Assembly: GCA_044233485.1 (NCBI GenBank)
Contig: JBIIJY010000002.1
Span: 74,047 to 125,874 of the forward strand
Direction: 5' to 3'
Source of the DNA: Minisyncoccia bacterium
GTDB lineage: Bacteria; Patescibacteriota; Minisyncoccia; Phycocordibacterales; UBA6065
Length of the DNA stretch: 51,828 bases
Shown: piece after piece, positions 1 through 51,828 of the stretch
Position numbering within the stretch: the stretch's first letter is position 1
How the letters are laid out: the number at the start of each line of letters is the position of its first letter
Translations under genes and position numbers: made by a program
The notes under the pieces: model-generated
The model's input: only the letters and a program-made list of their open reading frames with translations
The model's database searches: none
What the model was told of the DNA's origin: nothing

Positions 1-241
1 CCCAGGTAGAAGTCCGGTCACGATCGTAGCGCATGAACTCGACCGCTTCTTGAGCTAAAAGTGATGCGGTGAGAGTCTCTCGGGAAAACGCACTCGAGGA
101 GAGGCTGGCCGTCACCACCGAGATCGGTCCAGTAATTGCCAAAGTTAAAATCGCCACCGCAACTAGAGTTTCGATAATGGTAAAACCACGCGAATCGACT
201 CTCGAGAGTTTATGTTTGTTATGACTAAAGGGTCTCCACAT
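1..241 (-). CDS. Prepilin-type (pseudopilin-like) protein, N-terminal part; the gene runs off the left edge
   Basis: Reverse translation from the ATG at 241-239 gives MWRPFSHNKHKLSRVDSRGFTIIETLVAVAILTLAITGP... This has the G|FTxxE prepilin cleavage/methylation motif followed by a hydrophobic helix. It is absent from the ORF track because it is truncated. Confidence 0.7.
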   Translation of the reverse strand, partial: MWRPFSHNKHKLSRVDSRGFTIIETLVAVAILTLAITGPISVVTASLSSSAFSRETLTASLLAQEAVEFMRYDRDRTSTW

Positions 242-294
242 ATCTCTTAGTATACCTTAGAGCGCGACGCTCGTCGGCGTGGGCGTGGGCACAT

Positions 295-1158
295 CTACAT
301 ACCCAAAACGATCATCACTAGCGCAGGAACATCAAACACGACTTTACCCAAGACTAGCACAAGAAAAGCACCGAGAATCATGAATGGTGCAAACGGAACT
401 TCGCTTTTCATTCCCACACGAAGCTTTTTCTCTCGACTGGCATAGCCACCTAGCAAGAGCAATATCGCATACCCTGCTCCGATCCAGAACGCATAAATAA
501 TACTATTGATTCCAAATGATATACCGAGCATGTTCCCGATACCAAAGGCCAGGATCCCATCACCAAGCCCCATCCACTTTCCTCGCGAGACACCCCAGAG
601 GAGCAAAAATGGTACTGCACAGATGACTCCAGAAAAGACATCTAGGTAGGAGAGTATCGTGGCGACTGGCGAGACTAGTCCTGCCGATTCACCGGCAAGA
701 AGTGGAATCAGGGTATGTATTGGGACAATGAGTGAGAGAGCGTTGAAAATCCACAATGGAATTCCAGGAAGCATTTTATGAGCCACATCATAGAGCCCGA
801 TGATGATGAGGAGTGAGAAAAGTACCCAGAAATAAATAAGCCAGATCGGGCCGCTTGTGACATGTGCAAGTACAGTAAACACAACCGCGGTGAGCATCTC
901 TACCGCAAAATATCGCCACGAGATTTTTGAACTACAACTACCGCACTTTCCGCCGAGCAGAAGGAAACTCGCCAGTGGTACAAGCTCAAACCATGAGAGT
1001 TTTTTTCCGCATGAAAAACAAATTGACCGACCAGAGAGTGATGAGCGACCAGTACCATATCGAAGGGCGACAACATTAATGAAACTTCCGACAAGTGCTC
1101 CGAGGACGAAATAAAAGAGGTACTCAGTAACAAAATTGGTTGCGTATATTGGATACAT
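295..1158 (-). CDS. pilD: Prepilin peptidase (A24 family, PilD-like)
   Basis: 287-aa polytopic membrane ORF. N-terminal Cys block (CFSCGKK...GGKCGSCSSK), then a GLYD motif and a GLGDG (GxGD-type) aspartyl-protease motif. It is embedded among prepilin genes. Confidence 0.85.
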   Translation of the reverse strand: MYPIYATNFVTEYLFYFVLGALVGSFINVVALRYGTGRSSLSGRSICFSCGKKLSWFELVPLASFLLLGGKCGSCSSKISWRYFAVEMLTAVVFTVLAHVTSGPIWLIYFWVLFSLLIIIGLYDVAHKMLPGIPLWIFNALSLIVPIHTLIPLLAGESAGLVSPVATILSYLDVFSGVICAVPFLLLWGVSRGKWMGLGDGILAFGIGNMLGISFGINSIIYAFWIGAGYAILLLLGGYASREKKLRVGMKSEVPFAPFMILGAFLVLVLGKVVFDVPALVMIVLGM

Positions 1159-1173
1159 GATAATTAGTATATA

Positions 1174-1779
1174 TTAATTCGTAACGTCGTAGAGATTACT
1201 TGTCGGACAAAGGGCGGTATTGTTCCAGAGCACTGTGGGAAAACTACAGTTTGAAGCAGAATCACGCAGGCTCGGATTACAAGTCAAAAAGCTATAATTG
1301 CCAGTATTGGCAACATCGGCATCACTACGCAAGCTTCCTTCAGCAAGCGTGGTAGATTCTGTTGTCACCTCAAGACATGCTCCGAGTACATAGTAACGAC
1401 CCACGGGTGCGGTGCCATTTCGGCTATAGAAATATCTACCCGAGTTTCTTCCTGGGTCCAGTGGAATAGTCCGGCCTGGGAGAAACGTTCGCATATCTTG
1501 CCGCTTCCCTGTGTCATCTGAAGGATATGCGGTCGTCGGATAGAGTGTGGTTGGATAATATCCATTGAATTCACGGAAGCGAGCAAGGCCCTGGCGTATC
1601 AGCGCGATATCAGCTACACGACGGTCATCACGACCACCCGCTCGAGCTATGTCGATACGGGAAATAATGATCACTGAGAGGATGCCCATAATTGCAATCA
1701 CGACTACCAATTCTACTAGTGTAAACCCACGGGAAGTGGAATCTGCCTGCGCACTCAAACGAGAGTCTCGAAATATCAT
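1174..1779 (-). CDS. Prepilin-type N-terminal cleavage/methylation domain protein (minor pilin-like, long leader)
   Basis: ...STSRG|FTLVELVVVIAIMGILSVII motif after an 18-aa leader. TATACT at 1786-1791 lies 6 nt upstream of the ATG. Confidence 0.8.
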   Translation of the reverse strand: MIFRDSRLSAQADSTSRGFTLVELVVVIAIMGILSVIIISRIDIARAGGRDDRRVADIALIRQGLARFREFNGYYPTTLYPTTAYPSDDTGKRQDMRTFLPGRTIPLDPGRNSGRYFYSRNGTAPVGRYYVLGACLEVTTESTTLAEGSLRSDADVANTGNYSFLTCNPSLRDSASNCSFPTVLWNNTALCPTSNLYDVTN

Positions 1780-1836
1780 GATACCAGTATACCCTCCTCG
1801 CGAGAGAGCCCGGACCGGGATGTGAGTATCAGACCA

Positions 1837-2448
1837 CTAGTTGCCCACTCGTCGAGTCGTAATACTTGTCTGAAGGGAGAAGTTTGTTCGAATAGCGTTT
1901 GTCCCCACCCCGAGACTGGCACTACCGATCAGGTTCAGACGCACGAAACGCCCATCCGGTGAGATAGTAAATGAAAAAGTGTCCAGACTCACATCTTTGC
2001 CAGTCACCCGAGTCGAGTTATTTGAAATATTACAGCCCGTGAGAGTAAATGACGTTGCACTTTCACAACGCACAAGGTACTTATCGGTAGTATTAGTAAT
2101 CTGATAGTACGCCACATAAGCCGCGGCACCAGAGGTATTGGCTTGAAAAGCGATACCGCCTGGCGAAATCGCACCACCAGGGAGATTCGTCGCCGCGACG
2201 GCCGTCGCATAGTTATAACCCTGTCGAAGCTCTCGGGCAACTGTCTCGAGAGCAAATGAGAAGTTTGAAAAAACAACTTTGTCGGCTTGGTTCTTACGGT
2301 TGGCGCTGAGTACGCTCAAAATTGCCCCAGAAGAAATAAACATAATGATCGTAAAGACAAAAATCGAGACGAGCATTTCGACAAGCGTAAACCCCTGTAG
2401 AGACCGGTACTTAGATGTGTTATTTTTTGTTACCTCTGGCAAAGACAT
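1837..2448 (-). CDS. Prepilin-type N-terminal cleavage/methylation domain protein (minor pilin-like, long leader)
   Basis: ...YRSLQG|FTLVEMLVSIFVFTII motif. TATACT at 2455-2460 lies 6 nt upstream of the ATG. Confidence 0.8.
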   Translation of the reverse strand: MSLPEVTKNNTSKYRSLQGFTLVEMLVSIFVFTIIMFISSGAILSVLSANRKNQADKVVFSNFSFALETVARELRQGYNYATAVAATNLPGGAISPGGIAFQANTSGAAAYVAYYQITNTTDKYLVRCESATSFTLTGCNISNNSTRVTGKDVSLDTFSFTISPDGRFVRLNLIGSASLGVGTNAIRTNFSLQTSITTRRVGN

Positions 2449-2469
2449 TGTGTCAGTATACCTTAAAAC

Positions 2470-5442
2470 TTACCTCCCTCTCCCCATCACCCCCCTCGTA
2501 ATCGGGCCAAAGAAGCCAAGAGCGGGAGTAATGTTGTTGGCTTTCTGGTAGCGGATGAGAGCAGCACGAGTAGCAGGGCCGAAGTAGAAGGTTTCGTTGC
2601 CGGGAGAGCCGAAGCCTGTCGTAGAGACAGTGAAGCCTTGTGAGTTCAAGAAGCGTTGGAGGAGTTGGACGTCTGTACCATATGAAGAGACGGTGAGACT
2701 ACGGGTAAAGGTAGTAGGTGTAATGGGTGGTGGGAGGATGTTGGTGGTCGATGAGAGACGTAGGAGTGTAGTGGTGCCTCGGGGTGTATTGACGACGACA
2801 GGAGCAGAGCGGCCGCCTCCTCCTCCGCCGGAGCGAGAGATGGTGGTGACTACGGGAGCCGGGACAACAGTCAGAGTGAATTCTTGAGTATGGTAGAAGA
2901 CTTGAGCCGCTGAGAGTGTATCAGTGATCTTGATACTGAAGGTAGAGGTAGTAGCGGTGGTTGGAGTACCACTGATGACGCCGGTACTGGTGTTGAGAGA
3001 GAGGCCTTCGGGGAGGGTGCCGGAGGTGAGGGTGTAGGTGACGGTGCCTTGATTTGCGGAAGGGGTCAGTGTCGCACTATAACCAGTACCAGCAGTAGCA
3101 GACGCTAGCGTATCAGAAGCAAAGTCAATGAGATCAAAAAAGACAAGGCGCGTGTCGGCGTCCACCACTGACAATGTACGGGTCGTTGTAGAAAACTTTA
3201 CATCTTCATTTCTTGAAAAAGCTTCTCGAGAGGCGGCAGGAGAGGTCGCATCGGTGAAACTCTCCTTCCCTATCAATGCGACCGCAGGCTCACCGTTTGT
3301 AATTGTCTCGACGTCAAAGACGCTCACTCGGAGATTCCCCGTTTCAGAAACATAGAGCAATTTGTTGTGTGAATCGTAGGCTAGACCTTCAAGATTATTT
3401 ATTTGTGAATCTGATGTACCAGAAGAATTCGTTGTAAAATTTGGCGCACCGAGAACATAACTTGCGCTCATCCCGTTGGCAATTCCTGAAGTCAGGTCGA
3501 AAATAAGAACTCGCTCATCTTCACCCACAAAGAGTAAGTCTCGTTCTGGGTCAGAAGCAAGAGCTTGTACATTACCAGTCGATGAAGCACTCGGAAAACC
3601 GAGACCAGACCAGTCTGTAAAGTTCAACTCACCGAGAATATAACTAGCCGGCATATCGTCTGTAACTCCTCCCGAAACATCGAAGACCAGCACCCCTCGG
3701 AGATTATTTCGATCAATCACATAGAGACGATCACGAACATCATCAAGGTATAAGCCGTAGGTATAAAAACGAGTTTGAGAAACGCCGCCGCCTGATGTTG
3801 TGAAATCAGGTGCTCCGATAACATTAGCTGCACTCATCCCATTGGTGATCCCGACAGACAAGTCAAACACCAGTACCCGATACAAATTATCGGCAACATA
3901 GAGCTTCTCTGTTTTTTGACTATATGCAATTCCTACAATCCCTTCAAGATTCGCTCCACTAGCCCCACCGATTGAATTCGCGTGGATTGACGTAGCCCCC
4001 AAAATATAATCGACTTGTTTATCAACAAGCTGGTTGTTTGAATTGAGATTAAAGACTTTTACATAACTCTGATCAGCAACAAAAAGTCGATGATTCACTT
4101 CGTCGAGTGCATGATATTTGAGCTCGATGAATCCTTTGGACCGATCAGCGCTCCGCTGCGTATGCCAGGTGAACTCATTGGTACCACTCGAATTTGCTTG
4201 ACCGAGCAAGTCAATTGCGGCTTCACCATTAGTAACTGTCTCGATGTCGAAAACAAGGACACGGGCAATGTCACTAACGTACAGACGATGATTCGTGCTA
4301 TCTACAAATATTGATGGCGTACCGTAACCTACAACACTGAATGTCGAGGCCGAGACTAGTCCGTTCGTGTCAAAATATAAGTCATTTGAAGTAAACGTAC
4401 TCTGGCCAAGCACATACTGAGCCGCCTCACCATTTGTAATAGTCGTCACATCGAAAACAAGTATCCGAGCTCCCTCATTGACATAGAGCTGCCTTGTCGG
4501 ACCTGACTTGTACAGACCAACCGCCGTGAAGCTGTTGACTATATTACTCGCATTTACTGTCGCATTACTACCACTCGTGAAGTTTGGTTTACCAAGTACA
4601 TATGACGCATTCATCCCATCGACGATTCCCGAGGAAAGATCAAAGACCATCACTCTAAATCCGTCACCGACATAGAGAATATTCTCATCAAAAAAGAGTC
4701 CGTATGCATCCACCAATGAATTTCTCGCCGGCCAGGCAGAGTCAAAAGTATATGAGTCTGGTTGCCCAAGTACATTTACATTTGCCATTCCATCAACGAT
4801 TCCTGTAGAAAGATCAAAGACCATCACCCGTGCAACGTCAGCTACAAAAAGATAGTCATTAACTGAATCATATGTCAGATTCGATGGCCCCATGAATTCC
4901 GAGTCAGAGCCGGCCCCTGAACCAGGGGTTACAAAATCAGTGGTTCCAAGCACATTCACTGCGGATTCTCCATTGGTAATACTTGTAACATCGAAAACTA
5001 GTACTCGAAAGTTATCAGCATCAGTAACGAAAAGTTTTGACCCATCGCCATTGAGAGCAAGTCCGGCAGGTGTATTAAACGATGACGCATTAACTTCCCC
5101 TTCCTCTCTAAAAGAAGAGAAATCATCTGCGCCTATGACGTAATCCGCAGTTTTATCGATTAGCTGATTATCTGATGAGAGGTTATAGACGAGAATACGA
5201 GTGTAGTCAGCAATATAAAGACGGTGATTGACTGTATCCATCACCATTCTGGACGGACTACTGAAATTCCTCGCCGAGAGCGCACTTCCGTACGCAAACC
5301 CATTGGTAAAGTTCGCACTTCCGTCAGCATTGAACTGCCCGAGCACATCGCTAGCCTGGAACGCGGCAAAGGACGATTGAGGAATAACAACAAAAACCGC
5401 TAGCAGAATAAAAAACAGCCTTGTAGACAGATGAAATCTCAC
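2470..5442 (-). CDS. Secreted 990-aa NHL-type beta-propeller repeat protein with an Ig-like domain and a C-terminal peptidoglycan-binding-like domain
   Basis: GTG start and a signal-peptide-like N-terminus (LFFILLAVFVVIPQSSFA). About 12 repeats of the unit xR(V/I)(L/M)VFD(L/V)..(I/V)(T/V)(N/D)G..A..VLG. He_PIG-like segment GTLPEGLSLNTSTGVISGTP, a Gly run, and a tail DVQLLQRFLNSQGF...ATRAALIRYQKANNI resembling PG_binding_1. Confidence 0.75.
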   Translation of the reverse strand: MRFHLSTRLFFILLAVFVVIPQSSFAAFQASDVLGQFNADGSANFTNGFAYGSALSARNFSSPSRMVMDTVNHRLYIADYTRILVYNLSSDNQLIDKTADYVIGADDFSSFREEGEVNASSFNTPAGLALNGDGSKLFVTDADNFRVLVFDVTSITNGESAVNVLGTTDFVTPGSGAGSDSEFMGPSNLTYDSVNDYLFVADVARVMVFDLSTGIVDGMANVNVLGQPDSYTFDSAWPARNSLVDAYGLFFDENILYVGDGFRVMVFDLSSGIVDGMNASYVLGKPNFTSGSNATVNASNIVNSFTAVGLYKSGPTRQLYVNEGARILVFDVTTITNGEAAQYVLGQSTFTSNDLYFDTNGLVSASTFSVVGYGTPSIFVDSTNHRLYVSDIARVLVFDIETVTNGEAAIDLLGQANSSGTNEFTWHTQRSADRSKGFIELKYHALDEVNHRLFVADQSYVKVFNLNSNNQLVDKQVDYILGATSIHANSIGGASGANLEGIVGIAYSQKTEKLYVADNLYRVLVFDLSVGITNGMSAANVIGAPDFTTSGGGVSQTRFYTYGLYLDDVRDRLYVIDRNNLRGVLVFDVSGGVTDDMPASYILGELNFTDWSGLGFPSASSTGNVQALASDPERDLLFVGEDERVLIFDLTSGIANGMSASYVLGAPNFTTNSSGTSDSQINNLEGLAYDSHNKLLYVSETGNLRVSVFDVETITNGEPAVALIGKESFTDATSPAASREAFSRNEDVKFSTTTRTLSVVDADTRLVFFDLIDFASDTLASATAGTGYSATLTPSANQGTVTYTLTSGTLPEGLSLNTSTGVISGTPTTATTSTFSIKITDTLSAAQVFYHTQEFTLTVVPAPVVTTISRSGGGGGGRSAPVVVNTPRGTTTLLRLSSTTNILPPPITPTTFTRSLTVSSYGTDVQLLQRFLNSQGFTVSTTGFGSPGNETFYFGPATRAALIRYQKANNITPALGFFGPITRGVMGRGR

Positions 5443-5519
5443 ACACTTTATCGTATCACGATATTATTGTGTTTTTGAACTATCCACAGTATTGAGACAA
5501 AATGCTGAACGAACTCGAC

Positions 5520-7448
5520 TTAGCGCACCTCAAAGCCATTTTCCGTGAGGGCGGTATATACCTTGGTCAGTGGGCTTTGTATTTCTTCTTCAGCAAGCGT
5601 ATGATCGCTCGCCTGAAATACCAGCCGGAATCCGTAGGAATACTTCACCTTGCCATCGTCACCAGCTTTTTCAAAACTATCAAACAATCGCACGCGAACA
5701 CAATGCTCCCCTGCCACGTTCATAAGCATCGATGCAAGTTCTGAAGTGTCTTGTCGCTCCCGAGCAAAAAAGGCTACGTCACGAACAGCAAATGGATAGT
5801 GTGAGTACGGTGCGTACGCCCCCTGTGGTAATACGCCAAACTCAAGTGCGTCGATAGAGGTCGCAGAATCAAGAAATGTACACTCAACTTCAAGTACCCC
5901 ACCATAGACTTCTGGGACTGGCGTAAAAGCTAGCGTAGTACATGAGAGTTTCTGCTCGCGAGCACACTCCTCAAGTGCTGCTTCAAGCGCTTTTTGTACA
6001 TCAAATCCTTTTCGCTTTTTGGGCATACCGTAGGCGATAGCCACGTGTGTCTTTTCACCTGATTGAGGAAAGACAGTTCCAACTTCAAAAAGTTTTATCT
6101 CATCGAGCCCAAGCAAGTCGGCATTACGAGTATTCTTTACAAGCGCACTCGCGAGCCCTGAGCTTAACTCTTCACGAAGACAACTTTTGTCTGTCGCGAT
6201 AGGATACGCTGTCTCAAAATACCCGCGATTGACGAGTGAATAGAGCATCACCTCAGTAAAGCCTTGTCGGAGGAAACTTGTCTTCACTGACTCCATGAGC
6301 AGAAACTCATTACTGTAGACTGGCGCACTCGCGATGGTCGGCACACTGACCCCGACTCGCTCGTAGCCGAGCAAACGCCCGACTTCTTCGACGACATCTT
6401 CTCTCCGGACGAGATCCAGTCGCCACACCGGAGCGGTGACTAAGTATTCTCTAGCACCGAGAACCTCGACTTGCACCCCTAGACGATTCATTTGAGTAGT
6501 AAATTCCTGTTCAGTGACCTCGAAACCAAGGCGTGATGAAATATACGAAAGCGAGACCTGGAATGTCGGTCGCTTAGGTGGCGTAAATACTGCCACTTGA
6601 GTATCTTGAATGGTTCCAAACTGTGGCGAAGTAAGACATTTTGTGAGGCAATTAGAGAGTTCATGCATTGCCTCGAGAGTGAGCTCATCACGGACAATAT
6701 TTTCATATCGCTTTGATGCATCGGTGCGTATTCCGTGACGCACACCAGCACGTCGGACAAGTACTCCATTGAAGCACGCCGCCATGCAGAAAATCCGCTT
6801 CGTCTGAGTGTCCACTTCAGCTCGAGCTCCACCCTTAATACCAGCTAGATCCAACGGCCCCTGCTCGTCAGCGACAACATGATCATCGGCAGTAAGAGTG
6901 ATTTCTTTTCCACCAAGCAATACTAGTTTTTCACCAGCGCGAGCTTTACGAATCGTTATGTTGCCGACTATTTTGTCTGCATCAAATGCATGTAGTGGTT
7001 GCCCGAGCTCCAGCATAACACGGTTGGTCGCGTCGACAACCGGTGAAATCACTCGAACACCGACAAGTCTCAAGAGGCGCTCTGTCTCGGGAGCACTTAC
7101 TACTGTGTCAGCGCCCGTCACCACCCGAGAGACAAAGCGGCTACAGAAATCAGCGGCTTCGATTGTCACTTTCGGAGTAGCTATTCCAGACTCACCCAGA
7201 ATCGGTGCTGAGGCCTCATGCTGAAATGGTAGGCCAGTAAAGGCATGAACTTCTCGTGCGATACCAAGAAGCGAAAGAGCATAATGATTTCGATCGGCCA
7301 GTGTTTTAACATCAAAAACTGAATCACCTTCGACAGTTTCGATCCCTTCTACCTCAAACACTCGAAAGGTAAAGAGTGTTTCGAGTGTCTGCACATCCGG
7401 CAAAGCTTGATTAAATTTTGACTGCAACCAGGAGTATGGGATTTTCAT
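5520..7448 (-). CDS. pheT: Phenylalanine--tRNA ligase beta subunit (short form, 642 aa)
   Basis: N-terminus MKIPYSWLQ..., B3/4-like VVDATNRVMLELGQPLHAFD, DLAGIKGG. The ATG overlaps the pheS stop (ATGA at 7445-7448). GGAG lies 9 nt upstream. Confidence 0.9.
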   Translation of the reverse strand: MKIPYSWLQSKFNQALPDVQTLETLFTFRVFEVEGIETVEGDSVFDVKTLADRNHYALSLLGIAREVHAFTGLPFQHEASAPILGESGIATPKVTIEAADFCSRFVSRVVTGADTVVSAPETERLLRLVGVRVISPVVDATNRVMLELGQPLHAFDADKIVGNITIRKARAGEKLVLLGGKEITLTADDHVVADEQGPLDLAGIKGGARAEVDTQTKRIFCMAACFNGVLVRRAGVRHGIRTDASKRYENIVRDELTLEAMHELSNCLTKCLTSPQFGTIQDTQVAVFTPPKRPTFQVSLSYISSRLGFEVTEQEFTTQMNRLGVQVEVLGAREYLVTAPVWRLDLVRREDVVEEVGRLLGYERVGVSVPTIASAPVYSNEFLLMESVKTSFLRQGFTEVMLYSLVNRGYFETAYPIATDKSCLREELSSGLASALVKNTRNADLLGLDEIKLFEVGTVFPQSGEKTHVAIAYGMPKKRKGFDVQKALEAALEECAREQKLSCTTLAFTPVPEVYGGVLEVECTFLDSATSIDALEFGVLPQGAYAPYSHYPFAVRDVAFFARERQDTSELASMLMNVAGEHCVRVRLFDSFEKAGDDGKVKYSYGFRLVFQASDHTLAEEEIQSPLTKVYTALTENGFEVR

Positions 7449-8176
7449 TTTGTTTCTCCATTAAACTGGCGAATGAAGCGCAGATCACCCTGATACAGTT
7501 CTCGAATATCAGTAATACCGTATTTGAGCATGAGCAGTCGATCGAGCCCACCGCCAAAGGCAAACCCTTGCCATTTTGTACTATCAAGCCCCGCAGCAGT
7601 GAAGACATTTGGGTGAACAAGCCCTGCTCCGCAGATCTCGAGCCAGCGATCCCCCCACTTCATGTCCACCTCAAAGGCTGGCTCAACGAACGGAAAGTAG
7701 CTCGGTCGAAAACGAATCTCCACGTCATCTCCAAAAAGCTTCTTATACAGGTGAGTGAGTGTCCCTTTAAGATCTGCCAGTGACACTTTCTCGGCCACAT
7801 AGAGCCCTTCAAGTTGAAAGAATTGTGCTTCATGCGTTGCATCAGTCGCCTCGTTTCGATACACCTTGCCTGGGACAATTACCGCAAACGGTGGTGTGTG
7901 TGTCTGCATAAAGCGAACTTGCACCGCTGAGGTTTGTGTTCGCAAGACTCGTCGCTCCCCATCACTAAACTTATTTTTTATCCAAAACGTATCCTGCATA
8001 TCTCGAGATGGATGATCCTTGGCAACATTGAGCGCGTCGAAATTATAAAACTCAGTTTCAAGTTCTGGGCCAGAGGCGATCGTGTATCCGAGCGGCTTAA
8101 AGATTGTAGTAATCTCACGAATGAGACTACTCATCGGGTGAAGTACCCCTGTCTTTGATGGGAGAGATTCTGCCAT
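7445..8176 (-). CDS. pheS: Phenylalanine--tRNA ligase alpha subunit (short form, 243 aa)
   Basis: Class II aaRS core motifs: HPSRDMQDTFW, FRPSYFPFVEPAFEVD, GAGLVHPNV, AFGGGLDRLLMLKYGI. Ends in TGA. Confidence 0.9.
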   Translation of the reverse strand: MAESLPSKTGVLHPMSSLIREITTIFKPLGYTIASGPELETEFYNFDALNVAKDHPSRDMQDTFWIKNKFSDGERRVLRTQTSAVQVRFMQTHTPPFAVIVPGKVYRNEATDATHEAQFFQLEGLYVAEKVSLADLKGTLTHLYKKLFGDDVEIRFRPSYFPFVEPAFEVDMKWGDRWLEICGAGLVHPNVFTAAGLDSTKWQGFAFGGGLDRLLMLKYGITDIRELYQGDLRFIRQFNGETK

Positions 8177-8185
8177 AGACTTGTA

Positions 8186-9133
8186 TTATAACTCAAAGCT
8201 GAAAAGCTTGTCACCGTCTTTAAGGAAGAGTCGCCCTTCATCATCGAGTCGCACATGCGATCCTGGGACTTCATAAAGTGGCACGAGAACGTGCACCGGA
8301 TTCGTACGAACATCTTGTATGTAAACACCTGAAGGGAGCGTGATCAGCACCACATCGAGTCGTTTTGGTAAGAAAGTTACTTCTCGAGCAGATGCAAAGA
8401 CGCGCCCAAGCACGATCTCACGCGCCGGTACACCCGACTCATCGAAAAACTGCTCCGGCGCACTCTCGAGTGATTCTTCGAAGCGAGCAATGAGAGTATC
8501 TCCTCGTTCAAATATCACTACACCGTCTTTTCGAGCAAGTATGGTCGGCAATGTTGTGGTAGAACTTGTCGCACCCACCCCTTTGAGAGCTACAGTAGTT
8601 GTCGCAGTGGTCGTTGCGAAGAGGTTTTTAATGGTGAGATATTCCTCACGCACGAGCGGTGAACTCGTCGCAACTCGCTTCTGAACTTTTGGAGTCGTCG
8701 TTCCCTGACCGACACTCTGGGTCGTCGTCGATACGGTAACAAGTTCAAATTGCGGAATCTCTACCAGTTCTAGATTTTCTGGAATAAGAAAGACTGGCTC
8801 GAGACTTACTTTCTGTTCTTTTACCTTCACTGTTTTATTCCAAGTGAGCGACCCTTCTTTAACCACTTTTACTTCATAGGTCTTGGGAGTCAGCCCAGAC
8901 ACAAACACTTGCGACTTAAAGAATGAAGCTGAGTCAATCAGTACGGAGTCGAGATACACATCGGCTCGAACAGGTACTTGCGCGACCATAAGACCACCTG
9001 TCTTTACTGGACGGAAACCCTGCCCAACTCGGTATCCGAGCGAATACAAAACAACAAGTGGCACTGAGATTGCAAAGATCAGCGCGAAGCAGATGAAATA
9101 GAGTTGTCGAAAACGTCTAGTTTGTTTTTTCAT
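8186..9133 (-). CDS. Membrane-anchored PEGA-domain-like protein
   Basis: N-terminal TM helix (YFICFALIFAISVPLVVLY). PEGA-like beta segment ADVYLDSVLID...LTPKTYEVKVVKEGSLTWNKTVKV. Confidence 0.5.
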   Translation of the reverse strand: MKKQTRRFRQLYFICFALIFAISVPLVVLYSLGYRVGQGFRPVKTGGLMVAQVPVRADVYLDSVLIDSASFFKSQVFVSGLTPKTYEVKVVKEGSLTWNKTVKVKEQKVSLEPVFLIPENLELVEIPQFELVTVSTTTQSVGQGTTTPKVQKRVATSSPLVREEYLTIKNLFATTTATTTVALKGVGATSSTTTLPTILARKDGVVIFERGDTLIARFEESLESAPEQFFDESGVPAREIVLGRVFASAREVTFLPKRLDVVLITLPSGVYIQDVRTNPVHVLVPLYEVPGSHVRLDDEGRLFLKDGDKLFSFEL

Positions 9134-10664
9134 TGATAGTTCTATGTTTAGGGGTAACCCAGAATCCCATATACTTTCCGAGCATCAAACGAGTCTGTGC
9201 ATCGAGACCTGGAAGTGCACTGAAAATGGTCATGGTGATCGGAACGAGAACCCACTGAAGCACCATAGCCAGTCTAGCAAATTTTCCGACTTGGATTTCT
9301 GGTTTTGGGAGTAGTGACCATGAGATCACTGCCGAGACAATCAATCCAAACATCGCCGCATTCATGAGAAAGGCAGTGATCTGCGGGAGATTATAGGCGA
9401 TCAGAGTTGTATTAAACGCCTGCCCTCCAAGCAAAAGCGGGAGCCAGCCGAGCAAGAGAATAATGAGCGGATGTGTTGCAAGAGACCAAAAGCCCTCTAT
9501 TTGCACGAGCGCCACATAGAGACGCTTCGAGAGTGGTATCGATTTATGCTTTACAAGCATCATCAAAATATACGGAACGTTTTCTGAACCCCAGCCCCAC
9601 CGTCGTTGCTGTTTATAAATATTTACGAGAGTCTGCCAGAAAGTTTCTGTGCAGTTGGCGTCCATCGATACTGGATATGAGAGCGGCACGACACTGTAGT
9701 CGCCGTTATAGGTAGCAAAAGCATTCCAAAAGATTCGTGAGTCCTCTGATACCATGTTGGTCTGCCAAAACCCTACTTCTTCAAGCACACTGAGCGCTAC
9801 TGCATGCGATGAGAACGTCGCGAGTCGCTCTGGCCGTTCCTGTTGAATCATTTGCCAAAAAGTACCCGACACTGCTACGACACGCGAGAGTGCTGGTGAC
9901 TGCCAAAGATTATTATGGTAAAAAGGCACCGGCTGAAATGAACTACGTAATGGCTTATCAGCAGTAATGAAGTGCCATGTGAGACACGAAAAATACTCAG
10001 GATACACTACAGTATCCACATCAAAAGCTGAGACAAGGACTTGAGAACTCACAATCCCTTTTGACTTCATCAACTCAGAGAGTTTCTTCCCCGCAAAAGC
10101 GATGTTTGAACCCTTACCCGCAATCTCACCAATTGTTCCACTTGGGTGAACAAAGGTATTGAAACTTGCAAAGGTGTTACTATACTTTTCTTCTACCTGA
10201 TTGGCAGTGAGAGCGGCTTCATTACCTGCCCGTGCTTCACGAGCCAAGACGATGTGAATTTTTTTCAGATCATAGCGTGACTGAGCGATCGCTTGGAGTG
10301 TCTTATCAACAACCTCGAATGACTCTTTGTAGAAAGGAAGAATGATCGCGTGTTCAACATGATCATACTTCAAGACCTGTAGTCGCTCTGTCCAGTCCAT
10401 CTTCATATGTGTCCGCAGGCGGAGCCAGTTGTGACGCAGGTAGAGCGAGAGATAGAACGTCTTCAAAAGCCAGTAAATATCGAACACGATGACGAGTATC
10501 GCTGCCAGAATTGGGGTAAATTTTGAAAAGACCACGATGAGAATAAGTGTAGTCCAGGCACAGATTCCAGGAACCATCTCGAAAAAACGATACAAGACTC
10601 GGTCTTTGCCGGTCAAATCGAGGGCCCGCCCCACATGAAAGTACGGAGTATTTCTATAATCCAC
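9117..10664 (-). CDS. Membrane-integrated family-2 glycosyltransferase, processive-synthase type
   Basis: 515 aa with TM helices at both ends. Central GT-A-like region and a Q(Q)RRWGWG motif (QxxRW of cellulose/chitin/hyaluronan-synthase-like GT2). GTG start in the track. Confidence 0.6.
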   Translation of the reverse strand: MDYRNTPYFHVGRALDLTGKDRVLYRFFEMVPGICAWTTLILIVVFSKFTPILAAILVIVFDIYWLLKTFYLSLYLRHNWLRLRTHMKMDWTERLQVLKYDHVEHAIILPFYKESFEVVDKTLQAIAQSRYDLKKIHIVLAREARAGNEAALTANQVEEKYSNTFASFNTFVHPSGTIGEIAGKGSNIAFAGKKLSELMKSKGIVSSQVLVSAFDVDTVVYPEYFSCLTWHFITADKPLRSSFQPVPFYHNNLWQSPALSRVVAVSGTFWQMIQQERPERLATFSSHAVALSVLEEVGFWQTNMVSEDSRIFWNAFATYNGDYSVVPLSYPVSMDANCTETFWQTLVNIYKQQRRWGWGSENVPYILMMLVKHKSIPLSKRLYVALVQIEGFWSLATHPLIILLLGWLPLLLGGQAFNTTLIAYNLPQITAFLMNAAMFGLIVSAVISWSLLPKPEIQVGKFARLAMVLQWVLVPITMTIFSALPGLDAQTRLMLGKYMGFWVTPKHRTINEKTN

Positions 10665-10738
10665 AATAGGACTACATTACCAAAAAAACGATAAAATGAA
10701 AGGTTTTTGTTTATTTTATCCTCAGAGTGATTTTATAG

Positions 10739-10936
10739 AGAACGTACGAAGGTACATTCTTGAAGTATGGAACAAAGTGAGCCACTTCCCAGGATCTTTC
10801 CCGCGACTCAAAACTCGCCGTCGCTCGTTTTGGTCTGGGCACCGCCTCGCTATTTTTCGAAGCGAAAAATATAGCTCCGGCGTTCAAGCCTGGACAGAAT
10901 GTACGAAGGTACATTCTTGAAGCATGGAACAAAGTG
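10739..10936 (-). other. tRNA-Thr-linked structured element, class A. Contains the antisense T-loop segment, conserved core and distal duplicate of the tRNA 3' end plus trailer. The proximal repeat copy (10896-10950) extends 14 nt into the tRNA gene, beyond this feature's end
   Basis: 55-bp direct repeat, 10739-10793 vs 10896-10950 (2 mismatches). GTTCAAGCCTGG at 10882-10893 is inverted relative to 10946-10957. Core 10800-10837 is identical to 17247-17284. Confidence 0.8.
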
Positions 10937-11009
10937 AGCCACTTCCCAGGCTTGAACTGGGGACCTACTGTTTACAAAACAGTTGCTCTACCAACTGAGC
11001 TAAAGTGGC
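10937..11009 (-). tRNA. tRNA-Thr (anticodon UGU)
   Basis: Hand-folded cloverleaf: GCCACTT TA GCTC AGTTGGTA GAGC A ACTGT TTTGTAA ACAGT AGGTC CCCAG TTCAAGC CTGGG AAGTGGC T. 73 nt, no encoded CCA. Confidence 0.85.
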
Positions 11010-11014
11010 AGTAT

Positions 11015-11647
11015 TTATTTGTGTTTTTCCACCCAAGATTCTATCACATCATCGCCGGTGATGCGAGTGCTAGCTTCTTGTTCCACAATAACCTGTGAAT
11101 TTGCGGTAGTACGCATCTTCGGGGCCGCATCAGAGTCCACCACTGACTGCTCAGTGTTTTTCTTTGGCTTCCGTGTTCGCTTTACTGGCTCCTTAACTAT
11201 ATTCTCGGTAAGGATAACTTTTTCCACGGGTGTCGCAGTAGCTTGTACCGGTGTCATTTCGACAAAAGTAGTTTTCCGTTGACTCTTCTCTTGCTTGAGG
11301 GCTTCTATGTACCCCGAAGCCACCGCATGCCGCTTGATCTCAGTATGCTTCTTACGAAGATCAAACAATGTGTGATTGATTTTTCGTTTTGAGTATTCGA
11401 AAAAGGCAATCCCTTTTCCATAGATGACAAGCAGGAGTGCGTAGAAAGATTTTTGCGCTTTGAGAAAGAATTCAGGGGCAAATTTACTCTCGATAGAATG
11501 ATAAAGGTCACGTAGTGGCACATCGAGAACTAGCTGCAATCGTTTAAAGACAAGACGTCTCCCTCCACGGACAAATGCCTCGTGCTCAATGAAGACACCC
11601 ACAATCACAAGACCTGATAGGCAAAAGAGTATGAATGGAAACAACAT
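11015..11647 (-). CDS. Hypothetical membrane-anchored, Lys-rich protein
   Basis: 210-aa ORF whose ATG overlaps the tsf stop by 1 nt. N-terminal TM helix. No motif recognised. Confidence 0.5.
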   Translation of the reverse strand: MLFPFILFCLSGLVIVGVFIEHEAFVRGGRRLVFKRLQLVLDVPLRDLYHSIESKFAPEFFLKAQKSFYALLLVIYGKGIAFFEYSKRKINHTLFDLRKKHTEIKRHAVASGYIEALKQEKSQRKTTFVEMTPVQATATPVEKVILTENIVKEPVKRTRKPKKNTEQSVVDSDAAPKMRTTANSQVIVEQEASTRITGDDVIESWVEKHK

Positions 11648-12237
11648 TATTTATCGAGCGTTGCGAAACGAGTGTATCGCTGTAGCTCAACTTTCTCTCC
11701 AAATTTCTGAGTCGCCTGTTCAATGAGATTCTTGATCGTAAGATCCGGATTCTTGATAAACGCCTGCTCGAGAAGAACTTGCTCTTTGAAATATGCATCG
11801 AGCTTACCCTGAAGGATCTTCTCTTTCATCGCTTCTGGTTTACCTTCTACTTCTTTCGCAAACACATCAATCGCTGTCTTTTTATCTTCCTCCTTCACCT
11901 CATCTGATTTTAAGTATCGAGGATTTGTGGCCGCGATATGCATAGCAATGTCGTACGCAAGTGCTTTGAAATCAGGATTCTTTCCGACGAAATCTGTCTC
12001 ACAGGCAAGTTCGACAAGAGTACCAACTGTTCCTGTTGAGTGTACGTATGCAGCGATTGCACCAGCTCCGAGAGTTCGGTCACTTTTCTTTGCGACTGAC
12101 TCAGCTCCTTTTTTTCGGAGAATCACCCGTGCTTTTTCGATATCGCCTTCTGCCTCAATGAGGGCTTTCTGACACTGCATCACTGAAACACCTGTCTCAT
12201 CACGAAGCTGTTTTACGAGTTCTGTCTTGATATTCAT
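11647..12237 (-). CDS. tsf: Elongation factor Ts (short form, 196 aa)
   Basis: UBA-like N-terminus VKQLRDETGVSVMQCQKALIEAEGDIEKARVILRKKG, then LVELACETDFVGKN. Lies downstream of rpsB as in the canonical operon. Confidence 0.9.
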   Translation of the reverse strand: MNIKTELVKQLRDETGVSVMQCQKALIEAEGDIEKARVILRKKGAESVAKKSDRTLGAGAIAAYVHSTGTVGTLVELACETDFVGKNPDFKALAYDIAMHIAATNPRYLKSDEVKEEDKKTAIDVFAKEVEGKPEAMKEKILQGKLDAYFKEQVLLEQAFIKNPDLTIKNLIEQATQKFGEKVELQRYTRFATLDK

Positions 12238-12302
12238 AGAAAATAAATTAATACCGACAACTACTTTAGGATACGCCAGAGTGGCGTGGGACGCAAGAAG
12301 GC

Positions 12303-13037
12303 TTATGCCTGTGGAGCTTCTTTCTTCTCTACTGGAGTAGAAGAATACGCTGTAGCGAGACGCTTCAAGAAAAGGTTGATACTTGTTCGTGAAGAATCGT
12401 TACCAAGTACTGGGTACTCGATATCTGAAACATCACAGTCAGTGTTTGCGATTGCAATCACAGGGATATGAGCCTTTCGAGCTTCAAGTACCGCTGCAAT
12501 TTCCTTTTTCGGATCAACAACAATCATTGCCTTTGGAAGCTTTTTCATTGAAACAATACCACCGAAGAGTGATTCGAGGTGGAGAATCTCTTTGTCGATC
12601 TGCATTCGTTCCCATTTAGTATATTTTGCAAGCTCACCCTTCGCTCGCTCTGTCTGAAGACGTTCCATCTTCTCGACTCGCTTCTTGATTTCTGTAAAGT
12701 TTGTGATCACACCACCGATCCATCGTCCAGCAACGAATGGCTGATTGATAGAACTTGCAACATTTCGAATCACTTCAAGTGCTTCTTTCTTTGAACCAAT
12801 AATGAGGTTCTGTTCACCTGTCGCAGCAATACTTGAGACAAACTTCTCTGCATTGAGGAGCAATTCTCGAGTCTTTTCAAGATCAAAAATCTCAAGATTG
12901 TTCTTTACACCAAAGACATAATTCTTTGTACTTGGGTGGCGTCGTGATTTTGAGAGTCCAAAATGTGCTCCCGACTTAAAAAGCTGGTCGGTGAGCATTT
13001 CGAGACTTTTATCGTTTTTTACGGTTGTTTCTGACAT
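12303..13037 (-). CDS. rpsB: 30S ribosomal protein S2
   Basis: LFKSGAHFGLSKSRRHPSTKNYVFGVKNNLEIFDLEKT and IVVDPKKEIAAVLEARKAHIPVIAIANTDCD are S2-typical. Confidence 0.92.
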   Translation of the reverse strand: MSETTVKNDKSLEMLTDQLFKSGAHFGLSKSRRHPSTKNYVFGVKNNLEIFDLEKTRELLLNAEKFVSSIAATGEQNLIIGSKKEALEVIRNVASSINQPFVAGRWIGGVITNFTEIKKRVEKMERLQTERAKGELAKYTKWERMQIDKEILHLESLFGGIVSMKKLPKAMIVVDPKKEIAAVLEARKAHIPVIAIANTDCDVSDIEYPVLGNDSSRTSINLFLKRLATAYSSTPVEKKEAPQA

Positions 13038-13071
13038 GGTCGAAATACTCTAACAGAAAATCATACTAATT

Positions 13072-14052
13072 TCAACTCTCATCAGCATCTGAGGCCTCAA
13101 AGCTACCCGTGGCCGCTCGTTCGTTAATAAAATCAATCATTTTACCGATTTCTCCCTCCATGATTCGCTCGATACCGTGCCATGACTCTTTTACTCGATG
13201 ATCAGTGATGCGATCTTGTGGAAAGTTGTAGGTGCGGATCTTTTCTGAGCGATCTCCTGTACCAATCTGAGCTTTTTTGTCTCCGGCAAATTTCTTCGCT
13301 TCTTCCTCCTCTTTCATCTGCTGTAGTTTAACGCCAAGGAGCGCCATCGCGAGATCTCGGTTCTTGTGCTGACTTCGCTCAGAGGTACACTTCACCACAA
13401 TACCAGAAGGTTTGTGTGTGAGACGGACAGCAGTCTCGACTTTATTCACGTTCTGGCCACCTTTTCCACCAGAACGAGTAAACTCAATGAGCACATCCGC
13501 TGGATTGATTTCAAAATTGAGCTTTTTACGAATCGGCATGATCGACACGGCCACCGTTGACGTATGGATACGCCCCATCTTCTCAGTCGCCGGAACACGC
13601 TGCACACGATGCACACCAGTCTCATACCGGAGCTCCTTATACACACCGAGACCATGAATCTCGAATGAAGCTTCCTTATAACCACCCAAATCATTCTCAG
13701 ACTCATCAAGCACTTTCCATGTCCACCCTTTAGATTCAACATAGGCACGGTACATTCCAGCGAGTTGATAGGCAAAAAGCGCCGCTTCATCCCCACCCGC
13801 TCCCGCTCGTATTTCCATGACCACTTCATTTGGAAATTCCTCTTCTTGTTTTTCCGCGTCGAGGATTTTTTGTACTTCTTCTTCAATACTCTGCTTCTGG
13901 AGACGCACCGAAACGAGATCCTCCTCAGCGAGCTCTTTCATACTCGGGTCGGCTGCCAATGCCAAAAGCTCTTGTTCCTTGGCGACAAGGTCGTCATGCA
14001 TTGATCCGAAGTGAGCAGTTTTGTGATTTTTCTTTATCTCGTTCCAGTCCAT
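13072..14052 (-). CDS. prfA: Peptide chain release factor 1
   Basis: GGQ motif ([16 protein letters not shown]). RF1-type PxT tripeptide (PAT in [14 protein letters not shown]). I moved the start to the ATG at 14052: the track start at 14073 is TTG and lies inside the terminator, and TACAAT at 14060-14065 lies 7 nt upstream of the ATG. Confidence 0.88.
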
Positions 14053-14071
14053 AGTAGTGATTGTAGCAAAC

Positions 14072-14103
14072 AAAAAAGCGCCTCACGAATGTGGCGCTTT
14101 TTT
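14072..14103 (-). terminator. Rho-independent terminator after rpmE (bidirectional shape)
   Basis: AAAAAAGCGCC-(10 nt)-GGCGCTTTTTT. A 6-bp GC stem flanked by A and T runs. Confidence 0.7.
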
Positions 14104-14112
14104 GGGAGTGTG

Positions 14113-14379
14113 TTATTTCTTTGTCGCTTTAGTAGCACCAGCTCGTCGTGCCTTAAACTTCTCGACTCGTCCTGCCGTGTCGATTAGACTTTCGTTTCCT
14201 GTATAGAATGGGTGTGACGCACTCGTAATTTCGAGTCGGAACAATGGGTACTCTTTACCATCAGTCCACTTGTCAGTTTCAGTAGTCTTAATTGTCGAAC
14301 CAATCAAAAAGCGAGCGCCGTTTGAGTTATCATGAAAGATTACCTTTCGGTGATCTGCTGGATGTATGTCTTTCTTCAT
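14113..14379 (-). CDS. rpmE: 50S ribosomal protein L31 (type B, no CxxC zinc motif)
   Basis: MKKDIHP...SASHPFYTGNESLIDTAGRVEKF. No Cys pairs. Confidence 0.88.
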   Translation of the reverse strand: MKKDIHPADHRKVIFHDNSNGARFLIGSTIKTTETDKWTDGKEYPLFRLEITSASHPFYTGNESLIDTAGRVEKFKARRAGATKATKK

Positions 14380-14418
14380 GGGAATACCATAACACGAGGG
14401 AACGATAAAAACAAGATG

Positions 14419-15756
14419 CTATTTAATGATATCGATCTGCTTCTGATACTGATCAGCGTACTCCATTACATCGTTACCATAGAAGGCAAACTGGGGTTTT
14501 GAGGCATTAGCCCAGCCAGCAAGATATCGTAGTGCCGCGAGTCGCTCAGCCGAGCGGGTACCGGCAGCAGCGCCGTTTTCTTTTGAAAGGAGCGCCATGG
14601 CCATAATTGCATCAGCCGGATCCCACGGATCTGAAGGACTGTCTTTTCCAAGGAGATTTCGCACCTTGTCTTTCTCAGCCGAGTACCGCCATGTCTCGGG
14701 CGTCGAACTGATCTTTTCATACCCACCAAAGAGTACCCAGGTGATTGGAATAAATTGCGCAGGACCCATCGCCCCTCCCCAGCCATACCAGGGCTTCTTT
14801 GAAACTGGCGTCTTATCCGGATCACGGCCAAGAGCACTCGTAATGGCAATGAATTCTGCGTGGTCTCGTGGCGGCATATCTACCTTCCAATTCCCCGTCC
14901 CGACATTTTGCCCGAGATTACTTTCCACTCGGAGGATGCCAAGCAAGAAGGCTGGTCGCACGCCAGTCTGTCGTGATGCCTGGAGCGCTAGTTCATAGGC
15001 TCGCTCAAATGAGATCGCCCCACTGTCACGGAGCTTAAAGAGCTCTGCTCGGATCTGTGCAGCTGACCTGGTCTTCTCCGCGAGGATTTTCTGATATACC
15101 GCCTCACGCCCTTTGGTTTCTTTTAGAAGAGCATCTTTTTCTTTTTGGGCAGCAACCGACTTCTGACGTTCAAGTTCTTGAACCTTACGCAGGCCAATCT
15201 GCTCCTCCTGCTTTTCCTCGAGGCTCTTTTTTGCCTCTTCCGTATCTTTTCGAGTCACTTTTATTTTTTCTCCTGACTCAGCCAGAGCTTTATGCAGACT
15301 CACAAAATCCCCTGCATCTTCATACGCCTTAGAGAATTTCTTTCCGGAGAGGATAATCTCAGGGAGCGTAAGCCCGTCGAGTTCATGCATGCGTCGCACT
15401 GTCTCCGAAAAAGACGCTTGCTCCCGAATCAGTTTTGCATCAAGACCTTTGATGTCATCTTCTTTATCATCGATATCCGCTGCCAGTTTGCGAATCGCCA
15501 AATCACGTGCCTGTATTGAAAGTTTTGCTCTGTTTATCTGTGCCGTGAGGATACTCACATCTCGCTCGAGCGACACACGCTTTCCCTGCTCAGTGGCCAC
15601 CACCTGCTCTTGCTTTTTGATTTCTGCTTCGAGACTTTCGAGTTGTCGCTGAAGTTCCTGACGACGTTCAGCGGTAAGCGCCTGCGCATGCACCTGATGA
15701 GGTGTAGAGAAGAAGAGACTCGTAACAACAAAAATAGGTATGAGGAAAAACTTCAC
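14419..15756 (-). CDS. Secreted coiled-coil protein with a C-terminal lytic-transglycosylase-like domain
   Basis: Signal peptide and a long Glu/Lys/Gln-rich coiled coil. Then LGILRVESNLGQNVG (catalytic ES) and GAMGPAQFIPITW. GTG start with TATACT at 15763-15768. Confidence 0.65.
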   Translation of the reverse strand: MKFFLIPIFVVTSLFFSTPHQVHAQALTAERRQELQRQLESLEAEIKKQEQVVATEQGKRVSLERDVSILTAQINRAKLSIQARDLAIRKLAADIDDKEDDIKGLDAKLIREQASFSETVRRMHELDGLTLPEIILSGKKFSKAYEDAGDFVSLHKALAESGEKIKVTRKDTEEAKKSLEEKQEEQIGLRKVQELERQKSVAAQKEKDALLKETKGREAVYQKILAEKTRSAAQIRAELFKLRDSGAISFERAYELALQASRQTGVRPAFLLGILRVESNLGQNVGTGNWKVDMPPRDHAEFIAITSALGRDPDKTPVSKKPWYGWGGAMGPAQFIPITWVLFGGYEKISSTPETWRYSAEKDKVRNLLGKDSPSDPWDPADAIMAMALLSKENGAAAGTRSAERLAALRYLAGWANASKPQFAFYGNDVMEYADQYQKQIDIIK

Positions 15757-15783
15757 CGCTTCAGTATATCAGAAAGTTATGAG

Positions 15784-16245
15784 TTAGTTACAGAGGGAGT
15801 TTGTGATTGCATTGGCTGGAGTATTGGTAGTCACAGACGCTCGCCCTGCTGAATCGACACAAAACGCCTGAGCAGTGTTTGTCTGAAGCTGTACTGCCAC
15901 TGCGTAGTTTGTACCATCTGAGCTGCAGGCACTGTTGGCTGCACCTCCGGCATCATCATAGGCACTCTGGATGACATTAAAAGCATTTTGATCACCAAAA
16001 ATACTTGTTCCGGCAGTAAATGTTGCAGGACAAGCTGCCTCAGCGCGAGTACCATAACTCCCATTGTTATCGAGATGATAGACACCAGCTTGAGCACGGA
16101 GATTGACGAGACCCTGACGAATAGCAGCGTCTCGCCCTCGTGCTCGAGCAGTGTTGAGTGATGATAAGACAACCCCAGAGAGCATACCAATGATCGCGAT
16201 CACCACGAGAAGTTCAATAAGCGTAAAACCTTTATGTTGAATCAT
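15784..16245 (-). CDS. Type IV pilin (short leader; major-pilin candidate)
   Basis: MIQHKG|[34 protein letters not shown]. Cys pairs in the C-terminal half. TACAAT at 16252-16257 lies 6 nt upstream of the ATG. Confidence 0.88.
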   Translation of the reverse strand: MIQHKGFTLIELLVVIAIIGMLSGVVLSSLNTARARGRDAAIRQGLVNLRAQAGVYHLDNNGSYGTRAEAACPATFTAGTSIFGDQNAFNVIQSAYDDAGGAANSACSSDGTNYAVAVQLQTNTAQAFCVDSAGRASVTTNTPANAITNSLCN

Positions 16246-16296
16246 GCAATAATTGTATCGTGAAAAAAGACATTATGAGCTCTGAATGTGGAAAAC

Positions 16297-16323
16297 AAAA
16301 AAACCCACCTAAGTGGGTTTTTT
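16297..16323 (-). terminator. Rho-independent terminator between the two pilin genes
   Basis: AAAAAAACCCAC-CTAA-GTGGGTTTTTTT. Confidence 0.75.
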
Positions 16324-16340
16324 GAGCAATGCTAAGAATT

Positions 16341-16838
16341 TTATTCAACACAAGCACCCGAAGAGTTGACCTCAGCAGTGACTCCAGCCTGGTCATTCGT
16401 TGCAATTGTTACCTGTCTCGACTTACCAGTACTGTCTATACACCAACCCGTCAGAGGATTCTCTCTTAACTGAACAACAACAGCGTATGCAGTCTGGTTC
16501 GCTGTTGAAGAACAAGCTGTAAAACCACCCTGAGTATCTGCTGCCGCGATCGCTGCCTGAACTTGTGTTTGTGCAAAAATTGTGTCAGCTGTTGTAGGAC
16601 AAGTAGCTGGAGCAACAGCCGCTGAAGCACAAGATCCGGCACCATCTCCGTAACAACCTTGAGTATCGAATGTCAATTCTGCCTGAGCTCTAATTCCAGA
16701 CAGGTTCGCTTTAATGTTAGTATCAGCCCCCTTACTTCGTGCTGTGTTCAATGAAGCAAGAACCACAGACGAAAGAATACCGATAATCGCAATCACCACG
16801 AGAAGTTCAATAAGCGTAAAACCTTTTAATAATTTCAT
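16341..16838 (-). CDS. Type IV pilin (short leader; major-pilin candidate)
   Basis: MKLLKG|[33 protein letters not shown]. Paralog of 15784..16245. Confidence 0.88.
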
Positions 16839-16974
16839 ATAAGTAATCTAATTTCTAAATCCAATTAAACGTTTAATTTTAAGAAAGTTACCTTTCATAC
16901 CATTGTCCATGGACATGACAACGATACATACAAGTATAGCGACTATCAGCTGGTCAAAATCGAGTATGTGGATA

Positions 16975-17223
16975 CTAGACCTTCTCGAACCTTGTCTTCT
17001 CTATGCCTTGATAGATGACCTTTTCAAACCACTGATCAAGAGGCCGAGTGAAAAAATTGGCGTCGGCATTCTCGTAGAGTGGCTTATAGACAACCATCCA
17101 GATGTCGTCATTTGAATGAATCGCGAGACCGACCACCTTGTAGAGGTCACCTTTATAGTGGCGGTACCGCTCTCCTGCGACAGGAACTCTCGGAGGTAAC
17201 AGTGGGATTATCCCTTTGGTCAT
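16975..17223 (-). CDS. DUF1653-like small protein
   Basis: GERYRHYKGDLYKVVGLAIHSNDDIWMVVYKPLY pattern as I remember for DUF1653. The ATG lies inside the duplicated tRNA-Asp trailer. Confidence 0.55.
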   Translation of the reverse strand: MTKGIIPLLPPRVPVAGERYRHYKGDLYKVVGLAIHSNDDIWMVVYKPLYENADANFFTRPLDQWFEKVIYQGIEKTRFEKV

Positions 17224-17401
17224 TTTTGCGCGCCCGACCGGACTTGCCCGCGACTCAAAACTCGCCGTCGCTCGTTTTGGTCTGTACCACAGGAGTACTT
17301 CTAGTTTGATAAATCAAACTATGTCGAGCACCGCCTCGCTATGTTTCGGAGCGAAACATATAGCTCCGGCGTTCAAGTCCGAAAAACACTTCGTATTTTT
17401 G
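17222..17401 (-). other. tRNA-Asp-linked structured element, class A. Contains the antisense T-arm segment, conserved core with an extra hairpin, and distal duplicate of the tRNA 3' end. The proximal repeat copy (17395-17419) extends 18 nt into the tRNA gene, beyond this feature's end
   Basis: 25-bp direct repeat, 17222-17246 = 17395-17419. GTTCAAGTCCG at 17371-17381 is inverted relative to 17412-17422. Core blocks 17247-17284 and 17329-17377 match the Thr copy 38/38 and 46/49. Confidence 0.8.
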
Positions 17402-17477
17402 CGCGCCCGACCGGACTTGAACCGGCGACCTCTCCCGTGACAGGGGAGCGCTCTAACCAAAACTGAGCTACGGGCGC
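17402..17477 (-). tRNA. tRNA-Asp (anticodon GUC)
   Basis: GCGCCCG TA GCTC AGTTTTGGTTA GAGC G CTCCC CTGTCAC GGGAG AGGTC GCCGG TTCAAGT CCGGT CGGGCGC G. 76 nt, no encoded CCA. Confidence 0.85.
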
Positions 17478-17541
17478 AATAAAATACATGTTATCAGACT
17501 CTGTGGATTTTTCAAACTAAACCTTCTGTATACTAGACATC

Positions 17542-18588
17542 ATGACAAATATACGTACACCCTTTGCCTGGATGCTCGCCATTACTACTGTTGGCTGGAT
17601 CGTACTTGCCGGACTCACCTTCGTCAGTGTTCGAAATGCCGCTCGTAACGAGGCAGCGCTGCATGAACCTGTGAACATGGCACCTGCCAAGCTCACTTTC
17701 CGACGTGAGGTATTTGCTGATGAAAAGCTGATTCAGCAAAACGAAACTCTTCCAGAGAAAGGAGTAAAGATGGCTTTCATTGCAGACCAAAGCCTCAACA
17801 AGGATGCTCGTGAAGTGCTCCGCCTCATTGATAAAGAAAATGCGGAGGCTCTCACCATCTCAGGTGACTTTGACTATGCCAATAACCCAGTCGCTTGGGT
17901 GACACAGATCAACTCAATTCTCGGCGAGGACTTCCCTCTCTTTGGTTCAATCGGAAATCATGATCTTGAACAGATTTGGGAATATCAGAGTATCCTCGCA
18001 ACACGAGCAAAGACTGTCGGAGCGGCATGTACAGGAAACATTGGTGTAAAGTCACACTGTCTATTCAAGGGTGTTCAGATTGTATCGACAGCACCAGGCC
18101 TTGTACCAGACACCAACTACCCTGAATATATCAAGAACACTCTTCAGGCTTCAAATGCGCGGGCAAAGGTTTGTTCATTCCACTCAAATGCCGACGCTTT
18201 CCAGGCTGGCGGTCATGACTCAGACTATATTGGCACAGATATCTACGATGCCTGTCGTGAAGGAGGTGCTTGGAGTATCAGTGGCCACTCACACAACTAC
18301 CTTCGAACAAAATCGATCTCTAACTTTGCACAAAAGACAGTGGCTCCTACCGACAAGAAAGTTCTCGAAGTTGGAAATGGCAAAGGCTTCCATGTGACAA
18401 ACGGACTCGGTGGACGAGAGCGCTATGCAGTGACAAAGTACGCATCAACCTCCCCTTACATCGCAACAACTTTCGGTGATGCCCCTGGCGCCCTCTTCTG
18501 CACATTCAAGACAACTGGCACTACCTGTGCGTTCAAGAATATCAAGGGTGAAGTGAAGGATACATTCACCGTCGCGTATACGAACTAG
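17542..18588 (+). CDS. Membrane-anchored calcineurin-like metallophosphoesterase
   Basis: N-terminal TM helix. Motifs IADQS...GDFDY...GNHD...GHSHNY. TATACT at 17529-17534 lies 7 nt upstream of the ATG. Confidence 0.7.
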   Translation: MTNIRTPFAWMLAITTVGWIVLAGLTFVSVRNAARNEAALHEPVNMAPAKLTFRREVFADEKLIQQNETLPEKGVKMAFIADQSLNKDAREVLRLIDKENAEALTISGDFDYANNPVAWVTQINSILGEDFPLFGSIGNHDLEQIWEYQSILATRAKTVGAACTGNIGVKSHCLFKGVQIVSTAPGLVPDTNYPEYIKNTLQASNARAKVCSFHSNADAFQAGGHDSDYIGTDIYDACREGGAWSISGHSHNYLRTKSISNFAQKTVAPTDKKVLEVGNGKGFHVTNGLGGRERYAVTKYASTSPYIATTFGDAPGALFCTFKTTGTTCAFKNIKGEVKDTFTVAYTN

Positions 18589-19493
18589 GTTCTAGTGTGA
18601 TAACGTAGCGCCGACACCCATTCTCGAAACTTGTACGGCAAATACGTGTGATACAGGGTCTTACAGAAGGACAGCACTCCACTCCATCGAGGGCGGAGTG
18701 TTTTGCTATAGACCTGACTCCAATACAGAGCATACTCGTTTCTAAATGGGTGTCGGGCAGCGTACTGCCACGGCTTTAAATAGGTATTGAAATGCACTAT
18801 ATGCGGATTAGAAAGTTCCTCATCTTCCAAATACCACTTACCCGCTCGCTGATAATCTGGAGTCATGGCATTGTATCGACGAGGGAGCTCCTGCCAGGTA
18901 TGTTTGAAAAAGATATTCAAAACATCTTGATCATGAAAACGGAGAGTATGGTGAGCTGGCACCGAGATAATTTCCTCAGTAATCTGATCGAGGTTAAAAA
19001 CGCACACACCGGAATTTAGATACCTTGTAACCCCCTCCCCAAGATACGAAAAATCACGGACTCCCTTGTCAGTCACTGCATAGAGGGGGGCGACTCGAGA
19101 AGAATTCAGGAGCGAGCGAAGTTCTCTGCGCACCAATACATCACCGTCGAGATACAGCACCTGCTTCGCTTTGCCTTTAAAGATCTTTGGTATAGCCAGA
19201 CGCGCATAGGCGACCCGACTGATATGCCCACTCACTGGATATGAATTGAAATCTGGCAAATAACCATCCAGCGCGCAAATGTCGACCCCCCACTTGTCGC
19301 ATGTATTGATAAAATTGTCGACCTTTTCCGCTGATACAGCATCAAACATAACAACAATCCCTGACCCAAAATCAAGACCAGAATTTTTGACGAGTGAATA
19401 GAGTGCTACTAATGTATACGGAATGTATTTCTCATCCGTCGCAAAACAAATATAATATGGTAATACACTCAGTGAAGCGAGACTACGACGCAT
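18585..19493 (-). CDS. Family-8 glycosyltransferase (LgtC/RfaJ-like)
   Basis: ICFATDEKYIPYTLVALYSL, YARLAIPKIF, the DxD in VLYLDGDVLV, and YLNSGVCVFNL. Confidence 0.7.
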   Translation of the reverse strand: MRRSLASLSVLPYYICFATDEKYIPYTLVALYSLVKNSGLDFGSGIVVMFDAVSAEKVDNFINTCDKWGVDICALDGYLPDFNSYPVSGHISRVAYARLAIPKIFKGKAKQVLYLDGDVLVRRELRSLLNSSRVAPLYAVTDKGVRDFSYLGEGVTRYLNSGVCVFNLDQITEEIISVPAHHTLRFHDQDVLNIFFKHTWQELPRRYNAMTPDYQRAGKWYLEDEELSNPHIVHFNTYLKPWQYAARHPFRNEYALYWSQVYSKTLRPRWSGVLSFCKTLYHTYLPYKFREWVSALRYHTRT

Positions 19494-19512
19494 ACTGACA
19501 CAGTATCACGCT

Positions 19513-20595
19513 ATGCGACACCGACACAAGAATACAAGTACTTCCCTAGACATCTCCTCAGTTGCGGTCGACATTGTCGTCCCGGTGTATAACGGTGAAC
19601 GTTTTATCATCGAAGCACTCGAATCGGTGCGGAATCAAACTCATCAGAATTTTTTCTGCTATATCGTTGACGACGGCTCGACCGACTCGACTAGCGCTCT
19701 ACTCAAGGAATACCTCTCACTCCACAATGACGGGAGATTTATTGCGCTCTATCAAAAAAATAGCGGTCAGGCACGGGCACGAAATGTCGGAATGAAATCC
19801 GGAAAATCTGATTATATTTTCTTTCTTGATGCCGATGATACGTATGGCCAGAACCACCTTGAAGCAAGTATTACGCTCTTAGGTAGAGAGAAAGGGCTCG
19901 GTGGCACCTATACTCGTTTTTTACTTCATCCCGACTCTGTCGATAATCGAAAGAGTCCGCACCAGAATAATTACTATTACAACAAGATCACTACGCCACC
20001 CGAGTCAATTAGCACAGCTACAGATATACTCAAGTATCATCCGTTTATCACGAGTCCAACCGTTCTTTCAATCAGACGAAGTGTCTTAGAAAAAATTGGT
20101 TACTTCGATGAGAATCTACGCGGTCCAGAGGATACCGATTTTCTTATGCGCATTTGCACAAAGTACACACTCGGATTTGTACCTGGGGGTTTGGTCTACA
20201 TTCGGATACATGCCCAGAGCTTCACACTTCGGCGAGGAATTTTTAAAAATTATCTAGCACTCGCAGAGAAACACCGCGTCCTACTGTCGAGTAGTCCTTC
20301 CCATGCACGGTTAATTGGAAATTTTATTGCATCGACATTAGTCGAATCACCTAAGATCACTCTAACAAATTATCAAGAGTACCGAAGAGTTTCTCCGCAG
20401 CAGGTACACGCCATACTTTTCCCTGGCTTCTGTAGCCTTGAGTTTTATATGATTCGCGCTTTTATAAAAAACAAAGTCAGTCCAAATCTTAATGTACGGT
20501 ATTGCATCATCTTTTTAAAGAACCACCTCCCTCCTTTTCTCTACGTATCTTTGCGTTCCGTATGGCGAAAGTGTCGGTCGAAGTCTTCCACGTAG
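19513..20595 (+). CDS. Family-2 glycosyltransferase
   Basis: VDIVVPVYNGERFIIEALESVRNQTHQNFFCYIVDDGSTDST and FLDADD. The 3' end overlaps the convergent ABC gene by 89 nt. Confidence 0.75.
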   Translation: MRHRHKNTSTSLDISSVAVDIVVPVYNGERFIIEALESVRNQTHQNFFCYIVDDGSTDSTSALLKEYLSLHNDGRFIALYQKNSGQARARNVGMKSGKSDYIFFLDADDTYGQNHLEASITLLGREKGLGGTYTRFLLHPDSVDNRKSPHQNNYYYNKITTPPESISTATDILKYHPFITSPTVLSIRRSVLEKIGYFDENLRGPEDTDFLMRICTKYTLGFVPGGLVYIRIHAQSFTLRRGIFKNYLALAEKHRVLLSSSPSHARLIGNFIASTLVESPKITLTNYQEYRRVSPQQVHAILFPGFCSLEFYMIRAFIKNKVSPNLNVRYCIIFLKNHLPPFLYVSLRSVWRKCRSKSST

Positions 20596-21835
20596 TATAG
20601 TCAAGCCGATCAAGCTGACGTGCGAGTACTTGTTGTTTTTCAGATGACATATGAGCGTGTTCATAAATAAGAGCTCTTGGGAGATTCTTTTGTTTTAAGG
20701 CGGTTAAAACGATTTCATAATCAACCCCTTCACAATCGATTGCTAATAGATCTACTCTCGGGAAGTTATTGGTTTTAACTATAGTATCGAGTGTATGCAC
20801 GGGTACGGTGATTGGGATGATCTGCTCACGGAGCCCAGAGACGTACTGCTCATGAGAGAGAATCGTCTCTTTGTTGAAAGAAGCGAGCTCTGCGCACCAA
20901 GGCGGAATCCCACTACCAGGCCGGACTACATAGAGCTCACGAGTGCAATCTTGATTACCAAGAGCAACTGGTAGGCACGTCACCCCTACTATACCTTCAT
21001 AGTTTCCGACGAGCTGTGCGAAATTTTTCGGCTCTGGCTCGAGACAGAGAAGTTTGAAATTCGCACCAGAAAGTAACGGTCTGACAAAATCATTTGAGAC
21101 TCCATCAAAAGCTCCGGCCTGAACAACATGTAGCTTCGAACCTTGTGTGACCTCAAAGAGTTTTGTCTTAAATTCTTCATACTGACAGTATTCATGATAT
21201 GTAAGCTTCTGCAGACTAATCACCCGGGCGCCCAGCGTGCCGAAAATTTCTGTGGCATGCGAGGTGACGATGACCGTCAGGTTTCGGTCTTTAGATCGTA
21301 GTGCATCAATACACTTCTTCTGGAACTCGTAATCGCCGACGGCAAACACTTCATCAAGAATCAAAATATCTGCCGGAATATGCATAACTAGTGAAAAACT
21401 TAGTCGAGCAATCATTCCCGACGAATAGTATTTCGTCGGTAATTCTATCCACTCACCTAATCCAGAGAAATCGACAATCGACTGAAGTCGAGACTTGATT
21501 TCAGCGTGTGAAAGCCCATATAAACTCCCAATTATATAGATGTTATCAAGACCCGAAAGATCTCTGTGCAGACCAGCATCAAGCTCAAGAAGCGCTACCA
21601 CTCGACCACCAACACGGATCGTACCTTGTGAAGGCGGAATGATTCCTGAAATCATTTTCAGTAGCGTAGATTTTCCAGAGCCATTTACTCCATGAAAGCC
21701 GATAATTTCTCCTTTTCGGATATTGCACGAGAGTGACGCTAGCCCCATCGTAGGCTCCTTTGACATAAAGCCATGCGAACCTGGAGTGTATGGGTGAAAT
21801 ACCTTAGTCACATTTTCTAGTTGGATACTATACAT
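20507..21835 (-). CDS. Polysaccharide-export ABC transporter ATP-binding protein (Wzt/TagH-like) fused to a C-terminal FkbM-type methyltransferase domain
   Basis: Walker A GVNGSGKSTLLK, signature YSSGMIARLSF, Walker B ILILDEVFAVGD. The second half has VVQAGAFDGVSNDF...LCLEPEPKNFAQL...LLAIDCEGVDYEIV, which is typical of Methyltransf_21/FkbM. Confidence 0.75.
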   Translation of the reverse strand: MYSIQLENVTKVFHPYTPGSHGFMSKEPTMGLASLSCNIRKGEIIGFHGVNGSGKSTLLKMISGIIPPSQGTIRVGGRVVALLELDAGLHRDLSGLDNIYIIGSLYGLSHAEIKSRLQSIVDFSGLGEWIELPTKYYSSGMIARLSFSLVMHIPADILILDEVFAVGDYEFQKKCIDALRSKDRNLTVIVTSHATEIFGTLGARVISLQKLTYHEYCQYEEFKTKLFEVTQGSKLHVVQAGAFDGVSNDFVRPLLSGANFKLLCLEPEPKNFAQLVGNYEGIVGVTCLPVALGNQDCTRELYVVRPGSGIPPWCAELASFNKETILSHEQYVSGLREQIIPITVPVHTLDTIVKTNNFPRVDLLAIDCEGVDYEIVLTALKQKNLPRALIYEHAHMSSEKQQVLARQLDRLDYTTWKTSTDTFAIRNAKIRREKEGGGSLKR

Positions 21836-21837
21836 AT

Positions 21838-22641
21838 CTAGATTTTTTCAGGAATTAAACCTTCGTATTTATAAAAGATAAATACTCCGACAAGTGCACT
21901 CAGGGCCGCCACCGCAAAACAAGCAATTGTCAGCGCGAGTGAGTATTCATCTCGAATTATCCCTATCGCGCTAGTCACTGGATTGAATGCCAGGAGTACT
22001 TTTGCCCACAATGGGAATGAGGTGATGGTAAAAGCAATTGGCGCCGAGACAAACATAACTTGTGTAATAAACGGAATTACATTTCCAATATCTTTTTTTT
22101 CAACATTAATGCGCGCCATAAGTAGCGAAAAGCCAGTGATGAAAAAATATACACCGACGGCCGTAAGCACATAAGGGAAAAGTGGCACCTCTCCCTGAAC
22201 TCCCGCAAGCCAGCCAGCGACATAGACCACGAGCACAACAGCGAGAAAATCAATCATGCGCAGCACACTGTGGGCAATCGGGATAAATATTTTCGGAAAA
22301 GCGATCTTCTTAATAATTGAGACATCGTAGTGTAGAGACTCGCTCACGTCGGAGAGGATTGACTGCGCAAGAAACCAAATCAAATATAGACAGAGGATTT
22401 GAAAAAAACTTTGCCCGCCCACTCCTATGAAGACAGACACACCTTGCGCGAGTGCTGCATATATGAGTGCCGGGAACAACGGACGGACGATAGCCCAAAG
22501 GACTCCAAAATAGCTCTGCTTGAGCCGGAGACGAAAAAGTCTCCAGATAAAAAAGAGCAACATCTCCCGATGTTTAATTAGTTTGATCAAGTAACTTTTG
22601 AATGTTTCCGGTTTATTTGAGTATGTTATTTCAGCCTCCAT
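21838..22641 (-). CDS. ABC-2 type polysaccharide-export permease (Wzm/TagG-like)
   Basis: Six-TM pattern, immediately upstream of the ATPase gene with a 2-nt gap. I chose the ATG at 22641; the track's first codon is GTG at 22644. Confidence 0.7.
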   Translation of the reverse strand: MEAEITYSNKPETFKSYLIKLIKHREMLLFFIWRLFRLRLKQSYFGVLWAIVRPLFPALIYAALAQGVSVFIGVGGQSFFQILCLYLIWFLAQSILSDVSESLHYDVSIIKKIAFPKIFIPIAHSVLRMIDFLAVVLVVYVAGWLAGVQGEVPLFPYVLTAVGVYFFITGFSLLMARINVEKKDIGNVIPFITQVMFVSAPIAFTITSFPLWAKVLLAFNPVTSAIGIIRDEYSLALTIACFAVAALSALVGVFIFYKYEGLIPEKI

Positions 22642-22658
22642 CACGCTATAGTATACCC

Positions 22659-23477
22659 ATGGCAGTTGCCCGCAAACAATCTATCGACGTCTATATCATT
22701 GTGTCCAAACTAGTGCCAGAGACAGCCCGAAATATAACCACCCTCCTCTCAATCCCTGAAATCACCAGTATTTCTTTACTCTGGAACGGAGTAACGAGGC
22801 TTAAAACTCTACCTTTCGTTCATGAGCGAACGCATCATACCGACTCAAGTAAACGACTCCCTGTGGCACAGGCACGCAATACTCTGCTTAAAACATTCCC
22901 ACCTCAGAGTGATCTTATCTTTTGGATGGATGAAGATGCATACGTAGAGACGTGTAATTTGGAGGAGCTCTTTGAGTTTTTACAAACTCACCAAAAGGCT
23001 GGAGTCATTGGCCCACGACTCATCTACCCTGACGGCACACCTCAAGAATCAGCCAGACTCTTCCAGACACCCTGGATACTTGCCTTGCGACTGGTCTCAC
23101 GAATCATCAACTACCAATTCACACGAGTACAAAAATCACTCTTCCCTATTCCAGACACAACTCAAGCATATCCGGTCGACTGGCTCCTCGGTGCGAGCCA
23201 CCTCTACACTCGCGACTTGTTTGAAACTATTGGCACCTACGACGAGTTCTATACCCGTACCTATGATGATGTTGAATTTTCACAGCGAGCCTTCAAGGCA
23301 GGCTATGTAAACTACTACGTACCATTTGCCCTAGTGGTTCACACATACTCGAAATCAAGCCAACGACTCTGGTCGAGAGAATTCTTTCGTCACCTGAAAG
23401 ACGCTTGCTATTTTTTCATCTCCCGCGCGCGCATCGCACTGAGTTCACCTTCAAGTCGACGAAGTTCAAGAACCTGA
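22659..23477 (+). CDS. Family-2-like glycosyltransferase
   Basis: DEDAYVE (DxD-like), IGPRLIYPDGTPQESAR, VDWLLGASHLYTRDLFETIGTYDE. I chose the ATG at 22659 because TATAGT at 22647-22652 lies 6 nt upstream. The track start at 22602 overlaps the divergent permease. Confidence 0.6.
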   Translation: MAVARKQSIDVYIIVSKLVPETARNITTLLSIPEITSISLLWNGVTRLKTLPFVHERTHHTDSSKRLPVAQARNTLLKTFPPQSDLIFWMDEDAYVETCNLEELFEFLQTHQKAGVIGPRLIYPDGTPQESARLFQTPWILALRLVSRIINYQFTRVQKSLFPIPDTTQAYPVDWLLGASHLYTRDLFETIGTYDEFYTRTYDDVEFSQRAFKAGYVNYYVPFALVVHTYSKSSQRLWSREFFRHLKDACYFFISRARIALSSPSSRRSSRT

Positions 23478-25246
23478 ACTCGGTAGAATTCTTTTTTCGG
23501 ATCACCCCACCAGTCATTTTGGAATACTTCATCAGGGAAGTAGACAATTCCTTCTCGAATCACCTTAAGTGCCTCATCATAGTTTCCGGTCAGAATTAAT
23601 TTTCGTACCAAGGAGAGACGGAAGTCGAGCCCGAGCACCGGAGTGTATCGGACCGACTGACGCAAGTGAGCGAGCGAAAGCTCATCACGACCACTCACGT
23701 CAGCATACCGAGAGAGGAGTTCAAACCCAGATGAATACTGTGGTCGTAGACTCGAGACAAGTATCATCAAGGCATTGCCCCCTTCTTGATACACCTGAGG
23801 ATCCTCAAGCCCCCGAAGGCCGATATTCATCAACGCTTCGGTATTTAACGGAAAAAGTCGTCGGGCAGTTTGTGAAAAAGAATAAGCAATCTCTGGCGTA
23901 CGAGCAGTCTTTGCCGCCTCTGAATAGACAAAAGACTGCATGAGAAGAAATCCGATACACAGGAGTGCGAAGTAGACAGTGAGCAGCACTCGAGAGCTGA
24001 CTACACTACACTCCGCTTTTGTATCCCGAGCGAGCATCTCTTGAAGAAGTACCAAGAAGACAATACTCGAGAGTGGAAACATTCCATGTACATCGATTGC
24101 GAAATGTAGTACGAAGGCACACACCAGCACAAAGAGAATAGTCTCGGATTGCTCGAGTGAGCGTCGACTTCGATACAGACTCACCACATAGAATCCAAAT
24201 AGTCCGAGCGTGAGGATCAAAAAGAGCAGCCCGCCAAGCACCCCAAGTTCTGCAAAATACCGAAGGTAGAGATTATGTGGATCATTGGTACTGTACACCA
24301 CACTATCTCGATACTGCCGCTCTGCATCCCAATACGCTCCCGCACCGACTCCGAAAAGAGGATGTGCTTCAACTACACGTAAAGCCACTCTCATGTACTC
24401 TAGTCGTGAGGTTAAGGCATTCATTTCGACTGTCTCACCTGGATATAATTCCGCTCGAGTAGAACTCGCTCCTGTTCCCCCGGGAGTATAGACTCGCGCC
24501 ATATAGACACCATAGGCTGCAATAAATGCACAAAGTAAAAAGAGAGCGCCCCTTCCCATCCGCTTCCATTCGACTCGAATCGACTTTTTCTGCCACCAAG
24601 CAATAAACCCTGCGCCAGCTAGAGCGGCGAAGAGTGCGAGTAGTGCCCCGCGTGAGAGGGTCAGGAGTAGACCGACAACATGCAAAAAGAGTGTAGAGAG
24701 GTAGAGCCACTTCGACCACCCTCGCCAGGTTCTCTGTCCCAATAAAATCAGACCGATCGCGAGTCCGACTACAAGTATCATCGCGTATGCGTTGTGCTGA
24801 AAGAGCACCCCTTCGAAACGTAATCGTGCTGGATCACTCACCAAAAAATAGAGCACATATCCGGCAATGAGCGCGACGGTAGAAGCAAAGTAGCCACTGC
24901 ACAACAACTTCATACCACCCCCTTCCACAGAACGTCGATAACTTGTGGCGATGACCAGAATCCCAAGAGTCACTACCGTCCACACAGTGGTGATCACTGT
25001 CGCCTCTGTATGTATTGAATACAGCAGGCTCACGGCTGAAAGTATTACAATACCTGCCCAGAACTTTGACACTATCCCGACTTGTAGCGACACACCTCGT
25101 CGGACCAGAATCCACAGGAGGACAAAGACATGAGCCGGAACAATGAAGAGTGCCATCGTGAGGCGCCCTCCAGCGGTAAAGAGCAATGAGAGCCAGAGTG
25201 TGGTAAGAAGAATCTCGAAGACGTTTTTCCGGAAAAGTTCAATCAT
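23408..25246 (-). CDS. O-antigen ligase/polymerase-like polytopic membrane protein with a C-terminal TPR-like region
   Basis: More than 10 TM helices. LTLSRGALLALFAALAG and NDPHNLYLRYFAELGVLGG (Wzy_C-type HNxxLxxxxExG). I chose the ATG at 25246; the track start is GTG at 25264. Confidence 0.7.
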   Translation of the reverse strand: MIELFRKNVFEILLTTLWLSLLFTAGGRLTMALFIVPAHVFVLLWILVRRGVSLQVGIVSKFWAGIVILSAVSLLYSIHTEATVITTVWTVVTLGILVIATSYRRSVEGGGMKLLCSGYFASTVALIAGYVLYFLVSDPARLRFEGVLFQHNAYAMILVVGLAIGLILLGQRTWRGWSKWLYLSTLFLHVVGLLLTLSRGALLALFAALAGAGFIAWWQKKSIRVEWKRMGRGALFLLCAFIAAYGVYMARVYTPGGTGASSTRAELYPGETVEMNALTSRLEYMRVALRVVEAHPLFGVGAGAYWDAERQYRDSVVYSTNDPHNLYLRYFAELGVLGGLLFLILTLGLFGFYVVSLYRSRRSLEQSETILFVLVCAFVLHFAIDVHGMFPLSSIVFLVLLQEMLARDTKAECSVVSSRVLLTVYFALLCIGFLLMQSFVYSEAAKTARTPEIAYSFSQTARRLFPLNTEALMNIGLRGLEDPQVYQEGGNALMILVSSLRPQYSSGFELLSRYADVSGRDELSLAHLRQSVRYTPVLGLDFRLSLVRKLILTGNYDEALKVIREGIVYFPDEVFQNDWWGDPKKEFYRVQVLELRRLEGELSAMRAREMKK

Positions 25247-25250
25247 ACTA

Positions 25251-26477
25251 CTAGTATGCACCACGTCCGAGAATAACGAGCGGTATCGTGTACATAATAA
25301 TCTTCAAATCAGTCCATACTGAGCGGGTCAAAATATAATACAGATCAAGTTCTATATGCTCTTGCAGGGGCACATCTTTACGACCAGAAACCTGCCAGAG
25401 TCCCGTCAGCCCAGGCTTCACTGAAAGCCGTAGTCGCTCCCACGCGACATAGTCATGAGTCAATTCAACAAGCTCTGGTCGAGGGCCAATGATCGACATA
25501 TCTCCTTTGAAAATGTTCCACATCTGTGGAAGCTCATCGAGCGAAAACCGGCGGAGCACTTTCCCAAGCACTGTCACTCGTTTTGAAACTTCTCCTTCGG
25601 TATAAACCTCACTCATTGAGCGAATCTTCCAAATCTTAAAGCGTTTGCCGAGATACCCTACTCGTTCCTGTGTAAAAAAGACCGCTGTTGCTGGTGCGAT
25701 GGACTCGTACAGACGAATACAGGCAATGAATGGACTCAGTACTGTAAGCGCACCGGCAGAGGCAGCGCAGTCCACTACCCGTCTCAGCACACGCTCAAAA
25801 CGAGTTGTCTGTAACATCTTTGCTCGACACAAAATCGACTGGAAAAGCACCTCAGAGCGTTCACCAGTAAACATATACGGATCAACATACACATCACATC
25901 CCGTCTGTAGAAGTCGGCCGAGTAATGGCAAAAGCGTCTTGTTACCACGTAGTGCAATTGTGAGACCCGGTCGCACATCTTTTTCATTACCAAACGCCAC
26001 AAGATCAAGTCCGAACGCTCGATACAGTGGTGACCGAGACGGAAATGAGCCGGCAATATAGACACGATCAAAAATCTCTCCCTGACTTGCCTTGCGCATT
26101 TGAATACGCTTGAAAACGAGACGAGCGACTGATCCACCAAGCCAGAGTAAGCAGAGCGCACCGACAAGTAGCAAGCGAGAACTTTCCGTTCTAAAGAGCA
26201 TGAGCCAAACCGACACCACCACTCCAGTCAAAGCGACGGTATGGGTAAATACTTTCCACTCGTCGAGCAGTCGCTCATACGTATATCCAGCATAGAGTCC
26301 TGTGGCCCGAGCAATGCCGAGATACACTCCAAATACCAGAGCCACAAAAATAATGTGAAATGCGATCTGCGGAAGTGACCCGAGTAATAAATCCCGTACG
26401 ACGATGAGTAGACAGAGCGAAATGGTGTAGAGAGCCCCATCGACAACATACTTACGGTGCAGTAGCCAGGTAAACAT
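25251..26477 (-). CDS. Polyprenyl-phosphate glycosyl-phosphotransferase (bacterial sugar transferase, WbaP-like)
   Basis: FTQERVGYLGKRFKIWKIRSM...LDELPQMWNIFKGDMSIIGPRPE. N-terminal TM helices. Confidence 0.85.
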   Translation of the reverse strand: MFTWLLHRKYVVDGALYTISLCLLIVVRDLLLGSLPQIAFHIIFVALVFGVYLGIARATGLYAGYTYERLLDEWKVFTHTVALTGVVVSVWLMLFRTESSRLLLVGALCLLWLGGSVARLVFKRIQMRKASQGEIFDRVYIAGSFPSRSPLYRAFGLDLVAFGNEKDVRPGLTIALRGNKTLLPLLGRLLQTGCDVYVDPYMFTGERSEVLFQSILCRAKMLQTTRFERVLRRVVDCAASAGALTVLSPFIACIRLYESIAPATAVFFTQERVGYLGKRFKIWKIRSMSEVYTEGEVSKRVTVLGKVLRRFSLDELPQMWNIFKGDMSIIGPRPELVELTHDYVAWERLRLSVKPGLTGLWQVSGRKDVPLQEHIELDLYYILTRSVWTDLKIIMYTIPLVILGRGAY

Positions 26478-26602
26478 ATACCGCTACTCTACTACACTCT
26501 AGAAACGGCATGTATAGAATATTTTTTCAAAAAATGGTAAAGTTTTGTCTGTGCAAGAGAGGCGCCTGATTTCTTTTGTACTCTGGAGAGCCTCATATAC
26601 AG

Positions 26603-26694
26603 GGAGACGTGGCTGAGCTGGCCGAAAGCGCCTCATTGCTAACGAGGTATCCCGCCTTAAAACGGGATCGGGGGTTCGAATCCCCCCGTCTCCG
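26603..26694 (+). tRNA. tRNA-Ser (anticodon GCU), class II with a long variable arm
   Basis: GGAGACG TG GCTG..AGC G CCTCA TTGCTAA CGAGG TATCCCGCCTTAAAACGGGATC GGGGG TTCGAAT CCCCC CGTCTCC G. There is an A31:C39 mismatch in my fold. No encoded CCA. Confidence 0.8.
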
Positions 26695-26846
26695 CAGGAG
26701 AAAATGTAACAGCGTTACATTTTAGAGAAAGCTCTAGGAGAGCTTTCGTGGGGGATTCGAAAACCTTTTGCGTATAATTTGCAATTTCCTGAGGTAAATT
26801 ATCCAAAAGGTGTACTGATCCTGTAAGGATCGAATCCCCAGGCACC
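26695..26846 (+). other. tRNA-Ser(GCU)-linked structured element, class B
   Basis: Hairpins at 26701-26723 and 26727-26747. GGGGGATTCGAA at 26750-26761 is the exact reverse complement of T-loop/3' T-stem 26675-26686. Nested hairpin 26764-26810. CGAATCCCC at 26831-26839 is a degenerate second copy of the tRNA 3' end. Confidence 0.7.
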
Positions 26847-26869
26847 TTTCTTCCCTATCAAAATACATT

Positions 26870-26956
26870 GGAGGCGTGGATGAGTGGTTTAAATCAACGG
26901 TTTACTAAACCGTCGTTCCTTTACCGGAACCGTGAGTTCGAATCTCACCGCCTCCG
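26870..26956 (+). tRNA. Class II tRNA, Ser-type (G73, long variable arm). My fold puts ACU at positions 34-36
   Basis: GGAGGCG TG GAT..ATC A ACGGT TTACTAA ACCGT CGTTCCTTTACCGGAACC GTGAG TTCGAAT CTCAC CGCCTCC G. The 5-bp anticodon stem is perfect. The anticodon call needs tRNAscan-SE. Confidence 0.7.
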
Positions 26957-27131
26957 CATAATAATGAGCTTGCGAATATATTTTGCGTGAGGTGAGAAAG
27001 TGCTGGGAGCACTTTCGTGTGAGATTCGAAAGACGGAATAAAAATTTTGAGCTCAAAATTTTATGAGTCGGGGTCGCGAGCTCCGAGTTGCAACGAGGAG
27101 ACTTGTGACCGAATCTCCTACCGCCTCCGCA
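26957..27131 (+). other. tRNA-Ser-linked structured element, class B
   Basis: Hairpin 26996-27016. GTGAGATTCGAA at 27019-27030 is the exact reverse complement of 26937-26948. 22-nt palindrome at 27041-27062. CGAATCTC at 27110-27117 plus ACCGCCTCCGCA at 27120-27131 (identical to 26947-26958). Confidence 0.75.
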
Positions 27132-27181
27132 CTTGATACTTTTTATCGGATGACCCTGAGGCCTCGATAAAGAGATATCGT

Positions 27182-27218
27182 CAAAACCCCGCAAAGGATC
27201 ATCCTCGGCGGGGTTTTG
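27182..27218. terminator. Bidirectional rho-independent terminator between the tRNA-Ser locus (+) and the orphan operon (-)
   Basis: CAAAACCCCGC-(15 nt)-GCGGGGTTTTG. Confidence 0.7.
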
Positions 27219-27220
27219 CT

Positions 27221-27961
27221 TTACATGTGGTTCAAAAGACTTTTCTCTTTAATTTCTTTTATACCCTTTGGTAACAGATGGTAAAAACCGTCTTTAAGAG
27301 CGATCAGTTTTTTGGAGACCATGGAAGAGACAGTCTTACTAAATCGAGTCTTGTTGTCATCCTTTGTTTTGGAGAAAAGAAAGTCGAAGTCACGCTTTTC
27401 AGCTGATGAAAGCACCAGTATCTCTTGTCTCACGGTGAGGTCATCTCTTGCGATGAATTCCTCACCTTCAATATCAAAGATAACTGGATAGTTAGGGATA
27501 GCAATCCTGTCTATTATCTTTTGAGCCTCATCCATTGTGTAATTGCCGTAGACACGGATGAACTCGGCGAATATCCAATTTGCGCAAGAGAGAACAAAAC
27601 TTGCATCAATTTTATTTGCATTGAAGTTGCCGAGATGCGCGACGTCACGATTGTTTCTGAAATCAAGGAGTAGTTTTGTTAGTGATGTTACTTTCTGACG
27701 GATGTGCTCGTCGATATTGGCATCGTTTGTGACTTTATTGATAATCGTCGTTTTATCTGCCGCTTTGATGTCTTCACCGAAGGGTGTAATTGGCGTGCTC
27801 AGTAAATGTTGAAAGATACGTAGTACAGCTTCTGCAAATCTGCCACCATTCAATTGAGCCGGTCCACAATCATTCAATTGGAACCGACGCTTTATCTCGG
27901 TGTATTCCTCAAGAAGCTTATCCTCAAGGTTATCAGGAATGGTCGTAAGAATTCTTGTCAT
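27221..27961 (-). CDS. Hypothetical protein with a HEPN-like Rx6H motif (Abi_C/AbiJ-HEPN-like) and a C-terminal winged-helix-like region
   Basis: All-helical N-terminal part with LLLDFRNNRDVAHLGN (R102-H109). C-terminus FSKTVSSMVSKKLIALKDGFYHLLPKG. Last gene of a tightly overlapping four-gene operon. Confidence 0.4.
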   Translation of the reverse strand: MTRILTTIPDNLEDKLLEEYTEIKRRFQLNDCGPAQLNGGRFAEAVLRIFQHLLSTPITPFGEDIKAADKTTIINKVTNDANIDEHIRQKVTSLTKLLLDFRNNRDVAHLGNFNANKIDASFVLSCANWIFAEFIRVYGNYTMDEAQKIIDRIAIPNYPVIFDIEGEEFIARDDLTVRQEILVLSSAEKRDFDFLFSKTKDDNKTRFSKTVSSMVSKKLIALKDGFYHLLPKGIKEIKEKSLLNHM

Positions 27962-28355
27962 GTTTTTTAAAGATGTCCTTCCAATGCTTGCCTAGGATAT
28001 AAGATGCCCGAGTCTCTTTGGATGAATCAACCCAGCCATTTTCCTTCGCACGAGTTGAAAAGGTAGAAGCATAAGGAACACCAATCATCCCAGAGCAGCT
28101 TTTCCAAACAGATTTAATTCGTAGGAGGTCTACCGGCACATCTTCTTTTCCTTTAGCCAGATACGCTGATATAAGGGTGAAGAATTCTTGCCCATTAAAT
28201 CCAGACGAGTATTTTTTGATAAACGCTCTTTCGTTGAGAGAAAAATCTAAACCTGATGCACCAGCAGTGACTGTCGAGGCAACGACACTTTTGGCGAATA
28301 CAGCCTTCTCAAGTTTCTCCAATCTTTCTTTGATTTCAGTAATTTCTTTTTCCAT
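27933..28355 (-). CDS. Hypothetical protein (N-terminal coiled coil)
   Basis: 140-aa ORF, MEKEITEIKERLEKLEKAVF... It overlaps the downstream gene by 29 nt. No family recognised. Confidence 0.5.
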   Translation of the reverse strand: MEKEITEIKERLEKLEKAVFAKSVVASTVTAGASGLDFSLNERAFIKKYSSGFNGQEFFTLISAYLAKGKEDVPVDLLRIKSVWKSCSGMIGVPYASTFSTRAKENGWVDSSKETRASYILGKHWKDIFKKHDKNSYDHS

Positions 28356-28360
28356 AGTAT

Positions 28361-28702
28361 TTATTTTCTCTTAGAATAGACCCATTTCTTAGGAGTTCCA
28401 TCACGTTCCAATATTTGTTTCGGTGGCTTTACTAGATTCAAGAGATTCATCGATACAGATGTGTTCTTGAAAGATGTTTGACCTCGCTTTTTTAATTTAT
28501 CCATAATCTGAGGCATACCCTTAGGCTCATCAAAGAAACCCTCTCCCACAAGTTCCTGAATAGCCCCAATACAGTTGGTTGCCTTTTTTGTACTACTCTT
28601 AGTAACATACTTTTGAATCGGAGCTGTCCCAGCGGGAGCTCCCTCAAGTTCATTCAGCAATGCTCTTATTTGAGCGACAATTTCATTAGTCGTTTTTTTC
28701 AT
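28361..28702 (-). CDS. Hypothetical protein
   Basis: I chose the ATG at 28702 (MKKTTNEIVAQIRALLNELEG...). The longer track start at 28771 would overlap the upstream gene by 86 nt. No family recognised. Confidence 0.45.
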   Translation of the reverse strand: MKKTTNEIVAQIRALLNELEGAPAGTAPIQKYVTKSSTKKATNCIGAIQELVGEGFFDEPKGMPQIMDKLKKRGQTSFKNTSVSMNLLNLVKPPKQILERDGTPKKWVYSKRK

Positions 28703-29102
28703 GGTTGTTGAGAATATTCTTAGTCTTGATTTTCGAGACTTGATAGCTGGTAATGTAGTAACCTGTGTCATCAGAAGTCACCAGGCTACCTCCCTTGGTT
28801 TCTTTTAGAAGCTTAAGTGTCGGGAGTACGCTTCCTTTTGATATACCGGTTTCTTCAATAATATCTTTCGGCTTAACTCGATCCGTTTCGATTTCACCTA
28901 AAAGAAACAGAGCTTTTTTCCCCAAGAGGAAAAGGACGATTCTATTCTTGAGTGATTGCTTTAGAGTGGAATCAAGAAAGATTATGTTCTTACTCGTCTT
29001 GTTAATTTTAATAAATGGAGACAGGAGATCAAAAAGCTCGGTGGCGTTTATATCATTGTCGTCCGTAAACAGTTGCTTCAAAACTTCGTGTTTATCAGTC
29101 AT
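28686..29102 (-). CDS. Hypothetical protein with a winged-helix-like segment
   Basis: IIEETGISKGSVLPTLKLLKETKGGSLVTSDDTGYYIT resembles a MarR/ArsR-type wHTH. First gene of the operon. Confidence 0.45.
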   Translation of the reverse strand: MTDKHEVLKQLFTDDNDINATELFDLLSPFIKINKTSKNIIFLDSTLKQSLKNRIVLFLLGKKALFLLGEIETDRVKPKDIIEETGISKGSVLPTLKLLKETKGGSLVTSDDTGYYITSYQVSKIKTKNILNNHEKND

Positions 29103-29576
29103 GTGTATATGGGTTAATTAATAATTTCAATCGCTCGCTACAGCGGGAGGTTGATTTGAAAAGATTATAGCATAGGTCAAAGATTATTTGCAAGTACTTG
29201 AAGTAAATACTATTTTTATAATGGTGATATTTGCTCGAATTTATAGGGTTTTGGTGTCATATTGAGCATTGCTGTTCCTTTACTAAACATAATCATTTTT
29301 ATATCTATCCTATTATGTCCTTTAAAATAAGGAGATTATCAATATAATAAAGATTGTAAAACTGTCTATTTATAAAGAAACATATATTGATTATCAATAT
29401 CTTTAATCAAAATAGCCATAATACCTATGTTTATAAGGGCTTTTAGAGGGTATCTAAATTTTCTTATAATCAATAGTGTTCTTTCATATCTGAAACCTAC
29501 TTATTTAAAGTACTAAAAAACACCCTATTTTGGCTATAAAATGATCCCAAACATGTAAAAAGCTCTGTTTCTAAGA

Positions 29577-29837
29577 TTATATCACTCTTGTTTCTATCGT
29601 TACTACCTTTGCAGTCACCTTTATCTTCGATTTGAAGCACCCCATTAGCTCACGTTTCTCCTCGTTTGAACCGTCCATGAGGATGTACTTGGCGTAAGTC
29701 TTCAGGTCGATTTCCTTATGTGTTCCTCCTGACTTGCTCATGCCAAGCACTCCTCGGTTGAATTTGTTGTATCGCTTAAGCTCTTCGTTGAACTTGATCT
29801 GTATGCCAGTCTGGTAATAAAACAACATCTTTTGCAT
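29577..29837 (-). CDS. Small hypothetical protein. The start is uncertain; it may be the shifted C-terminus of the upstream orphan
   Basis: 86-aa ORF overlapping the upstream ORF by 62 nt. Alternative ATG at 29741 (MSKSGGTHKEIDL...). Confidence 0.35.
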   Translation of the reverse strand: MQKMLFYYQTGIQIKFNEELKRYNKFNRGVLGMSKSGGTHKEIDLKTYAKYILMDGSNEEKRELMGCFKSKIKVTAKVVTIETRVI

Positions 29838-30954
29838 AAACAGTAATTAATCCAATTTGGTTTATACCAAAGTGGATTAATCCCCATCGAGTAAAACCAA
29901 TCCCTCCGGTATCTTTTGTGTACCAAGACAAACTTGTTTCTTTGTTAGCTAAAATGGAATTAACTACTTCAGGTTTGAACCACAAGTATTTTCCACTATC
30001 AATCAGGTTTTTAGCTTTTTCTTTGCTCCCAGCGGCATCAACAATGTACGAATACTCTTCGTGCGCTTCATCATTTAAAATAATAGAACTCTTTAGTGCA
30101 GGAAAAACAAAATCATTTTTCCACACTTCTCCTTCAATCCTGTAAAGTTTTTTTCCTTTAAAACCTCGAATCCAATTTTTACTTTCAACATTTGTTTCGT
30201 TAGTTGAAAATGGATACTCTGGGACATCCTCATTAAAGTCAATATTTGTTCTACCTACATGAAATATAGCCATTTTCTCACCAAATCTATGACTACTGCC
30301 CTCATGTATTGGCCACATCCTACCACTCCACTTTATTCCATCTTTATTATCAATAATCTTTTCTAATTCCCAGTCAACTTTTATTTCGTTCTCCAAGACT
30401 TCAGTCCTAGACTTGTAGGAAGAAATAAATAAAATTCTATCTCTCACACATAGATAGTCTTTTAAGTAGTTCAATCTAATTAAAATCTCATCAACGCATC
30501 CATTCTGATTTTTATGTAACTTTATTACTTCCTCATGTCCTCTATTGTATGCAAACCAATTATCGTTCTCTTGAACCAATTCAAGCGTTGAAAGTAAGTC
30601 TGGGCTAATATACCAATTGTTACAATACTCACCGCCAATTTCATGGGCAATTATTAAATTTTCACCCTCTATTCCATCACATTCAAAATAATGTGCTGGT
30701 TTATACTCATCCTCGTAAGGATTTCCTTTATGTCCTCTGATCAATCCGACATCTATCCACTCTAATTTTTTTGCTTTTTCAGCATCCTCCTTTTTAATCA
30801 AAATGCTTGTGGAACCAAAATATTCTTCTTTAAAGCCTAAACAGCCATATTCACCTTCGCTTATGTATTTTCTTGAAGATCTCAAGGGTACCCAGACTTG
30901 CTTATCCGCTTTTTGATCAATGTAGTCTTTCAGTTCAAACCACTCTTTTTGCAT
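29776..30954 (-). CDS. Orphan 392-aa protein, no recognisable motif, low GC
   Basis: Long ORF in AT-rich DNA. The N-terminal 46 codons of the track ORF overlap the VOC gene, so I chose the ATG at 30954 (MQKEWFELKDY...). The ATG at 30981 is an alternative. Confidence 0.55.
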   Translation of the reverse strand: MQKEWFELKDYIDQKADKQVWVPLRSSRKYISEGEYGCLGFKEEYFGSTSILIKKEDAEKAKKLEWIDVGLIRGHKGNPYEDEYKPAHYFECDGIEGENLIIAHEIGGEYCNNWYISPDLLSTLELVQENDNWFAYNRGHEEVIKLHKNQNGCVDEILIRLNYLKDYLCVRDRILFISSYKSRTEVLENEIKVDWELEKIIDNKDGIKWSGRMWPIHEGSSHRFGEKMAIFHVGRTNIDFNEDVPEYPFSTNETNVESKNWIRGFKGKKLYRIEGEVWKNDFVFPALKSSIILNDEAHEEYSYIVDAAGSKEKAKNLIDSGKYLWFKPEVVNSILANKETSLSWYTKDTGGIGFTRWGLIHFGINQIGLITVYAKDVVLLPDWHTDQVQRRA

Positions 30955-30959
30955 AGTAA

Positions 30960-31352
30960 TTAGGTTGTTATCCTCGTACATATCTCCAACAAGAATCCAT
31001 TTATGTCGCGGAGGTAGCCGACGGTTTGACCCCAAGGCTTTTGAGTTGGCTCTTTTACTATTTCCGCTCCCGCTTCGACCGCTTGTTTCCATGCACTTTC
31101 AATATCATCTGCCACAAAGGTAATTTCAAAAGGTGAAGGTAATTCTTGTGAGTATCGCCTTTCAATAGCGATGCCGTTGTATTCAGCAACACTGTATGAG
31201 GCAAAGGCAAGAGTGGTACCACCGGTTTCAAGCTCGCCGTAGTCTTTTTCTGGAGTGATGAATTTTTGTGCAATGCCAAAAGCCTTCACATAAAACGCGA
31301 GTGTCGCTTCGACATTTTCTACATATAAAATTGTGTATCCGTATTTGATCAT
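30960..31352 (-). CDS. VOC (glyoxalase/bleomycin-resistance/dioxygenase) family protein
   Basis: MIKYGYTILYVENVEATLAFYVKAFG...KPWGQTVGYLRDINGFLLEI. Confidence 0.75.
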   Translation of the reverse strand: MIKYGYTILYVENVEATLAFYVKAFGIAQKFITPEKDYGELETGGTTLAFASYSVAEYNGIAIERRYSQELPSPFEITFVADDIESAWKQAVEAGAEIVKEPTQKPWGQTVGYLRDINGFLLEICTRITT

Positions 31353-31356
31353 ATAT

Positions 31357-31791
31357 TTACACCGTAAAATTAAAATGATTCACCGACACCTCTTCACCTC
31401 CAAGTGCGCGATAAAATGCGACCGCACCACCATCCTCAGATTCGGCTTCTACAAAAATTGTTTCTATGCCTCTCTTTTTAGCTTCTAGCTTGAGGTGTTC
31501 TATGAGAGCTTTGCCGAGTCCTTGCTTTTGGTATTCTGGGTGGACGGCTATGTCATAGATAAAAAATTCTTTCGTGCCATGAATGGGCATCATCTCCATA
31601 GCAACAAGCCCGCCAACGATTTTGGTATCTATAAATGCGCCGAGTATAAGAGTCTTGTCATCTTCTAACATCTTCGATAGATATTCATCCGTGACGCTGT
31701 ACTCTTGCTCAAAGGTGAGAGCAAAGACTGATACAAGTGCCTTTACATCACTGAGACTATGTATTTTTTGTATATCTGCTCGCTCTTTCAT
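31357..31791 (-). CDS. GNAT N-acetyltransferase (AAC(3)-I-like layout)
   Basis: FFIYDIAVHPEYQKQGLGKALIEHLKLEAKKRGIETIFVEAESEDGGAVAFYRALG. Confidence 0.65.
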   Translation of the reverse strand: MKERADIQKIHSLSDVKALVSVFALTFEQEYSVTDEYLSKMLEDDKTLILGAFIDTKIVGGLVAMEMMPIHGTKEFFIYDIAVHPEYQKQGLGKALIEHLKLEAKKRGIETIFVEAESEDGGAVAFYRALGGEEVSVNHFNFTV

Positions 31792-31793
31792 AA

Positions 31794-32003
31794 TTACTTC
31801 AAAAGTTGATCTACGCTCACTCCAAGCACTTTGGCGACCTTTTCTATTGTGCTAAGTGTAAGATTTTGTTTGCCGTTCTCAACATTACTGATATACGCTC
31901 GATCTAACCCTAACTCTCGGCAAATGTCGCCTTGCGACATACCTTTCTCAGTGCGTATCTTTTTCATGTTCTCGCCAAATTTTTGTGCTGTTGATTTTGC
32001 CAT
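31794..32003 (-). CDS. XRE-family helix-turn-helix transcriptional regulator
   Basis: KIRTEKGMSQGDICRELGLDRAYISNVENGKQNLTLSTIEKVAKVLGV. I chose the ATG at 32003 to avoid overlap with the upstream gene. Confidence 0.8.
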   Translation of the reverse strand: MAKSTAQKFGENMKKIRTEKGMSQGDICRELGLDRAYISNVENGKQNLTLSTIEKVAKVLGVSVDQLLK

Positions 32004-32007
32004 AGAT

Positions 32008-32775
32008 TTATCGCTGTGCATGTTTAAGAATCCATCTCGTATGGTCGTTCTTTGACTTTGACCAGCGAGTGATGATTTTCTCGGCCTCCTTAGGGTTTAC
32101 CTTGATCCAGTCACGCAAGTGATTTGCGACTGATCTTTTAACAAACTTTATCTCATCTTCTTTAAGAAGCTCAAGAATTTCAAATACTGGCCTCGGGTTA
32201 CTGATCCATACGTCGAGTTTTTGCGCCCATGGGAGCTTTGGGCGGAGTCCCTCTGATGCAAGCCGGCGGAGGTGAAAGTTTTTACTCGTTGCCCATTTGG
32301 CACACACAGCGATTATCTTTTCAGGATATTTACGAGCGAAAGGACGAATAGCGTATTCACCGGTGTTTCTCTTAGTAATTTCTTCGATTGCTTTTATCGA
32401 TAATGCAAAATGTTCTAGCCCATACCTCTCGACAAATTTTCCTACGGGCATAAGCCAATAAAAATTAGTAAACATCCCGGTTTCTTCTAGGTTCTCTGGG
32501 CCGAGTATTTGTAAAAGAATCTCTAACGCTTCGGGATATTTTTCTGGTAAATACTTGTGTAGCGCATCAGCTACTATTTCCACTCTCTGTGTATACACCT
32601 TCCCCACTACTTCTTTTTTCACACTTACACAAAAATCTTTTTTTGGAAAACTTTTATATACAGGGACGATCTTATCTGAAAGCAGAATCGCCAAATCTTC
32701 ACCGAATGCTTCTGTGATCGAAATCTTGCCAGTTGTAGGGTTTACGAAATTATTTTTTGAGGTGGATTTTGCCAT
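32008..32775 (-). CDS. DNA alkylation repair protein (AlkC/AlkD-type HEAT-like repeat)
   Basis: NTGEYAIRPFARKYPEKI...NFHLRRLASEGLRPKLPWAQKL...KFVKRSVANHLRD. Confidence 0.7.
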   Translation of the reverse strand: MAKSTSKNNFVNPTTGKISITEAFGEDLAILLSDKIVPVYKSFPKKDFCVSVKKEVVGKVYTQRVEIVADALHKYLPEKYPEALEILLQILGPENLEETGMFTNFYWLMPVGKFVERYGLEHFALSIKAIEEITKRNTGEYAIRPFARKYPEKIIAVCAKWATSKNFHLRRLASEGLRPKLPWAQKLDVWISNPRPVFEILELLKEDEIKFVKRSVANHLRDWIKVNPKEAEKIITRWSKSKNDHTRWILKHAQR

Positions 32776-32794
32776 AACGCAGGTGAACTCATCG

Positions 32795-33610
32795 TTACTT
32801 GAGAACCTTACTTATTATCCACTGGAAAAGCCAAAGAGGGTGTGTTTTCCGCATCAAGATGAGTAATTTTGCAGTGGTATCTACTTTATACCTTAGTCTC
32901 GTACTATTGTCATTTACTGCTTCATATATCACTTCTGCTACAACCATTGGATCCTTGCCACCATTCCCTCTAGCTATCATGTTTTCAATATATGGGTGCC
33001 AGTAGCTATCGTACACCGTTACTGTACTACTCTCAGCACGCACAAGTGAAGTCGAAAAGAAGTTGGTACGTATCGTACCCGGCTCGATGACCTTGACCTG
33101 AATATTAAAATTCTTGAGTTCATAATATAGATCTTCAGAAAGACCTTCTATTGCGTGTTTACTCGCCGCATAAATACTCATAAATGGAAGAGTGATCCTC
33201 CCGAGCATTGAAGCAATATTTATAATTTTCCCTCCTTTATTTTCTCGGAAGTGAGGCAGTGCAATACGAATAGTATTTATGGTTCCAAGCACATTTGCAT
33301 CAAACTGCGCACGCACCTGATCTTCGGTCGAATTTTCTAGCGGACCGAGAAGACCGTAACCGGCGTTGTTTACTATCGCATCTATTTTCCCAAACTTTTT
33401 AATTCCAGCATTGAAGGCTGTAGAAATACTTTCCGAGTTTGTCACATCTACTTCTGCAAGGAGTAATGAGTCTGAGGTCTTGAACTCTGTTTCTTTTTCA
33501 GTATTCTTCATCGTCGCAACAACATTCCACTTATTTTTTAGGAAGTATTTTACCGTTGCTCTACCAATACCAGAAGAAGTTCCTGTTACAAATACTGTTC
33601 TCTTTTCCAT
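32795..33610 (-). CDS. Short-chain dehydrogenase/reductase (SDR)
   Basis: TVFVTGTSSGIGRAT, NNAG, YAASKHAIEG. I chose the ATG at 33610 with TATAAT at 33617-33622 lying 6 nt upstream; the track start is TTG at 33628. Confidence 0.85.
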   Translation of the reverse strand: MEKRTVFVTGTSSGIGRATVKYFLKNKWNVVATMKNTEKETEFKTSDSLLLAEVDVTNSESISTAFNAGIKKFGKIDAIVNNAGYGLLGPLENSTEDQVRAQFDANVLGTINTIRIALPHFRENKGGKIINIASMLGRITLPFMSIYAASKHAIEGLSEDLYYELKNFNIQVKVIEPGTIRTNFFSTSLVRAESSTVTVYDSYWHPYIENMIARGNGGKDPMVVAEVIYEAVNDNSTRLRYKVDTTAKLLILMRKTHPLWLFQWIISKVLK

Positions 33611-33628
33611 GTATCTATTATAAACCAA

Positions 33629-34390
33629 TTATCGTCTCGCTCTAATCTTCCCGATAGAGAATACAAACAAGATCAAACACACGATAACCGTCGCGATTAT
33701 ACTCGGATACTGCCCATCGAAACCACTAGGTGATACGTGTTTGAAAAGTATCCATGAATAAGCCCAGATGAGCACCGTGCCGTAGGCAATATTGCTGTCT
33801 TTGCGCATCCGTAATATGCCGATCAATGCTCCCACGAGCAAGATAATACTCGTCCAGATAAAGTCAGCTATACCAAAACCGTTCCAGCCGATACCAACAA
33901 GAAACACTGTGATATTTGCGATCGATGCGACCGTAATCCAACCAAAGTAAATACTAAAAGGAGCCCAGACCAACAGTTTAGTAAGCGACGTAAACTGCTC
34001 AGCACGAAGAATGTCGGCAATCTTTATCAGGAGAGTGAGCAGTGTCGCCATGATGAGCACTGAAAGACCAATATAGTCATAGTGCCAAGCAAATATCCAT
34101 GAGATATTTGCAAGCGAAGTGGCGATAAACAGCGGATTGATTTTCTGGAGGAGGTGTTCCGTCTTTTGATCCTTCTTCACGAATTGGTAGAGCACATACC
34201 CACCAAGCAAAAGATAGATCAGACCCCAAATAGAAAAGGCTGGGCCGGCCGGAGCGAAAAGATTGGGATAGGCGCTTGATATATCACCCGTAGAGCGATT
34301 ATTAATCGGCAAACCATTTGCCAAAAAATTTACTGCTACCATGGCGACATAGGTAATCGCGGTTACTATTTTTGTATAAATATTTTTCAT
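33629..34390 (-). CDS. TspO/MBR-related tryptophan-rich membrane protein
   Basis: Seven-TM-like ORF with LANGLPINNRSTGDISSAYPNLFAPAGPAFSIWGLIYLLLG. Confidence 0.5.
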   Translation of the reverse strand: MKNIYTKIVTAITYVAMVAVNFLANGLPINNRSTGDISSAYPNLFAPAGPAFSIWGLIYLLLGGYVLYQFVKKDQKTEHLLQKINPLFIATSLANISWIFAWHYDYIGLSVLIMATLLTLLIKIADILRAEQFTSLTKLLVWAPFSIYFGWITVASIANITVFLVGIGWNGFGIADFIWTSIILLVGALIGILRMRKDSNIAYGTVLIWAYSWILFKHVSPSGFDGQYPSIIATVIVCLILFVFSIGKIRARR

Positions 34391-34467
34391 AAATTTATTT
34401 CAAGGGTTGATCCACTTTCATTCGAAGGGCTTTGGCGACTTTTTTCGAGACCGAGTCTACTAACACA

Positions 34468-34897
34468 TCAACTCCAAAGAGAAAACTTTTTTGTAATCGA
34501 GTTTACTTCAGTAGCGGGTCCATAGAAGAGGGCGCCAAGGTATTCAAAGTCTTTCTCTTCCTTCAGAGAAATATGCGTAGAAAGCTCATCATCATGTGAA
34601 GTATCGAGCATCTCTCTTGGAAAATCCACATACAGCACATTCTTCTGAGTGCGTACCGCCTCCAGTGCCTTTCGCATTTCTACCGGGTTCCCTTTTTTAA
34701 TTATAAAGCCGTACCGAGCGATACCGCGATGATCGACACCTGAAGCATCTTTCAAGACTTCGCGCCCCATCAATTCAGCATCTTTATTTGCTCCGAGAGC
34801 GACAGCGAGATGCCCGACCACATTCATTGCTTTGCCACGTCTCTAGACCATCACTCACCACGCAAACTATTTTCCGATTTTTATACTCGTAAGTCAT
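34468..34897 (-). pseudogene. DUF2000-like protein, apparently frameshifted near 34828-34840
   Basis: The ATG at 34897 gives MTYEYKNRKIVCVVSDGLETWQ.. in one frame. The 119-aa ORF (MNVVGHLAVALGANKD...) continues in another frame. The join is at TGGCAAAGCAATG. Together they resemble a full-length DUF2000. Confidence 0.45.
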
Positions 34898-34957
34898 GTA
34901 TCATGATTATATCAGTAGAACTGTATCTTAATAGTATTTCAGGTTAAAATTACAAGT

Positions 34958-35500
34958 ATGAGTCTACTAATCGCCGCACGAAGATTCGCCCGGGAAGCAC
35001 ATCAACACATCATAACTCAGACAACCTCGGGTGATACACGGCCTCAATTCGAACACCTTCAGGAAGTGGCCGACCTGGTGTGGGCTTCAGGTGGAACTGA
35101 ACTCGAAATTATTGGGGCCTGGCTCCATGATTGCGTCGAAGACACTCAAGTCACATTCACTCAAATAGAAAGCATATTCGGAATAGATGTCAGAGAAATT
35201 GTCATGGGTCTTACAGATAAAGACGAATTAAACGGTCTCAGTAACGCAGAGAGAAAGCCACTGCAAGCAGAGCGAGTCAAAAACGAGAGTTCGAGTATAA
35301 GGAGAATCAAGCTTGCCGACCAGATTTCAAATATTCGTTTTGTAACAACTGACCCGAAACCTAGCTGGACTTTTGAGAGCAATCGAGATTACGTGATCGG
35401 GGCAAAGTTAATTGCAAACCAGTGTAGGGGAATCAGTACGGTTCTCGATGAACTCTTTGATAGTGAGTACACTAAAGCTACTGTGTTCTTCAAAATTTAA
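34958..35500 (+). CDS. HD-domain protein ((p)ppGpp-hydrolase/SpoT-N-like small hydrolase)
   Basis: FEHLQEVADLV...GAWLHDCVEDTQVTFTQIESIFG...IVMGLTDK...KLADQISN. TAAAAT at 34945-34950 lies 7 nt upstream of the ATG. Confidence 0.65.
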   Translation: MSLLIAARRFAREAHQHIITQTTSGDTRPQFEHLQEVADLVWASGGTELEIIGAWLHDCVEDTQVTFTQIESIFGIDVREIVMGLTDKDELNGLSNAERKPLQAERVKNESSSIRRIKLADQISNIRFVTTDPKPSWTFESNRDYVIGAKLIANQCRGISTVLDELFDSEYTKATVFFKI

Positions 35501-35548
35501 CCCCTTCCTGCATACGACTTCGAGCACGGAGGTGCTAAAATTATACCT

Positions 35549-35913
35549 ATGTTAAACGTATCTTCGATATTAATCAGTGTCTCGGACTTGAACAAAGCCC
35601 GGCCTTTTTATGAAACTGTCTTTGGTATGAAATTTGATGAATTTCGCCCACCTTTTGCCTCAGCTACATTAGGTAGTATTGAGTTCAATATCGAAGAAAA
35701 TGCCACATATCGTTCTCCTGACTGGCCAAAGCTCTATATTGGGGTCGGAAACAGGTATCATTCCAAACCGATGACCTTGATTCATTCGTCAAACAAGCAG
35801 TACTTTCTGGTGTAGAAATTATTAAAGAAGTGGAGACGAAACCTTGGAGATGGAAAGAGGTAATTATTGTCGATCCTGATGGTAATGAGTCTATTGTCGA
35901 GCAAGAGGAATAG
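35549..35913 (+). pseudogene. VOC/glyoxalase-family gene split by a frameshift (about 35722-35760)
   Basis: The first frame gives MLNVSSILISVSDLNKARPFYETVFGMKF...RSPDWPKLYIG. The frame open from 35722 gives ..VSFQTDDLDSFVKQAVLSGVEIIKEVETKPWRWKEVIIVDPDGNESIVEQEE* ending at 35913. A G4/A3 run lies at 35741-35751. Confidence 0.6.
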
Positions 35914-35925
35914 CGACTCACATAC

Positions 35926-36306
35926 ATGATTTACCTTAAATTCAAAGAAGTATCAGGAAGATTACCGACCTCAGAATACGAACTTATTAATGATAATGTA
36001 ATCGTTGGAATGATTCAGATTCGTCACAAACCTTCTCACGGAGTAGGCATTCCAGAAAGCATGGCAAGCAATATTTATTACGAAATTCTCCCTGAATACC
36101 GGTCGAAAGGTTATGGAAAACAAGTACTAGCTCTCGGTCTTGCGGAAGCTAAGAAAATTGGCCTAGAAGAAATTTCTATCACTTGCTTGGAGGACAACAT
36201 CGGTTCAAAGAAAATTATTGAGGCCAACGGCGGTATTTTTGTTGAAGATACTATGATTCCTAATGAAGGCAAGAAAATGCTCAAATACCGAATTTTGCTT
36301 AGTTGA
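35926..36306 (+). CDS. GNAT N-acetyltransferase
   Basis: YYEILPEYRSKGYGKQVLALGLAEAKKIGLEEISITCLEDNIGSKKIIEANGG. Confidence 0.75.
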   Translation: MIYLKFKEVSGRLPTSEYELINDNVIVGMIQIRHKPSHGVGIPESMASNIYYEILPEYRSKGYGKQVLALGLAEAKKIGLEEISITCLEDNIGSKKIIEANGGIFVEDTMIPNEGKKMLKYRILLS

Positions 36307-36472
36307 CCCGCAGACTTCACTTCAACTCTAAAACAATACTAAAAGATCCTTGGGATACCTCGCCGCTTCAGCAATTTAACCTACAATGACCTCATAGTTT
36401 TGCACGCCCGTTTGGTAGGCTTTTCAATTTACCAAGTACCCTCCCCTGCGAGCTTGGGTTATACTATTTTTC

Positions 36473-37051
36473 ATGAATGACATCATTTCATTTTTCGAAC
36501 AGTACAAAACCGTCTCAATCATCCTTCATGTTCTCTCCGTCGTACTCGGCATGGGAGCCGCACTTGTCTCGGACATTCTCTTTTCAAGTTATATCGTCGA
36601 TAAGAAAATCAACCCTACCGAAAACAGAACCCTCAGCCTTCTTTCTCGAGTTATCTGGATCAGTCTCAGTCTCATTGTCCTCACTGGCATTGCCATCTTT
36701 TTCTCAAACCCAGACAAATACCTTCATTCGGCAAAGTTCATTACCAAGATGAGTATTGTCGGTGTCCTCATTATTAACGGAATCCTCTTCATGAAAGTCA
36801 CTCATCAGGGCCTGAAGAAATTGAACTTTACAGATACCAATATTAACCACAAACTTGTCCGTGTCCGCAAATTATCTTTTGCCTTCGGTGCCGTATCTAT
36901 GACTTCATGGCTTTCAGCTTTCGTCCTCGGCTCGCTCTCAGTCGTTCCTTTGAGCCTTCCGGTACTTCTCGGAGCGTACGTCGCCGTACTTATCGTCGCG
37001 ATTGGAGCAAGCCAAATCCTCGAATACTCACTCACCCATAGCGGAAAGTAG
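36473..37051 (+). CDS. Hypothetical polytopic membrane protein (about 5 TM)
   Basis: Hydrophobic segments throughout. TATACT at 36460-36465 lies 7 nt upstream of the ATG. Confidence 0.55.
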   Translation: MNDIISFFEQYKTVSIILHVLSVVLGMGAALVSDILFSSYIVDKKINPTENRTLSLLSRVIWISLSLIVLTGIAIFFSNPDKYLHSAKFITKMSIVGVLIINGILFMKVTHQGLKKLNFTDTNINHKLVRVRKLSFAFGAVSMTSWLSAFVLGSLSVVPLSLPVLLGAYVAVLIVAIGASQILEYSLTHSGK

Positions 37052-37089
37052 TCATCGGAGGCTCCTTGGAGTACAATCTCGGGACAGGT

Positions 37090-37932
37090 ATGAATAGGAA
37101 GCATAGCAAGCCATCTAAAGCACGTATACAGAAATTTCAAGAGACAGTATTGGATTTTTATCGTGCGCACGGCCGTGTACTACCCTGGCGAGAGACGCAG
37201 GATCCGTATCAGATTTGGATCTCTGAAGTCATGCTCCAGCAGACCCAAGTCTCACGTGTGATAACAAAATACACAGAGTTTCTTCGTGATTTCCCGACAG
37301 TAGAAAAATTGGCAAAAGCGGAACTCGCGGAGGTGCTTTTGCACTGGAAAGGGCTCGGCTACAACTCTCGAGCGAAGAACCTTTGGAAGACCGCGCGACT
37401 GATCGTAGATACATACCGAGGAATATTCCCCCGCGACCCAGACACACTAGACTCGCTTCCCGGCATCGGGCCATACACTGCTCGAGCGATAGCGACATTC
37501 TCTTTCAATACACGACATGTCTTTATTGAGACAAATATTCGAGCAGTGTATCTCCATGAGTTTTTTAATGGAGTGGGAAAAATTACCGACGCTGATTTAC
37601 TTCCCCTCATTGAGGCCACCCTTCCTCAAAAAAACTATCGGGAGTGGTACAGTGCGCTGATGGACTACGGCAGTGAGTTAAAGCGGCTCTTCCCCAACCC
37701 ATCTCGTCAAAGTGCCCACCACACTCGCCAGACACCCTTCAAGGGCTCACGACGAGAACTTCGCGCGGCGATTCTTTTTCATCTTCTCTCACATCCAAAC
37801 GACAAATCAGTAGCACTACAGAAAGCACTCGCGAAAAAACTTCCACATCGAAAGTTACTCGCCGAAGAACTAGATGCTATATATCAAGAATTACTATCTG
37901 AGGGGCTGCTCGGTAGGACTATCGAATCGTAA
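37090..37932 (+). CDS. HhH-GPD DNA glycosylase (MutY/Nth-like). No Fe-S Cys cluster and no NUDIX-like tail seen
   Basis: LPWRETQDPYQIWISEVMLQQTQV...WKGLGYNSRAKNL...LPGIGPYTARAI...MDYGS. I chose the ATG at 37090; the track start is TTG at 37066. Confidence 0.7.
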   Translation: MNRKHSKPSKARIQKFQETVLDFYRAHGRVLPWRETQDPYQIWISEVMLQQTQVSRVITKYTEFLRDFPTVEKLAKAELAEVLLHWKGLGYNSRAKNLWKTARLIVDTYRGIFPRDPDTLDSLPGIGPYTARAIATFSFNTRHVFIETNIRAVYLHEFFNGVGKITDADLLPLIEATLPQKNYREWYSALMDYGSELKRLFPNPSRQSAHHTRQTPFKGSRRELRAAILFHLLSHPNDKSVALQKALAKKLPHRKLLAEELDAIYQELLSEGLLGRTIES

Positions 37933-39604
37933 CATCATCGATCGGCGCAATCTTTCGCTTGAAGAGCTTGAGTCGAAGTGAGGCAATCGCTTCACGAATC
38001 TCTTGATTGCCAAGCACCACAAGCACACCGACCCAGACACCAAAACCAATCCCGCCAGCAAACAAGAACTGCTTAGCGATTCCTACGCCAGTATTTTGGT
38101 CAAACCATGAGGCTGAGACCTGAAGTCCACCGTAGATAAAATAGCCAGCCAGAAACGATGCAAGAAACGACTGCAGAACCGTCGTACGCAGATACACTTC
38201 TCGGATTGGCAAAAGTGCGACCATTTTGCGGTAGAGGAGAAGCGCAATGACACTGGTACCGAGACTATACCCGAGCACCGCGATAATCACCTCTTTACCT
38301 GGGATAGCACTGATACGCAGTGCACGGAAAAGCCATTCGAAAGCCTCTGGTGAGCTGGCATAGAATTTGTACAAAAAATACGATCCAAAAGTCATAGTCA
38401 CAAAACCAACCAGGTTGACCATGAACGGCACGAGAGTCTTCCCGGTAGCATACATCGCCCTCACCAGAACGACGACAAAACTTTGAGCGATCGCTGAAAT
38501 ACTAAAGAGGGCAAAACAAGCGGCGGTGAGGCGAGTATCCGTCCAATCGAATGACGCTGAACTTCCAAACGCCAATCGCACCATATGGGCGCGCAAGACG
38601 ACGAATGAGAAGATGATCGGCATTGACCAAAAGATAATGTGCTTCAGGACACCAAAAAGACTCTGCTCGAACTCACGATATTTTTCTTGTTGCCAAAACT
38701 CAGAGAGCAGAGGAAAGGCAGCAAGCGAGTAGCTGATTCCGATAAGCGACAATGGAATCGACTGTAGGTTAAAGGCGAAGTTAAACACAGACACGGCACC
38801 ATCTCCTGCACGAGAAGCTAGGGCATTCAAATATAAAAGCGCTAGTGAGCTAGCAGCCAGTGCAAGAGTTCGAGGTACAGATACTTTAAATACTGCCCCC
38901 ACTTCCCCTACAAAATCTTTAGGGTTCTCGAAAGCGTAGAGTCGAGGAAAGAGTCCCGCTTTAATGACGTACGGTACATGTACAGCCATGTGCAGGAGTG
39001 CTCCGAGCACCACCCCACACGCTAAACCGACCACTCCCCAGAGTGGATAAAAGAAGAGTACGCCAGCAATAATCCCCGCATTGTAAAATACTGGCGAGAG
39101 TGCGTAGAGGAAAAAACGCTTATGTGCCTGTGTGATGCCAGCCAAGAAGTTGGACACACCGAGCAGGATCGGTGAAAGAAGTAGAACACGGGTCAACAAG
39201 AGAAGTTCACCTCCCCGTGAGAGCCAGAGTGCAGGGAAAAGCTTTGGCAAGAGATATGGAGCCAGAAAGAAGGCTCCGAGCGTCATGGCGAGCACAAGAA
39301 GTATATAGACAGAAAAAATCTTCGAGAGAAACTCTCGTTCAGATTTTTTGTCACGTGAGACGAGGTACGGAACAAGCACCGAAATGGAGACGAGTGAGGC
39401 GATGGTCACATAGAGAAAATCAGGAATCTTGAACGCGGCATAGTATGTATCAAGCGTTGCTCCGGCACCAAACGTACCAGCAAAAATCCGGTCACGTAAC
39501 AGCCCAAGCACTTGAGAGACAAGCGAAAAAATTGCAAGCAAATACGCAGCTTCATGCAAGCCGCGTATCTCCTTATGAAAAACTTTGAAAAATTTTTCTA
39601 CCAT
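37919..39604 (-). CDS. murJ: Lipid II flippase MurJ/MviN
   Basis: SQVLGLLRDRIFAGTFGAGATLDTYYAAFKIPDFLY and about 14 TM helices. Confidence 0.85.
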   Translation of the reverse strand: MVEKFFKVFHKEIRGLHEAAYLLAIFSLVSQVLGLLRDRIFAGTFGAGATLDTYYAAFKIPDFLYVTIASLVSISVLVPYLVSRDKKSEREFLSKIFSVYILLVLAMTLGAFFLAPYLLPKLFPALWLSRGGELLLLTRVLLLSPILLGVSNFLAGITQAHKRFFLYALSPVFYNAGIIAGVLFFYPLWGVVGLACGVVLGALLHMAVHVPYVIKAGLFPRLYAFENPKDFVGEVGAVFKVSVPRTLALAASSLALLYLNALASRAGDGAVSVFNFAFNLQSIPLSLIGISYSLAAFPLLSEFWQQEKYREFEQSLFGVLKHIIFWSMPIIFSFVVLRAHMVRLAFGSSASFDWTDTRLTAACFALFSISAIAQSFVVVLVRAMYATGKTLVPFMVNLVGFVTMTFGSYFLYKFYASSPEAFEWLFRALRISAIPGKEVIIAVLGYSLGTSVIALLLYRKMVALLPIREVYLRTTVLQSFLASFLAGYFIYGGLQVSASWFDQNTGVGIAKQFLFAGGIGFGVWVGVLVVLGNQEIREAIASLRLKLFKRKIAPIDDVTIR

Positions 39605-39610
39605 TCAGTC

Positions 39611-42064
39611 TTATCTCTTAGGGGGAGTCTTTACCGTACTTGCCGGAATTTTTTTCTGATTCTCATCCTCACGGATTTCTTTTGCTTTCTTTGTCGCTTC
39701 ACTCGTACTTACTGCGGCTTCTCCACTGAAGATGTTTCCACCTTTCTCTAGAGTGCTGACCACTGTCTTCAAGTTCTCGTTTGCCGGATTCGCCTCGAGA
39801 AGAAGCTTCGCGATACGTAGACCTTCCGCTCGATTACCGTTGCGGACTTCAGAGAGCATCAGCATGAGCGCTGCATCTTGATAACCTGGTGTGTACTGAA
39901 GAGCTAGAACAAAACTCTTTACCGCTAAATCGTAATTCTTTGCTTCATAGTGTAAGAGTCCAATATTGTGAGCAATGATCGAAAGTGACTCTCGGCGAAG
40001 TGGTGTTGAACTTCCGAAATTGGTGTAGTAGTAATCACCGTACTGAGAGAGGAACTGAATCGCTCCATCGACCTGCTTTCGCTCGACCAAGTACTGCGCA
40101 TAGAAAAATGCAGCATTGAGATAGTCTTGTTTTCGCTGAAGGGCTTCAGCTACAAAACGATCAGTTGAAGTTGCATCACCGACCGCACGAGCAAGCTGCG
40201 CTTGATAGAGCGGAATATCTGGATTAAGTGGATTATAGGTACGTGCAGTCGCATAGGCTGACTGAGCATTCTGATACCCTTGTGCATCGCCGAGGACCAG
40301 GCGTGCTTCGTATACACGAGCTTGGGCAACGTAGTTTTGATAATTCTGTGAATCCTTTGCGAGTGCCTTCTGCGATTCACTCAAGGCCATGTCGACGAGC
40401 TCTTTGACGCGAATCGTTCGCTCCTTCTCATCAGTTGTCGTGCTTTGGACGAGGACATTTGCCTGAGCAAGGGCAAGATCTGCTCGGAGTACGTGATACA
40501 GATCGGAATTGTTGAGGGCAAGGGCACGGAGCAAGTTTGCATCAGCAGCTTCGGCATCTTGATTCTGGGTGAATGCTGTCTGAGCTCTAACTACGAAGAA
40601 GAATGCAGCTGTATTTTTGACCACACCAGCCACGAGCACAATAAGTGCAAGCGTCGGAACTGCGAGGCCAGCAAAGACAAGTATTCCACGACTTCCTTCT
40701 GTGATTGTAATATCACGATACCCGCTTCCTCGAGCCTTGAAATACAAAGTCAGCTTATATGCTTCAGCAATAAACAGAACCAAGAGTAGTGCTGGATTCG
40801 GGATCAAGAGAATAAACGCCGCCCATACATAGATACTGACGTATGAAGCCAAGAGGAAGCTCGTCTTTGATTCAGAGTCGACTAGACGATACCCTTTGAA
40901 TGCCAGCCAAAGGGTTGAAAGTATAAGAACAATGAGAAGGAACACTCCCACTAGCCCACTAGTGATCAGGAGGGTTGGAAGAAGTCCGGGACCATAACTC
41001 AAATCGACATTTTTAAAATCAACATTTCCGAAACTCTCATAGTTGATCGAAACGGGCTTAAACTTTGACCACTCATAGGTGAATGTCTGAAGACCTGTAC
41101 CGAAAAGCCAATTTCCTTTGAGTGACTCTTTGGCGATGTTGAGAGTTGTCGCCATTGAAGGACTGAAGGTGTTTTCAATCGGTGCGATACTAGTCTTTCT
41201 ATAGATATAGTCGCGTGGCAGATTCCCGAAAAAGAGCGTTGCTAGTGAGAATACTGTAATTGCAGTCAATACAATAATCTGTGCCTTCTTAAATACCGCC
41301 ACCAGAGATGCTGTTTTTTTCTTTTCATCAAGAACTCGTCTTGTGAGAAGGACGACAAAAAAGAGAGAGATAAATATCCATTCAAGGATACCTGAGAGAT
41401 TGCCGCCCAAGTAAAAGAGTGTGCCCGCGAACAATACCGCAGTAACCATAACAACTCGACGGAGATTCCTACTGAGTGTGGCGTCGGTAAGTGTAAACAA
41501 GAGAATAAACAGGATGACCGCATTGAGAGAAATGAAATCACCGAGTGTGCCAAACAAGTTTGCAGAGACTCCACTGAAGAAGCCAAATGAAAGGATCTCT
41601 GCTAGCCCGAATAGCCGAGCAACAAACCAGACCAGTCCTAGAGTTCCACCGATTATAAAACCACGAGTCCACGAATTGATCCGTGTTGCATCATCTCGAA
41701 GGAGAATGAGTGCGTAGTAGAACAAGTACATCGGAAATACGATACTGACGAGCGTCCCCACTTCGAAAGCTCGTCCGAAAAGCGACATGCTTACATTTTC
41801 AGAGAAAAAGGCCGAGAGAGCGAGCCCGACCCCAGCAATCACGATTGTCCAGTACTCGTAGGTACTACCAATGAGATATGTTCGCTCTTTCCAGGCAACA
41901 TAAACATACACGAGTGCAGTCACGAGAGCGATAAGTCCGAGGATGATTGTCTTATGTGAAGCGAGCGGAATGGCGGTTATCGGGAAAAAGAGTATCGGCA
42001 GAAGGAAAAAAACCGCTGTATATAGCTTACTCACCAGTGGAAACAATCGTGCTCGAGGATTCAT
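39611..42064 (-). CDS. 817-aa polytopic membrane protein (O-antigen-ligase-like topology) with a long C-terminal TPR region
   Basis: About 12 TM helices in the first 480 aa. TPR-like repeats follow (YHVLRADLALAQ..., YVAQARVYEARL..., AQSAYATARTYNP..., YDLAVKSFVLALQYTPGY). Similar layout to 23408..25246. Confidence 0.5.
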   Translation of the reverse strand: MNPRARLFPLVSKLYTAVFFLLPILFFPITAIPLASHKTIILGLIALVTALVYVYVAWKERTYLIGSTYEYWTIVIAGVGLALSAFFSENVSMSLFGRAFEVGTLVSIVFPMYLFYYALILLRDDATRINSWTRGFIIGGTLGLVWFVARLFGLAEILSFGFFSGVSANLFGTLGDFISLNAVILFILLFTLTDATLSRNLRRVVMVTAVLFAGTLFYLGGNLSGILEWIFISLFFVVLLTRRVLDEKKKTASLVAVFKKAQIIVLTAITVFSLATLFFGNLPRDYIYRKTSIAPIENTFSPSMATTLNIAKESLKGNWLFGTGLQTFTYEWSKFKPVSINYESFGNVDFKNVDLSYGPGLLPTLLITSGLVGVFLLIVLILSTLWLAFKGYRLVDSESKTSFLLASYVSIYVWAAFILLIPNPALLLVLFIAEAYKLTLYFKARGSGYRDITITEGSRGILVFAGLAVPTLALIVLVAGVVKNTAAFFFVVRAQTAFTQNQDAEAADANLLRALALNNSDLYHVLRADLALAQANVLVQSTTTDEKERTIRVKELVDMALSESQKALAKDSQNYQNYVAQARVYEARLVLGDAQGYQNAQSAYATARTYNPLNPDIPLYQAQLARAVGDATSTDRFVAEALQRKQDYLNAAFFYAQYLVERKQVDGAIQFLSQYGDYYYTNFGSSTPLRRESLSIIAHNIGLLHYEAKNYDLAVKSFVLALQYTPGYQDAALMLMLSEVRNGNRAEGLRIAKLLLEANPANENLKTVVSTLEKGGNIFSGEAAVSTSEATKKAKEIREDENQKKIPASTVKTPPKR

Positions 42065-42153
42065 ACTAATAATGCTTATTTTATAATGTAATAACGAAAC
42101 TAGTATATCAGAAATTTGTTTTTACATGTTCACAGAATCAGCCTTTTCTGCAC

Positions 42154-42213
42154 AAAAAACTCCGCCCTACACAGACAGACTTTTACGTTCTGTACATGTA
42201 GGGCGGAGTTTTT
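42154..42213. terminator. Long-stem bidirectional terminator downstream of rnpB
   Basis: AAAAAACTCCGCCCTACA-(25 nt)-TGTAGGGCGGAGTTTTT. Confidence 0.7.
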
Positions 42214-42216
42214 CTT

Positions 42217-42563
42217 GAGCACATCTATAAGCCGAATTCTGTACCATCATATCTTCATATGCTGGCAGTAAGCATTTATCTGGGATGACCATTACTGGTC
42301 ACCTCGAGCGGTTCTCTCGTACGTATTGCTACGCTTGAGCACGACCTTGCATGGGAGTAAGGATTTAGCCGTTGCACCTTGTAGTTTCCCACAAGCTCAC
42401 CCTGACGGGTGTCCTGCCCTTTCGAGCACAGACGTCTCTGTTCGCACCTCGCACATTACTGTGGATGGGTATTACCCACTACCGCACTCTTCCTTACGGA
42501 AGCCAAGTTCGGACTTTCCTCTCCAGAGAGTTTCCCCTCCAAAGCGCTTACTCAATGTGCTAA
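42217..42563 (-). ncRNA. rnpB: RNase P RNA (bacterial type A)
   Basis: On the reverse strand: GGAGAGGAAAGTCCGAAC (P4 5' strand) near the 5' end and ACAGAATTCGGCTTATAG (P4 3' strand) near the 3' end. P1 pairing AGCACAT/ATGTGCT. GGGAAAC and GAAAGGGCAGG loops. The ends are approximate. Confidence 0.85.
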
Positions 42564-42583
42564 TATATATTATACCACAAAAA

Positions 42584-42614
42584 ATCAAAAAGTGCACGGG
42601 GTGCACTTTTTGAT
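42584..42614 (-). terminator. Rho-independent terminator after nrdJ
   Basis: ATCAAAAAGTGCAC-GGG-GTGCACTTTTTGAT. Confidence 0.75.
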
Positions 42615-42629
42615 TTTAAATTCGCTAGT

Positions 42630-45029
42630 TTATTTTCCTGAAGAAGTCGGTACTGGCTCTACTTCACACACACCACCCGCACACGCTAATTCTCGCCTTG
42701 CATCAGTTACATCCGTCTTTTCGTAAGCAAGGATTCGTGAGAAGTCGATATGTTTTACTTTCTCGACAAGTTCATTGTATCGAGCTTCGTTGATCGCCTC
42801 GTACGGCGCGAGCTGATACACATGATTGTCTCGTGGCAGGAATGAAAGTCCACCAACAATTTCCCAATTTTTATATACCCAGTTAGCAACAGAAATCCAT
42901 TCATCATCACCGACTGAAACCGTCACTGAAGGATTGTGCTCAGTGAAATTTGTCTTAACCATTTTCCAATACTCAAGCTGTTCGATCGCAGTCTGATCAT
43001 CTTTGAAGATCGAACCATGTGGTGCTCGAACCGGGAACTCGAGTACATAGGTATTTGCAGTTTCTAGTGACTGTCCTACCTCTGGAGAATATGGTACACC
43101 CTGGTCTTTAAGCATTTTGAAGAGTGAGTCCGTCGCTGAAATACGGATTCGACGAATATAGAATGGAGAGTGACGTGGATGCATGCCTGAAGATGAGTCA
43201 ACCATCTGTGAAAGTGTTCCTGATGGCTTCACACACGTAATGGCTGTTGATTCATTGATTCCAAACTTCTTTGCATAGAGCTTATTGACACGAATCGCTT
43301 CGGCCTTAAGTTTCTGCAGAACTGCTGGTTTGCGCACTTCAGGACTATCCCATTGACCAGTGATCGACACACCGAGGAGTCGCTCCGCCTCACAGTTTTC
43401 TTTCCATTGTGGAGAGAGGTATCCGAAATTTGTCAGAGATGACTGGAAGGTTCCCAGAATCGCGGCAAGTCGAATCTTTCGAGAAAGTGATGCTTCGGTA
43501 TCGTCTGCCCGAGCGACTACTTCTGACAAGTTACAGAACTGCTTTGATTTGAGAATAATCTCCGCACACGGATTCGTACCGATCTGACCGATAATGTGCT
43601 CACCAGTATGATCAAAGAAACCTTTGATTGATTTCAAGTACTTGATACGACGTTCTGGGAGAGATTTTGCTAGAGAGCCTCGATTGAAAATTCCACGCTC
43701 ACCTGAGCGACTTTCTATAAGTGACATCCATTCTTTCAAGAATTCCTCATTTGATGGTTTACGTACATACACCGCTGAGTTATTCGCGAGAGCTCGATGT
43801 GGGTGTGTCATGTAGAACGCCCCCTGCTTTGCTCGCTGTACTTCAGTGTCATTAAGATCAGAAAGAGAAATCATTGCACTTCGACGTACCCCACCTGAAA
43901 CCACACATTCACCGATCATACAAATGATATCGTGAAGATCGATATTTCGAAGACGCATTCCCTGTCGGGTAAGCATGACCTCACGAGTGAAGGAAAGGAG
44001 ACGCATGAGAGGTGCAGGACCAGAACTCTTGCCACCCATAGTCATCAGTCGAGCGCCGGCTGGACGAAGCTGTGAGAAATCAAACTCAACATCTTTTCCT
44101 GAAGCCCAAATATTCGTGCCGTGAACAAGCGCGTTAGCCCACCCTTCCTTTGTGTCTGGCACGACAAACGTAGGCATTTTTTCACCTGTCTGATATTGAA
44201 TCTGTGGGAATCGCTGAACGTTTTGACTCTCAACAGAATACCCTGCTCCAGTTCCGCACATCGAGATGTACATAATTTCGGCCAAATCCTGGAATGATTC
44301 TGGAGCAATGAATGAGCAGTTATACGCGCACACATTTGTCTTTCGAGCAGCATTACCAGCAAACTGCAGGAGACGCATTGAAGGCATTGCTTCCTGCTTC
44401 AAAATTCCCTCTCGAACCTCTTTGTATTCTTTGTCGGTAAGTTTTGAGCCAAGATTCTCTTTCATGAAAGCCATGTAACGGTCGACAGTCTCCACCCATG
44501 TCTCACGACGACCTTCAGCCTCAATCCATCGAGAGTAACTTCGATAGTACACGAGCTCACCGAGCGCATTACGGAAATATGACTTACTCTCCTTAGCTAG
44601 ATTCTCTACATGCTCAGGGATTTTGACAAGCGCCTCAGCAGAGCGCTTAGCAGCACGCTCCTGGCGATACAAAATGTATGACTTAGCAGTATTTACATAG
44701 TCAGAGAGCATGAGCTGCTGCTCGACGATGTCCTGCATACCTTCCACAGTCGGGAGGAAATTTTTAAACTTACGCGCTACACGCACAAGCTCTCCATAGA
44801 CTTTCTGTGCGACGATTTCTGCTTCAGCTGGTGTACCTTCGCCAGTCTGGAGCATCGCTCGAGTGATTGCGGTTACGATTTTTGAAAGGTCAAAAGGTAC
44901 AAGTCGTCCGTCTCGCTTCTGAACAGTAGCGATCAAAAATTTCTTTGAAGTTGCCGCTTCAGTCACTGACTCATTCTCAGGAGCTACAGACTTCGTCGTA
45001 CTTGTTTTTGCTTTGATTTGTTTAGCCAT
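42630..45029 (-). CDS. nrdJ: Class II (adenosylcobalamin-dependent) ribonucleotide reductase with an N-terminal ATP-cone
   Basis: ATP-cone VQKRDGRLVPFDLSKIVTAITRAM. Active-site region GTNPCAEIILKSKQFCNLSEVV. C-terminal CAGGVCEV. Single-subunit size of 799 aa. Confidence 0.85.
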   Translation of the reverse strand: MAKQIKAKTSTTKSVAPENESVTEAATSKKFLIATVQKRDGRLVPFDLSKIVTAITRAMLQTGEGTPAEAEIVAQKVYGELVRVARKFKNFLPTVEGMQDIVEQQLMLSDYVNTAKSYILYRQERAAKRSAEALVKIPEHVENLAKESKSYFRNALGELVYYRSYSRWIEAEGRRETWVETVDRYMAFMKENLGSKLTDKEYKEVREGILKQEAMPSMRLLQFAGNAARKTNVCAYNCSFIAPESFQDLAEIMYISMCGTGAGYSVESQNVQRFPQIQYQTGEKMPTFVVPDTKEGWANALVHGTNIWASGKDVEFDFSQLRPAGARLMTMGGKSSGPAPLMRLLSFTREVMLTRQGMRLRNIDLHDIICMIGECVVSGGVRRSAMISLSDLNDTEVQRAKQGAFYMTHPHRALANNSAVYVRKPSNEEFLKEWMSLIESRSGERGIFNRGSLAKSLPERRIKYLKSIKGFFDHTGEHIIGQIGTNPCAEIILKSKQFCNLSEVVARADDTEASLSRKIRLAAILGTFQSSLTNFGYLSPQWKENCEAERLLGVSITGQWDSPEVRKPAVLQKLKAEAIRVNKLYAKKFGINESTAITCVKPSGTLSQMVDSSSGMHPRHSPFYIRRIRISATDSLFKMLKDQGVPYSPEVGQSLETANTYVLEFPVRAPHGSIFKDDQTAIEQLEYWKMVKTNFTEHNPSVTVSVGDDEWISVANWVYKNWEIVGGLSFLPRDNHVYQLAPYEAINEARYNELVEKVKHIDFSRILAYEKTDVTDARRELACAGGVCEVEPVPTSSGK

Positions 45030-45278
45030 AAAAACTACCTATAAATTATCTGCTACTAAATTATATTCCGTCTCATATTTTTGAGGGCAAAAAAACTGCT
45101 CACGATTCATTTGAAACAGTTTTGTTTTTCAAACGACTCGGAAGCAGTCTTGTGCGCCACACACATGAGGCGGATATTCATTGTAGATAACTTTCGACTC
45201 TTGGGTACACTCATCGGTGGATAACTCACACTCTCTGAAACTAGTTTTGACAAGATGCAACCTTTTCTGTTTTGCACG

Positions 45279-45869
45279 CTAGAACTGAAATCGGTCTGTC
45301 ACCTCTATGCCAAGCTGTTCTGTGGTGCCCGCAGGTAGTTCTATGACATACTTCGCCCGAACTCCTTGACCGTAGACACGCGGATATGTCTCTGGAGCAA
45401 CATCTTTTTCAATAAGCACAACACGCTTCTCTTGGTCGAGCCAGATAATATCGAGAGCAAAATTCATATCTTTCATCCAGATCCCTTGAGAGTCAACTTC
45501 ATCAAACACAAACAGCATTCCCTGTGCTGGAGCCAGCGACTGACGATCACTTAGGCCATGAACTCTCTGGGCAAATGTTTCTGCTACTTCTAGTTTCAAT
45601 ACATGATCTTTCACTCGAGCCTCGATGAAGGCTGTCTCGCTTGTCTCTTGTACACGATCGACGATCGGACCAGTTGTATTTGCCGTCGGATCACCGATGA
45701 AGATAAAACCGATGAGCAGCGAGAAAAATGATACTGCCCCGAGCCAGAATAGGCGTCGTGCTCGTGGGCCAGAGACTACGAATGGCGTTCCTTCTTTTTC
45801 TGGAGTAGCTCCACGCTCATGGTGATACACCTGACTATTATGTGGATGATTTTTAATTTCTGGAATCAC
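45279..45869 (-). CDS. DUF192-family protein with an N-terminal membrane anchor
   Basis: GLSDRQSLAPAQGMLFVFDEVDSQGIWMKDMNFALDIIWLD. GTG start with TATACT at 45876-45881. Confidence 0.65.
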   Translation of the reverse strand: MIPEIKNHPHNSQVYHHERGATPEKEGTPFVVSGPRARRLFWLGAVSFFSLLIGFIFIGDPTANTTGPIVDRVQETSETAFIEARVKDHVLKLEVAETFAQRVHGLSDRQSLAPAQGMLFVFDEVDSQGIWMKDMNFALDIIWLDQEKRVVLIEKDVAPETYPRVYGQGVRAKYVIELPAGTTEQLGIEVTDRFQF

Positions 45870-45883
45870 CCCTCCAGTATACT

Positions 45884-46861
45884 CTATTTTAGTGAATAGA
45901 CAGGGTGCAGGGGCTCACCTCCTTCGAGGACCGCAATGATATTTGAGGCTGATTTAACTGCCATATCGATACGGGATTCATGGGTCGCAGAAGCGATATG
46001 CGGAGTCAAAATTACATTTGAGAGTTTGGTGAGTCCTCTAGCAAGCTCAGGTTCTCGCTCAAAGACGTCGAGTCCGGCACCGGCGAGCATACCCGCCTTG
46101 AGCGCTTCTACAAGGGCAACTTCGTCGACTACTGGACCGCGCGCAGTGTTGATCAGTAGTGCATTTTTCTTGAAGAGTGAGAGTGAATCACTGTTTATTA
46201 AGTGAGTGGTCTCTGGAGTCAGTGGCACATGAAGTGAGACGACATCAGCCACTTCAATCACCTTTTGAGGAGTTTCTTTGAAGACTGCACCAGACTCTTG
46301 TTCAAGAGTTTCGTTACGACGTATATCGTAATAGACAACGTTCATCCCGAAACCTTTTGCACCGCGACGAGCGACCTCAGCGCCAATCTTGCCCGTGCCG
46401 ATGATTCCGAGTGTCTTGCCAGTGAGACTTTGCCCCCAGAAAATCATCGGATCCCAGCCGGAATATTTACCACGTTTTACAAATGAATCACCTTCCACAA
46501 TTCGACAACTGAGCGCCAAGATAAGTGCCCAGGCATGCTCTGCTACCCGCTCCGCCCCACCGCCAGGAGTATTTGTCAGATACACCCCTCTTTTTCGAGC
46601 AGCTTCAATATCAAAATTATTAAACCCGATAGCATAGTTTGCAAAAATCTTCACAGTCGGAGCAGCCTCAAACACTTCGGCGTCGATTGTATCGGTTAGC
46701 AAACTCAAAATTCCATCATAGTTACCCTTACGCAACTTTTTTATCAACTCCTTTTTAGTCAAAGGTCGTGAAGCGCTACTTACCTCGACCTCATAACCTT
46801 TTTGCCGAAGGAGAGTCAGCCCTTCTTCAGGAATTGTCCGTGTCACAAAAACTTTTTTCAT
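45884..46861 (-). CDS. D-isomer-specific 2-hydroxyacid dehydrogenase (glyoxylate/hydroxypyruvate reductase-like)
   Basis: GKTLGIIGTGKIGAEVARR (NAD fold), LINTARGPVVDE, LTPHIASAT. Confidence 0.85.
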   Translation of the reverse strand: MKKVFVTRTIPEEGLTLLRQKGYEVEVSSASRPLTKKELIKKLRKGNYDGILSLLTDTIDAEVFEAAPTVKIFANYAIGFNNFDIEAARKRGVYLTNTPGGGAERVAEHAWALILALSCRIVEGDSFVKRGKYSGWDPMIFWGQSLTGKTLGIIGTGKIGAEVARRGAKGFGMNVVYYDIRRNETLEQESGAVFKETPQKVIEVADVVSLHVPLTPETTHLINSDSLSLFKKNALLINTARGPVVDEVALVEALKAGMLAGAGLDVFEREPELARGLTKLSNVILTPHIASATHESRIDMAVKSASNIIAVLEGGEPLHPVYSLK

Positions 46862-46888
46862 AGCCAGTAGTATACCGCGCTCGACTTT

Positions 46889-47668
46889 TTAATTCATCCG
46901 AACTGAGCTAATAATCGAAAGCTGGGTGGCGGCATCGACTGAATTTCTCATAATCACGTTTGTCCGACGACCATCAGCAAAAAAGATGTCGTAAATCGTG
47001 ATTTGCGCTTCCACTGACCGTATCGCATTGAACCCATCTCCACGAAGGATGGAAAGTGCACCCGTGTATTCCTGACCAACCTTAAGCACCAGTGCCGTCG
47101 CGCGAGCCTCGGCCTCAGCGAGAGTCTCTGCGCGTTTGAGCATATCCGGAGTTGTCTCAAGTAAATACGAAATAAGGGCAAAGTCTTGATTTGATTCTTT
47201 TTTGAGTTTCAACTGTAGCTTTGCACTCACCTCTGGCCCAAACGCTCGCTGTACCTGCTCGAGCTGACTTTCATTTGCAAACTCTCTCACCAGTACCCGT
47301 TCACCATTACTGTAAATTGCGACTGCCTCTTCTACAGGAGCATTCGGATTGACCTCGTAACGCGGTACACCCCAGGGAGTAGCGAAGGTTGTCTGATAAA
47401 TCTGACTACGTACCCCAAGTGAAGACCCACTCGCACGAGGGATTTGCTCATATGCTGGCACGCTCTGAAGTCGTGAGCGTTCAAGTGGCGAGAGTGCTTC
47501 CATCTGCACCTCAAACTGCGCAATGAGATTGTTAATTTCTTTTTGCTCCGCCGTACCAGAAAAAGTCGACTGGTTTCGAGCCTTTGACACACCAAAATAC
47601 ACCGCAGCCGCTATACCCGCCGAGACAATACAAACAATGAAAAAATAAATATAGAGCTTTTTAAGCAT
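46889..47668 (-). CDS. Hypothetical membrane-anchored protein
   Basis: I chose the ATG at 47668 (MLKKLYIYFFIVCIVSAGIAAAVYF). No family recognised. Confidence 0.5.
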   Translation of the reverse strand: MLKKLYIYFFIVCIVSAGIAAAVYFGVSKARNQSTFSGTAEQKEINNLIAQFEVQMEALSPLERSRLQSVPAYEQIPRASGSSLGVRSQIYQTTFATPWGVPRYEVNPNAPVEEAVAIYSNGERVLVREFANESQLEQVQRAFGPEVSAKLQLKLKKESNQDFALISYLLETTPDMLKRAETLAEAEARATALVLKVGQEYTGALSILRGDGFNAIRSVEAQITIYDIFFADGRRTNVIMRNSVDAATQLSIISSVRMN

Positions 47669-48533
47669 TGAGCTTGTTAAAGACACGTAGCTTTTCCTCC
47701 ACTACTGCCTGCATTGCATTTCGTGCTGGCGCGAGGAATTTATACGGTGCCACTTCGTCGGGAGAACCCTCAAGTGTTGCCTTGAGACCGTCTCGATACG
47801 CCACACGAAGCTCAGTATTCACATGAATAATCGCCACGCCCGCGTCGATTGCTCTTATGAAATCTTCGTTTGAGTTTCCTGAGCCACCATGGAGTACCAG
47901 CGGGACTTTAGTCGCTTCTGATACCTGCTTGATTCGCTCGATATTGAGTGCAGGATCTTTTCCACCTTTGAGCATTCCGTGAATATTCCCCACCGCTGGT
48001 GCAAGCATATCTGCTCCAGTTTCTTGAATAAAACGCAGGGCATCGTCTGGCTTGGTAAGACAGGCTTCATCGAGATGTACGTTCTCAGGAATAGCATCGA
48101 GTACTTTTGAAGACTTACCAATGAAACCAAGCTCCGCCTCAAGAAGCATCCCTGGGCGACGCTTGCGCATGTAACTGACTGCCTCTTGAGCAATCTTCAC
48201 ATTTTCCTCAAATGAAAGTTCGGTACCATCAAAAATAACTGAGTCGTATCCAGCATCCACCACTTCACAGACTCGCTTGAGCGAATAGGTATGATCAGCG
48301 TTGAGAAAGATTGGAAAATTCCATGTCTCGCGAGCGTGCTTGACGACAAGAGCAATTTCTTCAACTCCGATAAAATCTCGCTCACCTTCAGAGACACCGA
48401 TAATTACCGGAACATTGAGCTTTCGCGCTGCCCCCGCGACCGCCCAAAACCCTTCCATATTTGAAATATTAAAATGTCCTATCGCTACGCGTCGCGCCAG
48501 TGCATCAGTAATGTATTCTCGGTATGTTTTCAT
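47661..48533 (-). CDS. fba: Class II fructose-bisphosphate aldolase
   Basis: VAIGHFNISNMEG, FLNADHT, PLVLHGGSGNSNEDF. I chose the ATG at 48533 with TATACT at 48540-48545 lying 6 nt upstream. The track N-terminal extension runs into the divergent gene. Confidence 0.85.
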   Translation of the reverse strand: MKTYREYITDALARRVAIGHFNISNMEGFWAVAGAARKLNVPVIIGVSEGERDFIGVEEIALVVKHARETWNFPIFLNADHTYSLKRVCEVVDAGYDSVIFDGTELSFEENVKIAQEAVSYMRKRRPGMLLEAELGFIGKSSKVLDAIPENVHLDEACLTKPDDALRFIQETGADMLAPAVGNIHGMLKGGKDPALNIERIKQVSEATKVPLVLHGGSGNSNEDFIRAIDAGVAIIHVNTELRVAYRDGLKATLEGSPDEVAPYKFLAPARNAMQAVVEEKLRVFNKLNA

Positions 48534-48611
48534 GTATCTAGTATACCCAATAGCCACCGGTATACCACACACGAAAGAGACGAGCTTACTTTTTTCCTCT
48601 ATACTGTGAGT

Positions 48612-49613
48612 ATGTTTTTTCAAAAACCAATCGATTTCCTGGCTGTCGGAGATGTTGTCACTGATGCTTTTATACGACTCAAGGAAGCACATGTTCATTG
48701 TCGAGTCGATAGCACTGAATGTGAGATCAGCATGAAATTTGGTGACAAGATACCATTCGAATCGGCAACAGAGGTTCGAGGTGTGGGTAACAGCGCCAAC
48801 GCTAGTGTCGCGGCTGCTCGACTTGGTCTACGTTCTGCGTTGATTGCAAATGTTGGCGAAGACACTCACGGTGAGGGTTGTATTGAAGAACTTGAAACTC
48901 AAGGTGTCGATACGGCGTATATCAAAGAACATGCCGGCATCCCAACCAACTATCATTATGTACTCTGGTACGGTGATGAACGAACCATCCTCGTGAAGCA
49001 CCAAGAATTCCCGTACTCTCTCCCACGGATTTCAAAAGATCCGCGCTGGATCTACCTCTCATCTCTCGGGTCAAACTCACTTGAATTCCACGACACTCTG
49101 GCAAATTATCTTGAGGCGCATCCGAACATACAACTCGCCTTTCAACCAGGAACTTTTCAGATGAAAGCCGGACATGAACGACTCAGTCGCATCTACAAGC
49201 GTTCACAGGTATTTGTCTGTAATGTTGAAGAAGCTCAGCGAATTCTCGGCTCAAACGAGACCGATAAAAAAGCACTTTTGCGTGGACTTTTCGGACTAGG
49301 ACCGCGAATTGTTCTCATGTCTGACGGGCCACACGGCGCCTATGCATTTGATGGTGAAAAAACCTATTTCATGCCCATCTACCCAGACATTGCTCCACCA
49401 GTCGAGCGCACTGGCGCTGGTGATGCCTTTGCGTCGACATTTGTCTCTGCACTTATCCTCGGACTTTCACTTAAAGATGCGCTTCGCTATGCACCAATCA
49501 ATTCTATGAATGTTGTACAACATATTGGCGCACAGAAAGGCCTACTGACACGCACTGAACTTGAGGCATACCTTGCCAAAGCTCCTGAATTTTACCACCC
49601 CCAAGAGATCTAG
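48612..49613 (+). CDS. PfkB-family carbohydrate kinase
   Basis: FLAVGDVVTDAF, GGVGNSANASVAAARLG-like segment, TGAGDAFASTFVSAL. I chose the ATG at 48612 with TATACT at 48600-48605 lying 6 nt upstream. Confidence 0.8.
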   Translation: MFFQKPIDFLAVGDVVTDAFIRLKEAHVHCRVDSTECEISMKFGDKIPFESATEVRGVGNSANASVAAARLGLRSALIANVGEDTHGEGCIEELETQGVDTAYIKEHAGIPTNYHYVLWYGDERTILVKHQEFPYSLPRISKDPRWIYLSSLGSNSLEFHDTLANYLEAHPNIQLAFQPGTFQMKAGHERLSRIYKRSQVFVCNVEEAQRILGSNETDKKALLRGLFGLGPRIVLMSDGPHGAYAFDGEKTYFMPIYPDIAPPVERTGAGDAFASTFVSALILGLSLKDALRYAPINSMNVVQHIGAQKGLLTRTELEAYLAKAPEFYHPQEI

Positions 49614-49616
49614 AAT

Positions 49617-50459
49617 CTACAAAATATACAGATCCTGATTGTATTGCCCGACACCTACATACTCAGCCTCACCAGCCAGAATCGCCTCAAACGGTTTACA
49701 GGCAAAACACCCCTTCGCCCCACGTGGGCAGGTAAACACTTTCGTATCTCTGGCTTTTTTCACCTCACGCGCCACAGCAAGTACTTGTTCTCGAGCATTA
49801 GCGAGTTCAGGAAGGGGCTTCTCGACTGGAGCGTCGTCTTTATCTACATACCAATAACTCGCGCCAGTTACGGCTCGTTTTTGCAAAGCATTGAGAAGGA
49901 GTACGTAAATAGGTAATTGCAATGAATCTTCTTTTTCTTCGTTCTTCCCCGTTTTAAAATCCAAGATGTGAATACTGTCATTTTCAGGAACATACTGCAT
50001 CCAATCGATCTTGCCGCAAAGGATAATATTGTTCGCTTCATCGAGGTAAAAATTCGGGAGTTCCTGCTTCATTCGCAGTGCTTTCTCCTTGAGCGGTTCA
50101 GGATGAGCCTCGACGCGAGCAAGCATCGCTTCCCCTCGCTTCTTTACTTCCATTTCCTCATCTGCTGACTTAAATCCACCCCATTTTCCACTCACCTTTT
50201 TCCACGCAATCTGAAATTGATCAATGAGGCTTTTTTCGAAACGCTTTTCTGCGGGCAGTAGAGCCAGACCTTCAAGCACTTCATGCACCGACTGGCCGAG
50301 AGCCAGCGCGGGATTGGTGATATTTATTTTGTGACCAGTCTCAGGGTCTTTGTATACATTATGAAGAAAATAAGCGCGCGGGCACTTCAAAAAATCACCC
50401 ATGGAAGAGTGTGATACCCAGGTAGCGCCGTATTTATTTGAATATCCGCTTGAAGCCAT
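49617..50459 (-). CDS. PD-(D/E)XK nuclease, Cas4/RecB-like, with four Cys suggestive of an Fe-S cluster
   Basis: N-terminal FLKCPRAYFL. GKIDWM...IHILDFKTGK (D...DxK). C-terminal CPRGAKGCFAC. I preferred the ATG at 50459; the track start is GTG at 50507. Confidence 0.6.
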   Translation of the reverse strand: MASSGYSNKYGATWVSHSSMGDFLKCPRAYFLHNVYKDPETGHKINITNPALALGQSVHEVLEGLALLPAEKRFEKSLIDQFQIAWKKVSGKWGGFKSADEEMEVKKRGEAMLARVEAHPEPLKEKALRMKQELPNFYLDEANNIILCGKIDWMQYVPENDSIHILDFKTGKNEEKEDSLQLPIYVLLLNALQKRAVTGASYWYVDKDDAPVEKPLPELANAREQVLAVAREVKKARDTKVFTCPRGAKGCFACKPFEAILAGEAEYVGVGQYNQDLYIL

Positions 50460-50496
50460 TGTGTACTGGTATAGTATCATATTTGCTATACTACAG

Positions 50497-50859
50497 ATGA
50501 AAGGCACACCACGTATGACGGATATGACGGACGAATTCTTTACAAGACTCGTCGGTCAACCATACCGACGACACGACCCACATCTGCAGATTACAGAGCG
50601 TGGGACTATCGAAAACCTCAAAGTCAGAGCTGACACTACCGATGACTCAGTAGATGTAACAATCGAGCTTAAACGAAGGCAGATTGCCGGACGAGTCTGG
50701 CAACGGCTCGTTGGTTGGATACGCACACGAAACACTCCCCGGAGAGTTCAGATCACCGTAGATCTGGGGACTTGCAGTATGATTGTCGGGAAGCGACGGA
50801 TACGATTCCAAGCTCCTGATGGCCAAGTGGTCTTTATCAGACTACCCCACACAGGTTGA
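50497..50859 (+). CDS. Hypothetical Arg-rich small protein
   Basis: I chose the ATG at 50497 (MKGTPRMTDMTDEFF...). No family recognised, and the start is uncertain. Confidence 0.4.
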   Translation: MKGTPRMTDMTDEFFTRLVGQPYRRHDPHLQITERGTIENLKVRADTTDDSVDVTIELKRRQIAGRVWQRLVGWIRTRNTPRRVQITVDLGTCSMIVGKRRIRFQAPDGQVVFIRLPHTG

Positions 50860-50890
50860 GTGCCTTTTCCGAGGCGCTCTTCTTTTTTAT
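50858..50890 (+). terminator. Probable rho-independent terminator
   Basis: GAGTGCC-(8 nt)-GGCGCTC (one mismatch) followed by TTCTTTTTT. Confidence 0.45.
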
Positions 50891-51433
50891 TTACTGACAA
50901 CGAAAATTCTCACTATATATTGCAAAACCAACCTGACTCTGTGAGGGCACGTTAGCCACCGTACACCACCCTGTCGTACAGCCAGCCGGACAGCGAGCCA
51001 TCGGTTCACCGAAGGTATAGGCTCGAGACCCAATTCCATTTGCGAGCAGCTTATACCCATCTCGATTGGTATTTGTTAAATACATATACTGATTACAACC
51101 TGATTGCTGCGGGTCGGTGGGTAAACTACTGATATACCCCCCTGAGACAAGTCCTGGAATCCAATCAGCACTCGCGGTAAACCAAGCAGCAACGCAAGCT
51201 GAAGACCCACCATTCCAATCTGCTGGATCAACAGCCGGAGGATACGCACCATTGTCGATGAAATATGTCTCAATCGCAGTTTTGAGCTGCTGTAGTGTCT
51301 GAATCCGCACTGAATCCCTCGCCTTCCCCCGCGCGGTATTGAGTGAACTCAAGACAACACTTGAAAGCATCCCGATGATCGAGATGACGACGAGGAGTTC
51401 AATGAGAGTAAAGCCTTTGTGTTGTGTAATCAT
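50891..51433 (-). CDS. Type IV pilin (short leader)
   Basis: MITQHKG|[33 protein letters not shown]. The ATG overlaps the upstream stop (ATGA). Confidence 0.85.
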   Translation of the reverse strand: MITQHKGFTLIELLVVISIIGMLSSVVLSSLNTARGKARDSVRIQTLQQLKTAIETYFIDNGAYPPAVDPADWNGGSSACVAAWFTASADWIPGLVSGGYISSLPTDPQQSGCNQYMYLTNTNRDGYKLLANGIGSRAYTFGEPMARCPAGCTTGWCTVANVPSQSQVGFAIYSENFRCQ

Positions 51434-51828
51434 CTTCGTGGTCCTAAGATACAGTAATCATATGTTGCCCAACGATTTGTCGACGTGACGTCATTGGTAT
51501 TTGCTGGCGGAAAAGTTGGTTGTCCGCCAGTACCACTACCACTGTAACCAGGGCCAAGAGAGAAGCCAAATACTGGCAAATTGAAGCGCGCAGTCTCTAC
51601 AGAAAAGGCAATTACATATTCATAATTCGCTATAGGTTGACCACCGCAAGACGCGGTATGCCAGCCATTTACCGAATCATACCTAGTGTATTTATAACAC
51701 AGTGAATCTACCTCGCCGTATCCCACACTCCCTCTAGGATCTTCAGGGATTCGAGCAAGAAAATTGTTCGTTATAAGCGGCGTGAGCGACTCGTCCCAAT
51801 CCCCCATCATGTCAGAACAAGAACCCTG
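51430..51828 (-). CDS. C-terminal part of an upstream protein (probably pilin-like); open to the right edge
   Basis: The reading frame stays open to the last base of the window. Contains ...ARIPEDPRGS... and Cys pairs like pilin globular domains. It is co-oriented with, and overlaps, the pilin gene. Confidence 0.4.
   Translation of the reverse strand, partial: QGSCSDMMGDWDESLTPLITNNFLARIPEDPRGSVGYGEVDSLCYKYTRYDSVNGWHTASCGGQPIANYEYVIAFSVETARFNLPVFGFSLGPGYSGSGTGGQPTFPPANTNDVTSTNRWATYDYCILGPRR

Follow-up and report, generated by a model that had tools for sequence, protein, structure and literature searches.

The question raised by the tRNA-Thr(UGU) locus of this contig is what lies between a tRNA gene and a second, displaced copy of that gene's own 3′ end. 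The window referred to here is the whole stretch of DNA analyzed, 51,828 nt in length. A preliminary description drawn from the letters of the window reported, behind the tRNA gene, an antisense copy of its T-loop, a conserved core, and a near-identical duplicate of its 3′ end, and each of these is present where it was placed. Read on the tRNA strand, the locus comprises the following features.

10936/7–11009, minus strand: tRNA-Thr(UGU), no encoded CCA (ARAGORN; Rfam tRNA, 69.8 bits)
10896–10950, minus strand: repeat copy 1, S(a) (direct repeat)
10896–10917, minus strand: C1 trailer hairpin, 9 bp, AGAATGTAC-CTTC-GTACATTCT (sequence)
10893>10882, minus strand: antisense arm V2+GAAC, CCAGGCTTGAAC, exact reverse complement of GTTCAAGCCTGG in the T-arm
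10800–10881, minus strand: type-A core, three-way junction (covariance-model match 10788–10894, 88.8 bits; covariation in alignments A2 and A4)
10739–10799, minus strand: junction AAAGAT, then repeat copy 2, S(b) (sequence; direct repeat)
10683–10720, minus strand: hairpin then T-run, downstream of the whole unit (inverted repeat; alignment with relative L121)

The T-arm of this tRNA is CCCAG-TTCAAGC-CTGGG, and V2+GAAC complements G53–G64 (T-loop and 3′ T-stem) exactly over 12 nt, within an inverted repeat that reaches 22 nt at 82%. Copy S(a) contains tRNA positions ∼60–73, a 7-nt spacer, a V1-like segment (CCATGCTTC, a degenerate complement of the acceptor 3′ strand), and hairpin C1, which had been given as 8 bp but measures 9 bp and matches a 25–26-nt hairpin module seen in 45/98 copies elsewhere; this hairpin and the sequence before it are part of a longer antisense arm. 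Copy S(b) contains the tRNA 3′ end from the T-loop on, followed by spacer, V1-like segment, and hairpin; it matches S(a) (10739–10793 against 10896–10950, 53/55 identical), and it pairs with V2 to form the closing stem P1. The 55-nt duplicate belongs to a 157-nt unit present in ∼1.35 copies. The hairpin and T-run at 10683–10720, conserved in L121, are likely the terminator of a tRNA-Thr–element transcript, and in the window neither a terminator-like site nor a separating promoter is found between the tRNA and the element. Open reading frames 10696–10920 and 10711–10932 exist mechanically; the region beneath them is conserved as base-pair covariation and not as codons, in agreement with the initial view that they are not credible genes.

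The four tRNA loci of the window

The same arrangement had been proposed behind all four tRNA genes of the window, and the other three loci are as follows.

17401–17477, minus strand: tRNA-Asp(GUC) (ARAGORN; Rfam)
17222–17385, minus strand: type-A element after tRNA-Asp (repeat comparison; covariance model)
17371–17385, minus strand: TTTT, V2, and GAAC of the Asp element
17328–17370, minus strand: left core of the Asp element
17285–17327, minus strand: extra 43-nt domain of the Asp element, recurring in L048
17247–17284, minus strand: right core of the Asp element
17222–17246, minus strand: S(b) duplicate of the Asp element, CAAGTCCGGTCGGGCGCGCAAAAAT
26603–26695, plus strand: tRNA-Ser(GCU) (ARAGORN; Rfam)
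26724–26846, plus strand: type-C element after tRNA-Ser(GCU) (sequence)
26870–26957, plus strand: tRNA-Ser, anticodon ACU according to ARAGORN (ARAGORN; Rfam)
26988–27131, plus strand: type-B element after tRNA-Ser(ACU) (sequence; type-A model match 27019–27119)

Both halves of the Thr core recur after tRNA-Asp as described, the 36-nt right half being identical where 0 chance matches are expected, and the two cores differ at 3 positions in 85 nt, a near-identity that could be due to gene conversion. Under a covariance model based on 39 copies taken from other genomes, the Thr element scores 88.8 bits, the Asp element 44.9 + 19.5 bits in a split match, and the tRNA-Ser(ACU) element 37.7 bits (E = 1e-7), the score of a distant homologue. 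This type-B element has a V1-like segment and C1 hairpin, then V2 and GAA (GTGAGATTCGAA, 27019–27030), the core GAAAGACGGAAU..GAGUCGGGGUC..GUGAC, and S(b) (CGAATCTCCTACCGCCTCCGCA, 27110–27131); type-B copies also occur in L047, L060, L094, L101, and L102. After tRNA-Ser(GCU) the model recognizes only the closing stem P1 (11.4 bits). There the C1 hairpin ends at 26749, V2 and GAA (GGGGGATTCGAA) occupy 26750–26761, and a different core, which has GTAC and a hairpin (loop CCUGUAAGG) at its end, precedes a decayed S(b) (CGAATCCCCAGGCACC, 26831–26846); this type-C core is also present in L031, L087, L027, and L052. By sequence and model comparison, then, the architecture stands behind four of four tRNA genes, three of the elements being demonstrably homologous and the fourth, after tRNA-Ser(GCU), being of another, degenerate core type.

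Fold of the core and matching of the arms to each tRNA

The core is a three-way junction composed of P2 (CGCC:GGCG with a GGA/GA internal loop and a hairpin), a GGUG linker, P3 (CCC:GGG), and P4 (a GAC...GUC hairpin with a bulged A). In the core alignment, whose seed pattern forced 24 nucleotides of the aligned copies to be invariant, 93.5% of cells are paired and 27 of 31 pairs have changed on both sides, that is, in a compensatory manner. The observed covariation is reached in 0 of 500 shuffles, and slid controls collapse. Within the core helices G:U combinations exceed A:C by 42 to 11, indicating that the tRNA-sense strand is the folding strand. Both properties expected of a structured functional single strand, whether RNA or single-stranded DNA, are present here, namely covariation beyond chance and strand asymmetry. 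The core measures ∼85 nt and the elements ∼100–250 nt, and at least three unrelated core types share identical boundaries.

A full copy, read on the tRNA strand, consists of an optional loop or terminator hairpin, V1, C1, V2-GAA(C), core, and S(b). V1 is the exact complement of the tRNA acceptor 3′ strand, C1 is a constant hairpin of 25–26 nt, V2-GAA(C) complements the T-loop and 3′ T-stem of the neighboring tRNA by exact Watson-Crick pairing, and S(b) repeats the tRNA in sense orientation, starting at T-loop position 57 and ending shortly after the discriminator. V2 is present in nearly all copies, and V1 in 45/98 as compared to 11/98 in a shuffled control, at a fixed spacing of 25–26 nt from V2. 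In 11 informative cases V2 tracks the 3′ strand of the T-stem and in none the 5′ strand; for V1 and the acceptor 3′ strand the count is 11 to 2. An origin of the left arm as a copy of the tRNA 5′ strand, left over from a tandem tRNA duplicate, is rejected because the arm tracks the 3′ strand wherever the stems hold G-U pairs or mismatches.

V2 pairs with S(b), closing the core, and V1 with the acceptor strand of this copy, so that the unit mimics the acceptor/T-stem minihelix of its own tRNA. As judged from these complementarities, the unit is a minihelix mimic in which C1 replaces the tRNA body and the core replaces the T-loop. The predicted pairing has the marks of a tRNA-like structure, with a 5′ strand that would pair with the 3′ strands of both acceptor and T-stem and a 3′ end at the discriminator; the mimic includes the discriminator, plus CCA in those cases in which it is encoded in the tRNA gene.

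T-loop position 56|57 forms the right junction in every case, and the left junction lies at the feet of variable hairpins or terminators, a junction pattern compatible with a retroelement of TPRT/SINE type. Outside the window the direct repeat has a median length of 21 nt from position 57, with identity usually stopping near the tRNA end, and the duplication ranges from 10 to 88 nt across loci. The acceptor part of S(b) is perfectly preserved in 28/58 loci whose trailers are randomized. A loop motif resembling AGCGAAGCGA is found in 17 of 100 tRNA-to-V2 intervals, compared to 0.6 expected, with an orientation ratio of 17 to 1.

Distribution, copy forms, and searches for relatives

A single pattern scan of 185,579 species genomes, on which the distribution rests, returns more than 117 loci in more than 100 species, and the phylum-named ones are all Patescibacteria (CPR) except for three MAG labels. 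A same-strand tRNA is located ≤400 nt upstream of 100 of 125 cores (median distance 65 nt; 41 anticodons), and the upstream tRNA is intact in 100/125 cases. Within the loci 128/206 tRNAs carry the signal and 78/206 are without any, and within syntenic clusters the identity of the element-carrying tRNA varies.

Contig look-ups and a protein search supplied the orthologous loci; no relative was found in a metagenome scan with the protein adjoining tRNA-Asp. In the relative L121 the tRNA-Thr gene and trailer are present with no core, and the window has exactly one extra 157-nt unit, which provides the comparison of orthologous tRNA-Thr loci that had been suggested at the outset. The orthologous tRNA-Asp locus lacks the core in L122 and has it in L123. 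Close relatives differ in whether they have the core and one repeat unit. Element-like left parts remain in the core-less loci (V1 and C1 in L121, the ACGAAGTG loop motif in L122), and these loci may therefore be deletion products of direct-repeat recombination and not virgin sites. The 55-nt repeat is for the same reason not accepted as a target-site duplication at a virgin site.

Copies occur in several forms. Tandem copies are found in L056, L061, L086, L088, L097, and L112, type A nested with type B in L094 and L101, truncated copies in L013, L033, L049, and L078, and stand-alone units after terminators of unrelated genes in L063, L078, and L014. In L053 a tRNA-Ser(GGA) gene is interrupted in its T-loop, and a same-strain contig breaks inside the core. 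At many other loci a hairpin and T-run separate tRNA and element.

The statement that the element matches no known RNA family holds against Rfam 15: at gathering score the window yields only tRNA and RNase P, and at E ≤ 10 the element regions give chance-level miRNA and snoRNA matches far below gathering scores. The core pattern has 0 matches in IMG/VR viral contigs, and BLAST against phage and plasmid collections matches the tRNA part and nothing else. The full-text literature searched, including the TIGR-Tas, 224-motif, and Caldiarchaeum tRNA-disruption papers, does not describe the element. The element has no coding capacity. A Pfam scan of 30 ORFs finds no transposase, integrase, or reverse transcriptase in the window, and clustering of 2,866 ORFs from 117 loci finds no recurrent recombinase beside the elements, the only recurrent families being spurious ORFs over the element and syntenic XerC/YraN genes. 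No autonomous or larger version is found when distant 3′-end repeats are sought up to 8 kb away; the only far-downstream repeats that enclose sequence are in L095 (a 4.2-kb exact assembly repeat) and L004 (a 400-nt cassette). An island is located beside a tRNA-Ser gene, and its first four genes adjoin a large serine recombinase in L124.

Competing explanations and known systems

The explanation we favor, to which a probability of about 0.5 is assigned, is that the copies are an uncatalogued, Patescibacteria-specific family of small (∼100–160 nt), non-coding mobile elements at tRNA gene 3′ ends. The element would spread as a folded single strand of tRNA sense, either RNA or single-stranded DNA. 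Its arms would display the 3′ half of the tRNA gene in copy and would steer joining to the dyad of the T-loop palindrome (TTC|GAA, position 56|57), so that the tRNA upstream stays intact and a 3′ end, displaced or copied, comes to lie downstream; the enzyme would be a host enzyme or one encoded elsewhere in the genome. This proposal is supported by the more than 117 Patescibacteria loci with 41 anticodons, the gain or loss of the core at tRNA-Thr and tRNA-Asp, the tandem, nested, truncated, and stand-alone copies, the covariation and strand bias of a core whose arms are matched to each tRNA, the interrupted tRNA-Ser, the restriction of the signal to part of the tRNAs, the contig break inside the core, and the lack of coding capacity and of a known relative. 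Against it stand the absence of a candidate enzyme in the window or recurrently beside copies, the lack of an autonomous version among the loci, the left parts kept at the "empty" loci L121 and L122, which may be deletion products, and the possible gene conversion between the Thr and Asp cores. Conservation of core and arms across phyla and of S(b) in 28/58 loci fits a host function equally well. Furthermore, transfer to a different tRNA would mean rewriting V1, V2, and S(b) together. Five mechanisms were worked through on paper, namely DDE-type staggered cuts, target-primed reverse transcription, hairpin capping followed by snap-back synthesis, a serine-recombinase GA crossover, and IS91 GTTC targeting; none yields all three target-matched segments in one step, and none is therefore claimed.

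Host function is the subject of a second explanation, considered unlikely, in which the element is part of the tRNA transcript and acts as an RNA switch or alternative 3′ half: the antisense arm would either sequester the real tRNA 3′ half or pair with the downstream copy and close the junction, whose folding, perhaps dependent on a ligand or protein, would decide tRNA maturation or which 3′ end is used. In the window one terminator follows the whole Thr unit with none, and no promoter, inside it, and transcription of tRNA and element together is plausible there. The predicted fold of the 275-nt Thr transcript has an energy of −107 kcal/mol (z = −6.3), and in this minimum-free-energy model the T-loop of the real tRNA pairs with the antisense arm and the 5′ acceptor strand of the tRNA with S(b); the antisense pairing first suggested for this locus, with either the tRNA T-arm or the downstream copy, is thermodynamically plausible. 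In riboswitch expression platforms the 5′ strand of a junction-closing P1 can also pair elsewhere, and the P1-closed three-way junction of the element is, by analogy, of this architecture. A core that covaries across phyla and an S(b) that is intact where trailers have diverged are likewise in favor. However, many other loci have a canonical hairpin and T-run between tRNA and element, 78/206 tRNAs are without signal, and the carrier differs within syntenic clusters; a regulator would not be expected to occur as tandem, nested, truncated, or stand-alone copies, and at least three unrelated cores have common boundaries. A broader functional possibility, similarly unlikely, is a tRNA-specific RNA device in which a cis antisense "splint" covering 56|57 to the acceptor and a spare 57–73 fragment are mounted on a junction domain; it might exchange, repair, or withhold the tRNA 3′ half, or might be a small ribozyme or guide recombining at the T-loop dyad.

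Integrase attachment scars, with attL and attR as the tRNA 3′ duplications and the core as leftover attP arm DNA of a tyrosine or serine integrase, are improbable and largely refuted. The T-loop is a classic sublocation for tRNA-targeting integrases, and the direct repeat of the tRNA 3′ end begins there and usually extends about as far as the tRNA does (median 21 nt). Other insertions also enter the tRNA tails of these genomes, as the L004 cassette indicates, and the island at tRNA-Ser described above is a further point in favor. Of the miniature integrase-type insertion first proposed for this locus, core-less relatives and a junction fixed at 56|57 are borne out, but the integrase is not, with none in or near 117 loci. 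The finding that would have made the locus a simple deletion scar, a large island with an integrase enclosed by these repeats in related genomes, is not borne out at the 117 loci, which show neither an integrase nor a larger island. Moreover, attP arms show no base-pair covariation with G:U strand bias, integrases are site-specific whereas one core serves 41 anticodons, an antisense arm that tracks the tRNA would have no role, and a deeply conserved core is unexplained.

It is also improbable that the segment from the upstream position 57 to the core end is a self- or protein-spliced T-loop intron, with the antisense arm as internal guide for both exon ends and the upstream 3′ end as a back-up exon that makes splicing optional. 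In group I internal guides the complement of the 3′ exon lies 5′ of the complement of the 5′ exon end, an order that the element shares (3′-exon part 5′ of the GUUC part); the L053 tRNA-Ser(GGA) is valid only once the element is removed, and the predicted fold builds a tRNA from the 5′ half and S(b). Nevertheless, in-silico removal gave a valid tRNA at only 1 of ∼20 loci lacking an intact upstream tRNA, Rfam shows no group I, group II, or ribozyme similarity, and stand-alone units have no 5′ exon. To our knowledge, a core of ∼85 nt is far below the size of any known self-splicing intron, and we know of no bulge-helix-bulge splicing endonuclease in bacteria.

Improbable as well is a processed tRNA-like small RNA serving a tRNA-directed activity, as splint and donor for repair of T-loop-cleaved tRNA, toxin decoy, or guide for a modifying enzyme, for which the minihelix mimic with discriminator and encoded CCA and the union of a complement spanning 56|57 with a spare 57–73 fragment can be cited, and against which stand its purely structural derivation, the lack of a linked enzyme gene, and the hallmarks of mobile DNA.

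Comparison with known systems places the element in none of the RNA or mobile-element classes tested, as far as sequence and architecture indicate. It shares with tRNA-targeting integrative elements the T-loop boundary, the intact upstream tRNA, and the displaced 3′ duplicate further down; unlike them it is ∼100 nt, has no integrase, uses one core for dozens of tRNAs, and alone has a covarying single-strand core and an antisense 3′-end copy. As in attC and CTX-phi attP(+) with XerCD, one strand folds into an imperfect hairpin imitating a double-stranded site, with extrahelical features (C1 in the element) and strand-asymmetric conservation, but the target is the tRNA T-loop and not attI or dif, the arms are rewritten per tRNA, and the likeness is an analogy of mechanism only, with no demonstrated IntI or Xer partner. 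MITEs, REP/BIME, Correia, and RPE sequences are equally small, non-coding, multi-copy, structured, and assembly-breaking, and some enter hairpins or RNA genes. MITEs are recognized by constant terminal inverted repeats and a short duplication of fixed length, whereas in the element the terminal inverted repeats are target-derived and vary with the tRNA, the flanking duplication is long and of changing length (∼17 to >55 nt, with a measured range of 10–88 nt), and the target is a tRNA position.

With guide RNAs (group I/II introns, IS110 bridge RNA, IS200/605 omega RNA) the element shares a scaffold bearing a target complement across the insertion point, and the omega-RNA guide, like S(b), is flanking target sequence; it lacks a recognized catalytic core, a linked recombinase or nuclease, and programmable internal loops, and unlike guide-bearing mobile RNAs it leaves the gene uninterrupted except in L053. 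It has one small GGA/GA loop and no adjacent ORF, in contrast to IS110 bridge RNA, and with an intact upstream tRNA in 100/125 cases and no intron-model match it differs from group I/II introns. The tmRNA domain, YrlA Y RNAs, viral 3′ tRNA-like structures, and the Mauriceville transcript also mimic an acceptor/T minihelix with a free 3′ end, and the Neurospora Mauriceville retroplasmid recombines with tRNA genes through captured tRNA sequence, which the element resembles. The element, in contrast, copies the neighboring tRNA, one per gene, and has a conserved domain in place of the T-loop; no link to charging, Ro60, or reverse transcriptase is known for it.

CPR bacteria (Patescibacteria) constitute a large share of bacterial diversity and have genomes of ∼1 Mb, and many of their tRNA genes carry this strongly conserved structured element despite the tiny genomes. 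The element breaks assemblies at tRNA loci, yields spurious ORF calls, including "protein families" over the element, and explains tRNA fragments and some seemingly missing or interrupted tRNAs in CPR metagenome-assembled genomes. A mobile element of this kind, non-coding, with arms written per tRNA and an insertion point at the symmetry center of the universal T-loop, would imply a targeting chemistry that is perhaps programmable. A functional one would add a new layer to tRNA maturation or repair, and the device described above, if real, would represent tRNA biology of a new type, restricted to CPR bacteria.

Elements behind the tRNA genes of the window

The preliminary description of the element behind tRNA-Thr is accurate in all material respects, including the repeat, the perfect antisense segment, the core halves after tRNA-Asp and the layouts after the tRNA-Ser genes. 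Its components are as follows.

Components of the tRNA-Thr element (window numbering)
11009>10936, minus: tRNA-Thr(UGU)
Directly 3' of tRNA-Thr, minus: spacer, 7 nt
Between spacer and hairpin, minus: degenerate segment complementary to the 3' strand of the acceptor stem
10917>10896, minus: hairpin, 9 bp
Between hairpin and antisense segment, minus: GT dinucleotide
10893>10882, minus: antisense segment CCAGGCTTGAAC, perfect complement of tRNA-Thr G53-G64
3' of CCAGGCTTGAAC, minus: core, 82 nt
Between core and second repeat copy, minus: AAAGAT junction
10793>10739, minus: second copy of tRNA end, spacer and hairpin, 53/55 match to the first

Both core halves recur downstream of tRNA-Asp, where the right half (36 nt) is identical to that of the tRNA-Thr copy (chance matches, 0 in 100 shuffles) and the cores differ at 3/85 positions. 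The two guide differences between these copies are exactly those required to match their respective, similar T-arms. The Asp copy carries an additional 43-nt domain (UCGAC-hairpin-GAAGURCUCYUGUGGUA), a module that recurs at locus L048. The layout after both tRNA-Ser genes is like that of tRNA-Thr with different sequence, and CCA is unencoded in all four tRNA genes. ARAGORN assigns the second tRNA-Ser (26870-26957) the anticodon ACU; its A34 is unusual for bacteria, and its anticodon loop may be atypical. A bacterial class A RNase P RNA lies at 42212-42563 on the minus strand (119.5 bits).

The Rfam comparison proposed in the preliminary description was run and gave no match to the element, viral contigs likewise gave none, matches in phage and plasmid records are confined to the tRNA itself, and literature searches turned up no description. 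No recombinase, reverse transcriptase or nuclease was found in the window, none recurs beside the elements among the matches listed, and no larger autonomous version was found. None of the known classes that were tested accommodates the element.

Arms matched to the tRNA and a conserved fold

Scanning 185,579 species, each represented by a single genome, with the pattern GAACGCCGGAGC-N15-45-GCGAGGCGGTGC yielded at least 117 loci. The 9 nt 5' of GAAC, forming the antisense arm V2, track the 3' T-stem strand and T-loop positions 57-60; among T-stems that contain a wobble or mismatch, V2 corresponds to the Watson-Crick complement of the 3' strand in 11 cases and to a copy of the 5' strand in none, with 14 ties. 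V1, which is complementary to the 3' strand of the acceptor stem, is present in 45/98 copies versus 11/98 in the shuffled control, also tracks the 3' strand (11 vs 2), usually ends 0-4 nt past the discriminator (at times up to 20 nt), and is separated from V2 by a gap of 25-26 nt consisting of the fixed-size hairpin C1. The right junction is fixed at 56|57, the downstream sense copy S(b) invariably starting at T-loop position 57, where the palindrome TTC|GAA is centred. The full unit therefore mimics its own tRNA's acceptor/T minihelix, C1 replacing the tRNA body and the core the T-loop. At 17/100 loci (0.6 expected; strand 17 vs 1) the stretch between tRNA and V1 contains a loop motif resembling AGCGAAGCGA, and there the genuine tRNA 3' end likewise lies within an element-built hairpin.

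When 39 copies are aligned, the consensus has 31 pairs, 21 of which show compensatory changes. Across 98 distinct copies 93.5% of cells are paired and 27/31 pairs show changes on both sides, the 24 search-pattern nucleotides being invariant by ascertainment. These values are attained in none of 500 shuffles, and pairing falls to 37-46% when the partners are shifted by 1-3 columns. The consensus is a three-way junction.

Consensus fold of the element
P1: antisense arm paired with the downstream copy of the tRNA end
GAA(C): between P1 and P2
P2: 3-4 bp, with covariation from one core type to another; GGA/GA internal loop and variable hairpin
GGUG linker: between P2 and P3
P3: CCY:RGG, with C-G to U-A covariation
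P4: with bulged A

Within the core helices G:U exceeds A:C (42 vs 11), and therefore the strand under structural selection is the tRNA-sense strand, either as RNA or as single-stranded DNA; P1 lacks this bias (15 vs 13). A covariance model derived from copies in other genomes detects the window Thr (88.8 bits) and Asp copies, which have type A cores, and also the tRNA-Ser(ACU) element (37.7 bits, E = 1e-7), so that the type B core of the latter (GAAAGACGGAGC..GAGUCGGGGUC..GUGAC) is homologous. Behind tRNA-Ser(GCU) the core is of another kind (type C); it terminates in GUAC plus a hairpin whose loop is CCUGUAAGG, and it recurs at other loci.

Distribution, gain and loss

Among the matches listed, all phylum-named loci belong to Patescibacteria (Saccharibacteria, Paceibacterota, Kaiser-, Taylor-, Uhr-, Woese-, Komeili-, Moranii-, Yanofsky-, Jorgensen- and Nomurabacteria), except three (L001, L018, L045) from MAGs labelled by third parties 'uncultured Gammaproteobacteria', probably through mislabelling or mis-binning. 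The window organism itself is assigned to Candidatus Paceibacterota by the nearest named relative of a neighbouring protein. A same-strand tRNA lies at most 400 nt upstream of 100/125 cores in these matches (median 65 nt; 41 anticodons), the remainder being mostly at locus edges or genuine stand-alone copies. Only 128/206 tRNAs of the sampled loci carry any element signal, and core identity within a genome is usually 80-86%. Mechanical ORFs over the element (window 10696-10932 and equivalents) form a BLAST cluster spanning 20 loci; 'hypothetical proteins' that databases derive from the element are therefore likely spurious.

Two orthologous comparisons were possible. At tRNA-Thr, relative L121, whose neighbouring protein shares 76% identity and whose gene order is the same, has the tRNA with its spacer, V1-like segment and hairpin but lacks V2, core and S(b); the window has exactly one additional 157-nt unit. 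At tRNA-Asp, relative L122 (84%) lacks the core, whereas L123 (77%) carries a copy of standard form, 106 nt long, with the same junction as the window. Both differences are polymorphisms of gain or loss; since element-like left parts persist at the two core-less loci, each locus may reflect a deletion between the direct repeats and not a virgin site.

Copies occur in tandem arrays (L056, L061, L086, L088, L097, L112), nested as type A with type B (L094, L101), truncated, and as stand-alone V...S(b) units right behind terminators of unrelated genes (L063, L078, L014). At L053 tRNA-Ser(GGA) is interrupted in the T-loop with no intact 3' end upstream, the occupied tRNAs vary in a syntenic Gly-Arg-Pro cluster, and a same-strain contig terminates within a core. 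Such behaviour, like the occupancy of only 128/206 tRNAs, is a hallmark of mobile DNA.

Other insertions were observed at tRNA genes. L121 (6330-6640, orthologous to window ~11010) has a 79-aa GIY-YIG ORF and a GC-rich hairpin in the tRNA-Thr D-loop, with the first ~15 nt of the tRNA and ~8 nt upstream duplicated on the left, a mirror of the 3'-end elements; a second GIY-YIG ORF lies immediately 3' of tRNA-Trp in L023. Directly behind the tRNA-Ser(ACU) element begins a low-GC (0.36-0.41) accessory gene block (window 27221-34827), the first four genes of which recur in relatives with different neighbours and in L124 (1-3560) adjoin a large serine recombinase, with T-loop-like inverted repeats CCACTCGGGATTCGAAC / CCCGAGTGGGTTCGAAC at the block end; it is probably a separate island likewise using tRNA-tail or T-loop-like sites. 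Upstream of stand-alone elements in L010, L016, L070 and L106 is a common promoter-like end (..TAGAATACCCTTATG..) of another inserted element, which appears to have replaced the tRNA body, leaving the last few tRNA nucleotides (compare L070 with L024). In L004 (3600-4030) a cassette of ~400 nt that contains a 96-aa ORF of its own lies 3' of S(b), flanked by a 30-nt duplicate of the core right end and tRNA 3' end. The 4,229-bp exact direct repeat in L095 (655-954 and 4884-5183), including tRNA-Pro and its element, probably reflects either misassembly or a small unit in circular or tandem form.

Mobile element or tRNA switch

The best-supported reading, to which we give a probability of about one half, is that these non-coding elements are mobile, specific to tRNA tails, form a new family and act as a folded tRNA-sense single strand. 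The main alternative, a host-functional switch co-transcribed with the tRNA, is consistent with the single predicted transcription unit containing tRNA, element and S(b) in the window, with the perfect S(b) acceptor strand kept at 28/58 loci with randomised trailers, and with the predicted minimum-free-energy fold of the full Thr transcript, in which the genuine T-loop pairs with the antisense arm and the tRNA 5' strand joins the downstream copy to form the acceptor stem. However, terminators intervene at many loci and the copies show the hallmarks of mobile DNA noted above, and we consider a switch unlikely. The earlier interpretation, which had offered integrase-type insertions, antisense gating and guide-like RNAs, is partly supported; plain integrase scars, T-loop introns and guide or spare-part RNAs are less likely.

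As a mobile element, the unit would use its arms to display the tRNA 3' half as a duplex and to steer joining at the T-loop dyad, a putative likeness to folded integron attC and CTX-phi attP(+); alternatively, an RNA copy of the unit would be the intermediate. No mechanism was derived by which V1, V2 and S(b) would all be rewritten in a single step to suit another tRNA; core gene conversion together with slow guide evolution between similar T-arms, as for Asp and Thr in the window, may be sufficient for matching new tRNAs.

Follow-up and report, generated by a model that had tools for sequence, protein, structure and literature searches.

The DNA behind tRNA-Asp in this Minisyncoccia contig may hold one member of a family of non-autonomous mobile elements, each ~100 nt long and without an open reading frame (ORF), that occupy the 3′ trailers of tRNA genes in Paceibacteria. 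On this reading, the mobilizing enzyme would be encoded elsewhere, and a segment antisense to the T-arm of the host tRNA would act as a guide. For the reading as a whole, belief and doubt are about evenly balanced. The evidence comes from two sister copies within the window (the whole 51,828-nt stretch analyzed), from further copies behind other tRNAs, from empty sites in relatives, and from the predicted fold.

The host gene, tRNA-Asp(GTC) (17401–17477, minus strand; ARAGORN, and Rfam tRNA at 66 bits), is intact, and its sequence is unchanged in relatives L010 and L011. All features that follow it lie on the same strand. The first copy of the duplicated target (DR1, 17395–17419), delimited as an exact 25-nt repeat, runs from C56 of the T-loop through the 3′ strand of the acceptor into the trailer, and comparison with L010 and L011 takes its target-derived part to ~17388. 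In the trailer hairpin, AAAAATAC-gaa-GTGTTTTT (17382–17400), the 5′ arm and the beginning of the 3′ arm are native, and the last T run comes from the insert; the native trailer at the empty site of L010 reads caaaaatacgaagtgtatct. Judged against L010 and L011, the inserted element is 141 nt long (17247–17387), including a nested 44 nt, begins GT(TTTT), and ends in GAGTCGCGGG; our covariance model matched it at 17237–17384 with 71.9 bits. It opens with the antisense T-arm segment (aT, CGGACTTG, 17371–17381), which forms the 5′ strand of the closing helix P1, pairs in folds with the beginning of DR2 or DR1, and is followed by the junction bases AAC. Folds and covariation then delimit helix P2 (17330–17370), whose basal stem, GCCG/CGGT, leads through a purine-rich internal loop to a hairpin that has a 2-nt bulge and varies at its tip. 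The nested insertion (17285–17328; hairpin TAGTTTGAT..ATCAAACTA plus a GTACTCCTGTGG motif) sits in the P2–P3 junction and is absent from the Thr copy and from the Asp copy of L011. Helix P3, or the “38-nt block” (17247–17284), completes the element, with GCGGG after it.

The second tRNA 3′ part (DR2, 17222–17246) again starts at C56 of the T-loop, as comparison with L010 and L011 confirms. It was cut on its trailer side by a deletion that fused it to the start codon of the DUF1653 gene and took out a 208-aa gene that relatives still have. The earlier note had proposed that the duplicated trailer supplied the ATG of DUF1653. The codon does overlap the repeat, but comparison with relatives makes this a by-product of the deletion.

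The sister copy stands behind tRNA-Thr(TGT) (10936–11009, minus strand; ARAGORN and Rfam). Its first repeat (DR1, 10896–10950, minus strand) extends over 55 nt, from the 3′ strand of the T-stem as far as the 3′ foot of the trailer hairpin (10896–10917), and the second (DR2, 10739–10793, minus strand) is also 55 nt long and 96% identical to the first. Between them lies a 102-nt element (10794–10895, minus strand; covariance model, 102.9 bits) that consists of GT, aT (CCAGGCTTG, 10885–10893), P2 (10841–10881), P3 (10805–10835), and GGGAAAGAT. The trailer hairpin is native, as it is also found, with a compensatory change, in the empty-site relative L012. Five substitutions relative to L012 are common to DR1 and DR2, which places the origin of the duplication in situ, in this lineage.

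The coordinates and counts given previously for the two copies were all reproduced. The segment CGGACTTGAAC (17381 to 17371) is the exact reverse complement of GTTCAAGTCCG (17422 to 17412), and positions 17222–17246 repeat 17395–17419 exactly. Block 17247–17284 is identical to Thr 10800–10837 at all 38 positions, and block 17329–17377 agrees with Thr 10840–10888 at 46 of 49, with two of the three differences forming a compensatory pair. Where the Asp copy has 44 extra nucleotides, the Thr copy has just GG. The extra sequence does hold the hairpin described earlier (9 bp), but it reads as one insertion nested within another, at a hot spot that separates two helices, and not as an optional part of the structure. 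It has a GTACT..CCTGT..G motif in common with the other element class described below. For the 44-nt insert, L021 may show either a strain polymorphism or an assembly artefact, as its contig begins inside the repeat.

The search for further copies was successful, and they were found behind other tRNAs in Paceibacteria (CPR) genomes and metagenomes. Class A comprises 13 copies, which follow tRNAs for Thr, Asp, Tyr, Glu, Ser, Asn, Arg, and Trp, at least 10 different tRNAs in all, and have the orientation of the tRNA every time. In the window itself, the core motifs occur twice, compared to 0.00 and 0.09 occurrences expected from shuffles. A divergent family member follows tRNA-Ser(ACT) (27017–27131, plus strand; covariance model, 45.7 bits, E = 3e-11), with GT, aT (GTGAGATTCGAA, 27019–27030), P2, P3 (27072–27110), DR2 (27110–27131), and a three-way-junction fold (z = −5.2). 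Behind tRNA-Ser(GCT) lies an element of a second class (26748–26839, plus strand; fold z = −5.1), in which a hairpin is followed by GT, aT (GGGGGATTCGAA, 26750–26761), two hairpins, and DR2 (26830–26839); its core is unrelated to class A, and its layout is alike. All four tRNAs of the window thus have such a module, as do most tRNA genes on the related contigs examined, with tRNA-Leu of L001 lacking any. One neighboring locus of the same genome held no further tRNAs. Covariance-model matches in 122 kb of sequence were exclusively tRNA-linked, and all 11 database matches to the P3 motif were mini-elements no more than ~250 nt from a tRNA, none of them long. Tandem arrays (L001 Trp and L004), nested insertions among the copies, and a tRNA-Ser with different occupants in two relatives are all signs that these sequences have moved.

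Empty loci in relatives indicate that the Asp and Thr features are real insertions, since these loci hold the duplicated segment once. In L010, the native trailer directly follows tRNA-Asp, and no element is present. In L011, the tRNA-Asp element is present without the 44 nt, and the duplication spans ~32 nt ending ..ACGAAGT. In L012, tRNA-Thr is followed by its native trailer hairpin and no element, with the duplicated segment single. Precise deletion between the repeats could in principle have produced the same empty sites. The duplicated target begins in the T-loop (position 55–57), reaches the 3′ foot of the trailer's first hairpin, and ranges in length from ~32 nt (Asp) through 47 nt (L004) and 55 nt (Thr) to 73 nt (L001 Trp). 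Because the element lies between two copies of the target segment, the tRNA stays intact. The second repeat starts in the T-loop and decays, whereas the antisense segment does not. Several A2-type copies have a CCA and a separate terminator on the distal repeat but no CCA at the live gene end, a pattern seen in L001 Tyr, L008 Arg, and L009 and compatible with a new 3′ end that arrives with the element.

The most distinctive part of the insert is its beginning. Immediately after the first hairpin of the tRNA trailer, the insert opens with GT and then 8–12 nt antisense to the T-loop and the 3′ strand of the T-stem in its own tRNA; exact matches to the own T-arm reach 9–12 nt in class-A copies. 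This segment was specific to the host tRNA at 12 of 13 loci (permutation test, p < 1e-5). The proposal that both the antisense segment and the terminal duplicate are re-tailored to each host tRNA was therefore borne out for the former, but the empty sites identify the latter as a target duplication made by insertion. In all four informative copies, the antisense segment matches the live tRNA and not the decayed second repeat, which fits selection on target recognition. At L005 Glu and L007 Asn, antisense pieces jointly complement the tRNA from the T-loop to past its 3′ end. As to how the segment arises, we rejected single-step fold-back synthesis from the trailer hairpin, which would have to skip 11 nt in the Asp copy and 28 nt in the Thr copy. 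The guide could be renewed at a new tRNA by a few substitutions selected afterwards or by templated copying from the target; purely mutational re-targeting would need 2–5 coordinated changes.

Folding and covariation support a three-way junction in which the two conserved helices, P2 and P3, join a helix that the antisense segment would form with the tRNA-derived repeat. This fold was obtained for every copy and class. RNAalifold found compensatory changes in 16 of 24 pairs, none of 500 shuffles reached the observed covariation on either alignment, and in the model-fitted alignment 94.9% of cells were paired compared to at most 47% with partners slid. P2 includes the compensatory pair that had first drawn attention, every pair of its tip helix showed changes on both sides, and compensatory variants of P3 occurred in L001 (4755–4863), in the window (27072–27110), and in L016. 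Core conservation was confirmed, as was helix covariation across 14 copies. The proposed pseudoknot in the 38-nt block fared worse. Its GCGAC/GTCGC pairing is invariant in nearly all copies and cannot be tested there, and two divergent variants, L016 and L001 Trp, have lost it but retain the extended hairpin. The block is better read as one long predicted hairpin, GAC-CAAAAC / GTTTTG-A-GTC, in which an A is bulged, the internal loop is a tandem GA/GA, and the tip, GC-GACG-GC, is invariant. In 10 of 12 copies, the tRNA-sense strand gave a better fold than the antisense strand, and its internal loops are tandem G-A. The counts of G-U and A-C among consensus pairs (6 vs. 5) did not discriminate between strands, and no terminator-like site was found between tRNA and element in the window.

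Nothing in the element appears to encode a protein. No ORF was found in elements of 102–141 nt. A conserved reading frame is incompatible with the compensatory changes, with the 44-nt indel, and with further indels of lengths not divisible by three, and the variable hairpin lengths likewise exclude a coding role. The overlapping ORFs at 17216–17440 (plus strand), 10696–10920 (plus strand), and 10711–10932 (minus strand) were rejected as coding. Pfam searches of the 40 ORFs of the window revealed no integrase, transposase, HUH nuclease, or reverse transcriptase, and no TnpA, TnpB, or IS110 genes were found; the sole nuclease among these ORFs is a PD-(D/E)XK / Cas4-like protein (49617–50507). 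Rfam 15 matched only tRNAs and RNase P, with none over the element at gathering thresholds in the window, at E ≤ 10 for the Asp copy, or at E ≤ 1 for seven loci. Blastn of phage and plasmid collections returned no match, nor did a 31-nt P3 pattern in IMG/VR, and an 18-nt loop pattern gave a single IMG/VR match that we discarded as a chance occurrence inside a coding region. The literature searched contained no description of such elements. Our searches of RNA families, phages, plasmids, and publications thus gave no counterpart.

A non-autonomous element could have produced these arrangements as follows. It would travel as a folded single strand, with RNA co-transcribed with the tRNA somewhat favored over single-stranded DNA, and be moved by an enzyme encoded elsewhere, for which P3, with its invariant tip and bulged A, likely provides the handle. 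The antisense segment, as a putative guide, would set one break, in the T-loop, by pairing with the T-arm strand of the targeted tRNA gene. A second break would fall at the foot of the next hairpin, and repair of the staggered breaks would leave a long duplication of variable length. We know of no transposition chemistry that yields duplications of 25–73 nt bounded by two hairpins. A more specific version, possible but tentative, makes the elements mobile nucleic acids directed by a guide. Here, ~100 nt of structured RNA or single-stranded DNA would choose the integration site by pairing with the T-arm over 8–12 nt, the guide would be renewed or re-selected at each tRNA, and the 3′ end of the tRNA may serve as template or primer; such a system would be compact and would operate in the smallest bacterial genomes. 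Should the antisense segment prove to be a guide, the system would be very small, would insert site-specifically at a safe harbor, and could be re-targeted naturally, which would make it of interest alongside bridge RNAs and omega RNAs. The case also merits study because a mobile element would here be targeting an essential single-copy gene without destroying it. Moreover, CPR genomes of ~0.7 Mb have little spare DNA, yet the module follows four of four tRNAs in the window and most of those in the related contigs examined. In practice, such repeats break metagenome assemblies at tRNA loci, and the partial tRNA copies can mislead annotation.

Prophages, integrative and conjugative elements (ICEs), and genomic islands also use the 3′ side of tRNA genes, with attL/attR repeats from inside a tRNA loop and tandem occupancy. 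Each element here could be a miniature integrative element consisting of attP alone, an explanation we consider unlikely. A circle with a tRNA 3′ end would recombine in the T-loop through a tyrosine integrase acting in trans; the first repeat would be imported, and the second would be the displaced original. Integration into tRNA genes classically leaves a partial duplicate of the tRNA at the distal end (PMC9897764), and such direct repeats do flank the elements (25 nt and 55 nt, from the T-loop or T-stem). Their start in the T-loop every time, the decay of the distal repeat, the CCA and terminator on the distal repeats of L001 Tyr, L008 Arg, and L009 beside live ends without CCA, and tandem arrays like those of serial integration all agree with this account. 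However, the repeats also run into a host-specific trailer, end at a hairpin foot, and in the Thr copy include the five lineage-specific substitutions relative to L012, unlike an imported attP with an identity block independent of the host flanks. Known integrative elements are kilobases long, whereas these are 100 nt and have no integrase in or near any copy or among the 40 ORFs of the window, and the 11 P3-motif database matches are all mini-elements. A left boundary of hairpin foot plus GT recurs at unrelated tRNAs, and near-identical cores lie behind different tRNAs of one genome, where a hybrid tRNA from integration into a non-cognate gene would be lethal if that gene is single-copy. The antisense T-arm copy and the service of one core to many tRNAs are further departures from these elements.

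Somewhat less probable again is a retroelement-like module. Here, RNA co-transcribed with the tRNA would be copied by a reverse transcriptase that primes at the tRNA or pre-tRNA 3′ end, proceeds to the T-loop, and switches template; the antisense segment would be akin to a primer-binding site, and the cDNA would recombine into the trailer. Retroviruses, LTR elements, and the Neurospora Mauriceville retroplasmid offer precedents, namely a complement of a specific tRNA 3′ part, uptake of tRNA 3′ ends through template switching, and integration beside tRNA genes. The elements here likewise have a complement of the 3′ part of one particular tRNA, bounded in the T-loop, and the joint antisense pieces of L005 Glu and L007 Asn resemble a retroviral primer-binding site. 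Still, the antisense segments lie over the T-loop and T-stem, not over the terminal 18 nt, and are interrupted by a hairpin in many copies, and their renewal is not explained by the model itself. The repeat boundaries fall at plausible RNA landmarks, with the T-loop as a reverse transcriptase stop and the trailer hairpin foot at the other end, but the repeats take in positions 57–58, which excludes the classical m1A58 block as the stop. Three copies end at a CCA that the live gene does not encode, yet these ends are equally explicable as native gene ends. The sense-strand fold is RNA-like, and the duplication varies from 25 to 73 nt as in a SINE-like retroposon, but there are no LTRs, no poly(A) or other retro hallmark, and no reverse transcriptase among the window ORFs, and the host is bacterial. 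Any RNA intermediate would connect the 3′ ends of tRNAs with retro-mobility in bacteria. Another comparison is offered by class C group II introns, whose insertion sites lie immediately past hairpins such as terminators and whose targets are recognized in part by EBS–IBS pairing. They are like these elements in inserting behind a hairpin and in having an internal antisense segment, and unlike them in that the elements are only ~100 nt long, duplicate their target, and give no sign of splicing. No match to Intron_gpII or group-II-D1D4, and thus no domain V or intron core, was found in Rfam at E ≤ 10 or E ≤ 1.

It is distinctly improbable that the module is a host-serving structured RNA of the tRNA 3′ external spacer, active in processing, stability, or regulation and not currently mobile. 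The strong conservation and covariation of P2 and P3 across distant Paceibacteria, the antisense segment that remains complementary to the live tRNA, the presence of the module at all four window tRNAs, and probable co-transcription with the tRNA, given that no terminator-like site intervenes, count in favor of such a function. Yet the module comes and goes between close relatives with clean target duplications, occupants differ at one tRNA, copies are nested and in tandem, some tRNAs lack it (L001 Leu), and sister lineages of this cell with a 0.68-Mb genome manage without it. Small self-cleaving ribozymes, such as HDV-like theta ribozymes and hammerheads, do occur behind tRNAs, and the three-way junction of this small structured RNA directly behind a tRNA resembles a type III hammerhead. 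We rejected a hammerhead, however, as A2 copies have CUGCGGA instead of the required CUGANGA, A1 copies have nothing similar, GAAA is not conserved, and the A1 and A2 junctions differ. An HDV-like topology was ruled out because the strand order of P1 is wrong, and Rfam 15 ribozyme families (hammerhead, HDV-like, twister, pistol, and hatchet) gave no match at E ≤ 10 for the Asp copy or E ≤ 1 for seven loci.

A scar of chance or slippage, in which replication errors at tRNA hairpins duplicated and inverted local sequence and no element exists, might draw on palindromic tRNA arms and trailer hairpins that promote template switching and on the contiguous inverted copies of tRNA 3′ ends behind terminators in the distal region of L007, but it is scarcely credible and in effect refuted by a 100-nt core that is foreign to empty sites and recurs with covarying helices behind more than 10 tRNAs in different genomes; the earlier note had likewise rejected a random scar.

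A non-autonomous mobile element, the explanation we prefer, recalls other short repeats. MITEs and small palindromic repeats (Correia, RPE, REP/BIME, and mitochondrial double-hairpin elements) are short, ORF-less, multi-copy, hairpin-rich, and nested, and are mobilized in trans or by an unknown route. The elements here share all of these structural traits. They differ in having no conserved terminal inverted repeats, with the sole inverted repeat target-derived and different at each tRNA; in duplications of a variable 25–73 nt rather than a fixed 2–10 nt; and in their strict specificity for tRNA trailers and fixed orientation. IS200/IS605 derivatives (PATEs), the TnpB omega RNA, and the IS110 bridge RNA bring together subterminal hairpins with extrahelical bases, short pairing with target or flank, and single-stranded intermediates. 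The elements here do have subterminal hairpins, which are insufficient for PATE membership, and pair over 8–12 nt with the T-arm. By contrast, PATEs and guide-bearing elements make no long duplication, and their autonomous forms encode the enzyme; in place of insertion 3′ of a fixed tetra- or pentanucleotide, with no duplication and a TnpA partner, we found a long duplication and no HUH transposase in the window.

A final comparison is with the folded single-strand recombination sites of integrons (attC) and CTX phage, imperfect palindromes with extrahelical bases that have conserved R boxes (GTTRRRY) and an IntI or Xer partner. In L005 Glu and L007 Asn, the tRNA 3′ half, a loop, and its inverse make up palindromes with an extruded hairpin, and P3 has a bulged A; the R-box consensus is absent, and no recombinase was identified.

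The feature proved to be part of something larger than the earlier note had seen, namely a family of insertion elements that occupy tRNA trailers in CPR bacteria and carry a tRNA-specific antisense segment; sister classes show the same architecture. Read in the tRNA direction on the minus strand, tRNA-Asp(GTC) (17401-17477) is followed by a trailer hairpin (17400>17382) and then by the antisense segment CGGACTTGAAC (17381>17371), the exact reverse complement of its own T-loop and 3' T-stem (17422>17412). The unit closes with a 25-nt repeat of the tRNA 3' end and trailer (17246>17222 = 17419>17395). Both of these matches had been claimed, and both were exact. Against the sister unit behind tRNA-Thr(TGT) (10936-11009), block 17247-17284 was identical at 38 of 38 positions and block 17329-17377 at 46 of 49, with the proposed compensatory pair accounting for two of the three differences. 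The core motifs occurred exactly twice in the window, compared to ~0 expected from shuffles.

Comparison with related loci identifies the feature, on sequence evidence, as an insertion with duplication of its target. In L010, a relative whose neighbour protein is 84% identical, tRNA-Asp runs straight into its native trailer caaaaatacgaagtgtatct and the element is absent. In L011 (77% identical), the element is present without 44 nt found in the window copy and is flanked on both sides by CAAGTCCGGTCGGGCGCGCAAAA(A)TACGAAGT, with the native trailer resuming past the second copy. The syntenic Thr site of L012 is also empty: tRNA-Thr is followed by a native trailer with a 9-bp hairpin, separated from that of the window by a compensatory T:A to C:G change, and then by unrelated sequence. 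Because the empty site has this hairpin, the 55-nt Thr repeat of the window can be seen to begin at the 3' T-stem strand and to reach as far as the 3' foot of the native hairpin; the inserted DNA starts with GT and the antisense segment. Compared with L012, the two Thr repeats have five substitutions in common, and two positions distinguish one repeat from the other, so the duplication arose within this lineage rather than by import. The second Asp repeat is truncated in the window, where the 208-aa gene of L010 and L011 is deleted and AAAAAT is fused to the DUF1653 start codon. Thus, the duplicated trailer does adjoin the ATG that it was thought to supply, but as a by-product of that deletion. 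The deletion itself (~0.7 kb, at 17222-17230, between tRNA-Asp and DUF1653) has its junction at an AAAAT microhomology.

Similar units were found well beyond these two genes. Units with different cores and the same layout also lie behind the two tRNA-Ser genes of the window (26603-26695 and 26870-26957): a hairpin, GT, 12 nt antisense to the gene's own T-arm, two hairpins, and a partial copy of the tRNA 3' end. An exact search with the 38-nt block returned two MAGs (Zambryskibacteria, Paceibacterota) and seven metagenome contigs. Every match was a small unit directly behind a tRNA gene and in the same orientation, the hosts being Tyr, Glu, Ser, Thr(GGT), Asn, Arg, and Trp, with two more cut by contig ends. 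In 12 of 13 loci, 9-12 nt matched the T-loop and 3' T-stem strand of the unit's own tRNA exactly, a complementarity never attained by random assignment of tRNAs to units (100,000 permutations). A covariance model run over 122 kb found no copy away from a tRNA, and some tRNAs lack an element (e.g., Leu in locus L001). The host organisms are CPR bacteria; the window has housekeeping genes and genes for type IV pilins, and a 681-kb contig represents a near-identical strain. No Rfam family fits the element, no copy was detected among the phages, plasmids, and viral contigs searched, and a coding function is ruled out since no ORF could stay conserved across the indels.

In every copy, the tRNA-sense strand folds into a three-way junction. 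P1 forms between the antisense segment and the first 8-12 nt of the repeat derived from the tRNA. In P2, a short stem at the base leads through a purine-rich internal loop to a hairpin, the tip of which is hypervariable in both sequence and length. P3 corresponds to the 38-nt block, a long hairpin in which the 3' arm has a bulged A, the internal loop is tandem GA/GA, and the tip is invariant. Covariation supports this junction, as the earlier note had proposed for the helices. RNAalifold recovered all three from a MAFFT alignment of ten copies with compensatory changes in 16 of 24 pairs, and none of 500 shuffles attained the observed covariation on this or on a 14-sequence model-fitted alignment. 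In the latter, 94.9% of cells were paired compared to at most 47% with partners slid; this alignment is biased towards the structure, although the MAFFT alignment gave the same verdict. P3 is nearly invariant, and its three informative divergent copies (L001 4755-4863, window 27072-27110, and the relative L016) have swapped A/T runs or replaced stems. All three retain the hairpin, bulged A, and GA-flanked tip and lose GCGAC/GTCGC, which speaks against the crossing helix suggested for this block. The 44 extra nt of the Asp copy (17285-17328) are real and contain a 9-bp hairpin, but they do not read as a variable stem. They sit at the P2-P3 junction, where the second tandem copy of L004 is likewise interrupted, and have a GTACT..CCTGT..G motif in common with the other element class, indicating a nested insertion.

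Not all parts of the unit are equally preserved. Four copies (L001 Tyr, L007 Asn, L008 Arg, and window Thr) have a second repeat that no longer agrees with the live tRNA, while the antisense segment still fits that tRNA in all four. L007 is one example, with approximately five changes in 26 nt of distal repeat and none in either the 12-nt antisense T-arm or a second antisense stretch, 16 nt long, that copies the acceptor strand and trailer. Therefore, judging from these sequences, the antisense segment, P2, and P3 are maintained, and the distal repeat behaves as a decaying by-product of insertion. Re-tailoring to each tRNA, which had been attributed to both ends, thus holds for the antisense segment and not for the duplicate. 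Element-level selection for tRNA recognition would explain this maintenance, and a host function would do so too. At L005 366-520, L005 3217-3340, and L007 1850-2018, the tRNA 3' half, terminator hairpin, and antisense acceptor strand plus trailer form long palindromes, broken just ahead of the antisense T-arm by 9-bp hairpins that covary and keep constant dimensions across loci. The distal repeat at L004 ~85-115 (-) contains a tiny hairpin insertion, the 12-nt palindrome GGCCTTTAGGCC with TCC duplicated at its flanks.

We infer that the element is mobilised in trans, in the form of a folded single strand. The antisense segment would pair with the T-arm strand of the target gene, placing one break in the T-loop at position 55-57, and a second break would fall at the foot of the next hairpin. 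Filling in the staggered ends would duplicate the interval, so that the tRNA would never be interrupted. The invariant tip and the bulged base make P3 a probable handle for a protein. An RNA form is somewhat favoured, because in 10 of 12 copies the sense strand gives the better fold, the internal loops are of the tandem G-A type, nothing resembling a terminator lies between tRNA and element in the window, and the repeat ends match possible RNA ends, either a hairpin foot or, in three copies, a CCA not encoded in the live gene; G-U versus A-C counts were neutral. A retroelement would be compatible with most of these facts, but no enzyme was found to back it: the 40 window ORFs examined included no integrase, transposase, HUH nuclease, or reverse transcriptase. 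As for re-targeting, only two or three of the last eight positions distinguish the Thr guide from the Asp guide, so selection of a few substitutions is conceivable. Templating is also conceivable, either by quasi-palindrome correction with the adjacent tRNA as template or by copying of the target sequence in the course of repair.

The elements resemble tRNA-integrating islands in outcome, and an attP-only integrative element would explain why the boundary lies in the T-loop, why the distal repeat decays, and why distal ends carry CCA. This model breaks down on three points, as the host-specific trailer lies inside the repeats, one core serves many tRNAs, and no integrase-bearing relative was found. 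All database matches were mini-elements, and none was a long relative with a gene in the interval from the antisense segment to P3. Integrase elements, MITEs, IS200/IS605 derivatives, group II introns, and known ribozymes each have defining tests that these elements fail. They work like small non-autonomous mobile elements; that they form a categorically new, guide-directed insertion system is a tentative reading that we consider rather unlikely.

A purely host-serving RNA is contradicted by insertion polymorphism, nested copies, and occupant turnover, although it may be a domesticated element. Tandem arrays also point to mobility: behind tRNA-Trp of L001, one element is followed by another of a different kind, with an 84-nt repeat of tRNA tail, trailer, hairpin, and antisense segment between them, and L004 has two tandem copies. 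The occupant of tRNA-Ser(GCT) differs between the window and 83%-identical L016, where the trailer (60-290, minus strand) holds an element resembling the Asp and Thr class, with a third P3 variant, and a 3'-end remnant of the class found at this gene in the window, indicating turnover. A random slippage scar is excluded by the foreign core common to the copies.

Assemblies of near-identical strains break inside elements (contig ends L018, L019, L020, and L021), as expected of repeats. At the Asp locus of L021 (1-70), GCCCAGACC lies upstream of P3 as if the 44-nt insert were absent, which could reflect a polymorphism between strains or an assembly that passed through the identical Thr copy. In L005, tRNA-Phe (8480-8540, minus strand) and tRNA-Arg(CCT) (9000-9070, minus strand) lack an element and have short direct T-loop copies (GTTCGAATCT and GTTCGATT) 50-70 nt downstream, which may be footprints of lost elements.

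Other oddities were observed at these tRNA loci. Right behind the normal tRNA-Ser(GCT), the tRNA-Ser at 26870-26957 (+) has an ACT anticodon (loop TTACTAA); A34 outside tRNA-Arg is, to our knowledge, unusual in bacteria. Its tRNA score is 57 bits, and the 5' part of the gene, with the TTACTAA loop, recurs in L016 (positions 1-46). Downstream of the tRNA-Ser pair, four successive ORFs of 138-438 aa without a Pfam match (27221-31092, minus strand) are followed by GNAT, HTH, and DNA-alkylation-repair genes, and this region may be a genomic island. In L012 (6330-6630), the 5' part of tRNA-Thr(TGT) contains an inserted ORF for a 79-aa GIY-YIG nuclease, the empty state being at ~11010-11030 of the window. 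Upstream of it lies a pseudo-copy of the leader and tRNA nt 1-30 with a 39-nt hairpin in its D-loop, and the stop codon of the ORF falls within the live tRNA-Thr, a 5'-side mirror of the 3'-side duplication strategy.

Follow-up and report, generated by a model that had tools for sequence, protein, structure and literature searches.

Directly behind the tRNA-Ser(GCU) gene of the window (the whole stretch of DNA that was analysed, 51,828 nucleotides from a Minisyncoccia bacterium) lies a unit composed of hairpins and tRNA-like segments, designated E1. The question raised by this locus is what kind of element E1 represents and how it came to stand there. The features listed in the initial annotation (two hairpins, an exact antisense copy of a T-loop segment, a nested hairpin, a GATCC hairpin and a degenerate copy of the tRNA 3' end) are all present in the sequence (Table 1). 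That list was incomplete, since it had missed the motif GGAGA, antisense to TCTCC in the acceptor part of the tRNA. GGAGA is a reduced version of the long antisense-acceptor/trailer arm found in most members of the family, and the same GCAGGAG arrangement is found at the tRNA-Ser(GCU) of the loci L013 and L009. GA stands before the P2 hairpin and GT(G) after it, and the hairpin is positioned exactly between the antisense-acceptor and antisense-T segments. P4 is made of an outer stem CCTTTTG/CAAAAGG, an internal loop and an A/T stem, with a tandem G-A motif in other members, and the 3' strand of P5 merges into the T-loop copy. The second sense copy of E1 is decayed (CGAATCCCC at 26831-26839, then the diverged AGGCACC); it is intact elsewhere, for example in L013, L016 and L018. 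The folding z-score is -5.5 for E1 alone and -8.0 when the fold starts at the tRNA T-arm; in the latter fold, the T-loop/T-stem pairs with the antisense segment over 12 bp, a helix that closes off a four-way junction. The P2 motif has two occurrences in the window against none in 100 shuffles. The E1 pattern is well beyond chance.

Table 1. Features of the four tRNA-associated units of the window (positions are those of the window)
Feature	Positions	Strand	Basis or remark
tRNA-Ser(GCU), anchor gene	26603-26695	+	ARAGORN call; Rfam tRNA 53.7 bits
Segment S of tRNA-Ser(GCU), T-loop to 3' end	26675-26696	+	copied by E1 in antisense and sense
E1 unit	26697-26846	+	one family copy, directly after tRNA-Ser(GCU)
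GGAGA, short antisense acceptor arm	26697-26701	+	pairs with TCTCC 26689-26693 (fold)
't' hairpin AAAATGTAAC-AGC-GTTACATTTT	26701-26723	+	A/T-rich, terminator-like; sequence, fold
P2 hairpin GAAAGCTCT-AGG-AGAGCTTTC	26727-26747	+	form GAAAG-NNNN-NNN-NNNN-CTTTC
Antisense T (S'b) GGGGGATTCGAA	26750-26761	+	exact reverse complement of TTCGAATCCCCC, tRNA nt 54-65 (26675-26686)
P4, long two-part hairpin	26764-26810	+	RNAalifold; all 16 pairs covary
GTACTG, conserved single-stranded junction	26812-26817	+	A, C, G invariant (17-copy alignment A1)
P5 hairpin GATCC-TGTAA-GGATC	26817-26831	+	conserved loop (C)TGTAA(G); 5/5 pairs covary, 98% of cells paired
S-right, second sense copy of tRNA 3' segment	26830-26846	+	TCGAATCCCC, then AGGCACC in place of CCGTCTCC
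tRNA-Ser(ACU), anchor of E2	26870-26957	+	ARAGORN, Rfam
E2, second unit	26984-27131	+	covariance model 57 bits; type-2 module pattern
E2 antisense acceptor TGCGTGAGGTGA	26984-26995	+	
E2 P2	26996-27016	+	
E2 antisense T GTGAGATTCGAA	27019-27030	+	
E2 type-2 core AGACGGA..GGGGTCGCGAG-hairpin-CTTGTGACC	27031-27109	+	
E2 S-right CGAATCTCctACCGCCTCCGCA	27110-27131	+	
Unit at tRNA-Thr (class A of the initial annotation)	10739-10894	-	filled-versus-empty alignment with L044
Thr unit antisense T TCCAGGCTTGAAC	10894-10882	-	
Thr unit core	10881-10800, then AAAGAT	-	
Thr unit duplicate, 54-55 nt	10793-10739	-	tRNA 3' part and native trailer hairpin
Unit at tRNA-Asp	17222-17380	-	related to Thr unit
Asp unit antisense T GGACTTGAAC	17380-17371	-	
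Asp unit core with 43-nt extra hairpin	17370-17247	-	
Asp unit S-right CAAGTCCGGTCGGGCGCGCAAAAAT	17246-17222	-	

E1 is a real, repeated, tRNA-associated element, as shown by its many further copies. A pattern search recovered 19 loci from GTDB, 18 of them in Patescibacteria (CPR), as well as 18 metagenome loci. The covariance model that had been proposed from E1, E2 and further copies could be built and detects 48 copies, nearly all situated 5-48 nt past a co-oriented tRNA or forming the later units of an array. The copies located by this model always have the orientation of their tRNA, and the host range is almost confined to the Patescibacteria. The 48 copies have 93.7% of their cells paired, where shuffles reach 68%; compensatory changes affect 32 of the 36 pairs (7 of 9 in P2), and the covariation score is 0.50 versus at most 0.12 when the partners are slid. 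The E1 family is a large superfamily of structured units of 100-200 bp, and all the units found are compact and non-coding. Each unit contains three kinds of parts, namely an antisense copy of the tRNA 3' part, covarying hairpins (P4, GTACTG, P5) and a sense copy that is often decayed. The scaffold consists of P2, followed either by P4-GTACTG-P5 or by the GGGGTCGCG..GTGACC module. Tandem units were observed at L013, L029, L022 and L010, and the copy at L038 is truncated, being shortened rather than interrupted. Together with the decayed S-right of E1, it shows that the family includes degenerated copies.

A unit is present behind all four tRNAs of the window. The initial annotation had seen the same architecture at the Thr and Asp tRNAs and at tRNA-Ser(GCU), and had divided the elements into a class A and a class B. 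The likeness is confirmed, as antisense T, a structured core and a degenerate tRNA-end copy are shared (also by E2), but the separation is not. At the tRNA-Phe of L004, the class-B P2 and antisense T precede a core of class-A type, and in the window E2 joins the class-B P2 to the GGGGTCGCG..GTGACC module, which is related to class A. Classes A and B are combinations of modules within one superfamily. Co-direction with the tRNA, which had been presented as a trait of class B, does not distinguish the classes either: the Thr and Asp units also lie downstream of, and co-directional with, their minus-strand tRNAs, so that direction is no class marker. The Thr and Asp copies are 96% identical at a distance of 6 kb. 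Over the 81 positions of the core there are 3 differences between them, two of which are compensatory, and yet each antisense T fits its own tRNA. This likeness indicates a recent spread inside this genome.

The correspondence between a unit and its own tRNA was analysed at related loci. Of 47 tRNAs, 29 have an antisense 12-mer of their own T-loop/T-stem (edit distance of at most 1) no more than 140 nt downstream, versus 0/47 upstream and 5/47 with swapped tRNAs. In a set of 33 units, 20 show a perfect antisense T 12-mer and 30 show one that deviates by no more than one edit; this holds for at least 12 isoacceptors (Ser x4, Leu, Tyr, Val, Trp, Phe, Arg x3, Gly, Thr and Asp). The T segment described initially is exact, but its extent had been set too small: the antisense usually extends over the acceptor 3' strand and the trailer, and is interrupted by P2 at tRNA nucleotides 65|66. 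It had also been proposed that the antisense segment pairs either with the T-arm or with the downstream copy. The two partners are not equivalent, as the upstream tRNA is tracked far better, whereas the downstream sense copy has decayed in most units. The repeated segment S starts in or beside the T-loop and stops at the tRNA end in class B, at +5 in Asp, and at about +38, after the trailer hairpin, in Thr. The re-specification of the antisense for a new tRNA could possibly result from copying from the target, from gene conversion between the inverted arms, or from selection.

Filled and empty sites were compared between relatives. At L044, where the neighbouring ORF is 76% identical, the tRNA-Thr, its trailer hairpin and the downstream flank are those of the window, without the element; compared with this site, the window contains an element of ~101 nt and a 54-nt duplicate of native sequence. 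Four more distant relatives likewise have no unit at tRNA-Thr. Three near-identical genomes differ by the number of units at a tRNA-Ser(CGA) with identical flanks: one unit is found in L032/L018, two in L037 and three in L004, with indel boundaries that fall inside S. In the relative L021, another unit stands in the place of E1, with the flanks conserved. S is present on both sides of a unit, over 20-54 bp, from the T-loop to the tRNA end or past it. The units are insertions directly behind an intact tRNA; they accumulate head-to-tail, and close relatives differ by the gain, loss and replacement of units. The unit could be read in two circular permutations, S-t-S'-core or t-S'-core-S, which fit the data equally, and when the two Thr repeat copies are compared with L044, one difference favours each copy as the original.

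These comparisons bear on three explanations other than a mobile unit. According to the first, the unit would be an immobile cis-element of the host, that is, an extended bidirectional terminator or a structure for 3' processing or stability that incidentally includes the acceptor strand. Its location is indeed constantly at tRNA 3' ends, and S-t-S' forms a hairpin with A- and T-tracts resembling a bidirectional terminator; in most loci the inner 't' part is a strong bidirectional terminator-like hairpin with a T-run, placed between tRNA and unit. That of E1 is weak (2 G-C pairs, 4 T) and was not called by the terminator scan of the window. However, 't' covers only ~25 nt, and P2, antisense T, P4, P5 and the second tRNA-end copy beyond the T-run are left unaccounted for. 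Moreover, the empty orthologous sites bear ordinary short terminators that are evidently functional, and the number of units is variable. We therefore regard this explanation as very improbable.

A second possibility is that the units are integration scars, the attL/attR sites left behind by phages, plasmids or islands after integration at the T-loop and subsequent loss of the interior. Elements that integrate at tRNA genes are reportedly marked by a direct repeat of the tRNA 3' segment whose start lies in the T-loop, as Williams is said to have set out in 2002, and tandem arrays are known at such sites. Yet dozens of loci, at 12 or more tRNA types, contain the same interior of ~100-150 bp between the same boundaries, no integrase gene was found in the window or is recurrent among the neighbouring ORFs checked, and the phage, plasmid and viral collections IMG/VR, INPHARED and PLSDB contain no match to the unit. 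The Thr duplicate takes in the native trailer, which is lineage-specific and is shared by the empty site of L044; it was thus copied from the target and not brought in via attP. As scars would also leave the tRNA-specific antisense segments unaccounted for, this origin seems extremely improbable.

Thirdly, the units could have arisen by local rearrangement, through fold-back (template-switch) replication and unequal crossing-over at a palindromic tRNA end, gene conversion spreading the scaffold. The near-perfect palindromes of locus-specific sequence, the tandem duplication of units in L004 and the antisense copy that tracks the adjacent tRNA are what such events would produce. They do not explain that unlinked tRNAs, differing in identity and belonging to different CPR classes, share the same scaffold sequences, a distribution that requires movement between sites, nor the 96% identity between the Thr and Asp copies. 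An exclusively local origin is accordingly judged quite improbable.

The structure of the units has to be weighed with a fourth explanation, in which they are structured non-coding RNAs issued from the tRNA locus, by read-through co-transcription or from a promoter of their own. The antisense strand would form, together with P2 and the sense copy, a mimic of the acceptor/T-arm 'minihelix' of the tRNA, processed by RNase P, RNase Z or the CCA-adding enzyme, and P4 and P5 would be functional, for example in a guide RNA directed against the tRNA or its gene, or in a decoy. The strong covariation is in favour of this explanation, as are the invariant single-stranded motifs (GTACTG, the TGTAA loop and GA/GTG around P2). 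P2 breaks the antisense at nucleotides 65|66, the point where nucleotides 8-48 leave the acceptor-T stack of a real tRNA, so that the fold is topologically tRNA-like. Dicistronic tRNA-snoRNA genes and the guide-RNA arrays of CPR (PMC12045711) provide precedents. The tRNA-plus-unit block is ~95% identical between L007 and L011, where both flanks have completely diverged, and this conservation also fits a selected host function. Finally, G-U exceeds A-C two to one on the tRNA strand (28 versus 14 of 1248 cells in the unit stems), counts that are too few for a choice of strand or between RNA and DNA. On the other hand, G-U represents only ~2% of pairs and other mismatches are commoner, the terminator-like hairpin and T-run separate tRNA and unit in most loci, the sense copy needed for the minihelix has decayed in most units, and orthologous tRNAs of relatives have no unit or a variable number of them. 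Rfam gave no match, and the promoter scan of the window yielded no signal other than one weak minus-strand match, not above shuffles. In 19 long palindromes at tRNA ends we count 9 G-U against 421 Watson-Crick pairs, and this very low G-U content, together with near-perfect palindromes of 20-30 bp, appears to point to DNA rather than RNA. A non-coding RNA is thus considered unlikely, while deserving more credit than the three preceding explanations.

We have searched for an enzyme and for known relatives of the units. Pfam scans of the 40 ORFs of the window detected no recombinase, reverse transcriptase or transposase, and none recurs near the units (98 ORFs from 27 loci, among the 25 most frequent of 87 families); within the same limits, both sets contain only housekeeping genes. 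In particular, no Y1 HUH protein (TnpA/RAYT) was found in the 40 ORFs or in these 25 neighbour families, a tyrosine recombinase/integrase was neither found in the window nor recurrent among the neighbouring ORFs checked, and Cas1 is absent from the window. None of the units found is an autonomous, protein-coding or cargo-carrying relative. With Rfam 15, only the tRNAs and RNase P of the window reach the gathering score, and E1, E2 and the Asp unit, when scanned at E-value thresholds, gave only noise; a 20-bit match to C0719 on the minus strand is noise as well. Full-text literature searches yielded no description of these units. E1 has many copies and matches no known repeat family, and the family, as far as these searches show, appears to be without earlier description.

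Several candidate identities were rejected. By eye, the succession CUGA-hairpin-UCGAA recalls a hammerhead ribozyme but is devoid of the GA and GAAA cores, and CUGA, present in many units, recalls box C/D RNA without a C box. With a hairpin set between two guides, the topology agrees with an H/ACA-like pocket; there is, however, no unpaired target nucleotide at 65|66, and the RNP is missing in bacteria. P2 is not a relic of an anticodon arm, because its 3-nt loops are not conserved and match no anticodon. A classical MITE is not compatible with unit ends (t/S'a or antisense T versus P5 or AAAGAT) that are not mutual inverted repeats, nor with a variable duplication of 20-54 bp.

On balance, we favour the reading of E1 as a copy, probably immobile at present, of a mobile but non-autonomous cassette which, in Patescibacteria, is directed specifically to the 3' ends of tRNA genes, with sites probably recognized by base pairing. 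Several observations count against it. The occupancy of all four tRNAs of the window is high for a parasite in a genome of ~0.7 Mb, duplications of 20-54 bp exceed those of classical transposases, no enzyme turned up among the ORFs scanned, and neither an excised nor a circular form was encountered. In the mechanism that we propose for such a cassette, the antisense segments would pair with S in a single-stranded intermediate, and the S':S pairing would set the point of insertion or excision. The principle would be that of the guide sequences of IS200/IS605 or of the folded attC of integrons, but with a tRNA-specific 'guide' of 12-25 nt. A trans-acting enzyme encoded elsewhere would make cuts staggered by the length of S. 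Insertion would be nearly harmless, since the duplication leaves the tRNA intact.

A more specific and tentative proposal, which we hold to be rather unlikely, is that the units constitute a natural programmable system of nucleic-acid-guided insertion. The scaffold (P2 with P4 and P5 or with the type-2 module) would recruit a putative CPR enzyme, and S' and S would pair with both target strands, the internal S':S helix being swapped for a double invasion of the tRNA-gene duplex that would place staggered cuts at both ends of S. The intermediate could be an RNA, SINE-like or bridge-RNA-like, or a folded single-stranded DNA. A guide re-copied from each new target would explain both the perfect matches to at least 12 tRNAs and the perfect palindromes specific to each locus.

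If the mobile-cassette reading is true, streamlined CPR genomes carry tiny mobile cassettes, absent from the libraries and literature searched, which colonise most kinds of tRNA gene without damage. Their target choice would be encoded by 12-25 nt of complementarity, kept matched to the tRNA of each unit, and not by a protein; this would be a natural long-guide, sequence-programmed insertion, so far reached only by the engineering of IS608. The units would also provide a new marker for variation between CPR strains, and the conserved motifs and covariance model a handle for finding the responsible enzyme. For annotation, it is relevant that partial tRNA copies and antisense tRNA segments behind CPR tRNAs belong to these units, and do not represent pseudogenes or assembly errors.

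The units share some properties with several known systems. Like islands, prophages and CIMEs inserted at tRNA T-loops by tyrosine integrases, they lie 3' of an intact tRNA, are flanked by a repeat of its 3' segment and accrete in tandem. They differ by their size of 100-200 bp, the lack of an integrase, the internal antisense copies of the target and a repeat that takes in the native trailer copied from the target. Insertions of Cas1 type duplicate a long target, of 14-15 bp for casposons (at tRNA 3' ends) and of a whole repeat of ~30 bp for CRISPR, and the array topology S-unit-S-unit-S is similar. The units, in contrast, have no terminal inverted repeats and a duplication of variable length, the window contains no Cas1, and the inserted DNA is a conserved structured scaffold and not a captured spacer. 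The units also recall SINE-like retroelements (target-primed reverse transcription) in that the duplicated target is long and varies in length while one of its ends (the T-loop side) stays fixed; no reverse transcriptase was found in the 40 ORFs of the window.

Head-to-tail arrays and unit-wise gain and loss at one anchored site (1, 2 or 3 units between identical flanks) recall integrons. The attC site is an imperfect inverted repeat (R''-L''...L'-R') that is active as a folded single strand with extra-helical features, an organization comparable to the S'a-P2-S'b-[P4,P5]-S of the units. However, the units are anchored at a tRNA gene instead of attI and carry no ORF, the window contains no IntI, and there is no GTTRRRY core, the arms consisting of tRNA sequence (GTTCGAA, GTTCAAG). 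With the bridge RNA of IS110 and with TIGR-Tas, the units share a hairpin flanked by two guide segments and an apparent programmability over many targets. The guides of these two systems read opposite DNA strands over 4-10 nt and adjoin their own protein gene, whereas the two antisense segments of the units read the same strand and have no linked protein gene. TIGR systems are present in CPR (PMC12045711). Their arrays of tandem units give 36-nt dual-spacer RNAs and lie beside a Nop-domain Tas gene; an identity with TIGR-Tas was rejected for units that are 100-200 nt long, have both guides on the same strand and have no Tas gene nearby.

Compared with IS200/IS605, the units have longer complementary segments (12-25 nt, continuing 3' of the hairpin, versus natural guides of 4-5 nt) and 20-54 bp are duplicated, whereas IS200/IS605 insert 3' of a 4-5-nt target without duplication; a Y1/HUH gene is neither in the window nor recurrent near the units among the families listed. 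The likeness to this group (PATEs; REP/BIME with RAYT) resides in small, strand-specific hairpin elements. The IS200/IS605 transposase binds subterminal hairpins, and cleavage or target sites are read by a 'guide' DNA beside the hairpin foot (PMC3201880). In the units, P2 and P5, both covarying, are placed near the left and right ends, and the left flank, which is the tRNA end, is paired with the stretch lying 5' of the P2 foot. In engineered IS608, an extended pairing of 12-17 nt leads to integration at a chosen site (PMC5934647).

The structured element that the initial annotation placed behind tRNA-Ser(GCU) is real, and the finding reaches much further than could be seen there. This unit (E1), itself decayed, belongs to a superfamily, spread across the CPR, of structured insertion cassettes that are anchored at tRNA genes and complementary to them. 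The sequence check recovered all the features described behind this tRNA at their positions; a GGAGA that had been overlooked is the antisense of the acceptor 3' strand. E1 folded as RNA gives z = -5.5, and the fold from the T-arm onward z = -8.0. In this fold, the T-loop/T-stem 3' strand and its exact downstream complement form a 12-bp helix closing a four-way junction composed of the acceptor/GGAGA mini-hairpin, an A/T hairpin and a GAAAG hairpin. The fold of E2, the second unit, behind tRNA-Ser(ACU), is similar.

The window contains four tRNA genes. CCA is unencoded at their 3' ends (10935, 17401, 26695 and 26957) and in most related loci (L numbers, from other genomes and metagenomes). CA follows the discriminator base in most of these tRNAs, and it is exactly after this CA that the duplicated segment of E1-like units (class B) usually stops. 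The tRNA-Ser with anticodon ACU (A34) is kept beside tRNA-Ser(GCU) in several Paceibacteria; ANN anticodons, ACG excepted, are unusual in bacteria.

Positions of the features in the window and in related loci
Feature	Sequence	Positions	Strand
tRNA-Thr(UGU)	window	10936-11009	minus
tRNA-Asp(GUC)	window	17401-17477	minus
tRNA-Ser(GCU)	window	26603-26695	plus
tRNA-Ser(ACU)	window	26870-26957	plus
tRNA-Ser(ACU)	L007	3206-3293	
tRNA-Ser(ACU)	L008	4445-4532	
tRNA-Ser(ACU)	L009	1026-1116	
tRNA-Ser(ACU)	L011	1803-1890	
E1	window	26697-26846	
GGAGA of E1	window	26697-26701	
12-bp helix, tRNA strand	window	26675-26686	
12-bp helix, complement	window	26750-26761	
Extra hairpin of Asp core	window	17285-17327	minus
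Pilin-like genes, prepilin peptidase	window	295-2448, 15784-16838	
RNase P RNA (class A)	window	42212-42563	minus
Arg-tRNA unit, split T-loop copy	L010	around 1470-1500	minus
Arg-tRNA unit, split T-loop copy	L010	6720-6760	plus
Insertion upstream of tRNA-Thr	L044	6330-6643	
tRNA-Thr and G+C-rich stretch	L042	11908-12170	
Truncated unit	L038	4885-4977	reverse
Unit, no detectable upstream tRNA	L016	1-152	
Unit, no detectable upstream tRNA	L022	300-401	
Unit, no detectable upstream tRNA	L039	380-475	

The anatomy of the units was derived from an alignment of 17 copies, then from 48 copies obtained with a covariance model. In tRNA-strand order, a unit is composed of S (T-loop to 3' end of the tRNA), a trailer containing a terminator-like hairpin t, S'a (antisense of the trailer and acceptor 3' strand), GA, hairpin P2 and GT(G), S'b (antisense of the T-stem 3' strand and T-loop), a core, and S-right, a second sense copy of S. 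Two core forms were found: type 1 (hairpins P4 and P5 as P4-GTACTG-P5, loop TGTAA), exemplified by E1, and type 2 (AGRCGGAGC.. then GGGGTCGCGRG-hairpin-YGTGACC), present in E2, L001, L008, L017 and L037. The Thr and Asp elements of the window, initially set apart as class A, display a type-2-like core without P2. The tRNA-Phe unit of L004 joins P2 and the antisense T to a Thr/Asp-type core. Classes A and B are thus different combinations of modules within one superfamily rather than separate kinds. Co-direction with the tRNA, proposed as distinctive of class B, is shared by the class A elements. Structure conservation, also computed with RNAalifold, is strong. In the 48 copies, 93.7% of cells are paired, against 68% in shuffles; 32 of the 36 pairs are changed on both sides; and sliding the partners lowers the covariation score from 0.497 to 0.116 or less. 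An additional hairpin of 43 nt (TCGACATAGTTTGATTTATCAAACTAG...) is present in the Asp core and missing from the Thr copy, the two being otherwise 96% identical. Among the units lacking a detectable upstream tRNA, those of L016 and L022 have in front of them a sequence, TTCGAACTTTGT..ACACCGCA, that is conserved and at which Rfam gives no match.

The motif GAGAAAG-N4-N3-N4-CTTTCGTG is common to both window copies, which differ within it by two compensatory pair changes; it occurs in none of 100 shuffles. The degenerate pattern P2 + GTG + NNN + GAYTYGAA matches 18 metagenome contigs and 19 GTDB species representatives, 18 of them Patescibacteria (Paceibacteria, Saccharibacteria, Taylor- and Lloydbacteria, Minisyncoccia); the remaining one, a Crocinitomicaceae genome, is chance-like. 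IMG/VR contains no match to this pattern, Rfam 15 no family matching the element, and INPHARED and PLSDB no similar DNA. Full-text literature searches found no description of the element, nor did the literature searched describe such a superfamily of tRNA-anchored cassettes. The window is a typical CPR chromosome (PheRS, S2, EF-Ts, RF1, pilins, glycosyltransferases, RNR, MurJ); its S2 protein is at most 60% identical to named Paceibacterota/Taylorbacteria sequences, and the exact neighbouring protein is also found on a 681-kb contig. A prepilin peptidase and no fewer than four genes for pilin-like proteins with the N-terminal methylation motif fit the CPR-typical type-IV-pilus/DNA-uptake apparatus. 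The RNase P RNA is of a divergent CPR form, scoring only 119.5 bits where the gathering score is 100.

A scaffold-independent complementarity scan of all tRNAs of the fetched loci reveals that 33 of 48 non-redundant tRNAs are followed, 40-90 nt downstream, by the antisense of their own nt 54-65 (20 perfect, 30 within one edit). These tRNAs are Ser (four anticodons), Leu, Tyr, Val, Trp, Phe, Arg (three), Gly, Thr and Asp. The controls gave 0/47 within one edit upstream of tRNAs and 5/47 with swapped tRNAs. About 20 of 30 units form one near-mismatch-free palindrome, with arms of 20-30 bp, that runs from nt 66 through the trailer and stops just short of P2; its inner sequence differs locus by locus, no two being alike; 19 such tRNA-end hairpins comprise 421 Watson-Crick and 9 G-U pairs. 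P2 splits the antisense precisely at position 65|66, where nt 8-48 depart from the acceptor/T-arm stack of a real tRNA. S-right is far less preserved, with perfect 10-mers in only 10 of 33 and frequent small indels directly after the GAA of the T-loop. Since S-right is poorly kept and the antisense T well kept, it is the match of the antisense to the functional tRNA upstream that is maintained, and not its helix with the downstream copy. The sense T-loop copies of both L010 Arg units are split by the same 14 nt, AAGCGTACTCG(G/C)GG, and several Ser units have a 2-nt insert after GAA (CGAAATTCTC); these inserts may represent a junction footprint.

The close relative L044 (neighbouring ORF 76% identical, same synteny) has an identical tRNA-Thr, and the same trailer hairpin and downstream flank as the window with nothing between. 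Compared with L044, the window carries an extra 13 nt of antisense T, a core of 82 nt, AAAGAT and, as a second copy of 54 nt, CCTGGG..GGCTCA together with the native trailer hairpin. Because the empty L044 site carries the same hairpin and flank, the duplicated block is target sequence and was not imported. The element is also missing in four more distant relatives keeping the S2-Ts-ORF-tRNA-Thr synteny. Between identical flanks, tRNA-Ser(CGA) is followed by one unit (L032, L018), two (L037) or three (L004), with indel boundaries inside S and the same flank after the last S in each genome. L021, whose neighbouring protein is 83% identical, is essentially the same as the window at tRNA-Ser(GCU), upstream of it and in the spacer to tRNA-Ser(ACU), but a type-2 unit sits in place of E1. 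Three further observations point to insertion as well. The window Thr and Asp cores differ at only 3 of 81 positions, two being a compensatory pair, yet of 6 variable positions in the antisense T 3 are different, each segment matching its own tRNA. Tandem, truncated and decayed copies exist. In L009, the unit T-stem mismatches the adjacent tRNA. The unit is an insertion behind an intact tRNA: on both sides of it stands a target segment whose start is in the T-loop or beside it and whose end lies 20-54 bp further downstream. Units accumulate head to tail. Purely local fold-back or unequal crossing-over cannot account for one and the same scaffold recurring behind tRNAs that are unlinked and belong to different CPR classes. 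Integrase att scars leave unexplained the recurrent small interior, the antisense segments and the native trailer duplication, and a mere terminator covers the inner hairpin only.

L044 displays a different insertion upstream of tRNA-Thr: 15 nt that repeat the tRNA 5' end (TGCCACTTTAGCTCA), then a G+C-rich hairpin, a GIY-YIG ORF of 79 aa and the intact tRNA. Elements that duplicate the part they displace, and that are drawn to the tRNA genes of this lineage, are thus of more than one kind. The orthologous Taylorbacteria tRNA-Thr of L042 is followed by about 250 nt, G+C-rich and structured-looking, unrelated to the units. The truncated unit of L038 lies behind a decayed tRNA 3' remnant; about 150 nt past the unit begin two small ORFs of about 130 aa that are paralogous to each other and have separate terminators.

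The 51.8-kb window encodes no recombinase, transposase, reverse transcriptase or Cas1. For the 98 ORFs located up to 3 kb from units at 27 loci, the recurrent Pfam families, judged from the 25 most frequent of 87, are housekeeping (PilM, NUDIX, TsaD, RecJ). Of 1248 stem cells, 28 are G-U and 14 A-C, other mismatches being commoner than G-U; with the perfect palindromes, these mismatches give the units slightly more the look of DNA hairpins than of selected RNA. A processed tRNA-minihelix-like RNA is possible, the loop motifs being invariant, the topology tRNA-like and the tRNA-plus-unit block conserved in L007 and L011. However, terminators intervene, S-right is decayed, G-U pairs are scarce and the units show presence/absence polymorphism.

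As a kind, the inserted unit is already known, being a non-autonomous site-specific mobile element; its architecture and apparent sequence-programmed targeting were not previously known. The insertion site would be set by base pairing of S' (S'a and S'b) with S within a single-stranded intermediate. The mobile unit may be [S-t-S'-core] or [t-S'-core-S], circular permutations that fit all data equally. By their folded inverted repeat with side hairpin and their array behaviour, the units recall integron attC cassettes; their long target duplication recalls Cas1-type integration and target-primed reverse transcription. The element is filed under none of the compared families, because each set of membership tests fails on at least one defining feature. 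The nearest documented principle to S':S pairing is the guide DNA beside the subterminal hairpins of IS608, which reads the cleavage and target sites through base pairing (PMC3201880) and which, extended to 12-17 nt, redirects integration (PMC5934647).

Follow-up and report, generated by a model that had tools for sequence, protein, structure and literature searches.

Element E2, which lies within the 175 bases 3' of the second tRNA-Ser gene of the window (the whole stretch of 51,828 nucleotides analysed here), is one copy of a large, phylum-wide Patescibacteria (CPR bacteria) family of non-coding units at the 3' ends of tRNA genes. It is an ordinary member of that family and not a peculiarity of the tRNA-Ser locus. 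The fold of the units is strongly supported by covariation, and their antisense and sense pieces match the neighbouring tRNA. The best explanation, held with middling confidence, is that a unit is a non-autonomous insertion element of guide-plus-hairpin type, likely a small parasite, whose insertion point lies just 3' of a sequence to which its guide is complementary. The family appears not to have been described before; no account of such tRNA-linked elements in Patescibacteria was found in the literature.

Parts of the element and its neighbours in the window

The tRNA-Ser(ACU) gene was called by both ARAGORN and the Rfam tRNA model (57.1 bits), and E2 matches the covariance model of the family over its full length (53.9 bits, E 3.8e-10). 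Its minimum free energy fold reaches -66.2 kcal/mol (z = -6.1), the lowest of the z-scores of the four window units, which run from -2.9 to -6.1. The locus is made up as follows:

26870..26958, + strand: tRNA-Ser(ACU), including the CA after discriminator G26956; left flank and presumed target of E2
26959..27131, + strand: element E2, whole; H1-type 5' half plus B2-type 3' module
26959..26984, + strand: spacer TAATAATGAGCTTGCGAATATATTTT, from alignment
26985..26994, + strand: anti-acceptor stretch GCGTGAGGTG, from the fold and duplex energies
26995..27017, + strand: hairpin H1, AGAAAG-TGC-TGGGA-GCA-CTTTCG, conserved hallmark of the family
27019..27030, + strand: anti-T-arm stretch GTGAGATTCGAA, exact reverse complement of 26937-26948
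27031..27073, + strand: module B2, first stem AGACGGA ... GAGTCGGGG, from the fold; encloses a variable hairpin
27072..27110, + strand: module B2, second stem GGTCGCGAG ... CTTGTGACC, from the fold; two G-U pairs, encloses CTCC...GGAG
27110..27131, + strand: terminal direct tRNA-tail copy, CGAATCTC (27110-27117), CT, ACCGCCTCCGCA (27120-27131)

The pieces on which a preliminary description of the locus had rested are all in place. The core of H1, GAAAGTGCT-GGG-AGCACTTTC (26996-27016), stands between the flanks GAGAAAG...CTTTCGTG that E2 has in common with E1 (26725-26750), and the motif occurs exactly twice in the window, where shuffles expect 0. The exact antisense of the T-arm is likewise present, its target TTCGAATCTCAC (26937-26948) comprising the T-loop plus the 3' strand of the T-stem, and the anti-acceptor stretch forms a duplex containing one G-U pair with the acceptor 3' strand CGCCTC(C)GC both of the tRNA (-15.6 kcal/mol) and of the element's own terminal copy (-15.5 kcal/mol). 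That copy spans the 3' part of the T-loop, the 3' strands of T-stem and acceptor, G73 and CA, and is distinguished from the tRNA tail by a 2-nt insertion, CT, at 27118-27119. Its 12-nt end, the duplicate noticed earlier, equals 26947-26958 and has no further copy in the 51.8 kb (0.09 expected allowing one mismatch). The 22-nt (11+11) palindrome at 27041-27062 also exists, as the hairpin enclosed by the first B2 stem; it is one version of a variable stem-loop and not a conserved signature. The same first-stem frame encloses other hairpins in L041, L051, L101 and L146 (L-numbers denote related loci compared with the window); L041 keeps the outer part of the second stem with another inner hairpin, and in L047 this outer stem covaries.

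A terminator-like hairpin (27182-27218) lies 51 nt downstream of E2, in agreement with the distance of about 50 nt given before, while the HEPN-like operon that it was said to close found no support in Pfam, NCBIfam or PADLOC. The region 3' of E2 is a low-GC accessory region.

An assembly artefact joining two tRNA-Ser alleles had been named as what might undo these observations. Positions 26478-27260 agree base for base among three assemblies of independent origin, two from SRA runs and one from a JGI metagenome, and therefore E2 is not a mis-assembly. Together with the zero matches in shuffles and the more than 100 homologous copies in other genomes, this identity refutes chance similarity as well, and the probability of either is negligible.

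All four tRNAs of the window have such an element behind them. The other three are:

26697..26852, + strand: E1, B1 type, behind tRNA-Ser(GCU); covariance-model match of 123.8 bits
17225..17400, - strand: class A element behind tRNA-Asp; anti-T stretch GGACTTGAAC, 25-nt tail copy
10775..10935, - strand: class A element behind tRNA-Thr; anti-T stretch CAGGCTTGAAC

E1 (fold z = -5.2) consists of a spacer hairpin, H1, an anti-T stretch, a long AT-rich hairpin, GTGTACTG, a GATCC-TGTAA-GGATC hairpin and a degenerate tail copy. What E1 and E2 have in common is the 5' half only (H1 and the anti-T stretch), and their 3' modules are unlike. The two had been treated as a single scaffold, class B; this must be given up, H1 and its antisense stretches being joined to at least two 3' modules, B1 in E1 and B2 in E2. 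An identical 38-nt block is common to the tRNA-Thr and tRNA-Asp units, which differ in their tRNA-specific parts, and in the tRNA-Thr unit the tRNA tail plus a trailer hairpin form a 56-nt direct repeat. The earlier statement that scaffolds are shared while antisense and sense pieces are customised to the adjoining tRNA is supported.

A phylum-wide family with a covarying fold

In 524 kb from 72 loci the covariance model identifies 116 units, of which 63 stand behind a tRNA on the same strand and 15 behind another unit, 78 together, and the tRNAs served have 22 different anticodons. The H1 motif was present in 80/80 genome loci returned, about 63 of the 80 being in Patescibacteria. From 5' to 3' a unit comprises a spacer, often a terminator-like hairpin, an anti-acceptor stretch, H1, an anti-T-arm stretch, an exchangeable module and a tRNA-tail copy. 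Its left edge appears to lie directly after the N73-C(C)A of the tRNA, its polarity is that of the tRNA-sense strand, and its last 17-22 nt are its own copy of the tRNA tail, with the same N73-CA end. The 3' module is one of a few exchangeable structured types, of which at least B1 and B2 combine with H1 and its antisense stretches; B2 is related to the class A module. The insert is non-coding and 160-175 nt long.

Compensatory changes are seen at each of the 25 pairs of the model, and across the 116 units 96.7% of cells are paired; the corresponding figure for the 9 pairs of H1, every one with compensatory changes, is 99.5%. The compensatory changes in H1 first seen between E1 and E2 are thus upheld with many copies, the first variable pair being CG in 51, UA in 37, GC in 7 and AU in 2 of the 116 units, and the second UA in 42, GC in 39, AU in 8 and CG in 3. 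G-U plus U-G pairs total 120, far above the 21 A-C plus C-A, and therefore the tRNA-sense strand is the structured one. The loop and junction sequences UGGGA, GUACUG and UGUAA are conserved across classes of the phylum.

No Rfam 15 family matches a unit at or near its gathering score, and ARAGORN and Rfam (at the gathering score, and with E up to 10) return from the window only the four true tRNAs and no unit. A hammerhead or other known self-cleaving ribozyme was considered and rejected: GUACUG...UGUAA...CGAA misfits the hammerhead core, and Rfam gave nothing.

Matching of units to their tRNAs

An antisense stretch and/or a tail copy is found downstream of 72/119 tRNAs of the related loci and upstream of 1/119, and the anti-T arrangement of E2 recurs at 56/119 (upstream control, 1/119). 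H1 has the anti-acceptor stretch directly on its 5' side, and the next stem likewise has the anti-T stretch; both stretches are complementary to the upstream tRNA tail. These stretches pair with the upstream sequence at least as well as with the unit's own terminal copy, the mean duplex energy of the anti-T stretch being -16.1 kcal/mol with the former vs -11.1 kcal/mol with the latter.

These pairings are also the starting point of the main rival explanation, which we consider possible though rather unlikely, namely that the unit is a trailer RNA useful to the host, whose transcription accompanies or directly follows that of its tRNA. The anti-acceptor and anti-T stretches would pair with the tail copy to form an acceptor/T-stem-like helix, a mimic of the upper half of a tRNA in which H1 replaces the D and anticodon arms; excision by RNase P or RNase Z is conceivable, and the RNA might serve in tRNA maturation, in quality control or in protection, one example being a decoy for nucleases or enzymes directed at tRNA. 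The fold of E2 closes via exactly these pairings, the covariation is strong, strand-specific and rich in G-U as in functional RNAs, the three loop and junction sequences are kept across the classes of the phylum, and each match is specific to its tRNA. However, many copies, among them E1 and those truncated in L015 and L022, lack the acceptor-like pairing or have it disrupted, and terminal copies are often degenerate. Many spacers, moreover, resemble terminators set before the unit, no conserved promoter precedes H1, and about 40% of the tRNAs in unit-rich genomes are without a unit.

Turnover at tRNA 3' ends

The accessory nature of the units is clearest at tRNA-Ser(ACU) itself: 39/45 metagenomic loci of this tRNA have no unit, and units are therefore dispensable. 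In L084 both tRNAs are 100% identical to those of the window, yet the intervening unit is of another type, the divergence starting exactly after ...CCGCA. The spacer of E2 is homologous to spacers behind another tRNA-Ser, tRNA-Ser(CGA), in L011 and L069, where it occurs with retuned antisense stretches, and to that of a truncated E2 relic in L125. Tandem arrays of unlike units occur in L028, L041, L046, L057 and L077, and two identical units stand in tandem in L048. In L133, the tRNA 3' end and trailer correspond to the terminal copy of E2 and its flank, as deletion between direct repeats predicts. A dedicated processing RNA would not be expected to show arrays, relics, orphans away from tRNAs or swaps between near-identical strains, and these, with the empty tRNA-Ser(ACU) loci, argue against the trailer RNA.

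The orphan units indicate which copy belongs to the element. Their left flanks differ from the cognate tRNA tail by 3-6 mismatches in 16, the match lying mainly in the last 8-10 nt next to the junction, while the terminal copy agrees well with the cognate tail (0-2 mismatches) in 4/5 cases. Therefore the right-hand copy is the element's own and the left flank a look-alike target. These orphans, in which the right-hand copy is the good one, also disfavour a reading prompted by the fact that identity between tRNA and terminal copy begins at T-loop position 60 (28 units), namely that the element inserts into the T-loop and itself supplies a new tRNA tail. The apparent left boundary exactly after N73-CA, the tandem arrays, the orphans beside pseudo-sites and the L133 deletion all fit the earlier suggestion that the tRNA tail is an attachment or insertion site.

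Such a site could also have been used by a classical integrase, the units then being scars of islands, plasmids or phages that integrated into the tRNA 3' end (attL, attR) and were later reduced to about 150 nt. Like the repeats of many tRNA-targeting integrases, the tail repeats begin in the T-loop; tRNA 3' ends are synteny break points, for example in L108 vs L111; and a low-GC accessory region lies behind E2. However, more than 100 copies that keep one fold of 130-180 nt, with covariation at 25 pairs, are not what random deletion would leave; att sites of this kind give the antisense stretches no role; and no integrase is present in the window or adjoining units. Nor is there a third copy of the tail in the window, which also removes the possibility of a larger island bounded by tRNA-Ser tails. 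The H1 motif is without a match in 2.9 million viral contigs (IMG/VR), on which ground a phage or plasmid origin was rejected. Scars of this kind are thus largely refuted by the conserved structure and very improbable.

Proposed insertion by a built-in guide

In the preferred explanation, that of a non-autonomous insertion element, the unit in single-stranded form, either ssDNA of the tRNA-sense strand or RNA of that polarity, would fold, and its antisense stretches, both situated at the 5' foot of a hairpin, would together make up a built-in guide. Pairing of the guide with the last ~10-20 nt of the tRNA gene would set the insertion point just 3' of it, and pairing with the unit's own terminal copy would set the right-hand boundary. 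The enzyme would have to act in trans, none being encoded in the window. The unit ends in target sequence, and therefore each insertion would recreate the target, which would explain the tandem arrays.

Several observations stand against this explanation. No transposase of any kind is tied to the units and no autonomous, ORF-bearing unit was found; specifically, no Y1 HUH transposase was detected among about 60 ORFs of the window and 103 ORFs flanking units, and no recombinase in the window or among the same 103 ORFs. The hairpins near the two ends, H1 and the TGTAA hairpin, are unlike each other. Among 49 tRNA-Ser(ACU) loci, no filled and empty site that share a conserved downstream flank could be cleanly paired. 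Two of the window units lie on each replication strand, and the window thus gives no strand bias of the kind seen with ssDNA transposons. Orthologous units in species pairs are 86-90% conserved vs 74-76% for adjoining coding DNA, a pattern more in keeping with a function for the host or with frequent refreshment than with a decaying parasite, and one that counts in favour of the trailer RNA. The explanation also leaves out how guide and tail copy come to match a new tRNA.

A wider formulation, which we put forward only tentatively, is that the units represent a new nucleic-acid-guided RNA or ssDNA, in which a guide of 10-22 nt, split round H1, recognises the 3' end of one tRNA together with a partner protein of Patescibacteria, and which either inserts DNA by tRNA genes or acts on the tRNAs.

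Interaction with IS110-family elements

A transposase between the left part and the tail copy of the unit in L073 had given rise to the idea that units are ORF-less deletion derivatives of an IS110 element. This sole ORF-bearing case is an independent IS110-family element nested inside the unit; it brings conserved ends (ACGTTGTGAACC... and ...GGTTCATAGTTG) and a 3' non-coding guide region of its own. Thirteen further copies of it were retrieved for comparison; elements of the L073 type also occur in unrelated contexts (L090-L092, L094, L095/L097), and within units the IS110-family insertion point is always one spot, between GTACTG and the TGTAA hairpin (L073, L085/L086, L089, L093). From its own ends, unrelated contexts and single spot it follows that the units are a target of the IS and not its remnant, and the derivative idea was abandoned. 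IS110-family insertion sequences use the units as landing sites, much as IS621 targets REP sequences; like REP sequences, the units are many structured intergenic copies that serve as IS110-family insertion sites.

This interaction bears on a further alternative, in which the unit is a satellite that encodes nothing except a bridge RNA, the antisense stretches being its right-hand guides, and an IS110-type DEDD recombinase supplied in trans recombines the circular unit into the tRNA gene. Recombinases of the IS110 family are common in the organisms that carry units, with 1650 homologues below E = 1e-10 whose source names include Taylorbacteria, Kaiserbacteria and Paceibacterota, and their elements interact physically with units as insertion sites. 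Bridge RNAs measure 150-250 nt and have segments matched to target and donor (PMC11208160), and a small-RNA module that hitch-hikes on an IS110 transposase is known in ssr9 of ISPpu9 (PMC12288879). Yet in IS621 the left flank is recognised by a guide of sense polarity, pairing with the bottom strand (PMC11208160), and the Patescibacteria IS follows this rule, the stretch directly after its stop codon copying the left flank, whereas the left-flank stretches of the units are antisense. Furthermore, the units are without the IS ends, no second guide pair matching the unit's own ends was found, and no recombinase gene adjoins any of about 115 units, the nested IS in L073 excepted; tblastn with the L073 recombinase against all loci and the window returned L073 itself only. 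The bridge-RNA satellite is therefore improbable.

Relation to known systems

The ends of IS200/IS605 elements, as in IS608, are organised as a flanking cleavage site, a linker, a guide of 4-5 nt and a hairpin, with the two end hairpins similar to each other; PATEs are ORF-less derivatives of IS200/IS605, and REP elements are mobilised by RAYT, these being Y1 HUH enzymes. The units resemble IS200/IS605 in having their structure on one strand only, in apparently lying directly 3' of a specific sequence without the usual transposon-type duplication, in matching the flank with a same-strand internal stretch at the 5' foot of a hairpin, which would recognise it, in having as right end a defined sequence 3' of another hairpin, and in short non-coding copies far outnumbering any autonomous copy. 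They differ in the putative guide, which is 10-22 nt and split round the hairpin; in target and right end being the same sequence, the tail of a particular tRNA; and in the dissimilarity of H1 (9-bp stem, loop TGGGA) and the right-hand hairpin (5-bp stem, loop TGTAA), B2 and class A differing again. No Y1 transposase is linked to them, and their modules are larger and more elaborate than those of PATE or REP elements. Unlike MITEs, the units have no terminal inverted repeats, and their direct repeat is not fixed in length (22 nt with an indel in E2, 25 nt at tRNA-Asp, 56 nt at tRNA-Thr).

With the bridge RNA (seekRNA) of IS110/IS1111 elements (PMC11208160, PMC11208158) the units share the character of a structured non-coding unit, here of 130-180 nt, with short segments that match the insertion site and the end of the element itself, and IS110/IS1111 systems are present in the same genomes. 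The bridge RNA has as its 5'-side guide a sense copy of left flank and core, and as its 3'-side guide an antisense of the right flank (PMC11208160); the left-flank stretch of the units is, by contrast, antisense, and adjacent recombinase and two-loop target/donor layout are both missing.

As in tRNA-targeting integrative elements, a direct repeat from T-loop to 3' end stands on both sides, the tRNA gene is left intact and inserts can stack in tandem; what sets the units apart is their size of about 150 nt, the lack of an integrase, the internal inverted copy of the att segment and the conserved fold. Finally, tRNA-like RNAs (the tmRNA domain, YrlA, viral tRNA-like RNAs and mascRNA) also have ends that pair into an acceptor/T-stem-like helix ending in a discriminator plus C(C)A. 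In the units, however, the mimicry is customised to the neighbouring tRNA, no T- or D-loop equivalent occupies the usual place, pairing in the acceptor is in many cases imperfect or missing, and tRNA models miss them.

Implications

If the insertion-element explanation is true, a small element that homes by base pairing is present at most tRNA genes of a phylum with tiny genomes, and its guide can be retuned from one tRNA to another. To our knowledge, that guide would be several times longer than in any known hairpin-guided transposon. The units would add a new natural programmable targeting module to the IS200/IS605 guides, the omega RNAs of TnpB/IscB and the IS110 bridge RNAs, and would imply a partner enzyme yet to be named; the use of units by IS110-family elements as safe landing pads would then be explained as a second-order interaction. 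If instead the trailer RNA were correct, the units would constitute a new class of tRNA-specific companion RNAs. Units mark synteny break points, and since they yield partial tRNA copies and chimeric tRNAs, as in L133, they can mislead tRNA annotation in metagenome-assembled genomes.

The element downstream of tRNA-Ser(ACU)

Directly 3' of tRNA-Ser(ACU) lies a structured element, E2 (26959-27131, +), for which the hairpin, antisense T-arm, palindrome, CGAATCTC and 12-nt duplicate of the preliminary description were all confirmed; a related element, E1 (26697-26852, +), follows tRNA-Ser(GCU).

Features of E2 and its tRNA gene (positions in the window; source in brackets, the region reading covering 26700-27400)
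26870-26957 (+), tRNA-Ser, anticodon ACU
26996-27016, hairpin inside GAGAAAG...CTTTCGTG (region reading and repeat scan)
27019-27030, antisense T-loop/T-stem, 12-nt exact inverted copy matching 26937-26948 (repeat scan)
27041-27062, palindrome, 11+11 (repeat scan)
27110-27117, CGAATCTC (region reading and repeat scan)
27120-27131, terminal 12-nt exact direct copy matching 26947-26958 (repeat scan)

Two copies of the hairpin frame are present in the window, one behind each tRNA-Ser gene, and none in shuffles; the terminal 12-mer is confined to its two places there. Each of the window's four tRNAs (Thr, Asp, Ser-GCU and Ser-ACU) has such an element behind it on its own strand. Mis-assembly, which had been named as one of the outcomes that would undo these observations, is excluded because the region is identical throughout in three assemblies obtained independently from the same population, and the chance that the elements are an artefact is negligible.

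A family of tRNA-tail-matched repeats

Scanning one genome per species for the motif AGAAAGNNCTNGGAGNNCTTTCG gave at least 80 loci, and among the matches listed about 63 were from Patescibacteria (Saccharibacteria, Paceibacteria, Taylorbacteria, Nomurabacteria and others). In these listed patescibacterial matches an antisense T-loop such as GGATTCGAA stands directly 3' of the motif, and the tRNAs upstream of it in the loci listed bear 22 different anticodons. A covariance model derived from 22 units, as single copies of the repeat are called here, recognized 116 units in 524 kb, E1 (123.8 bits) and E2 (53.9 bits, E 3.8e-10) included; 63 lie at most 120 nt behind a same-strand tRNA, 15 behind another unit and 10 at locus edges. 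By a class-independent test, an antisense T-arm and/or tail copy was present downstream of 72 of 119 tRNAs, compared with 1 of 119 in the upstream control. Rfam 15 held no matching family, 2.9 million viral contigs had no occurrence of the AGAAAGNNCTNGGAGNNCTTTCG-type motif, and a literature search for such tRNA-linked elements yielded no description. E2 belongs to a widespread family of structured repeats matched to tRNA tails. The preliminary interpretation was right for the most part, though too local.

Comparison of units gives a common 5' to 3' order: the tRNA ending in N73-C(C)A; a spacer, often with a terminator-like hairpin; the complement of the acceptor 3' strand; a conserved hairpin, H1; the complement of the T-stem 3' strand and T-loop; a module that is exchangeable between units; and a copy of the tRNA tail terminating in N73-CA. 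The 22-nt palindrome is present but is no hallmark of the family: it is the form which the variable first hairpin of module B2 takes in E2.

Types of 3' module (L numbers denote loci fetched from other genomes and metagenome contigs)
B1, in E1 and most copies: RVCCnnTTGAG, AT-rich hairpin, CCAAnnGG, GTACTG, hairpin with loop TGTAA
B2, in E2, L041, L047, L051, L101 and L146: AGACGGAG, hairpin, CGAGTCGGGGTCGCGAG, hairpin, ACTTGTGACC
Class A, in the window's Thr and Asp elements, L008, L028, L057 and L077: without H1; AGAC...GAGTCGNGGG frame in common with B2

After the discriminator, 89 of 123 tRNA genes (L001-L080 and the window) have CA instead of CCA, which is encoded in 14 only, and tRNA-Ser(ACU) loci without a unit have CC in about half of cases and CA in the other half. 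N73-CA is therefore a general trait of these genomes and not a by-product of the units. Three of 103 ORFs adjoining units belong to the CCA-adding enzyme/poly(A) polymerase family (PolyA_pol, tRNA_NucTran2_2 and HD domains), probably as orthologous loci rather than through a functional link.

Structure and strand

Standard pairs make up 96.7% of cells in the 116-unit alignment; the figure is 71% for shuffles and does not exceed 56% when partners are slid. The covariation first proposed for the hairpin held up with more copies: compensatory changes occur in all 25 pairs of this alignment, which was fitted to the model, and already in 16 of 25 in an unfitted MAFFT alignment of 22 units. From the excess of G-U plus U-G over A-C plus C-A (120 versus 21) it was concluded that the tRNA-sense strand is under selection in single-stranded form, either RNA or ssDNA. 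E2 alone folds at -66.2 kcal/mol (z = -6.1), the fold being closed by pairing of the anti-acceptor and anti-T stretches with the terminal copy. Because covariation of the tRNA-matched pieces is expected under any model where both derive from the same tRNA, the independent evidence of a selected fold consists of H1 and the module stems only.

Turnover, retuning and a proposed insertion mechanism

On one strand, the units present left-flank sequence, a linker, a complementary stretch directly 5' of a hairpin, and a right end that finishes in the left-flank sequence. IS200/IS605-type ends, as in IS608, follow this logic. The likeness favours, with confidence evenly divided, the reading that a unit may be a non-autonomous, guide-plus-hairpin insertion element, which would land 3' of a sequence that its guide (the anti-acceptor and anti-T stretches) can pair with and would regenerate the target sequence at its own end. 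The putative targeting principle is similar to that of known hairpin-guided transposons, but the guide is much longer and tRNA-specific. In orphan units, away from any tRNA, the left "tail" is poor (3-6 mismatches in 16, best match in the last 8-10 nt) and the terminal copy good (0-2 mismatches), which argues that the latter belongs to the element and the former is a look-alike target. An origin of the units as integrase scars is very improbable.

The insertion-element reading has weak points: the hairpins at the two ends are unlike each other, it lacks an explanation of how a unit is retuned to a new tRNA, orthologous copies are well conserved, and neither an enzyme linked to the units nor a clean empty/filled site pair was found. 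In three species pairs orthologous units are 86-90% identical and flanking genes 74-76%, which counts against a purely decaying parasite. A host-useful tRNA-trailer RNA, mimicking the acceptor/T-stem half of its tRNA, is conceivable if unlikely. The unit is dispensable: tRNA-Ser(ACU) was found in 49 metagenome contigs, 45 of them with enough flank, and 39 of the 45 have no unit.

Turnover is evident at several loci. L084 resembles the window in a neighbouring protein (83% identical) and both tRNAs (100%), but the unit between its two tRNA-Ser genes is of a different type, divergence starting exactly after ...CCGCA. Unlike units are arrayed behind single tRNAs in L028, L041, L046, L057 and L077; L048 has two identical copies. 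The E2 spacer is found again behind tRNA-Ser(CGA) in L011 and L069, where the guides have been retuned to match this other tRNA, and L125 retains of E2 only the spacer, anti-acceptor stretch and H1. In L133 the tRNA-Ser(ACU) is chimeric, its 3' end and trailer matching the E2 terminal copy and following sequence, CT insertion included, as expected of deletion between direct repeats. Its T-stem and acceptor are mismatched, and relative to it tRNA-Ser(GCU) and the 5' part of an E1-like unit (L133:101-436) are inverted compared with the window; rearrangements seem to be driven by the tRNA-tail repeats, both inverted and direct. At least five contigs (L117, L118, L122, L137, L143) have a different conserved sequence of ~200 nt after tRNA-Ser(ACU), AAAATTGAAAATCGGAATYGGAAGC...GGTTCGA...TTCGAACCGAC, which could represent a further tRNA-linked element or else the end of a convergent gene that is conserved.

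Relationship to IS110-family elements

At L073:3832-5330(-) a 351-aa IS110-family recombinase (DEDD_Tnp_IS110 4.5e-19, Transposase_20 8.5e-24) lies between a unit's left part and its tail copy. The IS110/IS1111-like family with this 351-aa recombinase is large in Patescibacteria, many copies being on ~1.4-kb contigs, and 13 further copies (L085-L097) were compared. The L073-type IS is an independent insertion sequence that has ends of its own, subterminal inverted repeats and, on its 3' side, ~215 nt of conserved non-coding sequence. Directly after its stop codon the left flank is copied (TGTACCGCC in L093, AGAACTG in L094 and L095, GGTACTG in L073), a sense copy like the left guide of bridge-RNA systems (PMC11208160). 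That the units are bridge-RNA-only satellites of IS110 recombinases is improbable, the polarity of their guides being wrong and none of their ends matching.

In four independent loci the IS is inserted into a B1 unit, precisely between GTACTG and the TGTAA hairpin; in three others it lies elsewhere. Together with its own ends, this recurrent position argues that B1 units are a preferred target of the IS, as REP sequences are for IS621. Units as remnants of the IS were ruled out, since it has its own ends and inserts at one site in units as well as elsewhere.

Genomic surroundings and unusual tRNA genes

The window represents ordinary patescibacterial (CPR) chromosome: it has genes for RNase P RNA, PheRS, EF-Ts, S2, RF, pilins, glycosyltransferases and ribonucleotide reductase, and neither a transposase nor an integrase nor a reverse transcriptase was found in it. 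A strong bidirectional terminator-like hairpin (CAAAACCCCGC...GCGGGGTTTTG, 27182-27218) lies 51 nt downstream of E2, and 3 nt separate it from the stop codon of a convergent ORF (27221-27961). The stretch next to E2 on its 3' side, 27200-32000, at 36-38% GC versus ~46% elsewhere, looks like accessory DNA, with small ORFs lacking a family match and GNAT, glyoxalase and HTH genes. The label "HEPN-like" given to ORFs beside E2 found no backing, there being no HEPN signal in Pfam, NCBIfam or PADLOC; weak, sub-threshold matches in the stretch were L7Ae-like (0.019), a CARF-like model (0.0053) and winged-helix WH_III-A (0.0018).

The tRNA-Thr and tRNA-Asp elements share an identical 38-nt block (10800-10837(-) and 17247-17284(-)), and over another ~43 nt the only differences are one compensatory pair and one loop base, suggesting recent copying or gene conversion across the 6.4 kb that separates the two loci; the Asp element additionally contains a 43-nt insert bearing a hairpin of its own.

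tRNA-Ser(ACU) has A at position 34 and adjoins a normal tRNA-Ser(GCU), which already reads AGY. It is also present in L040 and L098-L146, and its anticodon arm and variable-arm start recur in 49 metagenome contigs with varied acceptor stems, arguing that the gene is conserved and not a pseudogene. L076 has a tRNA-Asp(AUC), and in L023 and L052 ARAGORN reads a tRNA as anticodon UUA ("Stop"). The anticodon loop of tRNA-Asp is interrupted by a ~250-nt insert, presumably a group I intron, in L017 (~1850-2156) and L020 (1-330); ARAGORN missed both genes, and a unit still follows them.
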